IMG/VR virus record: IMGVR_UViG_3300037851_000187
Location: 1-36,191 of that record
Length of the DNA: 36,191 nucleotides
Origin: a virus
Taxonomy: Duplodnaviria > Caudoviricetes
Strand: one strand, 5' to 3'
Position numbers and translations under genes: made by a program
The notes under the pieces: model-generated
What the model was told of the DNA's origin: nothing
Database searches by the model: none
What the model saw: the letters and a program-made list of their open reading frames with translations, nothing else
In this document: piece by piece, positions 1-36,191 of the stretch
Position numbering within the stretch: the first letter of the stretch is position 1
Layout of the letters: each line of letters opens with the position of its first letter

Positions 1-127
1 GCGAGAACACGTCACCGCGCTTGCCGCTACCTCCCGGACTGTCGCACAATGCGTCATCGACATACGCATTGATCGCGGTGACCAGGTCGAGAAACTTCAG
101 CTTCAGCGTGCGCCGCATGAACCGCGC
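1..127. repeat. Terminal 127-bp direct repeat (circular assembly overlap), copy 1
   Basis: 1-127 is identical to 36065-36191; 127 is a common maximum assembler k-mer. Confidence 0.95.
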
Positions 128-439
128 GCACGCGCGATTGAGCAGCCATCGGCCCAGGCGCGGACACCACGGGGCCAATGCGCGTTGCGCGCGTAACGCT
201 GCGTCATGCTCCATGCTCACCGTCCAAAGGAACGTGCAGGTGTCCATCACGGATGGAACACCACCACAAACAAACGGTGAGCCGATAGCCTTGAGCGTGA
301 GCAGGTGCGACAGCGTCAGGCGATTGACTGCCACGCCGCAGATCATTTCCTGCGCATCGAGCGCAAAGGCCATGTCGCGGTCGTTGACTTCGCGCTCGAC
401 CGCGTCACGATACCCCGGTATGTCGTCGAACAAACTCAC
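1..439 (-). CDS. Putative tail assembly chaperone, 5' part (continues across the junction to 35841; 220 aa in total)
   Basis: GTG at 439 overlaps the upstream TGA (GTGA). The open frame MSLFDDIPGYRDAVEREVNDRD... joins in frame with the 35841..36182 ORF. It lies between tail tube and tape measure. Confidence 0.7.
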   Translation of the reverse strand, partial: MSLFDDIPGYRDAVEREVNDRDMAFALDAQEMICGVAVNRLTLSHLLTLKAIGSPFVCGGVPSVMDTCTFLWTVSMEHDAALRAQRALAPWCPRLGRWLLNRACARFMRRTLKLKFLDLVTAINAYVDDALCDSPGGSGKRGDVFS

Positions 440-840
440 GCGCCGTATTGTTTCTTGAACGTGATATTGATCTTGATCTCGCCGTCTTTGACTTCGGCCC
501 GGGACACGCTGGTGATGTAGAATTTCTCGTCACCTATACCCGCGTCCAGGTTCGCGTTGTAGCCGACTTCACCGTCGCAGATGATGCGGTCGCCGAGGCA
601 CGGTTCAACGGCAGTGCCGCTGTCCAGTTGGAGCGTGGCGGACCCGGTCACAAAGTCGGCGATGCCGACAGACCCGGACGGTTCACCTAGTTGATTGGTT
701 CGGTCCACGGCCTTGGTAGGTCGATTGATCGTGATGTTATCGCACATGTAAGTGTCGCGTTCCGTGGACCCGTTCGGTTGATGAACGATCCATTGACGCG
801 ATCCATACTGCACCGTCCCGTCATTATAGAGAGCAGCCAT
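436..840 (-). CDS. Putative tail tube protein, paralog 2 (134 aa)
   Basis: Shares long blocks with 850..1206 (YNDGTVQYGSR, GSVGIADFVTGS, TSVSRAEVKDGE); beta-rich; tail-tube position. Confidence 0.6.
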   Translation of the reverse strand: MAALYNDGTVQYGSRQWIVHQPNGSTERDTYMCDNITINRPTKAVDRTNQLGEPSGSVGIADFVTGSATLQLDSGTAVEPCLGDRIICDGEVGYNANLDAGIGDEKFYITSVSRAEVKDGEIKINITFKKQYGA

Positions 841-849
841 AGGTCTCGA

Positions 850-1206
850 TTAGTTGTATTTCTTCTTGAACGTGACGTTGATCTTCTTCTCGCCGTCTTT
901 GACCTCGGCGCGCGAAACACTGGTGAGATAGAAGGTCTCGGAGCCTATGCCGCTGTCGAACGTGGTAGCGAACGTCAATCCGTTAGTGGGTTCCGCCGTG
1001 GCGTCCGCTGCGAGTTGTAGCGTGCATGAGCCCGTGACGAAATCGGCAATGCCAACGCTGCCGGTGGGTTCCCCCAGGTTATTAGTTCGATCAACCGCTT
1101 TGCTCGGGCGATTGACGGTGATGTTATCGGCGACATAAGCAACGGCATTGATCGTCAATGATCGACTGCCGTATTGCACTGTCCCGTCGTTGTAGGTTGC
1201 GGCCAT
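850..1206 (-). CDS. Putative major tail tube protein, paralog 1 (118 aa)
   Basis: AAAGGAG RBS upstream; follows the terminator-like gene and precedes chaperone and tape measure. Confidence 0.65.
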   Translation of the reverse strand: MAATYNDGTVQYGSRSLTINAVAYVADNITVNRPSKAVDRTNNLGEPTGSVGIADFVTGSCTLQLAADATAEPTNGLTFATTFDSGIGSETFYLTSVSRAEVKDGEKKINVTFKKKYN

Positions 1207-1225
1207 GTTGTGTGTGCTCCTTTGG

Positions 1226-1699
1226 TTATGTGGTTAGTTCGCCCCAGGCTCCGGCGTCGATTCCGAAATCTACGGCGTAAAGTAAATGCGACATTTCCGA
1301 TCCGTCCTCCGGCTTGTATTCGGGAGCGGTGGATTGCTCGACTATGTTCTGGATCTTGTGATAGTCCAGGTCCGCGTTCAGCGTGTTGCGCAGATCGGCC
1401 ATGACCTTGCGCACCAGCGCGCGATAGTTGCGATGAGACGCTTTACCGGTCGCCGTCGCGTCCGTGATCAGGACAACTTCGAGTTGGCCGGACCAACTCG
1501 CGTTGCGTTTCGCGCCGCTGACGATGTGGTAACTCTGCTTCGCGGGACCGCACGCGAACCGGATCGCGACATAGGGTCGCGTGCGCTCGAACGTGGGCGC
1601 GTCAGCCGGGCCGACGGCGGTAAGTCCGGCAGCGGTAAGTCCGGCTAAGAACGCGGTCTCAAGCTGGGTCTCGAAATCGTAAATGTTTTCCACGCTCAT
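1226..1699 (-). CDS. Putative tail terminator/tail completion protein
   Basis: 157 aa; RPYVAI-type motif; immediately upstream of tail tube. Confidence 0.5.
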   Translation of the reverse strand: MSVENIYDFETQLETAFLAGLTAAGLTAVGPADAPTFERTRPYVAIRFACGPAKQSYHIVSGAKRNASWSGQLEVVLITDATATGKASHRNYRALVRKVMADLRNTLNADLDYHKIQNIVEQSTAPEYKPEDGSEMSHLLYAVDFGIDAGAWGELTT

Positions 1700-2490
1700 A
1701 ACTTCAGTTTTGCTTTGTCTTTGATCCCGCGAATGTAGAGCTGGAGATCAGCCAGCATCGCCTTTGCCCGCGTCTCAAGCGCGGTGCGTGTGAGAAACTC
1801 GGCAAGCTCAGGCGTGGCGCCGTAGGCCGTGTTGCCAACCGTGACGGTGGGGTGCAGTAACACCTTGCTTTGATCGCGCACGTAGCCGCGTTGTTTGTCC
1901 CGATGTTTGCTCACCCATTGCGGGAGGGACCGGCCTTGCGCGCCGAGCAGTTGCCAGCCTACCACCCAGCCGGAGCGCAACCTGCCTATGTGCTGTTTCA
2001 GCGTCGAGACGATCTTAGTAAGTTGCCCCTTTTTGATGAGCACCTGCCGCCGTAATAGCACGGTCTGTTTGCCGTGTTGCCCTGTTCGGATATGGCCCTT
2101 CGGCGTGATGTGCCAGTAAGTGCGGATCAGATCTTTCAGTGACGCTCGACGCAGATCCAGATCCTTATCCGTGATACCGTAGAGCGCCTTGTTACTCCAC
2201 GCATACCAACGCACATCGCCGCGCCCAGCCTTGCCGCCTTGCGCTTCGAGCATGGACGCATGCTCGCCGTAGCCGGTGGACAGAAACTTCGAGCGAACAT
2301 CCTTGTCAATGCGCGTAGCGGTCGCCCCGCGATCTTTCGGCGGCGTGAAATCGACCAGGGTCCGCGCCAGCAGACTACCTTGACGCCGGATAAATGCGCC
2401 CATCTTGTCCGTGCCCGAGATGCCCAGACCATCTGCGAGCGCGGCCAAAGCGCGATTGAATCCGGTGGTATCTGCTGTGCAGGTGATCAT
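1696..2490 (-). CDS. Putative neck/tail completion protein (HK97 gp10-like position)
   Basis: Basic 264-aa protein between head-closure and terminator genes; ATGA overlaps on both sides. Confidence 0.45.
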   Translation of the reverse strand: MITCTADTTGFNRALAALADGLGISGTDKMGAFIRRQGSLLARTLVDFTPPKDRGATATRIDKDVRSKFLSTGYGEHASMLEAQGGKAGRGDVRWYAWSNKALYGITDKDLDLRRASLKDLIRTYWHITPKGHIRTGQHGKQTVLLRRQVLIKKGQLTKIVSTLKQHIGRLRSGWVVGWQLLGAQGRSLPQWVSKHRDKQRGYVRDQSKVLLHPTVTVGNTAYGATPELAEFLTRTALETRAKAMLADLQLYIRGIKDKAKLKL

Positions 2491-2816
2491 GCAACCTTGA
2501 CCATGTAATAGCGCGTATCAATGGATGCCTCGGATTGGATCCGCTTGACCACGTGCCACTGTCCGTTGGCGTCGTCGGTGATCGTGTCCTGGCTGATTAT
2601 GTCCGGCATGCGCGAATTGACTCCAGGCAGCACATGCAGGATGGCTTGCTCGCGCGGGTCATCACCGATGGGCAGACCATAGGCGATAGGATCCGCATCC
2701 TCGATCAACGCGATGAACCGTTCGTCACCGGCCCCGCGAAACTCGCGACCACCAAGACTGGGCGAGTGAAGGACGGCTGCGCCGGCGGAAACTATTTTTT
2801 GAAGCGGACTACTCAT
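2487..2816 (-). CDS. Putative head closure/head-tail joining protein
   Basis: 109 aa; beta-rich C-terminus (DTITD..GQWHVV); first gene of the neck block. Confidence 0.45.
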   Translation of the reverse strand: MSSPLQKIVSAGAAVLHSPSLGGREFRGAGDERFIALIEDADPIAYGLPIGDDPREQAILHVLPGVNSRMPDIISQDTITDDANGQWHVVKRIQSEASIDTRYYMVKVA

Positions 2817-2932
2817 TAGTCGTGCAGGTGATGCTCGGGCTTGGTGACGTGTTTCGGTGCGTGCTTGATCCTGATGCGGATCTTCTCCGCCAGGCTTAGC
2901 CGTTTCGTTTTGACTTTGATCTTCTTTTTCAT
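2816..2932 (-). CDS. Small basic protein, 38 aa (MKKKIKVKTKRLSLAEKIRIRIKHAPKHVTKPEHHLHD)
   Basis: Not in the ORF track; fills the gap exactly, with an ATGA overlap upstream and a TAATG overlap downstream. Confidence 0.6.
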   Translation of the reverse strand: MKKKIKVKTKRLSLAEKIRIRIKHAPKHVTKPEHHLHD

Positions 2933-3375
2933 GGGTGCTCCGGTAGTAACAGCGGACTTAGACTGAGCAGCTCTGGACTTACCGCCCAGGGCTCAATGCG
3001 CGATAGCAGATCGATACCAGCCTTCTGACAGGCCGCGAACACCAGCTCCGAACAGAACCATTTACCGGTGCTCTTGCGGCTCTCCTGTCGGCGCGTGACA
3101 AACCGAACCACCATGGTTAGGTCATAGGGCTTGCCCACCTGCGATTCGCAGAAACAGCGAATGGTGCGCTCTTGATCTTCGGTTAGTCCGGCGATCTCGA
3201 ACCAGTCCACTTTGTGGTCCGGCGCGGGATTGACCACGCGCTGCACCTTCGGCCAGGTCGCCTCGATCAAGACGCCATCGGAGAATAGGATCGCGCCGTG
3301 GCTATACTCGCTGCGAGTTTGCCACTTGATCGCGCAGGGTATCAGCCCTGTATGTCTGTATAGACCGATCTTCAT
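2929..3375 (-). CDS. Permuted papain-like NlpC/P60 amidase (YiiX/YaeF, C92-like); candidate lysis enzyme
   Basis: YSHGAI (His) precedes GKPYD and WFCSELV (Cys), the permuted catalytic order. Confidence 0.8.
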   Translation of the reverse strand: MKIGLYRHTGLIPCAIKWQTRSEYSHGAILFSDGVLIEATWPKVQRVVNPAPDHKVDWFEIAGLTEDQERTIRCFCESQVGKPYDLTMVVRFVTRRQESRKSTGKWFCSELVFAACQKAGIDLLSRIEPWAVSPELLSLSPLLLPEHP

Positions 3376-3653
3376 TTCGTTGCGCCTCGGGCCGCGCCTT
3401 CGGCCACCGCGGACAACGCCTGCGCATCCGGGTTAGATCGCTGCACGCGCAGGCCGAACTTAAGCGCGCCATCCTCGGTGGTAGTGTCGATGCCTTCGCT
3501 CGACCACAGGAGCCGCACCGATGAGACGCGCAGCACGGACCCGTCCGGCATGGTGCGTGACCCGGTGATCATCGAGCACCCGCACAAGCTCAGCAGCATG
3601 ATTGCCGCGATACACAGCAGCACACCGATTGCGATTTTCTTACTCAGTCTCAT
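3372..3653 (-). CDS. Lipoprotein, spanin-like candidate (93 aa)
   Basis: Start MRLSKK at 3653 (ATGA overlap), hydrophobic stretch, lipobox-like LCGC. Confidence 0.6.
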   Translation of the reverse strand: MRLSKKIAIGVLLCIAAIMLLSLCGCSMITGSRTMPDGSVLRVSSVRLLWSSEGIDTTTEDGALKFGLRVQRSNPDAQALSAVAEGAARGATK

Positions 3654-3874
3654 AGATCCCCCGGTGGTAGTGGCGACTGCTTCAGATACGCGAGCAAGCC
3701 CACCGCCGCACCGCTCGCGAACAGGACCATTAGTTGCCGCATGTCGAGCGGCTTGATCGCCCCGCCGGCAGCGTCTGCAACACTGATGCCTAGGGCGGAC
3801 AAGCCGGATGTCGCGGCCCCGGTGATGGTCGCCGCCAGTAGATTGTGCAGCCATATCTTCGCCTTGGCTTTCAC
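3650..3874 (-). CDS. Holin-like membrane protein
   Basis: 74 aa, two hydrophobic segments, within the lysis-like cluster. Confidence 0.55.
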   Translation of the reverse strand: MKAKAKIWLHNLLAATITGAATSGLSALGISVADAAGGAIKPLDMRQLMVLFASGAAVGLLAYLKQSPLPPGDL

Positions 3875-4086
3875 TTGTTCCCCTCCAGCTTTTCGATCTT
3901 GGTTTCCATGCTCTGCAGCCTGTCGTCTAGGTTGGTGAACTTACGCGACATCCACCATACGGCAGGTAAGACGATGCCCGCGACGGAGAACACTGTGCCG
4001 AGGGAGACGCCGTGATTTTCGAGCGCGTCCCCGGCACTTACACCGCCGATCACGGCGCCAGCGAATAGGATGGAATCTTTGATCAT
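3871..4086 (-). CDS. Small membrane protein (holin/antiholin-like)
   Basis: 71 aa, hydrophobic segments followed by a charged coiled-coil-like tail. Confidence 0.5.
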   Translation of the reverse strand: MIKDSILFAGAVIGGVSAGDALENHGVSLGTVFSVAGIVLPAVWWMSRKFTNLDDRLQSMETKIEKLEGNK

Positions 4087-4087
4087 A

Positions 4088-5593
4088 TCATCGGATAGTT
4101 ACTCTACCGCGTATCGCCGACTTACCGCGCGCGACCGCGCGCGTGATGGGTGTGGGTGGTGCTGGCTCAGACTCGACAAACTCATAAGCGCCGATGTCCT
4201 TGGTTCCGCTTAGCCATACCCCGGTGCCAGCAGACCATGTGATCGCCGTGTCCACAGTGATCGTCGCCGCATCGTAATCAACGGCGGTGATCGTGCGGTC
4301 AGTCGAGCCGACTGTTACAGGGTCGCCTGCGGTTAGGCCAAATCCCGCGTGGAACGGTCTGGATGTGTCCAGCGTGATCGTGGTCGATGTGCCCGAGCCG
4401 ACAGTAACAGCTTGCGGCCCGGCAGCATTGCGCGCCGGAGAACTCTCGGTCAGACTATAGCCGGACAACAACGGGTCCGACGCTATCCCGTTTGATTCGG
4501 TGATCCCGATGCTGCCAGACAGATAGTAGCAGTCCCAGTTATTGGTCCATCCGGCAGGAGCCCCGGGGCCATAATAAAGCTGCGACGTGTCATCGTTGCA
4601 GTTGTAAAAGACGTTGTTGATCGACCACGAGTTGGTCCCATAACTCACGTCGACCAGCGGTGATTGGTGCGTGGTCGTGCCACACTCGATAAAGGTATTG
4701 TTGTAGCAAAGCGAGTAGGGGCAGTAAGTCGTGGTGAACGCATAGGAGCCCACCTGGTAGGCCACGTTGCGGCGGAACACAAAATGGCGGAACCCGGCCA
4801 TGTTCGCCGCCGACTGGCCGTTGAACCATGTCGTGTGCGAGTTGGCCATCAGGTTGGTCTCGATCACGTTCCCGTCAAAAAAAACCGTCACGGTTGGCAC
4901 GGTGTAAGCCTCGATACAGTCCGGGTGCGGGTCTGGATCCCACTCGTCAGCATCCACCCCAGTCAACCTATTCGACCGGACCAGAAAATTTTGGCCCTCG
5001 ACATAGAACCCGTCCGAGTAACGGTTGATAACGTTCTGCTCGATCAACACATTGGTGCCGACTATCGAGAAAGCCAGCGTCGCCGTGGTGGTATTGGTCT
5101 GCGCGCCTGCCGCAGTAACCGTGTTAGAACGCGCGATAAAGTTCCCGGCCCATTTGCCGGTTGCGGTGCGGACCCCGACCCCATACGTATCATGGATGTT
5201 GCATAGCTCGACAATTACGTTGGTCGAGTTGTCCAAAGTGACGCCCGCGTATGGCCAAGCTTCGCCGCCGCCGTGGTCTATCTCGAACCCGCGAATGGTG
5301 ACATGATGCTTGGTCGCCAGCGCGAACCCGCGACAGATCGCGCTCGTGCCCGAGAAGGTCACCCCGCTTCCACTCGTGCCGCCCGTGGTGACAGTTACCC
5401 GCTCATCATAGGTGCCCGCCGCGACATGGACCGTGTCGCCTGCCAAGATGCTATCCGCCGCGTGCTGGATTGTGCGCCACGGATTGGCCGATGAACCATC
5501 CCCGGTGTCATCGTGCCCGGTGGTCGTGACGTAATAGTCAGCGGCCCCACAGGACCACACACACAGAACCAAGATGAGCAGTGCACGGTTCAT
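4088..5593 (-). CDS. Signal-peptide right-handed beta-helix (pectate lyase-like, DUF1565-type N-terminus) protein
   Basis: Signal MNRALLILVLCVWSCGA; YYVTTTGHDDTGDGSSANPWRTIQHAAD motif; Asn-ladder repeats; DIGAYEF near the C-terminus. Confidence 0.8.
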   Translation of the reverse strand: MNRALLILVLCVWSCGAADYYVTTTGHDDTGDGSSANPWRTIQHAADSILAGDTVHVAAGTYDERVTVTTGGTSGSGVTFSGTSAICRGFALATKHHVTIRGFEIDHGGGEAWPYAGVTLDNSTNVIVELCNIHDTYGVGVRTATGKWAGNFIARSNTVTAAGAQTNTTTATLAFSIVGTNVLIEQNVINRYSDGFYVEGQNFLVRSNRLTGVDADEWDPDPHPDCIEAYTVPTVTVFFDGNVIETNLMANSHTTWFNGQSAANMAGFRHFVFRRNVAYQVGSYAFTTTYCPYSLCYNNTFIECGTTTHQSPLVDVSYGTNSWSINNVFYNCNDDTSQLYYGPGAPAGWTNNWDCYYLSGSIGITESNGIASDPLLSGYSLTESSPARNAAGPQAVTVGSGTSTTITLDTSRPFHAGFGLTAGDPVTVGSTDRTITAVDYDAATITVDTAITWSAGTGVWLSGTKDIGAYEFVESEPAPPTPITRAVARGKSAIRGRVTIR

Positions 5594-6153
5594 TCTTTGC
5601 TCAGGACGAAATAAAAGTCGTAGGTGCCGGACCCATACAGCGTGCCGTTGCTATACATCGCATAGGTCGTGTCGCTGTAGCCCGTGCCGCCCGCGACGGT
5701 GTAACAACGGAAGCGCGTAGTCGTGCCGGTTGCGCCAACGAAGAACATATAGCAACTGCCACTCGGCAGCGTCGGCTTAGTTGCGGTCCACGTGAACGTC
5801 TCGACGTTGGCCGTGTCCGTGCTGCTGACGGTGTTAGTGTTGGAGTTACCGCCATACTGTGTGCCCGTCCTATCGCCGCCGGACCAGAACTCGACGTGTA
5901 TATCTGCGTTGCCGCTGTTCTTGTAGAGCTTCGCTTTGACCTCGCAGACTGTGCCGCCTGTAGTGCTGAGCCGCTGCGAGAACAGATCGGTCAGGGTATC
6001 GTAATCATTATCGGTCGCGCACGTTTGACCGTCCCACGCGGCGCAACTCGGAGCCGCCACCCCCGCAATCGGGACCGTGCTACCCCCGCTCATCAGCAGC
6101 AGGTCTTGCCCGAGCACTGGTATCGCGAATAAGATGAGGAGTAGGTATCGCAT
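5590..6153 (-). CDS. Signal-peptide beta-rich protein (187 aa), putative adsorption accessory
   Basis: Start reassigned to MRYLLLILFAIPVLG|QD, just after the upstream stop; Thr/Gly/Ser-rich. Confidence 0.65.
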   Translation of the reverse strand: MRYLLLILFAIPVLGQDLLLMSGGSTVPIAGVAAPSCAAWDGQTCATDNDYDTLTDLFSQRLSTTGGTVCEVKAKLYKNSGNADIHVEFWSGGDRTGTQYGGNSNTNTVSSTDTANVETFTWTATKPTLPSGSCYMFFVGATGTTTRFRCYTVAGGTGYSDTTYAMYSNGTLYGSGTYDFYFVLSKE

Positions 6154-6154
6154 C

Positions 6155-8875
6155 TTACCACCAGTTAGACCCGTCACAGACAACGGTGAGCCGGTTGGTG
6201 GACGGCACACTCACGCTGAGCCCGCCCAAAATAGTCTGCACGCCGTTGGCATTGGTAACGATCACGCTGCCGGTTGTGCTAGCCGCAACTATGGTGAGCA
6301 TCCGGCCAACGGGCGTGCTGTTCGTCGCATTGAGAAGCGTGATCACTTGGTTTGTCCCGGTGCAGAACAGAACGCTATCCGTGGTTGCCACGCTGTAGTT
6401 AGTCGAGAACGCGGCCCTGCATGCGGACAAGAATCCAGTCGCAGTTACCAGTCCGTTAGTGCCGTTCAGTTTGATGACCTCGGCGGAATCATCCGACACG
6501 GCGAGATAGCCGGGGTTAGTGCCGGACGCGGCAAAGGATGATGCTGTGACCGCGCCGTTAGTTATCCCCACGCCGTTGATAATGCTGCCCGCGTTCGCCA
6601 CGGAGTTGCTGCCGACGATAACATGACCGCTTGCCACCATGTTGGACCCGGAGTGAACAGAGCCGCGCACATCAAGGTCATAATCGCCCGCGGGTTGCTT
6701 TTGGATCCCGACGCGACCACCCTCCTGAAAATACAGCGGCACCTTGCCGGTTCCACCTGAATCCTCCCAAAGGATCAGGTCATGCCCGCCTGAGGTAATC
6801 CACTGCCAGACCTTGTTGTCCACCCCCTGGAATGAGAGTGTCGGCCCGGTGGTTTTCATGATCGCGATGCTGTCCGCATACAGACTTCCGCTCGCGCGAA
6901 TTGTCCCAACAACGTCAAGCGGGAATTGGGCCGTGCTGGTGCCCACGCCGAAATTGGCGCCGTAGGCCGCGAACACACGCCCACCCGTCCCGGCGAGTCC
7001 GATGGGTGACGTGTTATCCTCCATATAATCCCCCACTGATAGTTGGCTCTGCCCAGTGAACGCAATGCCCATGCCGCACCCGCTTGCCCGGTTGCCGGTC
7101 GAATAGGAGTTGGTGCCTTGCAATCTGAATGCCTGAGCAAAACCGCCGTGCGCGACGTTGTGTGCCCACAGGTTGCGATAGCCCGATAGCTCAAGGAATG
7201 CGTAGTAACTCGTGTTAATGTTTCGCGCCAGATTGCCGATAATAGAGCAATCGCCTGGTCCGGCAGCGATCACCGCATAGTGCGCACCGTCAACTATGTT
7301 GCCGGACACCGTGATGTTGGTTACACCCGACACATAAATCCCAACATCGCCGGACCGCATGACCGTGTTTGCACTAACCAAACCATTGCCGCCGTCACCA
7401 GCGAGCAGCACACCGTGCCGCGCCGAGTCCGTGATTACGTTGCCGCTGACCGTGTGGCTTGTGTTGGTTGGCGGCAGGCCGCACGCGACAGACACGCCGT
7501 CGTTGCCGGACCCCGCGACCGTGTTACCTGTAGCAACTACCGCGCGGCAGTTAGACAGTGCGATACCTGCGCGCAGCAAACTAATGCCGGTCTGCTGCAA
7601 TACGCAGTTGGTCACCGAGTTTCCGGTCACCACACAATAGTCTGCCCGCTGCATGTAGATCCCCGTCCCGGCAGTGTTCTGCACCACGTTTCCGGCGACA
7701 ACGTTGTGGCGTGCGGTGTAGTCGTTACCGGACACCATATAGATGCAAATTCCGTAGCCGGACGCCTCGGCATTTCCTAGTTGGTTATTTTGATCGATCC
7801 GGTTCCGACTGATGGCGGAGTTGCGCAAGTCGAAGCAGAGTATGGAGAAGGCGCACGAAGATCCCTCGATCCTGTTGCCGCTGATGTCCAACGATTCGGA
7901 CCCGCCGGCCTCATCGCGCCCCACCATAATATCTGCCGAGGCGTGCGAGTTGGTGCTATACAAACCATAACTGCCGTTGCCGTGGAATCGGTTATTCTGA
8001 ACTTTTACGCCCACAGAATTTCCGATGTAGACCCCCGCAACCGACTGATTACTATGCACGATTCCGGCCCCGGAGATATCCGCATCCTGCACCGTGCAAT
8101 TTGTCGCGCCGAGAAAATAGACAGCTACGCGGCTGGCTCCGGCCATGCGCAATCCGTCTATGCTGACATTCTCCTTGTTGGTAATTTCAATTCCGTTATA
8201 TGTGGTTGCGGCAAAAAGTAACGTGCCCAGACCGTGCAGTCTTGTGTGGCTACTGGGGCGCACTGTGCTGGTAAGGTATGTGCCGCCTGGGAAATAAACG
8301 TTTGTGCATGCATCCATTGCGGCCTGGATCGCAGCGGTATCATCCGTTACACCATCACCCACCGCCCCGTATAGCTTCACGTTGCCCGCATGCTCCCAAA
8401 TCGCATTAGTCACGCTGGCAGCAGGCAGCCCGGAGTTAGTCGCCCCCGACACGGTCACTACGCCCTTACCGTTGGTAGGCGATAGCGTGATGTTGCCCCC
8501 CGCGATCAACTGTTGAACGAAGGGTGGCGCCACCACGGACGATGCTACGCTACTGGTTAGTTCGGTTAGCCAGTAGGTGTTGGTATCGTCCGGAACCGAG
8601 AAGTAAACCGGCTGCGTGAATGGCACGCCGACAATGCGCACCTCGTAGCGTCCGGTCTGTAGGTTGGTCTGCGCGTAGCCCGCGACTGTCGCGAGCCGCA
8701 TCGGATTGCCGGTGATGATCCATTGCCCGCTGGCAACGGGATTTGTCACCATGAAGATCTGCAACGTATGGTTGCCGGGCGCAACAGACCAGAAGTTAGT
8801 CAGCGCGATCTTGACCGTCGATGCCTGCGCGGTGACACAGGCGAGAAGTCCTATCAGGCTAAGAAGTTTTTTCAT
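6155..8875 (-). CDS. Tailspike-like pectate lyase 3/beta-helix protein with signal peptide (906 aa)
   Basis: Start MKKLLSLIGLLACVTAQA|ST; NVKLYGAVGDGVTDDTAAIQAA..VYFPGGTYL motif; GN-V/I beta-helix repeats; GVGTSTAQFPLDVVG fibre motif; ends VVCDGSNWW. Confidence 0.85.
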   Translation of the reverse strand: MKKLLSLIGLLACVTAQASTVKIALTNFWSVAPGNHTLQIFMVTNPVASGQWIITGNPMRLATVAGYAQTNLQTGRYEVRIVGVPFTQPVYFSVPDDTNTYWLTELTSSVASSVVAPPFVQQLIAGGNITLSPTNGKGVVTVSGATNSGLPAASVTNAIWEHAGNVKLYGAVGDGVTDDTAAIQAAMDACTNVYFPGGTYLTSTVRPSSHTRLHGLGTLLFAATTYNGIEITNKENVSIDGLRMAGASRVAVYFLGATNCTVQDADISGAGIVHSNQSVAGVYIGNSVGVKVQNNRFHGNGSYGLYSTNSHASADIMVGRDEAGGSESLDISGNRIEGSSCAFSILCFDLRNSAISRNRIDQNNQLGNAEASGYGICIYMVSGNDYTARHNVVAGNVVQNTAGTGIYMQRADYCVVTGNSVTNCVLQQTGISLLRAGIALSNCRAVVATGNTVAGSGNDGVSVACGLPPTNTSHTVSGNVITDSARHGVLLAGDGGNGLVSANTVMRSGDVGIYVSGVTNITVSGNIVDGAHYAVIAAGPGDCSIIGNLARNINTSYYAFLELSGYRNLWAHNVAHGGFAQAFRLQGTNSYSTGNRASGCGMGIAFTGQSQLSVGDYMEDNTSPIGLAGTGGRVFAAYGANFGVGTSTAQFPLDVVGTIRASGSLYADSIAIMKTTGPTLSFQGVDNKVWQWITSGGHDLILWEDSGGTGKVPLYFQEGGRVGIQKQPAGDYDLDVRGSVHSGSNMVASGHVIVGSNSVANAGSIINGVGITNGAVTASSFAASGTNPGYLAVSDDSAEVIKLNGTNGLVTATGFLSACRAAFSTNYSVATTDSVLFCTGTNQVITLLNATNSTPVGRMLTIVAASTTGSVIVTNANGVQTILGGLSVSVPSTNRLTVVCDGSNWW

Positions 8876-8937
8876 GGTAACGATTTGTTTTTGGTAAGGT
8901 CGGCAGGGCACCAGTAAAAACCGCGACATGTTCACGG

Positions 8938-8964
8938 AAAAACCTGATGCCCCGCCGTGGCGGG
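8938..8964 (-). terminator. Possible intrinsic terminator after the capsid and 145-aa genes
   Basis: Minus strand CCCGC-CACG-GCGGG hairpin, then TTTTT after a short gap. Confidence 0.35.
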
Positions 8965-8971
8965 AATGTCC

Positions 8972-9409
8972 TTACGGAGCGTTTAGCTTCGTTGAGTAGC
9001 GCACCTGAAAGTTGGTGACCACGGCAGATGCCGCAGCGTTACTAACCCAGGCGAGCTTGAGATACCCGATGCCGCCCACAACGAAGTTGGTTACGGCATG
9101 GGTGGCTGTAGTGCCGGCATTGGCGACGGGCACAAGCAACACATCAGCGCCATAGCTCGTGCCGTCAACGGACTTGGCAAACGCGAACACGGTGTTCGCG
9201 GTGTTAGCAGCGTCGCTCTGCGTCTTGAGTTGGAGCGCGACGTTCTGGCATTTGCGGCAGTCGATAACCGCCGTTGTCGCGCCGTTAGTCGCCGAGGATC
9301 CGGCGATCTGCGAGAAGCCCGGTGTGACCGTGCCCCAGCCGTATTTCTGCGCGTGGACCGAGCAGGTCAACAGCGCCAGTGCGAGGATGGTTCCGAAGAA
9401 GATTTTCAT
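8972..9409 (-). CDS. Signal-peptide protein in the capsid-decoration position (145 aa)
   Basis: MKIFFGTILALALLTCSVHA|QK; beta-sandwich-like (KSVDGTSY, GYLKL); directly after the capsid gene with an AAAGGA RBS. Confidence 0.65.
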   Translation of the reverse strand: MKIFFGTILALALLTCSVHAQKYGWGTVTPGFSQIAGSSATNGATTAVIDCRKCQNVALQLKTQSDAANTANTVFAFAKSVDGTSYGADVLLVPVANAGTTATHAVTNFVVGGIGYLKLAWVSNAAASAVVTNFQVRYSTKLNAP

Positions 9410-9451
9410 CTTACTTAGTGATCCTTTCTTGGTTGATTGGTTGCAGATTGG

Positions 9452-11365
9452 TTACGCGCTCTTGAGCAAGCAGCCAGCGGCGGGGTCGCCCTTGGCAGCG
9501 CCGAACAGCACATCCATCGTCCACCAACCCGTGCGGCTCGCGGTCGAGAACCAGGTATAGCTGGCAACACTGAGCCCGATACCCGGCACAGTCACAACCT
9601 CGCGGGCGAGGTTAGACGCACCGATCATGTTGGGCGCTTCAGCGGGCAGCATCGCCCCAATGCAGATAGCCTGCGGATTGCAGGCGAAGCCGTAGGTGTT
9701 GGTCTCGGCTCCGGTCCAGTTGGTGTTGAGATAGAACCCATCCCAGCCGGGCAGCGTGTTACCCGCAAGCGGGTTGAAGTTTTCGAGCGTGGCGGGCAAG
9801 AAATACTTGTAGTAGTTCTGATGCAGCATCACGTTCTTGATCGGTGACTTCGCGATTGACCCCCACATGTTGTCCAGATCGTCCTTCGTGAAGTTGGTGC
9901 TGGTCGCAACTACCGCGGACGTTCCAGCCTCAAGCTGACTGGTGCGGTCGAAGTTGGTTGTGGTGATGATCGCGTTGACAAGGGACTGAAGCTTGTCGGC
10001 CATCTCGGCGGCCTTGATCTCGGCGAACCAGCCCATGCGCCAGCCGTTGGTCAGCTCCGCATTGGTGATGTGCGCCCCGACGGTGATCTGCGCCGGGGTG
10101 ATCGCAATGTCGTCCATCGTACCGACAAAGTTAGTCGTGTCCTCAAAACTCGTAGCCCCGCTCTGCGCCGTGCCGCCAGCGGTGGCAATCGGCACTTCGA
10201 TGATGTTCCGCTTGCCCTGCGCAGCCGTGGCCGTGAAGTTGCGCGCGAACGCATTCAGCGGCGCGAGCCGATTCTGTAGGACGGTGATGAAACCCTCAGC
10301 GAGAACGGCGGGGGTAAGCGCGCCAGCGGCGGTGTCGGTGTTGGCGTCGTAGATGACGGGGTAACTGCGGCTAAGTTCGCCCCAGTTGTCGCGGAGAAAC
10401 TCGAACCGTTTCTTACCGCGCGGCATGGGTTTGAGTAGGTCGTTCAGACCTTCGCGGGTGATCTGCGCAGGGCCGGTGCTCACCGGCTTGTTAGCGAGCG
10501 CCTTCACCTGAAGCTCAAGTGCGGCGATGCGGTCATCGGCGGTCTGGTTAGGAGCCGCCGGGGTATTGGTATCAGTCATTGGATCCTTTGTGTTACTGTT
10601 GGTGGCGGGGTTAATTGGCGGCTCCGCCTTGCCGTCCACGGCACTAGCCGGGGAAAGAGCAGCAGCCGCAGGCGTGACGGGATTGCACTCGGTCTCTGCC
10701 GTTGCGTTGTGTGTGTCCCCTTTGCCGTGCGTGCTGCCGAAAATCTGACTTAGTAAGTCGTGCGGTATGTTCTTGAATTTGCTCGCGTCGAACTTAGCGA
10801 GCGCCACCGGCTCCTCGTTGGTCTCAGTCGCGAACCCGAGCGTCACCGCTTCACCGCCGCGAAACCATGTTTCCGCCTTCATCTTCTCGCGGGCCTCGTG
10901 CAGCGTGATGCCGGCGCGGTCCCGATAGATCGCTGCGATAGCGTCACCGTGGATCTCAAGCATGGCTGCGGTCTTGAGCATGTCCTCGGCATTACCGCTG
11001 GCCACGGTCCAGGGCTCGTGTATCATCCACATGGCCCCCGACGGACTAATGCGCCTGGCGCCGGCGAGCGCGACCACGGAAGCAATCGAAAGCGCATAGC
11101 CATCAACGCGAGTCGTGACCTTATCTCCTCTTCGGAGCAGGGCGTGATAGATGCCGAGCCCGTCCTTGACACTGCCTCCTTCGGAGTTGATGCCAATCGT
11201 AATAGGTCGATCCTCGGGAATTGCTTGTAACGCATCGGTGAACTCCTTCTCGCTTATACCGCTGTCATCCCACCAATCCTTGCCGATAGTGCCTTGGATC
11301 AGGATCTCGGCGGGCTTGTTAGCCTCGTTGCGAATTGTCAACCATGGTTGAGATTTTGCGCTCAT
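9452..11365 (-). CDS. ClpP-type (S14) prohead protease fused to major capsid protein (637 aa)
   Basis: Start MSAKSQ at 11365 (ATGA overlap with portal); INSEGGSV, ALSIASVVALAG, MIHEPW, ETWF ClpP motifs; Pro/Ala linker; capsid-like C-terminal domain. Confidence 0.85.
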   Translation of the reverse strand: MSAKSQPWLTIRNEANKPAEILIQGTIGKDWWDDSGISEKEFTDALQAIPEDRPITIGINSEGGSVKDGLGIYHALLRRGDKVTTRVDGYALSIASVVALAGARRISPSGAMWMIHEPWTVASGNAEDMLKTAAMLEIHGDAIAAIYRDRAGITLHEAREKMKAETWFRGGEAVTLGFATETNEEPVALAKFDASKFKNIPHDLLSQIFGSTHGKGDTHNATAETECNPVTPAAAALSPASAVDGKAEPPINPATNSNTKDPMTDTNTPAAPNQTADDRIAALELQVKALANKPVSTGPAQITREGLNDLLKPMPRGKKRFEFLRDNWGELSRSYPVIYDANTDTAAGALTPAVLAEGFITVLQNRLAPLNAFARNFTATAAQGKRNIIEVPIATAGGTAQSGATSFEDTTNFVGTMDDIAITPAQITVGAHITNAELTNGWRMGWFAEIKAAEMADKLQSLVNAIITTTNFDRTSQLEAGTSAVVATSTNFTKDDLDNMWGSIAKSPIKNVMLHQNYYKYFLPATLENFNPLAGNTLPGWDGFYLNTNWTGAETNTYGFACNPQAICIGAMLPAEAPNMIGASNLAREVVTVPGIGLSVASYTWFSTASRTGWWTMDVLFGAAKGDPAAGCLLKSA

Positions 11366-12810
11366 GTCGTAGCTGGTTCGGTGGTGGTTGTGGCTGGCTC
11401 GGGTTGTGTGTCCGTGCCGCCGAGTAATGAACCGGGGATAAGTCCAAGCTGGACTTCCTTCTCCTTCGCGTAAGACGCCTCGCGCCCGCGTTGGTCGATG
11501 ATGTCCTGCCAATCCTGCCCGGTCTCGGCAGCGATGCTTTCGAGGGTGCGGAACCCGGCCTTCCACTCGTTGATCAGCGCGGTGCTGTTGCGGCCGACAT
11601 CGACGTTGATTGCGCGCGGCGGCGTGAACTTGATGTTGCGCCAGTCACCCGGCTGTCCCGCGCGCAATGGTAGGGTCGAACCGATCACATGTTCCCACAC
11701 GCGACGGAACGCCTCTCCCCGGGCTGCGGTGCGGCATCGGAAAAAGCCGTTGGCCATGTCGAGCGCGGCCCTGGTCATGGTCCCCTGTAAGGACCGCATG
11801 ATTAGGATCTCGACGGGGAGCCCCAGGCCCGCAGCGGCCCGTGCGCTGACATAGTCCCAGAACGATTGCACAGCCACACTCGGGCGGTCGCTCGCGAACT
11901 GCTGATACTCATCACCCTTCTGGAGCACGACGGTCTCGGCGCCGATCACGTCATGATAGAAGTCCGACTTACTGCTGGTCACCGCCGTGCCCGCTGGTGT
12001 CTGCGTGCTCTTATCGAGCCTGGACCGGCGCAGTTGCGACACGCTAACTTCACCCGTTGCAGTCTTGATCACCTTACTGGTTCGAGCCGCGTCCTTAGCG
12101 GCCCTCATCTCGAACCCTTGCAGTTCGTCTAAGTCGATCAGATCACGCAGCACCGCGTAGACTATCGGGAGCCCACGCACCTGGCCGACACGCGACGGCT
12201 CGAAGATATGCAGCATTTGCTCGGCGGGTATCTCGGGCCACGGCTTGCTCGGATCGGCGGGCTTAATGAAATAACTCACGGGCCGGTCGTTCGCATCGAG
12301 CCTGACACCGTCAAACACGCGATCTTTTTCGGTCAACCCCGGCGGGGTCTCGATGTGCTCCGACTCGATCAGCTTGATCCTCGGGCGCGCTGTGCTGCCG
12401 AAGGTCAAGTGGATGAACACCTCCCCGGCAACCTCGACCTCGCGCTCGATGAGACTCTGCCGCTGACCCCACCCGAACAGGCTCGATATGTCGCAATACG
12501 GTTCCCATCCCGCGAACTCCGCGTTCGCGCGCGCGCCCCAGGCGGTGTTAGCCGAATCGCTAACTATGCGCAGGCCAGTCGGCCCGATGACATATTGCTC
12601 GCATAAGTCCAAGAACCGATTGAACAAAGGATCGCGCCGCTCCAGGTCGCGCGACCAACTGAGCATGGAGCGGCGCACCCCATACGGAATGTCTTTCTTG
12701 GCTTCCTGCGACGTGTTAACCCACCATCGGCGGTCCGGGGTCCACTCTTGCAGGTGATACCCCGCGAGCACTTCCCATGCGGTCTTGATCCGGCGCAGCA
12801 GGTTAGGCAT
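11362..12810 (-). CDS. Lambda-family portal protein
   Basis: SRDLERRD, GEVFI, LIESEHI, DGVRLD..RPVSY, HIFEPSRVGQVRGLP motifs. Confidence 0.9.
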   Translation of the reverse strand: MPNLLRRIKTAWEVLAGYHLQEWTPDRRWWVNTSQEAKKDIPYGVRRSMLSWSRDLERRDPLFNRFLDLCEQYVIGPTGLRIVSDSANTAWGARANAEFAGWEPYCDISSLFGWGQRQSLIEREVEVAGEVFIHLTFGSTARPRIKLIESEHIETPPGLTEKDRVFDGVRLDANDRPVSYFIKPADPSKPWPEIPAEQMLHIFEPSRVGQVRGLPIVYAVLRDLIDLDELQGFEMRAAKDAARTSKVIKTATGEVSVSQLRRSRLDKSTQTPAGTAVTSSKSDFYHDVIGAETVVLQKGDEYQQFASDRPSVAVQSFWDYVSARAAAGLGLPVEILIMRSLQGTMTRAALDMANGFFRCRTAARGEAFRRVWEHVIGSTLPLRAGQPGDWRNIKFTPPRAINVDVGRNSTALINEWKAGFRTLESIAAETGQDWQDIIDQRGREASYAKEKEVQLGLIPGSLLGGTDTQPEPATTTTEPATT

Positions 12811-13198
12811 AGGTGGGGCTGGAGAAGTCGGGGCGAATAGTACCGAACCGCTCGACGCTGGTTAGTTCATCGCGAACGATCATCGCATCGTAGATCTGCG
12901 TGTCGGTGGGGGTGGCTGTGCCCGCCGCAATCAGCGCATCGCGGCATAGGTCGTGCACTTCGACTAGGGCGGTCGCGGCATCAGCAGTTTCCATCGCGGT
13001 CATCGCGCCCGGGCCAGAGGGAGAGAAGGAAGATGAGTTACCACCCGTCCCGGCAGATGAGACGGACCCGCCCGCGACTAGCTTAGCTGACTCACGCTCG
13101 CGATAGCGCAGTTGCTCGCGCAGGGTGCGACCTTGCTCTGCGGCCTCGTCCACCGCATCCCGAAGCATGCGGCGCAGTGTCGATGCTGTTGCAGCCAT
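12803..13198 (-). CDS. Head-tail adaptor in the gpW position
   Basis: 131 aa, immediately upstream of a lambda-type portal. Confidence 0.45.
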   Translation of the reverse strand: MAATASTLRRMLRDAVDEAAEQGRTLREQLRYRERESAKLVAGGSVSSAGTGGNSSSFSPSGPGAMTAMETADAATALVEVHDLCRDALIAAGTATPTDTQIYDAMIVRDELTSVERFGTIRPDFSSPTYA

Positions 13199-13216
13199 TC
13201 ATAGACAAGGGAGAGC

Positions 13217-13285
13217 GTGAATTTATGCACACAATTTTGGGGTGTTTCCTAGGGATTTGCGGGATAAAGTGTGCACTCCGTGCAC
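13217..13285. promoter_or_regulatory. Paired imperfect palindromes upstream of the head operon (candidate late promoter)
   Basis: GTGAATTTATGCAC (13217-13230) and GTGCACTCCGTGCAC (13271-13285); right ends 55 bp apart. Confidence 0.5.
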
Positions 13286-13680
13286 TAATCACGCAGCGCC
13301 GTAAGGACGGCGGTGCGCCGATTATAGATTTCGCGCCGGGATAGGTTGACGCGCTTAGCTATCTCATCTGCGGTTTCCATCCCGGGCCGCTTCATGCCAA
13401 GCGCCCAGGCCGCAATGACCGCTGCCCCATGCGGATCTCGCGCGTCAATGATGTCGGTAAGCAACCGATTCAAGATCTCGGCGATAGTCTTGAGCGCGTG
13501 CGATGCAACAAACTCATCCAGGGCCGCGCGTATCTCGGCGTTGTCCAGTAGCGTTTCTATCTCGTCCGGGTAGGCGAACCCGGTAGACGGCAGAATCTTG
13601 TGTCCACTATGCACGCAGTTGGTTTCTCTGCCGCCGGGGGATTCATCTCTAATGCTCATGTTTTGCACGGGGTCACTCAT
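13285..13680 (-). CDS. C-terminal HTH regulator, paralog of 26668..27156 (putative late activator)
   Basis: Start at 13680 (ATGA overlap with TerL); HTH-like TADEIAKRVNLSRREIYNR; shares FAYPDE, AEIL.RL and A.WA.G motifs. Confidence 0.65.
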   Translation of the reverse strand: MSDPVQNMSIRDESPGGRETNCVHSGHKILPSTGFAYPDEIETLLDNAEIRAALDEFVASHALKTIAEILNRLLTDIIDARDPHGAAVIAAWALGMKRPGMETADEIAKRVNLSRREIYNRRTAVLTALRD

Positions 13681-15512
13681 AGTTCTTCCTCTAGCTTGAA
13701 CAGTCCGTAATACATCGCCAAAGCTACCTGCATCTTCTCGCAGTCTAACAAGTGGTCCGGCCAATGCGCGTGGCGCTTGCGCCATTGCATCGTTGTCTGA
13801 CCGGTCACCTTGTTGATCGTTGCGACCTTGATACTGCTGTCCAGATGTCGCCAGTAAGTCTCGGTCGCCACTGCCTTCTGCACCGCCCACTGATACCCGC
13901 CGCGTCCGGCGCGAAGTGCTTCGAGCACGTCCAAAAAGAAATCGCCGGAGAACTCGAACAGGGACATGGACAGCTTGCCCGCTTCCGTGGTTCCCATGAA
14001 CGGGTCTATCGACCGGATGTAATAGGGGACATACATGCCGGTCTCGTTATCCTTCCATCTCTTGCGCCCCGGCATGCCTTTCGCTGGCATCCACCCGACA
14101 TGCAGCGGCAATGTGATGGTGTCCACCCTCTCGCCGTAACTGGCGCAGTTGCGGTAGACCTCGGCATCCGACTTAGCGCCATAGCCCGAGTCAACCAGCA
14201 CGCCCACGTCCTCGGCGGCATGCTCAAGCTGCACGGCGCGCAACTCCTCCCAGGTATCGCATGAGCCTGCCGCGAGCGCGTTGCTGTTGCCGTCCAGCCA
14301 TTCGCGCACAACAAACCAGAAGTGTGGCGCGCTCTGCTGACAGTCCACGGTAAGCAGCGGCTTTGCGCCTGGTGTTTGCCCGAGCTTTTCGCTTACTATC
14401 TCGACACGTTCCGCGCCGATGTCCTGCCGCTCGTATGGTTCGGCTAAGTCGCCGTTGATGAACCCCTGCAAGCCCATCAGACTGCGCTTGTCGCGCAGGA
14501 ATTTGATCGCCAGTTTGCCGAACCCGGTCTCGGGCGAGCATGCGTACAGGCTCGGCAGATGCCGAGACCGGAACCCGGCGTCACCCGGCGATGTCGGTCG
14601 CCACTCACCACGAGGCAGGATCCGGGTCTTATCACCGTCCCGAATGTGCCCGCCGCAATGCGGACATTCCGCGCGGGCTGATTGCGCGACGCGGTCTAAG
14701 TCCCATGTGCCGTTAGGCCGGCGCGCTTCCTTATCCCACCTGACGAAAGCTAACTCAGGCAACAGCGGCAGGACGGTGTATTGCTTGCTCCAGGCCAGCA
14801 CGACGGACTTACCACACGATGGGCACGGGACGAAGTATCTGCGCTGGTCGCCCTTGAGATATTCCTGCCACACTAGTCCGGTGATCAACGTGGGCGAACT
14901 GGTCTTGCGCCGTTGCGGGTATGGTTGCCCCTTGGTGCGTTGCTCGGCGAGGTTGACCGCGTCCGCCTCGTTGCCGCCCGTGTCGAACTTGTCGACCTCG
15001 TCGAGTATCACCTTGCGCGCCGGACGGCTGGCCAGGTTGCCGGGCGAGTTAGACCCGACAAAGTTGATCACGCTACCACCGACGGACTGTTGGAGTTTCT
15101 TGAACGCATGCCGCCCCGCACCTGCCGGGATAAGTTCCGCGGTGCCCGGGCTGGCCCGCAGCATCGGCATCCACCTTGTCTCGGCAAAGCTACGCGCAAG
15201 GTCGATGGACGGCATCACCCATAACATGCCGCACGGGTCATGCACCAGGGACCACGCTACCCCGGCCATCAGCATCCCAGTCTTGCCGGACTGCGTGCCG
15301 AATACCTCGACACAATCCGAGATAGTCACATCAGACCAATCGTTCAGCGGCTCGATCACATACTCGCGGCCCGCAGTCGTGAACGGCCCGCGATTGCCGG
15401 GCTCATCGAACCGCAGCTGGGCACAGCACCAGTCTGCTACGGAGCCAGTGAAGCGCGGCGCGTAACAGGCCAGCCCGCGCCGACGCAATTCCTCCCGTTG
15501 TGTAGCAGTCAT
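13677..15512 (-). CDS. terL: Terminase large subunit, lambda GpA family (611 aa)
   Basis: Walker A GTQSGKT, Walker B VILDEVD, SSPT, GDQRRYFVPCPSCG, CPHCG, DHLLDC. Confidence 0.92.
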   Translation of the reverse strand: MTATQREELRRRGLACYAPRFTGSVADWCCAQLRFDEPGNRGPFTTAGREYVIEPLNDWSDVTISDCVEVFGTQSGKTGMLMAGVAWSLVHDPCGMLWVMPSIDLARSFAETRWMPMLRASPGTAELIPAGAGRHAFKKLQQSVGGSVINFVGSNSPGNLASRPARKVILDEVDKFDTGGNEADAVNLAEQRTKGQPYPQRRKTSSPTLITGLVWQEYLKGDQRRYFVPCPSCGKSVVLAWSKQYTVLPLLPELAFVRWDKEARRPNGTWDLDRVAQSARAECPHCGGHIRDGDKTRILPRGEWRPTSPGDAGFRSRHLPSLYACSPETGFGKLAIKFLRDKRSLMGLQGFINGDLAEPYERQDIGAERVEIVSEKLGQTPGAKPLLTVDCQQSAPHFWFVVREWLDGNSNALAAGSCDTWEELRAVQLEHAAEDVGVLVDSGYGAKSDAEVYRNCASYGERVDTITLPLHVGWMPAKGMPGRKRWKDNETGMYVPYYIRSIDPFMGTTEAGKLSMSLFEFSGDFFLDVLEALRAGRGGYQWAVQKAVATETYWRHLDSSIKVATINKVTGQTTMQWRKRHAHWPDHLLDCEKMQVALAMYYGLFKLEEEL

Positions 15513-15513
15513 G

Positions 15514-15717
15514 TCAATGGTAGAGGAGCCAGCCACGCTCGGAGTTGCGGAACTCGGCGCGGCCGCATTTTGCGCAGACGCGGTAATAGCTGAGATGCAC
15601 GCGCCACTGATGCCGACATAGCAGCGGACTGCGGAAGATAGACAGCATCCACAGCACAAAGCGCATGGGCCAGTAGCCGAGCGGCCTGCGAATAGTAGTG
15701 GGTTGTTCGGGGGTCAT
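15514..15717 (-). CDS. Hypothetical protein (CRHQW...CAKCG zinc-binding-like)
   Basis: AGGAGG RBS; lies between TerS and TerL. Confidence 0.55.
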   Translation of the reverse strand: MTPEQPTTIRRPLGYWPMRFVLWMLSIFRSPLLCRHQWRVHLSYYRVCAKCGRAEFRNSERGWLLYH

Positions 15718-15727
15718 GCGTCCTCCT

Positions 15728-15958
15728 TTATAGCAGCGAGCACTTGGTTAATGCATTCGACCCCTTGCCGCAGTCGGCGGAGATGGCATGGGTTAAAGCC
15801 TCTAGGTCGCTCTGGTCGCGCTCCTTCACCGCCGCGATTAGATCGGGCAGGTCGCTCATGACCTCGCGCGCGATCTCAATTTCGGCTGCCGGGGTGAGAT
15901 GCTCGTTAGCCCACTCTTCGTTCAGTTCTTCCAGTCGTTTCAGGGTTTCAGGTTTCAT
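15728..15958 (-). CDS. Hypothetical acidic helical protein
   Basis: 76 aa, A-rich leader, packed within the operon. Confidence 0.55.
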   Translation of the reverse strand: MKPETLKRLEELNEEWANEHLTPAAEIEIAREVMSDLPDLIAAVKERDQSDLEALTHAISADCGKGSNALTKCSLL

Positions 15959-16013
15959 TTTGTGGTTGGGTTAGTAGCGCTAAGAAAGGCTAAGATGAAC
16001 TCCGCTGCGACGG

Positions 16014-16532
16014 TCATAGTTTCTCTATCTCCCCCCCGCAATACCTCAAGCTTTCATCACTCCATTGTTGCAGCGCCCGGCGCGCAAACTCCGGATCGCT
16101 CGGGTTACAGCGGCTCGCTAACTCCGCCGGCGCACCTAGCAGCCGTTGCCGCGCCGGTAACAGCATCCTGCGGATCATGTCCGCCGCTTCCTCCAGCGGC
16201 ACCAGCTCGCGCTTGCTCACCCGCAGCCGCTCCTCCAGCAGCTTGCGCCGCGCCCTGGTCTCTTTCTCCTGCTCCTCCCGCAGCCCATCCCGCAGCTCCC
16301 GCAGCTCGCGGTAGTACCGGAACAACCCCCGCTCGGTCTCGTCCCGGTCGAGATACACACCCCGCACCGGACCGGGATAATAGCCCCGTTTCGCGATCTG
16401 CCGCAACCGCCGGTCCGTTAGCCCCGTCAGTTCAGCCAGCCGATCTGCCTCGATAGGTCCGCCGCCACAATGCCCCGCATTTGCGTCAGGATGACTTATA
16501 CGGGGTTTTTCCGCTCGGGGGGTGTCAGACAT
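16014..16532 (-). CDS. terS: Terminase small subunit, Nu1-like
   Basis: N-terminal wHTH (LAELTGLTDRRLRQI), coiled coil, ELVPLEEA, upstream of GpA TerL. Confidence 0.8.
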   Translation of the reverse strand: MSDTPRAEKPRISHPDANAGHCGGGPIEADRLAELTGLTDRRLRQIAKRGYYPGPVRGVYLDRDETERGLFRYYRELRELRDGLREEQEKETRARRKLLEERLRVSKRELVPLEEAADMIRRMLLPARQRLLGAPAELASRCNPSDPEFARRALQQWSDESLRYCGGEIEKL

Positions 16533-16719
16533 AGGGCCGGAAACTGAAGTGGCTTAAAACGGCGTTTAACGCAAAACGAACGAACCTCAAGCGACCCGGC
16601 TTTCCGGACCGCTCAAAGAGATTCCTTGTCCCTATATCCTCCATGGCGCGTATAGGAGCATGGGCTATTGGAGGTATTAGGGTGCGCATGGGGTCGTAAC
16701 AGGGCGGGCTATTGGGGTC

Positions 16720-16896
16720 TGCTAATCTGCTAAAATCGCTGCTAACGGATTTAGCAGTAGGGGCAGGGGTCAGCGCACAGTTGCTACACTTGCTAACTAA
16801 CACCCCCTTTAGGGGGTGGTTAGCAGTTAGCAACGCGCTTTGCCTTCGAGTTGCTAATGTTTTGGGCTTGGAAATACTCATTTTAGCAAGTTAGCA
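16720..16896. other. Putative replication origin (iterons plus central hairpin)
   Basis: Five TGCTAA and five TTAGCA copies around CACCCCCT-TT-AGGGGGTG (16801-16818), directly downstream of the primase-helicase. Confidence 0.65.
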
Positions 16897-16899
16897 GGA

Positions 16900-18984
16900 T
16901 TATGCTTCCAGGCCGCGAAACCAAAGCTTGCCTTTTCGATCTAATTGTTTGCGGGCCTTGAGCGTGACCAGTAGCTTGCACCGGCAATCGGAGATGCAAG
17001 GCGCAATGCCTGCGTGATTGGCTATAGCCCACTCATAGAAGCGTTCGCCGAGGCTATTGGCTGATTCGCCTTCGCTCGGTATGCCCGCGAGAACCTCGTG
17101 CAGGTTCTTTCCGGCAAGCGCATCGACCTTCGTTTGCTTCGGTTCCTTGGCCGGGGCCGTTGTTTCCTTGGGCGGCTCCATCTGCTCCCATCGTATGTCG
17201 TGCTTACCGTGCCGCAACCACAAGCTCATTGCGTGGCTGCCGTCGGGGTTAGTCGCACCGGCGCGACGTCCGCGCTTGGCGAGCTTAAGTTCGAACTCGC
17301 TATCCGAGATAGGTCTAAGCAGCATGACCGCACGCGCCCAGTTGACAAGCTCACTACTGCCGAGCCCCTGGTAAGCCCAGTCGATAGCGGTCCAGTGCTG
17401 TGTTTCCTTCATCGACTTCGGCTTGCCCGTGTGATGGACCCCGATCATGACCACGCCGGTGGACTCAAGGACGGGGGTAAGAAGCTCGCGCAAGAAATAG
17501 GTAACGTGATCTTGTCGAGTAACGTCGATACCCGCGAAGGATAGGAGCGGGTCGATCCATACTATGTCGGGCCGCTCAAGGTCGATGACGCGCTGTAACC
17601 AGTGCGTGAACCGTTCGCCGGTCAGCCTGGTCTGCGTGTGCATCCACAGGTTCTCATGGATCGCCTCGATGGAAAAATCGTCCCAGGCATGCGCGCGTGC
17701 GATACCCTGGATCATCTCGGCCATGTCGTACAAGTCATTCTCCGCTTGGATCACCAACGACTTAAGCTCGCGCGCTGGTGTGATGCCGAACGCATCTTTG
17801 CCGAGCGCCCACGGCGCGGCTAACTCGATGACCAAGCTACTCTTGCCGATGCCCGACGGACCGAGCAACCATCCTGACTTACCACGGCACAGGTATCGGA
17901 TGGTTTTCTTGTCGCGAAACCCGATGACACAATTCGGGTCGGAGTGCGTATCTAGCTTGAGCAGATCCTTGATGCGATGCGGTTTGCCCAAGGCCGCGCG
18001 GTCGATCTGCTTGACCCAATCCGTGAATGACACACAGCCCACGCCGAGCGCGAGCAACTCCTGGCGCCGGTCGAACCGCTCGCAATTCGGCAGTCGGGAG
18101 AGGCGTCCTGGATTTTTGTTTTTCTGATCCAGATCGAAGCCGGCATCGGCAAAATGGGAATAGAGCAGGGATACGCGCTCATCATACTCGCGCCGGTCTT
18201 GCGCGTCTATGCGGACCCAGGCATGGACGGACTTGCCCCCCGAATAGATGATCGCGGCGCAGGGTAGCTGTGACTCTTGATAGAGCCGATACTGCTCCTC
18301 GGGCGATAGTTGCGCGTCGAATTCGACCAAGGCATGGCGATAGGACGTGACATCCGCGTCCTTACTGCCGCCGACGGTCAATGGATTGAGGCATATATAG
18401 ATCCCGGTGCGTTTGGTGCTCTTGAATATCCCATTCGGATCGCCGCCGACAGCATCAAGCTTACGCAGCCACTCCTCGCGGGACAGGCAGGGGCCAGCGC
18501 CGTCGGGAGCCTCGCCGCCGTCATCGGCCAGCCGCGCATTGACGATACGTATCCCTTCTCCCGGCTCATAGCACGCGCGGATGAGCGCCCGTGCCCCGTC
18601 CGTGATGGGCTCGGGCAATTCCCCGGCATTCGCTACGTCATAGCGCGCCGCTTGCTGCTTTGGCTCAGGCGAGCTTTTCGGCATGGGGTGGTATGTCGGG
18701 ATAGGGCGAGACATCGGCGCGTTGTGGGGCAATCTAGCCTTGCTGCCGACGACCCCGGACCGATGCGCACCGGCCCACGCGGAATGAATGGTCTTAAGCG
18801 CCTCGGTCTCGGTCATGGGCGGGTTACAGCGACCAGCCCAGTCCAGCATGAGCCGTTCAAAGTCGGATTGCGGCAGGTCGAACCGCTCTAGCACCTGGTA
18901 AGCGAGCTTGTTCAGGGCGTCGTTGCGCCCGGGCTCGATAGCCGGTGGACACTTGTCAAGGTATCGGGTAGCGCGGTCTAGCAT
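16900..18984 (-). CDS. Primase-helicase (PriCT-like N-terminus, AEP/RepB-like primase, AAA_25 RecA-type helicase)
   Basis: PGRNDAL; LVEFD, YSGGKSVHAW, RLSRLP; GPSGIGKS, IDPL, VHHTGK. Confidence 0.85.
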   Translation of the reverse strand: MLDRATRYLDKCPPAIEPGRNDALNKLAYQVLERFDLPQSDFERLMLDWAGRCNPPMTETEALKTIHSAWAGAHRSGVVGSKARLPHNAPMSRPIPTYHPMPKSSPEPKQQAARYDVANAGELPEPITDGARALIRACYEPGEGIRIVNARLADDGGEAPDGAGPCLSREEWLRKLDAVGGDPNGIFKSTKRTGIYICLNPLTVGGSKDADVTSYRHALVEFDAQLSPEEQYRLYQESQLPCAAIIYSGGKSVHAWVRIDAQDRREYDERVSLLYSHFADAGFDLDQKNKNPGRLSRLPNCERFDRRQELLALGVGCVSFTDWVKQIDRAALGKPHRIKDLLKLDTHSDPNCVIGFRDKKTIRYLCRGKSGWLLGPSGIGKSSLVIELAAPWALGKDAFGITPARELKSLVIQAENDLYDMAEMIQGIARAHAWDDFSIEAIHENLWMHTQTRLTGERFTHWLQRVIDLERPDIVWIDPLLSFAGIDVTRQDHVTYFLRELLTPVLESTGVVMIGVHHTGKPKSMKETQHWTAIDWAYQGLGSSELVNWARAVMLLRPISDSEFELKLAKRGRRAGATNPDGSHAMSLWLRHGKHDIRWEQMEPPKETTAPAKEPKQTKVDALAGKNLHEVLAGIPSEGESANSLGERFYEWAIANHAGIAPCISDCRCKLLVTLKARKQLDRKGKLWFRGLEA

Positions 18985-18986
18985 GG

Positions 18987-19640
18987 TTACAGCGCCCGAT
19001 CATCTCCGGCTTGGTGATGCTGCGAGAACCACATGAGCGCGAACGCATGCCACGCTACGCAGCCCAGGTGGTGGTTGCCTAACTCATCGCGGTCCTCGCC
19101 GCGCCACCAGCGCCAGGCGTGACGCATCATAGCCGCGAAAGATAGCCCCCATTTGTAGCCGCGCCTCCAGTTGTGATCGGCATACTTAGCCGCACCGCGA
19201 CCATAGACGCGGGCCAACTCCTCCAGCGGCTCGACCGGGATAAGATCGAACCGCTCAAGCTTCGAGCCCTTCTGTCCCCCGGTGACGGGGTCCGTGACAC
19301 GGACCTCGTCGGTGACAGGCTCAAGCGTTTGCGCGTCGAGCACCGGCTTGTCCAATGCCCGTGCAACGTGGACTTCGAGTGTTGCGCCCCTCGACTTTTC
19401 CCACCCGGGCAGGACGGCGACGGCGTCAGCCATGCATACCGCTGGCAGGTCGCGCGCCATGTAATGCGGCATGCCCCGAGGCTGATCCGTAGCGGGGTCG
19501 AAGCCGTCTTTCTCGACATCGTTTTCCGCAGGCGACCACACTTCATGCCCGCGCCCGCGCAAGTCTTTCGCCGCACGGTCAAACGCGGGGAAGTTGAACA
19601 GGGGAATGCCGCGCATCGGCCCGGCTAAATAGAGTCGCAT
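18987..19640 (-). CDS. DUF4406 (NDT-like) fused to DUF5664 (dATP/dGTP diphosphohydrolase-like)
   Basis: RLYLAGPMRG..FNFPAF and LPGWEKSRGATLE; KLERFDLIP, GAAKYADHNWRRG, MRH, HLGCVAW. Confidence 0.75.
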   Translation of the reverse strand: MRLYLAGPMRGIPLFNFPAFDRAAKDLRGRGHEVWSPAENDVEKDGFDPATDQPRGMPHYMARDLPAVCMADAVAVLPGWEKSRGATLEVHVARALDKPVLDAQTLEPVTDEVRVTDPVTGGQKGSKLERFDLIPVEPLEELARVYGRGAAKYADHNWRRGYKWGLSFAAMMRHAWRWWRGEDRDELGNHHLGCVAWHAFALMWFSQHHQAGDDRAL

Positions 19641-19987
19641 AAGGTCAAGAATTGAGTGAATGACCGCACTACATGCACGGTATGCCCGAGCCGCTTGGCC
19701 CAGGCTGCAACCTGCATCTGTTCGGGGGACAGCTTGCCGGTCGCGGACTTACATTCGACCAGCAGCACCCCGGAATCAGTCAGGATGACAAAGTCAGGTT
19801 CGCCCCCGGTGCGGAACGTGCGGTGCGCCATTGAGCCGTGAAACGCGAGCCAGCCGCGCCCGATACACTCGTAAAGGATGCGCGTGTGCAGGTCCGCCTC
19901 GCAGTCGCAAGCATCGGCGGGGGCGGTTTGTTTCGGCGCGTTGCGCGCCTCGTAAGCGTTAAGCTGTTCGATTGTCCAAGTGGGCAT
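19625..19987 (-). CDS. VRR-NUC-type PD-(D/E)XK nuclease
   Basis: EADL, GEPDF, VECKSATGKLSPEQ, HVVRS. Confidence 0.8.
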   Translation of the reverse strand: MPTWTIEQLNAYEARNAPKQTAPADACDCEADLHTRILYECIGRGWLAFHGSMAHRTFRTGGEPDFVILTDSGVLLVECKSATGKLSPEQMQVAAWAKRLGHTVHVVRSFTQFLTLCDSI

Positions 19988-20225
19988 GGTTTCCTTTCCG
20001 CGCATTGCAGTTACGACAAAGCACCTGCAAATTTTCGCGTTCAAGTTGGAGTCGATAGAAAGATATGCGCTGAGACGGATCGTAACGGTGATGCGTGTCG
20101 CCTTGCGGGACGATGCAATCGAACTGTAAGTGCTCGGTCGAGCCGCAGTAACGACAGACGGGGCGCAGCAGTTCGAGCATCTCTTGCCGCTTACGGTTCG
20201 CCCATTCTTTTTGGCGTCGTGCCAT
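19959..20225 (-). CDS. HNH-fold endonuclease-like protein
   Basis: CRYCGS..LQFDCIVP...NLQVLCRNCNARKG. Confidence 0.7.
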   Translation of the reverse strand: MARRQKEWANRKRQEMLELLRPVCRYCGSTEHLQFDCIVPQGDTHHRYDPSQRISFYRLQLERENLQVLCRNCNARKGNHAHLDNRTA

Positions 20226-20228
20226 AAG

Positions 20229-21032
20229 TCACTTCACGATTTCGATCAACTCAAGCCGCGCGCAGCGGGCCTTGCCGTCCGTGCCGAATGGGACTACCAC
20301 ATCAGCAAGATCCTCCCAGTTGATCCGGCATCGCCACACCGTGCGGTCCGGCGAGTAAGTCCTTCGCACCCATTCCAGCGTCGCGAATGACACACCGCAG
20401 CCGCACATCGTGCAGCGATCCGGGTTAGGCGTCTCGGCCAAGAATTGTCCCGGCGCAAAGGTCCAGTGTGCAGGGGGTGGATACTCGCCGCATTGTGCGC
20501 GGTAGACGATTATGCCGTCTGGGTCGCGCGAAAATTGGGCGAGAAAACTTTTGGCAGACGGAATACCTTGCGCGCCGGACAAGTTCGCGTCGCGCAAGTT
20601 CGCGTCGCGCAAGTTCGCGTCGCGCAAGTTCGCGTCGCGCAAGTTCGCGCCGCGCAAGTTCGCGTCGGACAAGGTCGCGCCGGACAAGTTCGCACGGGAC
20701 AAGTTCGCGTCGGACAAGGTCGCGCCGGACAAGTTCGCACGGGACAAGTTCGCGTCGGACAAGGTCGCGCCGGACAAGTTCGCGTCGCGCAAGTTCGCGT
20801 CGCGCAAGTTCGCGTCGCGCAAGTTCGCGCCGCGCAAGTTCGCGCCGCGCAAGTTCGCGTCGCGCAAGTTCGCGTCGCGCAAGTTCGCGCCGCGCAAGTC
20901 CGCGTCGCTCAAGTCCGCGTCGCTCAAGTTCGCGCCGCTCAAGTTCGCGCCGCTCAAGTCCGCGCCGGACAAGCTGTCTGCCGCAATGGTGGTGATTATT
21001 TGTTGTGTGAATCGGTGTCTTATTTCGATCAT
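20229..21032 (-). CDS. Pentapeptide repeat protein with Cys-containing C-terminal domain (267 aa)
   Basis: Start MIEIRHRF at 21032 (ATGA overlap); about 27 A(N/D/T)L(S/R)x repeats. Confidence 0.9.
   Translation of the reverse strand: MIEIRHRFTQQIITTIAADSLSGADLSGANLSGANLSDADLSDADLRGANLRDANLRDANLRGANLRGANLRDANLRDANLRDANLSGATLSDANLSRANLSGATLSDANLSRANLSGATLSDANLRGANLRDANLRDANLRDANLRDANLSGAQGIPSAKSFLAQFSRDPDGIIVYRAQCGEYPPPAHWTFAPGQFLAETPNPDRCTMCGCGVSFATLEWVRRTYSPDRTVWRCRINWEDLADVVVPFGTDGKARCARLELIEIVK
20571..20975. repeat. 15-bp coding tandem repeat (about 27 units)
   Basis: CAAGTTCGCGTCGCG-type units encoding the pentapeptide repeats. Confidence 0.9.
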
Positions 21033-22564
21033 AGGTTTTGTTTTTTGTTTGCGAAAAACTGTCGCGCTTCCCTCGCCGTGGCGGTGTCCGGTGACGGGTG
21101 CCCCATACGGCGCAGCAGGTGCCGCTGTTTCGGGCTGGCTAGCACGAGGTTCTGGCGCGAGAAATACAGGGTGAGCAATGCGCTTGCGTGTCCTTTGCCG
21201 CGCACGGTTGCCGGGTCGATGTGCGCGCGTTTCAACCACTTCATTTGACTGTCCGTGATCGCGTCCGAATGCCAGCGCATCGTCGGCTCGAACTCGGCAG
21301 TTACCATGTCGTGATGCGTTAGCGCGAACTCTTCCGCCGAGATATACTTGCCGCGTTTCTTACTCTGTTCCTCAAGCCGCTTCCGCAGGTTCTCCTCGCG
21401 TTGCTTGGTCGCAGCGCCCGCCATTGCGCCCAAGTCGAGCGCGAGCGTGTCTGCAACGTCGCCGGGGACCGCTGCACTTCGGTCCTGCGCGATCTGCGTG
21501 ATCGCGTCCGCTTCATCCTCGGACTTCGCTATCAGATGCGCTGGCCGCGTAACGCTGTGCTTGTTGTGTAGCCACAGGAAATCGAGCAGAAGCAGGTCAT
21601 CCTTGAGACAATCGGTGCGCGTGCCGCGACCTATCATCTGCGCGAACAACGGACGGCTCCGGGTCGGGCGCAGGACAACCACGCAGTCAATGCTCGGGTC
21701 ATCGAACCCCTCAGTTAGCAACATCGCGTTGGACAGCAGGTCGAACTCCCAGCCCGCGAACCGGCGCAGTATGTCTGCCCGGTCCGAGCTGTAACCGTCG
21801 ATGTGACGCGCGTTGATGCCTGCGGCTTGGCAAGCTGACACGAACTTATGCGACGTGGCGATGAGCGGCAGGAACGCGAGCACGCGGCGTGTGGGTGCAT
21901 ACTCTTTGATCGCACGCGCAATGGGCGGCAGATACGGCTCAAGCGCGGAGCCCAGGTCCGCGTCGGAGAAGTCCCCGGCTTTCTGTTTCACGCCGGATAA
22001 GTCGATCTGGAGCGGGACAGAGCGCACCGCGATGCGTGATAGGTGTCCTTGGTTGATCAAGTCGAACAGCGATACCTCGTGCGCGACATTCTCGAAGTAA
22101 GAGCCGAGGTTGCGCTCATCACCGCGGTCCGGTGTTGCGGTCACTCCGAGCACGCGGCCATGTGCATCGAAATGCCGCAACACGGCTTGCCAGCTATCGC
22201 CGATCGCGTGGTGGGCTTCATCGGCGACAACTAAGCCGAAATGATCGGCGGGCCAATCTGCCAAGCGCCGGATCATCGTCTGCACGCTTGCAACCACAAC
22301 TTTAGCCGACTTGCTTGCGTGGTATTCAGCCTTCTCCTTGTAGGCCACGAGCCCAGTTGCACTGTGCAGCTTCGCGATGGCCTGGTCTATAAGTTCCTCT
22401 CGATGCGCTAAGATCAACGTGCGCCCGGCTTCACGTTGCGCGAGCCAGGAAAATATGATCGTCTTACCGCTACCAGTCGGGAGCACGACAAGCTGCTTGC
22501 GAAACTGTTTCCAGCCCGCGCAAACAGCGTTGATCGTGTCTAACTGGTAGGGTCGCGGGGTCAT
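21029..22564 (-). CDS. SF2 DEAH helicase (SSL2/ResIII-like, 511 aa)
   Basis: RPYQ, LPTGSGKT, DEAHH, TATPDR, LTEGFDDP, QMIGRGTR. Confidence 0.92.
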   Translation of the reverse strand: MTPRPYQLDTINAVCAGWKQFRKQLVVLPTGSGKTIIFSWLAQREAGRTLILAHREELIDQAIAKLHSATGLVAYKEKAEYHASKSAKVVVASVQTMIRRLADWPADHFGLVVADEAHHAIGDSWQAVLRHFDAHGRVLGVTATPDRGDERNLGSYFENVAHEVSLFDLINQGHLSRIAVRSVPLQIDLSGVKQKAGDFSDADLGSALEPYLPPIARAIKEYAPTRRVLAFLPLIATSHKFVSACQAAGINARHIDGYSSDRADILRRFAGWEFDLLSNAMLLTEGFDDPSIDCVVVLRPTRSRPLFAQMIGRGTRTDCLKDDLLLLDFLWLHNKHSVTRPAHLIAKSEDEADAITQIAQDRSAAVPGDVADTLALDLGAMAGAATKQREENLRKRLEEQSKKRGKYISAEEFALTHHDMVTAEFEPTMRWHSDAITDSQMKWLKRAHIDPATVRGKGHASALLTLYFSRQNLVLASPKQRHLLRRMGHPSPDTATAREARQFFANKKQNL

Positions 22565-22701
22565 AAGAAGATGACGATCCAATAATTGCGACCGAACCAG
22601 CGCCACTCACAGTGTATGCTGTGCCGCCACTGCTGATCACCACGCCAAAAGGCTACCCGGAAGCACGGACCATACTGCATGCGATGGAAAACGTATTTCA
22701 C
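22561..22701 (-). CDS. Small Trp-rich hypothetical protein (46 aa)
   Basis: GTG start after GAGG; ATGA overlap with the helicase. Confidence 0.4.
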   Translation of the reverse strand: MKYVFHRMQYGPCFRVAFWRGDQQWRHSIHCEWRWFGRNYWIVIFL

Positions 22702-22708
22702 GGCAGCC

Positions 22709-23176
22709 TCAAAACGGCTTTTCTTCCTCGTCCACTTCAATCCTGCGCGGGGCGAGCTTCTCCTTGGTCGTGTAGTATTCCTCAACTTCGTTGACCACCC
22801 TTTCGGGTTTCCCATTCTTCGCTTCTAATTTTCGGTGCTTTAACTTGCACCATCCGCGCAGCCCGAGCGGGTTGACCCACCGAACCTTGTTCCGCTCGGC
22901 TTGATCCTTGCGGAAGTCGAACGCCTCCCCCTTCTGCAACTGCACGCCGCCGGACTTGAGGAGAGTATCGATCTTGAAGATGCATTTCGGATGATCGTAA
23001 AGGAAATCGAGCACATGCTTGCCGGTTGGCTCCATGGAAAGCTCGACGGTGTATTTTTCGCAGCCGCGCGTCGTTACCGATTGCGATATTCCGATCTCGA
23101 AATCGGTCACACAAAAGATGTAGTCACCGGGTGGCAGGAGGGGCGGTTGATTCTCCGAATCTTGAAATACTGGCAT
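22709..23176 (-). CDS. DUF669-like single-stranded DNA-binding protein
   Basis: LLPPGDY N-terminal motif, acidic C-terminus ending EEEKPF; in the recombination module. Confidence 0.7.
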   Translation of the reverse strand: MPVFQDSENQPPLLPPGDYIFCVTDFEIGISQSVTTRGCEKYTVELSMEPTGKHVLDFLYDHPKCIFKIDTLLKSGGVQLQKGEAFDFRKDQAERNKVRWVNPLGLRGWCKLKHRKLEAKNGKPERVVNEVEEYYTTKEKLAPRRIEVDEEEKPF

Positions 23177-23179
23177 AGG

Positions 23180-24208
23180 TTACTTCTCCGTGGTTAGGTA
23201 TTGGGTGGATGGTTTGCGTTGGACTAAGTCACCGAGCTTGCGGCAGACCTCGCGCTCTGCGGTCGCTTTCTTGAGCACATGGAACGCAGCATAGGTCTCG
23301 GTCAATCGGGATAGCTTGCACTCGCAAGCTTTGAGGAAGTCAGGTTGCGGCAGACCGGCCGCGCCGAATGCGCCGGACAGATCTGAAATGAAACGGTTGC
23401 CCTGGCGCGTCTTGAGCGCGAAGCCACCGGGCACCTTGCCCTGCTTCAGCGCCATGTTGAGCGCATGATGTTCTACCGATTCGCACCAGTCCGCGATCTG
23501 CCGGGCTAACCGCAACGCTTTGCCCATCTCTACCGGATCCTCGATCTTGCTCGCGTGGTATTGCTCAAGCGCCCAGTCCTCGCGGCCCGCGGCGATTGCA
23601 TTGACGCGGTCCGCGTTGACGGGGCAAGTGACGCTGTTCGCGCACCAGCCGCAGTAATCGCATGCGCGCGGTTTGCTATTCGGGTCGAGCACGGAGCAGA
23701 TGATCTTGTCTACCTCCTGCCGAGCTTCGGTCTCGGTGATCTCAAAGTGTTCGGCGCGCTGGCTCTCGGCGAAAAGTAGGTGAACGTGGACGGTCGCGAA
23801 CCCGAACTCATCGAATAGATCGAGCGCATAGGCGCACATCTGCGCGCGATAATCGTAGCGCCGCCATTTCAGGTCGAACAAGTGGTTGCCGCAGGCCGCG
23901 TCGAGCCTGCCGCCGCGCTCAAATAATGGATCGAAGGTCTCGGTCAACGGATTGACGTGATATTCCAGGCGCAGCGGATAGTCAGACATCGGCGCGTGCA
24001 TGCGCACGTAGTCCGCAGCCCACTTGACCCCGTCTATGTCGGCCTCGTCCAATCCATCCGGGATAGTCGGCTCCTGTTCCGGGTGAGATAGTAGCGCGCT
24101 GAATAGCTCGTGTCGCTTCGTGCCGCGCTCCGTGTCCGCGTTGCCGCCGTCACCGATGAAGCACGGGCAAGCAGAGAGCGCAGGCAATGCTGACGGGCGC
24201 AGTCTCAT
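23180..24208 (-). CDS. Cas4-like PD-(D/E)XK exonuclease (DUF2800-like)
   Basis: RPSAL...CP, GTKRH, GRLD, DLK, QMCAY, CDYCGWC..C. Confidence 0.75.
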   Translation of the reverse strand: MRLRPSALPALSACPCFIGDGGNADTERGTKRHELFSALLSHPEQEPTIPDGLDEADIDGVKWAADYVRMHAPMSDYPLRLEYHVNPLTETFDPLFERGGRLDAACGNHLFDLKWRRYDYRAQMCAYALDLFDEFGFATVHVHLLFAESQRAEHFEITETEARQEVDKIICSVLDPNSKPRACDYCGWCANSVTCPVNADRVNAIAAGREDWALEQYHASKIEDPVEMGKALRLARQIADWCESVEHHALNMALKQGKVPGGFALKTRQGNRFISDLSGAFGAAGLPQPDFLKACECKLSRLTETYAAFHVLKKATAEREVCRKLGDLVQRKPSTQYLTTEK

Positions 24209-25179
24209 TGTACCCCCTGGACCCTCGCGAGAAAGGTGGCGATCTGTTTCAGGATCCTATTCGCTCGCGCCTCGGTGAGATGTGCGAGCCCTTGCCCAGG
24301 CTGCAGCCACCCCTCCTTGAGGAACCATTTGCCGGCGGCGACCGCGTGTGGCCCGATTGCAGCCTCCAGTGTCGCGACCATGTTATCGGATAGCATCGGC
24401 GAGTTAGCCGGCGTGGTGTAACTCGGCCCAGGCCGAAACTCGGGCGGATGCACGACGTTACCCGGCTCCGCCGGCGGCTGTGGTGCGGGCTCGGGTGCGG
24501 GGGCCGGGGCCGGGGCCGGGGATGTCGGCGCGGGTGCGGCAGGCTCCGTAGCCGTGTGCACAACCTCGACATCGATCACGTCGGAAGAATCGCTTGGCGT
24601 GGTGCACGTGGTTGCCTGCGCGGGTTTGGGGTCCGGCGCGAGATTCAGCGTTACGGGCGCGGGTTGCTCATCATCGACCTCGTCCGTGATCGTGATGCCG
24701 CAGGCGATCTCCGGTGCGAGCGTGCGGACCCCGCGCGAGATAGCCCGAGCCCACAGCGTTTGCATCCTGGCCCGAGGGGTGCGCCAATTTTTCTTGAGCG
24801 CCTTGCCGTCGCTCATGATGACAAACGGCTCCGCCTTGATCTCCTCCCAGGTCTCGGCAAAGGTCATGGTGATGCCGTCCTTGCTCGTCAGCGTGATGGA
24901 AGCTTTGTCGGGGGTAGACTCCATTGCAGACCGTTTGCCGCCGTCGCGCAGGAACTTGGCCATAAGCGAGTCGGCCCGGTCGGATAGTTTCCCCTCGATG
25001 ATATGATACTCGCGGGCTATCGCGATAGGGGACTTCTTTTCGACTAGGCAAGCCATAGCCAGCACCTTGCCTTGTTCCATCCGTTCGCAGCCGAACATGC
25101 CGGACTTAGCGAAAAACTCGCCGATCCGGTCAATGGCTTCGATAGGGTTTTGCAGTTTAGAGTACAGTTCGATCTCCAT
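24205..25179 (-). CDS. RecT-like single-strand annealing protein
   Basis: HIIEGK, NWRTP..RMQTLWARAISRGVRTLAPE; Pro-rich linker; adjacent to exonuclease and SSB. Confidence 0.65.
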   Translation of the reverse strand: MEIELYSKLQNPIEAIDRIGEFFAKSGMFGCERMEQGKVLAMACLVEKKSPIAIAREYHIIEGKLSDRADSLMAKFLRDGGKRSAMESTPDKASITLTSKDGITMTFAETWEEIKAEPFVIMSDGKALKKNWRTPRARMQTLWARAISRGVRTLAPEIACGITITDEVDDEQPAPVTLNLAPDPKPAQATTCTTPSDSSDVIDVEVVHTATEPAAPAPTSPAPAPAPAPEPAPQPPAEPGNVVHPPEFRPGPSYTTPANSPMLSDNMVATLEAAIGPHAVAAGKWFLKEGWLQPGQGLAHLTEARANRILKQIATFLARVQGVQ

Positions 25180-25221
25180 AATGTTTTAGTTTGTGTTGAC
25201 TGAAATTAAAACCGGCGCGAG

Positions 25222-25404
25222 TTAGCGGGGATGATTGGTGGGTGTTGAAGCACTCAATATGAGCCCGTCAGAATGCGGGACTTGGTGAGACTCGCGCCGG
25301 AGAATGTCGCGCATCCTATCATCGGCTCGACCGGCAGCCACGCAGGCAGCGTAGGTGATGGTGAAGCCGAATAGGATACAAAATGTTAAGATAACCCAGG
25401 TCAT
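25222..25404 (-). CDS. Small membrane protein (60 aa)
   Basis: MTWVILTFCILFGFTITYAACVAAGRAD; ATGA overlap. Confidence 0.55.
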   Translation of the reverse strand: MTWVILTFCILFGFTITYAACVAAGRADDRMRDILRRESHQVPHSDGLILSASTPTNHPR

Positions 25405-25493
25405 AAGTCCTTCGATAGTTCGTGCAGAACGAAAAAGAACAGCGCGCCGAAAACGAAGCCGACGGCGAACCCGATGCAGGCGATGGGCATCAT
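25401..25493 (-). CDS. Small membrane peptide, 30 aa (MMPIACIGFAVGFVFGALFFFVLHELSKDL)
   Basis: ATGA overlaps on both sides; one hydrophobic helix. Confidence 0.5.
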   Translation of the reverse strand: MMPIACIGFAVGFVFGALFFFVLHELSKDL

Positions 25494-26086
25494 TGGAGCC
25501 CCCTTGATTCCGAGACCGCGAGCTTGGTGCGGAGCCATTGGCGGAGTCGTGGCAGGTCAGCGGCGGAGAACTGCTTGACCGACTTGTCCCACCACTTTTG
25601 GACGCGCAACTCGAAGTCATCGATCTGCACACGCGGCTTGTCCTCCTCGGGCTCGGGCTCGGGCTCGAACGGTGTATCTTCGCCCGGGTCTTTGCATACC
25701 TCGACCGCGGCCTCCTTGATCGCTTTAGCCGTGACGGGTCCGTTAGCCGCAGCGGTCTCGACTACCTGTGCGCGCTTTTCCTCGGGCACCCGGGCTAGCT
25801 CCCGTGCGCTGCGCTCATTGTCAACCATGGTTGACATTTTCGGGGGTAGCGCTTTGACCACTTCAGCGGCCTCGGCGAGTTGGTATGCCCGGGCAGCCGT
25901 CATCTTCCAGCGGGCCTCGACGTATTCCGCGAAGGTGGGATGCGTCTCGCGATAGAGCCGTTTCTCGGAGATTTCGAGCAGGGCCGCGCCGACATCCACA
26001 AAGGTCTTGAGCCCCTGGTCAATCATGGGCTCCAGTTCGGCGAGCCGTGTGCGTTCCTGATCGGATAGTTTTTTGGTTAGCTTCAT
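25490..26086 (-). CDS. Helical DNA-binding protein (DUF3102-like), 198 aa
   Basis: FVDVGAALLEI..RLYRETHPTFAEY..RW..AYQL, NERSARELA. Confidence 0.55.
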   Translation of the reverse strand: MKLTKKLSDQERTRLAELEPMIDQGLKTFVDVGAALLEISEKRLYRETHPTFAEYVEARWKMTAARAYQLAEAAEVVKALPPKMSTMVDNERSARELARVPEEKRAQVVETAAANGPVTAKAIKEAAVEVCKDPGEDTPFEPEPEPEEDKPRVQIDDFELRVQKWWDKSVKQFSAADLPRLRQWLRTKLAVSESRGLQ

Positions 26087-26220
26087 GATTTTGTTCTCCC
26101 GGTATAGGTGCGGAAACTGTTGCTGCGGCCCGGCTGGCGCGTGACGCGGAACGCGCGATTGCTCGCGAACGATGCGCGCCATTGCCTCCGGGCGAACTGG
26201 CGGTTGTACTTGGGTTTCAT
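26083..26220 (-). CDS. Small Arg-rich protein, 45 aa (MKPKYNRQFARRQWRASF...)
   Basis: ATGA overlaps on both sides; not in the ORF track. Confidence 0.45.
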   Translation of the reverse strand: MKPKYNRQFARRQWRASFASNRAFRVTRQPGRSNSFRTYTGRTKS

Positions 26221-26390
26221 TTTTGTTTCTTGTTGATCCATTCAGTGATCGCGGACTCCGAGTATCTGATCACCCGTCCAATCCGCACGTGTGGTAGCAC
26301 TCCTGCCCGCGTCAGCCTGCGCACGGTCTCGATGCACACGCGCAGGCGGGCCGCGACCTCGGCGGGGGCGAGCATGATCACAGGCTCCAT
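26217..26390 (-). CDS. Excisionase-like HTH_17 protein (57 aa)
   Basis: Translated by hand: MLAPAEVAARLRVCIETVRRLTRAGVLPHVRIGRVIRYSESAITEWI. Confidence 0.8.
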   Translation of the reverse strand: MEPVIMLAPAEVAARLRVCIETVRRLTRAGVLPHVRIGRVIRYSESAITEWINKKQK

Positions 26391-26578
26391 GTCTGGCCGA
26401 GTGGCAGGCGGTCGCGCCCCCGGTCGTTACCGCGCCCGTGGCATAACTCGCATGCGCCGGACTCCTGTGGGTTAATCGCGCCGCACTCGGGGCACAGCCA
26501 CGACTCGCTCCGGTCCCATCCGTCACGGGAGCCGGGGAAGTCGGGCGGGGTCTCTACTCTCTTTGACTCACGATCCAT
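26378..26578 (-). CDS. Zinc-ribbon protein (66 aa)
   Basis: WLCPECGAIN....ACELC (RanBP2-like pattern). Confidence 0.55.
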   Translation of the reverse strand: MDRESKRVETPPDFPGSRDGWDRSESWLCPECGAINPQESGACELCHGRGNDRGRDRLPLGQTWSL

Positions 26579-26590
26579 ACATATATCCAC

Positions 26591-26668
26591 TTTTGGTTCA
26601 GATATCTGAACCGATAAACCCATGTTTTCTTAAGGAAATGGGTGGTTTTTGGTTCAGAAAGCTGAACT
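26591..26668. promoter_or_regulatory. Paired palindromes upstream of the recombination/replication operon (candidate middle promoter)
   Basis: Perfect GGTTCAGATATCTGAACC (26595-26612) and imperfect GGTTCAGAAAGCTGAACT (26651-26668), 56 bp apart. Confidence 0.65.
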
Positions 26669-27156
26669 CACTCAAGGATTTCTTTTTTGATAGATGCCGC
26701 CCGGTCGGAGATCCATGACTTGCAGGCCCCCAGCGCCGCCGCAACACCGTCAATGGTATCCAATCCCTCGGGCCGCAGCCCGACAGCCCATTGCGCGATG
26801 AGGATGGCCGCGCGACTATTTCGCATGCGGAGCATTGCGGGGAACAATCGAGATAGGATCTCCGCTGTGCGCTTGGTCGATTGCTCGTCAATGAGACGAT
26901 CTATCACCACCTGGATCTCGTCGGGCAGGGAAGCTAACTCATCCGGGTAAGCGAATGGCGTGGGTGTCACCCCGGGCAGTTGATCAAATCGCGCGCACCC
27001 GCCCCCGTGTCCGGGGCACTCGTCATGGGGGTTGCCTTCAGACGGCCAGGTTCTACCCGCTATACCGGATCCCATCCGGTTCCCGTCCGCGATTGAGCGC
27101 TCTATCAGGTCGGGAGTTTCTGGCGCCGTCTCTGTGTCTCTGTATGTGTCTTTCAT
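26668..27156 (-). CDS. C-terminal HTH regulator, paralog of 13285..13680 (putative middle activator)
   Basis: TIDGVAAALGACKSWISDR HTH-like; FAYPDE, AEILSRL, AQWAVG. Confidence 0.65.
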   Translation of the reverse strand: MKDTYRDTETAPETPDLIERSIADGNRMGSGIAGRTWPSEGNPHDECPGHGGGCARFDQLPGVTPTPFAYPDELASLPDEIQVVIDRLIDEQSTKRTAEILSRLFPAMLRMRNSRAAILIAQWAVGLRPEGLDTIDGVAAALGACKSWISDRAASIKKEILE

Positions 27157-27185
27157 TTTTTTGGTTGTTTTTTGTTTTTTGTGAA

Positions 27186-27404
27186 CTACTGGACATCTGT
27201 TCTGGTCGCTTCATAGCGCGCCGCGAGTTTCGGAAACCGCTCCCTGAGATGTGCGCAGATCGCTTCCTCGATGAGTCGGGTCCGTGCGCCGTGCGCGCCT
27301 CCTCGGGTCGCGCAAAAAAGCATCTCGGAAATTGGTCCTGAAGGCTCGAAGGTCACGATTTTTCTTCGAGTCTGACGAAGGGGTTTTGGGGCCGTCAGAT
27401 TCAC
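27186..27404 (-). CDS. Ribbon-helix-helix-like regulator in the Cro position (72 aa)
   Basis: KIVTFEP strand, then a helix, then RTRLIEEAICAHL; first gene of the leftward operon; GTG start inferred. Confidence 0.55.
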   Translation of the reverse strand: MNLTAPKPLRQTRRKIVTFEPSGPISEMLFCATRGGAHGARTRLIEEAICAHLRERFPKLAARYEATRTDVQ

Positions 27405-27411
27405 TGTGACA

Positions 27412-27481
27412 CAAGTTGTATTACAAACTGTGTTACAGTGCAAGAAATTTTTCTTGCAAATCCTGCAAGTTGTATTACAAA
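27412..27481. promoter_or_regulatory. Divergent promoters and operators of the lysis-lysogeny switch
   Basis: CAAGTTGTATTACAAA at 27412-27427 and 27466-27481 (core TTGTA-N-TACAA); TGCAAGAAA-TT-TTTCTTGCA inverted repeat at 27439-27458 gives back-to-back TTGCA -35-like hexamers. Confidence 0.7.
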
Positions 27482-27516
27482 TCTCTTATTGACCCCGGTG
27501 GAAAGGGACTTTTATT

Positions 27517-27816
27517 ATGGTATCAATAATCGAGATGAGACCTCAAAAACAGGCTATGGGCGGGGGAAAAACCGTGCCACTGAGCGCCAGAATTTCACCG
27601 TTGGCGAAGGCGTTGATCGCGGCGGAGCGGCTCGCAACCGGCGAAAGCGAGGGGGAAGTAGTGGACCGCTGCGTGGTCCAGCTATTGGTGCGGACCCCGG
27701 CGGGACGAAAGCTCGCTCGCGAGTATGTGCGCAAAGCGCCGGCAATGAGCGCAATTTTTGACGCACTGCTTAGCCCGACGGTGGGAGAGCAGACAGATGA
27801 GCCGCGCAAAAAATAA
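27517..27816 (+). CDS. Putative repressor, ribbon-helix-helix-like; the only credible plus-strand gene
   Basis: TVPLSARIS-PLAKALIAAERLATG-SEGEVVDRCV fits RHH topology; divergent from the Cro-position gene. Confidence 0.6.
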   Translation: MVSIIEMRPQKQAMGGGKTVPLSARISPLAKALIAAERLATGESEGEVVDRCVVQLLVRTPAGRKLAREYVRKAPAMSAIFDALLSPTVGEQTDEPRKK

Positions 27817-27979
27817 CGGTGCAAGCGCAGCGGGAATGTGCGGTGTAACGGCGGTGTTCACGGTACTCCTTCTGTAGGGACGCGGCGGGCGCGGATCTCC
27901 TGATCGTTCGCGACTGATAGCGCCCGGTGCCACGGTGTGATAATTTACGCTGCGCCGAAAAGCGTCAACAAAAAAATCG

Positions 27980-29077
27980 TCACCCCGCAGCCTGGGGTCG
28001 AATTGACCAGAACTCTAGCGCCACAGTCCGGGGAACCAACTCTCGATAGTGACGCATCAGCACCTCCTCCGAGTGACCCGATTGCAGCGCCGTAGCAGCC
28101 ATGTCCTGTGACCGGGCAAGCTCGTACGACACATAAGAATGTCGGAGCACGTCCCGGGGCCAACGGGCGCAAGCCGCGTGCAGTTCCCGGTATCGTTTCG
28201 CGTGGTGCGGTCCGCAGATCGGCCCCTGGTGCGGTTCGGGGCACACGGCCAACCAAGCCCGCAATGCCTCGTTGCACGCGATTAGCCGCCTCTGGCGCGT
28301 TTTTGACGAGGCGCCCGCTATGTGGACATGGTCCGCACCGACAGCGGCCCAGGACAGCCGTTCCACTTCCCCGGGGCGGACCCCGGCGAACAGGCACAGT
28401 GACAACCACGGCAGCAGGTCCGGGTAGGACGCGCGAGTCAGCTCGAGTACGGCGCGGCATTCTGCCGCGGTGAAAATCTCCGGGGGTCGGTCATCGAGCA
28501 CCGGACGTTCTACGGCTCGAGCCGGGTTGCTCGGGACAAGCCCCGACTTCATCCCCCAGGAGAACAGCGTTGACAGGTCGGTGAGCGCACCCCGCCGCCG
28601 CCACGCGCCCCAGTCCGCCCGCGACGCGATCCAGCCCGCAACCTCGGGCGTGGTGATGTCTGCCGCAGGCTTGGTCTCGCGCCCGGCGATGAAGTCCGTT
28701 ACTGTGCCGGTGAAGATCCGCAGGCTTTCAGGGCGTAGCCCCTTTTCAGCTTTGGCTGAAACACACCGATTGACCAGTTCTGCCAAGGTAAGCCCGCCAC
28801 CCCGAGCCTTGCCTGCCGATTCCCAGGCCCGGCACGCCTCGGCGACGCTGTAGCCGCACTCCTCGGCCCGGCGCCATACGTCGAGCATCTCGGCCCGGGT
28901 GGACGCAGGCAGCTCGGACCATGCCGCCCCGAGCCGCTTGATTTCGTCGGCCTTGTCGCTCGCGAACAGCTTGGCCGATTCCTGCGTTGTGAAGAATTTC
29001 CGCCGTTGCCTGCCGCCGACGCGCCAGGACACGCGCCAAGGTCGCGCCCCGCTCCATGAACACCGAGAGATTTTCAT
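27980..29077 (-). CDS. int: Tyrosine integrase
   Basis: N-terminal arm-binding-like WRVSWRVGGRQRRKFF; GVRPGE (R), SKTR (K), VLRHSY, GHS, MRHY (Y). Confidence 0.92.
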   Translation of the reverse strand: MKISRCSWSGARPWRVSWRVGGRQRRKFFTTQESAKLFASDKADEIKRLGAAWSELPASTRAEMLDVWRRAEECGYSVAEACRAWESAGKARGGGLTLAELVNRCVSAKAEKGLRPESLRIFTGTVTDFIAGRETKPAADITTPEVAGWIASRADWGAWRRRGALTDLSTLFSWGMKSGLVPSNPARAVERPVLDDRPPEIFTAAECRAVLELTRASYPDLLPWLSLCLFAGVRPGEVERLSWAAVGADHVHIAGASSKTRQRRLIACNEALRAWLAVCPEPHQGPICGPHHAKRYRELHAACARWPRDVLRHSYVSYELARSQDMAATALQSGHSEEVLMRHYRELVPRTVALEFWSIRPQAAG

Positions 29078-29244
29078 TGCCCGTTATTGCTTGAAAAAAT
29101 GTGTACACGGGTTGTCTCAAGTTGTCGAGAGTATTCCAAAGCCCACGAAGCCCGAAAAATAATTCGCTCGGTAGGCACGGGCGAAAATGCAGATCAGCCC
29201 GGAAAAATGCTGGCTTGGCACGGGTCTAGCAGTATGGTCTTGAT

Positions 29245-29261
29245 GTAGGTTCCTTGCCTAC
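29245..29261. other. Candidate attP core
   Basis: GTAGG-7 nt-CCTAC inverted repeat in the ~400-bp gap 5' of the integrase. Confidence 0.3.
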
Positions 29262-29475
29262 GTATTGCCCCGACTTTCCGTTGTTTTTCGCGTCTCAAAT
29301 CTCCATTGCACGTCTATTGCTCATTTTCGCAAGTTGATTTCGACCCGGCAGGCGTGGACAAAATTGCAATGTAAAACTATCTTCTTTTTCGTTCGATTCC
29401 TGTTGCGCTAGCGAAGCGCGGCAAACCGCTGGAGCTTGCGCTCGACGATCTTGATCTTGCGCCGGCGCCTCCTGC

Positions 29476-30342
29476 TCATGCGAGTCCGCGAATGTCAAGC
29501 CGATTCTCATCGCGCCCCCCCACCGCAGAGCGTGCGGGTGTAACCAGCAGCTCCACATGCCCCAGGCTGCACGGACCGCGTGCAGCATCCACGTTGTAAT
29601 TGCGTTTGCCGTCCTCATAGCTCGCGAGAAACGAGCCGGACCGCACGAGCCACTGTTGACGTTGTCGGACCAGCATCGCACCGTTGCGCGCGGGCGACAG
29701 AAATAGCCGTGGGGTGGCTGGCACCACGCCTCGCTTATGGTCGTGCCCCATCGCATACACGTCCGCTTCGGCATGCTCGCGCATTTGATCGACGCGATTG
29801 ATCGATGTGCCCAGGAGCCTGCCGCCACCCACGCCGTGATGAGCCCAAATATCGAGACTCATGACCATGCCTCCGTGTCCAGCGAACACGAGCCGGACGA
29901 AACTCGAACACCCGAGATACTTGCAGTCGAGCGCGCGACATAGTCGCTGGTCACTGCTGGTGCCGTCCTGGAACGCAAAGTAATGGTTGCCGCCGAGCAT
30001 CCCGATCAAGTTACCCCGCATGAAGCTTAGCTCCTTAGTCAGTAACTCGACCTTCTCTTGTTGTATCTCCTCGATGTCGTGCGATAAGGTCTCATGCAGC
30101 TTATCTTTGGATTGCAGTAAGCACGCGCGTTCGCTGGTGCTGGTCGAGTCGAGATAGTCACCCATCCCGCAATAGATCGTGTCTTTCAATCCTTTGCAGT
30201 AAGACAGGAAATGTTGCCACGCCCCGTGCGCATGATTCGGCGAGTCGCGGTGGATGTCACCAAAAAAAACGATCCGGCAAGTCTTATCCCGCAGCTTAGG
30301 CACGTCGAATCGTGCGACCGTGAATAGTCCGTCTGTTTGCAT
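29476..30342 (-). CDS. Calcineurin-like metallophosphoesterase
   Basis: GDIH, GDYLD, GNH, HHG and GHDH motifs in canonical order. Confidence 0.85.
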   Translation of the reverse strand: MQTDGLFTVARFDVPKLRDKTCRIVFFGDIHRDSPNHAHGAWQHFLSYCKGLKDTIYCGMGDYLDSTSTSERACLLQSKDKLHETLSHDIEEIQQEKVELLTKELSFMRGNLIGMLGGNHYFAFQDGTSSDQRLCRALDCKYLGCSSFVRLVFAGHGGMVMSLDIWAHHGVGGGRLLGTSINRVDQMREHAEADVYAMGHDHKRGVVPATPRLFLSPARNGAMLVRQRQQWLVRSGSFLASYEDGKRNYNVDAARGPCSLGHVELLVTPARSAVGGRDENRLDIRGLA

Positions 30343-30361
30343 GGTTTTTTGTTCGGTGTTA

Positions 30362-30622
30362 CTACCACTTATCCGCGCAACATTTTTCCGACTTCAGCCG
30401 CGTCTTATCTCGGAGCAGGCATTGGCATAGGTTGCAGCGCCGCATCTTCACCGCGCCGTCCGGCCCGGTGCGTTTCTCGCTGTGCTCGCACGCGCGGCAG
30501 ATAGACCGTCTCGCCCCGATAGTTGCGTCATCGGTCAAGCCGATGCGCATGCGTGACTTGAGCAGACCAACGGCGCCGTGTGCGACCGCGCGCATAGTCA
30601 GCTTACCGTTGCAACAACTCAT
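30362..30622 (-). CDS. Small basic Cys-rich protein (86 aa, 9 Cys)
   Basis: RRSICRACE, CNLCQC, KCC..KW; ATGA-coupled to the upstream gene. Confidence 0.7.
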   Translation of the reverse strand: MSCCNGKLTMRAVAHGAVGLLKSRMRIGLTDDATIGARRSICRACEHSEKRTGPDGAVKMRRCNLCQCLLRDKTRLKSEKCCADKW

Positions 30623-32325
30623 ATCCATTCCGAGTCAATGCAGCCACCGGGCGGGACATAGTCTGCCGGGTCCGCGTCACCCGCGCCGTAGGTGAATCCA
30701 TCAGGTAGGGTGGGTGCGGTCTCGCTGTTCCACGTCGGATAATCGCAGCGCGCCTCGACAAGTGGCCCGTCACCCAGGTCCGTGTCCCATAAGTAGTCCT
30801 CCAGGGTGAACTGCGCGATAGCTTGCCAGCATAGCTCACGCTCCGCGTTCGGAAACGCGATGGTCTCGCCGTTCGGAAACGTCTCGCCGCTCGGCGTGAT
30901 CGCAACTATCGGCGGGCCGCAGCGATCTTCCCCAAGACATTTCTGCGTGCATGTATAGGTGCCCACGCCCAACTCATCCACAGTCTGCGCGGTCGAGTCC
31001 GCGGTGATACTGGTGCTGTCCACTGTCGGAGCGCACGGGTTATACTCCCATTCGAGCAGCACATAGTCACCCTTGCTCTGATCGTCGTGCCACCAGTAAG
31101 ACGGAGCGCCAGTTGACCAGATGTAACCGCCCCCGGTGTAACTGCCGGACAGCGTGCCGGGGACCGAGATATGGGTGGAGTCGGTGACCGTCACGGACAG
31201 ACTATCGCCGAGCCCATTGATCCCGTCCGTGTCGATGCTGTCTCCGGTCTGTAGGTAGGGTGCAGCATCAGTGAGCACCAGGTCCACGTTACCACCGTTC
31301 TGCGTTGCGCTTGCCACCGCGCAGCGGCCACAAATCGGCCATGCGATGGATGAAAATCTCGCGTCGTTCCGGTCATCGCCGCATGGTCGAAAATGGTTAA
31401 AACTGGGCGTTGCAGGCATCACAGCGCACCATTTTTGCAGATAAACGCTCGTTGTGGAGTCGGCATGTGCCATCGCGCCATCGGGCGCGCCGAGCACATA
31501 CTCGGGTGTATCGACACCCATCACATCGCCCGTGTAATTGCCCGCGTTCGGGTCAGCGTAATCGCATAGGTCCGGCCCGCTCGCATCTATCGGCGGACGC
31601 GCCCCGTCCTCATCATAGTAGAGCTTGCGGACAGCGTCGTCCGTCCACGGCATGGCCACGTCATCCGATAGGCTCAGGTTGGCCAACAGGTTGACCGTGT
31701 CTAGCCAGCACTCAGCGAGTGAGTAAGTCTCGCCGAGCGTGATGACCGCATGATAGCGGACGACATGATCAGACGGGCCTGGAGTCGGGCCGAATAGATC
31801 GTGCGTCAACGATGTGTTGCTGTAGCTGCACGTCTCGCGCCACTCACCGCAGCCGGTCTCGGGGTCCGGCGGCGTGTTCACGTTCCATGCCGTGAGATAA
31901 TACTCGGGGCAATGGCTATCGAGCATGTCGTAATGCTCAAGGATGATCGGTGCGGAGTATTCATCCGACACGCAGTTAGTCACCGTGATAACTCCGGTAT
32001 ATCTGCCGACGGTCAACGTAGCTGAGAAAGGATACTGCGTCTCATACTCGGTCACCACGCAGTTATCTGGGCTGCCGGTGACGTTGCCCATCGTGTAGTA
32101 ACCCTCGATCTTCCATTGCCGATACTTCGTCGTGCCCTGTTCGCACGCGGGCTTGCAATAGTCCTGGAACCCGAACATGCCGTGCCAAGCCTTCTGCGCC
32201 TGGGCCGCTTTCCACCCGGCCGGAAAGCAGGCCGACATATCGCACGGGCCGAGAAAGCCCTTGGTCAATCCCTCGGGCCAGCCGCCGCACGGTTCGCGGT
32301 AAGGTGCTTGAGCTTCGCCAGCCAT
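30619..32325 (-). CDS. Acidic Cys-rich tail-module protein (568 aa)
   Basis: About 23 Cys, Asp/Thr/Gly-rich; contains a VTVTDSTHISV ubiquitin-activating/FCCH-like beta segment; downstream of the fibre gene. Confidence 0.55.
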   Translation of the reverse strand: MAGEAQAPYREPCGGWPEGLTKGFLGPCDMSACFPAGWKAAQAQKAWHGMFGFQDYCKPACEQGTTKYRQWKIEGYYTMGNVTGSPDNCVVTEYETQYPFSATLTVGRYTGVITVTNCVSDEYSAPIILEHYDMLDSHCPEYYLTAWNVNTPPDPETGCGEWRETCSYSNTSLTHDLFGPTPGPSDHVVRYHAVITLGETYSLAECWLDTVNLLANLSLSDDVAMPWTDDAVRKLYYDEDGARPPIDASGPDLCDYADPNAGNYTGDVMGVDTPEYVLGAPDGAMAHADSTTSVYLQKWCAVMPATPSFNHFRPCGDDRNDARFSSIAWPICGRCAVASATQNGGNVDLVLTDAAPYLQTGDSIDTDGINGLGDSLSVTVTDSTHISVPGTLSGSYTGGGYIWSTGAPSYWWHDDQSKGDYVLLEWEYNPCAPTVDSTSITADSTAQTVDELGVGTYTCTQKCLGEDRCGPPIVAITPSGETFPNGETIAFPNAERELCWQAIAQFTLEDYLWDTDLGDGPLVEARCDYPTWNSETAPTLPDGFTYGAGDADPADYVPPGGCIDSEWI

Positions 32326-32331
32326 CGACGG

Positions 32332-33168
32332 CTAGAGTTTCATGATGAACGCGAGCACGTAGTAAGCCGGACTTACATCCGCTGCCGTGCCCGTGAACGT
32401 CGGTTGCGACACTGTCCCGGCTGGCGTGTAACTCGCGGAGCCGCCGCTTGGATCCGCGCTCGTTGCAGTTATCCCGGTCGTGTTAGTCGTGGTAGGATAG
32501 CCGCTGTTGAACCATGAGTAACTCGCCGACGCGTCCAGTGTCCACGCCGTGCCCGTCCCGGTGGTCGCCGAGTTGCGCGATTGCGTGTGCGCGTGCCCCG
32601 GGTCATTCACACTGATCGTGTGTGTGTGGTTGACCACGACGGTGGAAGAGGACCCCGTGAATGTCGGTTGTGATACCGTGCCTGCCGGTGTGTAACTCGT
32701 GCTGCCGCCCGTGCCGCCTGGCGCAACACCATTCGTCCAGCCCTTGATAAATTTCTCGCGCAGATCCGGCGTCCCGTTGTTGCCATCACACAGCGCCCAC
32801 CCGCTCGGCACGTTCGCCAGCGCGCCGGACCACATGCAGATCACACCCGCAGGCACACCGCCCGCGGATACCCCGTTAGTCGCCGGCTGATAGCCGAGCG
32901 CATTTGTGATCCCCGCGAAGCTATTGGTCGCCGGTGTGTAGCCGAGCGCATCCTGCTTCGCTGATGTCGCGAGCGCAGCCCAGGCGGTGAGGTTCGCGTT
33001 GGTCGGCTGCTTGTTCTCGCTTAACCACACGTCGTTTGTGTTCAGTTTGATCATCGCGGTCCGCAACGGGTCACCGTCACCCGCGTTCGGTGCGGACCCG
33101 ATATTGACATTGGTGATCTGCGCCGCAGCCAGCATCGGCCACAGCGCGAGTAATAGTATCCATCTCAT
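32332..33168 (-). CDS. Collar-domain tail fibre with T4 gp9/gp10-like N-terminal motif and signal peptide
   Basis: MRWILLLALWPMLAAA|Q; VNIGSAPNAGDGDPLRTAMIKLN; GVICMWSG..VPSGWALCDGNNGTPDLREKF; PAYYVLAFIMKL. Confidence 0.8.
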   Translation of the reverse strand: MRWILLLALWPMLAAAQITNVNIGSAPNAGDGDPLRTAMIKLNTNDVWLSENKQPTNANLTAWAALATSAKQDALGYTPATNSFAGITNALGYQPATNGVSAGGVPAGVICMWSGALANVPSGWALCDGNNGTPDLREKFIKGWTNGVAPGGTGGSTSYTPAGTVSQPTFTGSSSTVVVNHTHTISVNDPGHAHTQSRNSATTGTGTAWTLDASASYSWFNSGYPTTTNTTGITATSADPSGGSASYTPAGTVSQPTFTGTAADVSPAYYVLAFIMKL

Positions 33169-33170
33169 GG

Positions 33171-33884
33171 TTATGTTTCCTCCTGGAACGCCATGGGCAC
33201 CGGCGCGTCCTTACTTCCGCTCGGCGTGCAGATCTCGGTGAGCGGCCCAAAGATCACATCGCTGCGGACATACTGCCGGATGACCGCGATCTTATCCCCC
33301 GAGTAAGTGTTAGTGTCGATGTGCGCTACCAACAGGTGATGCCCGTCGAATGCGGGATAGTCAGCCCAACCGTCCGCAGTCGGGTCCGTCCCGTGATGGA
33401 TCGCAGCAGACCATGCGCCGGTCGAATACTCGAATTCGATCCAGACGTAATAGTTAGCCGTCGAGTCGGCCACCGTGAATCTGTCCGTGCCGGTCGCGGC
33501 TTCCTCGTTGTCCGGGTCCGCGTCTGTGCCATCCGTGCCGGTCACATTGATCGGGGTTGCGCCATCAAACAGCATCGCGCCCGCACGCACGCGGAACGTG
33601 CGCCAGTCGGTTGTCTCGCTCGACGGGTTGGCCCCACTCACATAGACCTTGAACGGGAACCACCCGGACGGAATATCATCTTCGGTGGGCGCGTCACTGC
33701 GCCGCAGCGTGATCACCGTGCCGTTATCGGAAATGAGCACGGAATCGGATGAGCCGCGCTTGACCTCCATCGTCAGCAGCGCATTCAGCGCATCCACCAG
33801 TTCGTTCGCTACTCGCGCGGATAGCAGCGTCCGGCTGCGCCCCTGAAGGAGTCGCGCGATCTTAAGCCCATTGTGAACACTCAT
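33171..33884 (-). CDS. Putative tail tip/baseplate protein
   Basis: Second gene after the tape measure; acidic and beta-rich. Confidence 0.45.
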   Translation of the reverse strand: MSVHNGLKIARLLQGRSRTLLSARVANELVDALNALLTMEVKRGSSDSVLISDNGTVITLRRSDAPTEDDIPSGWFPFKVYVSGANPSSETTDWRTFRVRAGAMLFDGATPINVTGTDGTDADPDNEEAATGTDRFTVADSTANYYVWIEFEYSTGAWSAAIHHGTDPTADGWADYPAFDGHHLLVAHIDTNTYSGDKIAVIRQYVRSDVIFGPLTEICTPSGSKDAPVPMAFQEET

Positions 33885-34597
33885 TGTGCCAATACGTAGC
33901 GGGTTTCACGACACCAGATATTCCCCATCCATCGCACGATCCGCGAGTCCTCTGCGATGATCTGGCCCCCAGCGGTCCCCATGGTAACGTCGCCGTCCGT
34001 GTCTATGGTCTGGGTCGCCACGCTAGCACTCCATCCATTAGTTGCGGCGTCCGTGATCATGGTGGAGTAGTTCGCGTTAGTCGGCGCGGTCGCATCAAAC
34101 AGGTAATCCACCGGCAAGCCGATGTTACCGTAGCAATAGAAGAGTTGTCGGTTGACGGGGATAGCGCCAGGCGTCGTGTAAGTCTCGCCTGATGCGCACC
34201 GAAAGTATTCCTTGCGCACGCGACACGGGACAACGGCGGTGAATCGTTCGCGCCCGGTGACGGTCTCGATGTTAATGCCGAACGTGCCGGTCCGACCGAT
34301 GAAGTTATACGCATAGCTTTCCCAGTCGTCCCATGTGGCTGGCACCTTCGCATAGGTGCGGGTCCAGCGACATACGCCGCCGCCCAGGTCCACGCGCGGA
34401 CCTTCAGCGACAAGCTTGAAATCTGAGTAAGTCCCGTGTGCCGTGTCGAGCGCGAGCGCAGACCAGTTAGCCAGAAGGATAACGAAGTCCTGTCGCAGCA
34501 CATAGGCCGCACTACTACCCGGGATAGGTGACTCGAACTCCGGGTTTGTTACCGCCTCGGCGCTTGTCCATGTTCCGTCCGTCCACAGCACAGCCAT
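33881..34597 (-). CDS. Putative distal tail/hub protein
   Basis: Immediately downstream of the tape measure; aromatic and beta-rich. Confidence 0.45.
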   Translation of the reverse strand: MAVLWTDGTWTSAEAVTNPEFESPIPGSSAAYVLRQDFVILLANWSALALDTAHGTYSDFKLVAEGPRVDLGGGVCRWTRTYAKVPATWDDWESYAYNFIGRTGTFGINIETVTGRERFTAVVPCRVRKEYFRCASGETYTTPGAIPVNRQLFYCYGNIGLPVDYLFDATAPTNANYSTMITDAATNGWSASVATQTIDTDGDVTMGTAGGQIIAEDSRIVRWMGNIWCRETRYVLAQ

Positions 34598-34600
34598 AAA

Positions 34601-35854
34601 TCATTCTCCGTTCACGGGCCTGATGTTGATGCCTTCCTTTTTCGCCATCGACACGAGCGCGTCGAGCGCCGTCCGTTGTTTCTCTGCTTGCTCGATCAGT
34701 TTCGCGGTCGGGTCGCGCAGATACGGGTTGGTGCCACCGAGTAAACCGGTGATCCTATCGGCCTCATTACCGAACCTATCCGCAATCCCTGGTCGCCACA
34801 TGCGCGCGTGAAATGCTTGACCCTCGCGCAACCACGAGACACGGCGAGCCACCGCGCCGGCTGGAGTCGCGTCTCGCGCCAGGTCGCCGATCGTGAACAT
34901 GCCGGGTTCACGGATCGACTCGTGAACACGGGCCTTGGCCTCGGCAAACTGTGCTTCAGCCGTCGCCAGTTCGCGCTTATGCTTGGCCAGTTGATCGGCC
35001 CGGGCCTTGTCCTTCTTCAACTGTTCATCCTTGGCGCGGTCGTCAGCGTCAATGCCCTTGTCCAGCAGTTCGAGTTCGTAAGCCGCAGCCGCGTCCGCTC
35101 GATCCTGCTCCGCGGCGAGCTTCGCGCTTTCCTTCTCAAGTGTTGCCTGGGATTCAAGCGCGGCCAGGGCGGCCTTCTCTTGCGCGATGAGGGTAGCCAT
35201 GTTCCCGAACCCGAGACCACCGCCACCGGCGATCTTCATCCAGTTCAAGCCGCCAACTGCAAGCTTGCTGAACCAAGTGGCCAGAGAGTTCTTTACGCGG
35301 TCCACTTCGGCGTCAGCTTTCTTCGCAGTGGCAATGTCGGTCTCGGATAGCTTCGAAAACTCTTCGCCCAGCTTGCGCACGGCATCGGAACCCTGCATGA
35401 GAAGCGGTAGCAGCTTGGTTCCTACTTTCCCGCCAAAGTTCTCGACCGCGATCTGCACGCGCTCGATCGGGTCCACGGTCTTTTGGATGACATCCGCGAT
35501 CCGCAGAAACTCCTCCTGCACGTCGGCGCCAGCAGGCAGCGTGTCGGCAAAGGCCTTCAGCATGCGTTCGATGGATTCCCGGCCAACCCCGGCGGCAACG
35601 GCCCAGTTCTGCAAATCCTGAACGAAGCCTTTGGAAACGGAAAACGTTTCGGCGAGCCGATCGATTTCCTCGACGCGCGACAAAAACTTGTCGAACCCCA
35701 TCATGACTGCCCCGGCGGTGAACATGCCGCCCAGGGTGCTTGTAATCTGGTGCGAAAATCTTGCAACCATCCCCTGAGCAATGCGCATGTTCTGCGCCAT
35801 GCTCGTGGCGTCCAGCCCGAGCGTAAATGCTATGTCCTCTCTATGCACTGCCAT
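34601..35854 (-). CDS. Tail tape measure protein (short, 417 aa)
   Basis: IAFTLGLDA N-terminus, FGGKVGTKLLPLL, Ala/Glu/Lys helical composition; follows the chaperone. Confidence 0.8.
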   Translation of the reverse strand: MAVHREDIAFTLGLDATSMAQNMRIAQGMVARFSHQITSTLGGMFTAGAVMMGFDKFLSRVEEIDRLAETFSVSKGFVQDLQNWAVAAGVGRESIERMLKAFADTLPAGADVQEEFLRIADVIQKTVDPIERVQIAVENFGGKVGTKLLPLLMQGSDAVRKLGEEFSKLSETDIATAKKADAEVDRVKNSLATWFSKLAVGGLNWMKIAGGGGLGFGNMATLIAQEKAALAALESQATLEKESAKLAAEQDRADAAAAYELELLDKGIDADDRAKDEQLKKDKARADQLAKHKRELATAEAQFAEAKARVHESIREPGMFTIGDLARDATPAGAVARRVSWLREGQAFHARMWRPGIADRFGNEADRITGLLGGTNPYLRDPTAKLIEQAEKQRTALDALVSMAKKEGINIRPVNGE

Positions 35855-36191
35855 CTTGCGCCTTTTCGTTTTGCGATTTTAGCCATGCCCCGCGGACCTT
35901 GTCGGATTGGTTGAAGAATATCTCGCTCGGGTTCTTTGTCTTGATGATACACCGCAGATACTGGTGCAGCCTGCGCACGGGTATCTGCATGATCTCGCGC
36001 TCGCTCCATCCTAGCTGGGTGGCTAAGTGAGTTACCACGTATGCCGCGCCGGAATAGTAAGTCGGCGAGAACACGTCACCGCGCTTGCCGCTACCTCCCG
36101 GACTGTCGCACAATGCGTCATCGACATACGCATTGATCGCGGTGACCAGGTCGAGAAACTTCAGCTTCAGCGTGCGCCGCATGAACCGCGC
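35841..36191 (-). CDS. Putative tail assembly chaperone, 3' part (starts at 439 across the junction)
   Basis: HLATQLGWSEREIMQIP resembles the chaperone C-terminal extension motif; frame is continuous across the overlap. Confidence 0.7.
   Translation of the reverse strand, partial: ARFMRRTLKLKFLDLVTAINAYVDDALCDSPGGSGKRGDVFSPTYYSGAAYVVTHLATQLGWSEREIMQIPVRRLHQYLRCIIKTKNPSEIFFNQSDKVRGAWLKSQNEKAQDGSA
36065..36191. repeat. Terminal 127-bp direct repeat, copy 2
   Basis: Identical to 1-127. Confidence 0.95.

Follow-up and report, generated by a model that had tools for sequence, protein, structure and literature searches.

Routing of virion proteins through host export machinery is familiar from the filamentous phages, whose coat proteins are inserted into the membrane and extruded without lysis; these phages are unrelated to the tailed phages with HK97-fold capsids. 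Closer in timing and fold are XepA of prophage PBSX and YomS of SPbeta, late jelly-roll proteins that reside beyond the cytoplasmic membrane and are encoded beside lysis genes; they form pentamers and belong to a Gram-positive host, and the accessible portion of the source describes XepA as exported and absent from mature particles and names no signal peptide (PMC6834076). For parts of a tailed-phage virion exported via Sec we found no description in a literature search that lay mostly outside subscription journals.

The window analyzed here, a stretch of 36,191 nt, is a complete circular assembly (bases 36065..36191 repeat bases 1–127 exactly, over 127 nt) of a phage known from its genes alone, a temperate, tailed, 36-kb phage whose hosts likely belong to the phylum Verrucomicrobiota. 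The genes and hairpins given with coordinates below lie on its minus strand. A fusion of a ClpP-type protease with the major capsid protein (9452..11365), which has no leader, is followed by four genes with predicted Sec leaders that encode a 145-aa jelly-roll protein resembling cement or decoration proteins (8972..9409, adjoining the capsid gene), a 906-aa spike (6155..8875), a 187-aa protein for which no family was found (5590..6153), and a 501-aa protein with DUF1565 and a beta-helix (4088..5593). Intergenic hairpins between the first two of these genes (8915..8971) may form a step-down terminator, although their folding falls within the range of shuffled sequences (z −1.3). Directly after the leader block lies a putative four-gene lysis cassette (2929..4086) made up of two small hydrophobic genes (3871–4086 and 3650–3874), a lipobox protein that is probably spanin-like (3372–3653), and a YaeF/YiiX permuted papain-like enzyme (2929–3375); xepA-type genes, too, are placed immediately ahead of genes for lysis. 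The fifth leader gene encodes a 278-aa tail fibre (32332..33168) and occupies the usual position of a fibre gene, after the tape-measure gene and two genes at the tail-tip position; no fibre or spike gene besides those with leaders was recognized in the complete genome. A search for viral loci matching the capsid query found none, and locus L001 was dropped, its match being out of frame and due to chance.

Since the genome encodes an integrase and relatives occur as prophages, the leader genes could be lysogenic-conversion (moron) genes whose surface or periplasmic products let a prophage benefit its host. We consider this very improbable: the genes share one orientation and are tightly coupled within the head-to-tail operon, no promoter-like site was seen on their strand from 11365 to 4088, and the gene places are kept in many phages.

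All five reading frames start at ATG (9409, 8875, 6153, 5593, and 33168), with the N-termini given by an earlier, sequence-only reading of this DNA. Signals were called with a heuristic that combines basic residues in the n-region, a hydrophobic core, and a small-X-small site. The five leaders have 1–2 basic residues each and an uncharged 10-residue core with a mean Kyte–Doolittle value of 2.5–3.15, and the predicted cuts are VHA|Q (9409), AQA|S (8875), VLG|Q (6153), CGA|A (5593), and AAA|Q (33168). An upstream stop fixes three of the starts, with 1 nt between stop and start at 6153, 2 nt at 33168, and an overlap in ATGA at 5593, and a Shine-Dalgarno-like element precedes 9409 and 33168; the start at 8875 lacks such an element, and homologues align with it at Met1 and Ala18. 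Only 10 of the 313 ATG-started stretches in the window that stay open for 60 codons pass the heuristic, all five leader genes among them. The heuristic rejects the two tubes and the tape measure as well as the capsid, portal, and neck; the neck apart, the sequence-only reading had likewise noted no signal on these. The core gene clusters of relatives also carry no leader (three leader proteins, one of them a LamG lectin, had been chained into a 'terminator' cluster and are not counted as core). The signal is conserved among homologues: by heuristic calls, 141 of the best 150 of 491 members of the 145-aa family, query included, carry it (111 + 8 under the strict form of the test, 131 + 10 under the looser), and leaders are also present on homologues of the spike N-domain at L031, L049, L067, and L138. 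On a tree of 26 tube proteins, to which three loci contribute no row and in which some of the loci scored 'no leader' are truncated, leader presence changes 7 times compared with 8.9 in shuffles, and the leaders appear to mark no clade. Taken on these features, the five proteins are likely exported via Sec and cut by signal peptidase.

One could instead suppose that the leaders do not export, but tether the proteins to the inner membrane face until the phage's ClpP-type protease cuts them, or that the virion contains leaderless isoforms translated from internal starts. Met12 of the 278-aa gene and Met21 of the 187-aa gene could yield such forms, and in Mu-like prophages of the same host class, Phage_cement_2 proteins as well as one capsid protein begin with hydrophobic N-terminal extensions. 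However, the layout of n-, h-, and c-regions is that of the textbook, Ala is conserved at −1 across the 135 aligned rows of the 145-aa family, the first internal ATG of the spike gene does not come before residue 42, the 145-aa and 501-aa genes have none in their first 44 codons, and the Thr-Asn excess described below is shared with host exported proteins; we judge non-export to be distinctly improbable.

That the exported proteins are virion parts, as the sequence-only reading had proposed, is a claim that stands most firmly for the 278-aa and 906-aa proteins, less so for the 145-aa protein, and least for the 187-aa and 501-aa proteins. In the 278-aa fibre, a leader of 16 residues (33121–33168) is followed directly by a T4 gp10-type anchor (about 33019–33120) and, further on, by a putative collar domain (about 32779–32847; PF07484, 21.8 bits against a cut-off of 24). 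The mature N-terminus matches residues 3–61 of the T4 baseplate protein gp10 (E 7e-6, profile of 3 rows) and, with the leader left aside, lines up with two cultured-phage proteins from their Met1 onward. T4 gp10, phiM9 gp128, and WAX24361 of Bradyrhizobium phage ppBeUSDA76-1, whose gene comes after the central tail fibre J, share this motif, in register with the mature fibre as predicted, but begin at the motif, without the leader that the 278-aa fibre has. Across 80 viral loci, 100 reading frames bear the anchor motif; a leader precedes it in 5 of them, 86 are leaderless, and the other 9 are of different kinds. The remainder of the protein is fibre-like (cultured-phage tail fibres match residues 85–278, and PHROG tail-fibre matches reach E 5e-18); no match to the protein was found in the 4 host genomes searched, nor to its first 80 residues in 401 genomes.

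The 906-aa spike has its leader at 8822–8875, then a domain resembling Stf and neck-fibre anchors (about 8543–8821), a right-handed beta-helix (PF13229, E 8e-22; phrog_2234 tail spike, E 4e-23), and a C-terminal PF25692 domain (25.7 bits, cut-off 25). Residues 19–125 fall with the PF08400 cluster of the ESM Atlas at 0.90, with 171 shared features, and Pfam PF08400 itself gives no match to this domain. A structure search with a modest model (pLDDT 74, 6 sequences; Foldseek E-values of 1e-3 or weaker) places the A-1(L) neck fibre first (Z 8.6, rmsd 3.9, 82 aligned), followed by the Bxb1 tail tip (Z 8.2), the Ur-lambda tail tip (7.7), and the XM1 neck (7.3), with pilin domains tying with these phage anchors (Z 7.8). 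The best matches by fold and language model are the lambda Stf-type (PF08400), A-1(L) neck-fibre, XM1 neck, and Bxb1 tail-tip anchors, a fold common to pilin domains also; the solved anchor chains align from residue 2–3 and therefore have no leader, unlike the spike. No cultured-phage match to the spike N-domain was found, and a word-indexed protein search returned only the query. The first mature domain of the spike is a predicted particle anchor directly behind the leader. The sequence-only reading had set the signal peptide against the particle-binding domain with which tailspikes start, an opposition that is wrong for the 278-aa and 906-aa proteins, which have both. Since leaders stand on five outer parts, two of them with predicted anchors right behind, the outer parts likely mature outside the cytoplasm.

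For the 145-aa protein (leader at 9350–9409), gene position and a predicted jelly-roll fold argue, more weakly than in the 278-aa and 906-aa proteins, for export and a virion role. In the 135 rows that could be aligned, Ala20 is present in 127/135 and Gln21 in 121/135. A profile built without the leader finds 17 genes at the loci examined, of which 10 have a strict leader, 4 a visible leader, 1 is leaderless, and 2 are ambiguous. Matches in 401 genomes number 15; 8 sit directly or one gene behind the major capsid gene, 3 are not behind a recognized capsid gene, 1 is at a contig end, and 3 are weak matches inside long reading frames. Counting G002, four unrelated kinds of head (ClpP fusion, phrog_10, phrog_1005, and phrog_247) have the family behind their major capsid gene. 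When two capsid subunits were modelled together with the mature form of the 145-aa protein, the complex scored 0.09 against a mark of 0.32, the controls not having been folded, which counts neither for nor against binding. A word-indexed protein search found only the query itself. Bbp16-type capsid cement (PF21190) is of similar size, has a jelly-roll fold too, and is likewise encoded behind the capsid gene; it differs in that only the 145-aa protein has a leader, and the window protein has no PF21190 match. A weak sequence link between the two consists of 2/135 family members that match PF21190 at E 0.002 and a leaderless Bbp16 member at L068 that is matched by the mature-part profile (E 2.4e-4), whereas direct comparison of the window protein with that member is very weak (probability 3.6).

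The predicted fold of the 145-aa protein is a generic jelly-roll for which XepA is the top structural match (Z 9.6, rmsd 4.8, 116 aligned), against Z 9.2 for a carbohydrate-binding module, and no tailed-phage cement protein appears among the best 50 rows of the structure searches, which rules nothing out. As XepA is exported and not found in particles (PMC6834076), these late-exported proteins might all stay off the particle, as lysis or exit helpers, capsule-degrading enzymes, or receptor-blocking decoys against competing phages, a reading to which the position of the four-gene block ahead of the lysis cassette also lends itself. It agrees best with the 501-aa protein, whose N-terminal part resembles host secreted proteins (in 30/251 genomes) and in which no virion anchor was recognized; no cultured-phage match to it was found, and it may be a free secreted enzyme, the one protein for which we retain the secreted-enzyme alternative of the sequence-only reading. 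The 187-aa protein, whose gene starts 1 nt behind the spike gene, is by its position possibly a spike-tip adhesin. As an account of the whole set, an off-particle fate seems unlikely to us: the 278-aa and 906-aa proteins have conserved particle-type anchors where their mature chains begin, the 278-aa gene stands where a fibre gene would in a genome in which no other fibre or spike gene was recognized, and leaders occur on virion proteins detected by mass spectrometry (MS) in Cellulophaga phage phi18:3.

The leader proteins share a further mark. The dipeptide Thr-Asn is enriched 2.6-fold in those of the window (41 observed vs 15.8 expected, 0/2000 shuffles), with 23 occurrences in the 906-aa spike, compared with 9 vs 8.0 in leaderless structural and 1 vs 4.3 in nonstructural proteins. 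In related phages the counts are 205 vs 72.6 for leader proteins, 133 vs 106 for leaderless fibres, and 355 vs 341 for the rest. The leaderless capsid domain has an excess too (7 vs 2.7), with p 0.008 in a test that was one of several. Leader proteins of hosts are enriched 1.65–3.1-fold in four genomes, and Thr-Asn is raised in the exported proteins of several Verrucomicrobiota hosts. A prophage in host G003 carries a leader-bearing spike homologue, yet G003 shows no such excess. Thr-Asn is near-invariant in the 145-aa family, where the two invariant sites fall within predicted strands and could have a structural role. We found no description of the motif in literature mostly outside subscription journals. 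We infer an export-linked modification at Thr-Asn, probably glycosylation.

Two other reasons for export were considered and rejected. N-x-S/T sequons are not enriched (14 vs 12.6, 3 vs 6.1, 4 vs 4.3, 1 vs 1.9, and 0 vs 1.5), and STT3/PglB was found in 0/4 and 0/5 of the incomplete genomes of presumed hosts searched. Disulfides as a general cause do not agree with the 86/135 members of the 145-aa family that have no Cys (37/135) or one (49/135) in the mature part, while the 906-aa and 501-aa proteins have even Cys counts (14 and 8) and the 187-aa protein has 5. Of the folding and modification motives in the sequence-only reading, disulfides are accordingly set aside as the general one and modification, given the conserved Thr-Asn, fits better.

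We hypothesize, and regard as fairly probable, that the five late-gene products are exported via their Sec leaders, that signal peptidase would remove the leaders in the periplasm, and that the proteins would fold there while a host enzyme probably modifies their Thr-Asn sites; heads and tails would meanwhile be built in the cytoplasm, and exported parts would dock on them after the holin opens the inner membrane. Joining at inner-membrane breach, also part of the sequence-only reading, is in our account inferred as to both time and place. A more speculative extension, which we advance tentatively, is that tailed phages of Verrucomicrobiota are in general built in two compartments, the core head and tail in the cytoplasm, with cement, neck spikes, and fibres routed through Sec, glycosylated at Thr-Asn by an undescribed periplasmic host system other than PglB, and attached after the holin has opened and before the outer membrane ruptures; the virion would then be coated with the surface sugar of its host.

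If exported parts do join at lysis, then assembly extends into the lysis interval as one of its steps. Such phages would profit from folding and protein modification in the periplasm while having no genes for the enzymes involved, their virions are predicted to be glycosylated by the host, and the failure that some receptor-binding proteins may show in cytoplasmic expression would be explained. In itself, the Thr-Asn mark that some Verrucomicrobiota have on their exported proteins points to an unknown protein modification system.

The nearest parallel is phi18:3 (KC821620), in which the adjacent gp085–gp087 carry the annotation 'structural protein, experimental MS/MS' and begin with Sec-type leaders ending S|Q or A|Q, whereas the other MS-annotated proteins in the stretches examined have none (9/9). 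The record is silent on export and no such interpretation was found in the literature searched; the MS detection could reflect co-purification. Unlike the leader proteins of the window, those of phi18:3 show no Thr-Asn excess (20 vs 16.8). It is tailed, like the window phage, infects Bacteroidota instead and, being cultured, provides a test case for exported virion parts.

The window comprises the entire record, whose ends are joined by a 127-nt terminal repeat, and its recognised genes all lie on the minus strand; family searches identified an integrase, a gpA-type terminase, a lambda-type portal, a ClpP–capsid fusion and a tape measure, and the genome is that of a temperate tailed phage. The paired genes at 436-1206, which drew no name from any family library, would by their position encode the tail tubes; the two (436-840 and 850-1206) are tandem, tube-like paralogues sharing 60% identity, and the pair recurs in the related locus L002. 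A profile of this family reached six loci in GTDB genomes, four of them in Verrucomicrobiota (the other two being short contigs in other bins), and the host is therefore likely to belong to that phylum. Elsewhere in the genome, a dATP/dGTP diphosphohydrolase domain is joined to DUF4406 in a single gene (18987-19640), and a 15-nt repeat array underlies a pentapeptide-repeat gene (20229-21032).

The sequence-only reading had proposed that five proteins begin with Sec signal peptides (herein leaders), and the five gene starts stand as it placed them, with basic, hydrophobic and small-X-small segments in each. By a rule-based test of the N-terminus (these are not SignalP scores), 10 of the window's 313 open stretches that start with ATG carry a leader, the five genes among them. 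Three of the five starts are fixed by the stop of the preceding gene. Leaderless forms could arise from internal starts in the 278-aa gene (Met12) and the 187-aa gene (Met21). As had also been claimed, the capsid, portal, tubes and tape measure lack a leader under the same test, as does the neck gene. Among relatives, no leader was found in the clusters of tube (72 members), neck (43), tape measure (47), protease/capsid (53), gene after tape measure (46), terminase (22), portal (30) or gene after tube (66), counts that include near-duplicates, and a non-lipoprotein leader gene occurs in 11 of 26 distinct loci of at least 10 kb. A separate leader family of 135–140 aa, with 7–8 Thr-Asn pairs each and no match to a known family (L008:9542-9949, L067:4522-4944, L031:12099-12509, L058, L074 and L078), adjoins the tube or tape-measure gene within the core tail module. 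Mu-like prophages show long hydrophobic starts on Phage_cement_2 proteins and one major capsid protein (L122:7855-8373, L123:7897-8415, L124:8216-8734 and L119:10013-11119), possibly a membrane tether, a signal or a mis-called start.

Conservation of the leader, which the same reading had left to be checked, is borne out for the 145-aa protein (8972..9409). An exhaustive search returned 491 relatives at 50% clustering; among the best 150 of these, 111 pass a strict leader test and 8 more do so via an internal ATG (131 and 10 under a looser test), and the remaining 9 mostly look truncated or mis-started. Because a leader in the query favours leader-bearing matches, the profile was rebuilt without it and then matched 17 genes in the fetched loci, of which 10 pass the test, four have a leader by eye, two are ambiguous and one is leaderless. 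Pfam assigns the last (L068:77-490) to the Bbp16 cement proteins, and its direct comparison with the window protein is very weak. Across 401 genomes from the class to which G001 belongs, the 145-aa protein has 15 matches in 13 genomes. Eight follow a major capsid gene, immediately or at a distance of one gene, and a ninth follows a 363-aa gene that has no name; of the rest, two fall within a tail region, one lies at the end of a contig and three are weak matches inside long ORFs. The heads that precede these homologues are of four kinds once genome G002 is added (ClpP-fusion, phrog_10, phrog_1005 and phrog_247). The predicted structure (pLDDT 93) is a jelly-roll that retrieves XepA first (Z 9.6; PMC6834076), with carbohydrate-binding modules tying, and the Atlas clusters closest to it in features consist of viral proteins of 120–123 aa, as long as its mature part. 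Gene place and modelled fold thus suggest a cement-like protein and putative virion member.

The 278-aa fibre (32332..33168), encoded behind the tape measure with two more tail genes in between, matches cultured-phage tail fibres over its C-terminal half. The residues predicted to open the mature protein line up with the N-terminal ends of phiM9 gp128 and of a Bradyrhizobium phage protein, the gene for which sits after the central fibre J, and a profile of these three rows matches residues 3–61 of T4 baseplate gp10 (E 7e-6). Of 499 viral loci, the best 80 contain 100 ORFs with the anchor motif; 86 of these lack a leader, 5 have one and 9 are classed as other. Judged from sequence, this fibre starts with a leader placed ahead of a standard virion anchor. 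A leader precedes a gp10-type anchor in five other viral loci (L139, L140, L141, L146 and L174; GC 37–64%). Downstream of the fibre gene lie two leaderless, Cys-rich genes (30619-32325 and 30362-30628, with 23 and 9 Cys), the longer lacking any family match; their products are possibly metal-binding tail-tip proteins.

The 906-aa spike (6155..8875) combines a beta-helix body with a phage depolymerase C-terminal domain, and its first mature domain is found again behind a leader in L031, L049, L067 and L138. The Atlas places this domain by PF08400 (lambda Stf-type N-terminal domain; 0.90). In two structure searches of its model, which has a modest pLDDT of 74, neck-fibre and tail-tip chains rank first, aligning from their residue 2–3, with pilin domains close behind; a neck spike would fit the location of the gene, which has head genes on one side and neck genes on the other. 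Of the remaining two leader proteins, the 187-aa protein (5590..6153) found no family in family searches, and the 501-aa protein (4088..5593) has no match among cultured phages. Within the host class, 30 of 251 genomes encode proteins that match the latter, mostly via its first 80–180 residues; it could be a secreted enzyme that the phage captured, whether it sits on the particle or not.

Disulfides had been offered as a reason for export; they do not serve as a general one, since the 145-aa family shows no conservation of its cysteines. N-x-S/T sequons in the leader proteins are at chance level. Thr-Asn, by contrast with its expectation of 15.8, occurs 41 times in the five leader proteins (0 of 2000 shuffles), compared with 9 (8.0 expected) in leaderless structural and 1 (4.3 expected) in non-structural proteins of the window, and two Thr-Asn sites of the 145-aa family are conserved in 121 and 123 of its 135 rows. 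The observed-to-expected ratio for related phages is 2.83 among leader proteins, 1.25 among fibres that lack a leader and 1.04 among the rest; in unrelated leaderless anchor proteins it is 0.75. Host stretches (L081-L098, L126-L133 and L219-L238, from G001, G002, G003, G061, G070, G329 and G339) gave ratios for leader proteins of 1.77 (G001), 1.92 (G339), 3.06 (G329), 1.65 (G002), 1.15 (G003) and 1.19 (G061), with G070 contributing one protein. The pooled non-cytoplasmic set stands at 1.9, all other X-Asn pairs being at or below 1.27; Thr-Asn is the sole such pair clearly in excess in four of these Verrucomicrobiota-class genomes, G003 and G061 not among them. Rough cytoplasmic sets gave 1.18, 1.51, 1.75 and 0.6 on small counts, and the host contrast is therefore clear only in G001 and G002; in G001, Thr-Asn accounts for 1 of 33 Asn in RpoB and 2 of 48 in RpoC.

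We take the excess, on composition, to be a mark by which the host labels exported proteins, glycosylation being its likeliest purpose, and possibly an undescribed protein modification motif. Against such a mark, the leaderless capsid domain (9452-10345) has 7 Thr-Asn where 2.7 are expected (p 0.008, as one among several tests; related capsids have 0 to 5), the conserved family sites fall in predicted strands, and a G003 prophage carries a leader spike without it; STT3/PglB was not found in the hosts searched (4 and 5 incomplete genomes). Glycosyltransferase genes lie beside the capsid gene in some relatives (GT2, one fused to a methyltransferase, among the head genes at L009:780-4019, L010:5308-8323 and L068:593-1393), and may achieve in the cytoplasm what export would achieve in the periplasm. 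The L068 glycosyltransferase gene, a weak match, follows the leaderless Bbp16 gene.

We hold it probable, short of confident, that Sec exports the leader parts, that folding and probably modification take place in the periplasm, and that docking follows once the inner membrane opens. Export without virion membership is, we believe, unlikely; that the leaders do not export is quite improbable, and that the leader genes are morons very improbable. Upon late transcription, core parts would be made in the cytoplasm and leader parts routed to Sec, where predicted cleavage would free N-terminal anchors in the observed register of their leaderless relatives; after folding and probable modification in the periplasm, they could dock between opening of the inner membrane and breakage of the outer. 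Genes for a putative holin, a spanin-like lipoprotein and a papain-like enzyme follow the four-gene leader block; the last (2929-3375), a YaeF/YiiX permuted enzyme, is the sole endolysin candidate recognised in the genome.

In the literature searched, neither the Sec export of tailed-virion parts nor the Thr-Asn mark is described, and the available part of one report (10.64898/2026.10.24.761521) concerns phage-encoded envelope proteins, not virion parts; the parts themselves are of known kinds, and it is the export route that is undescribed in the literature searched. A cultured comparison is offered by Cellulophaga phage phi18:3, in which nine other MS-marked proteins in the two stretches examined have no leader, whereas gp085-087, marked structural by MS/MS in the database record, carry one in three of three cases by the rule-based test.
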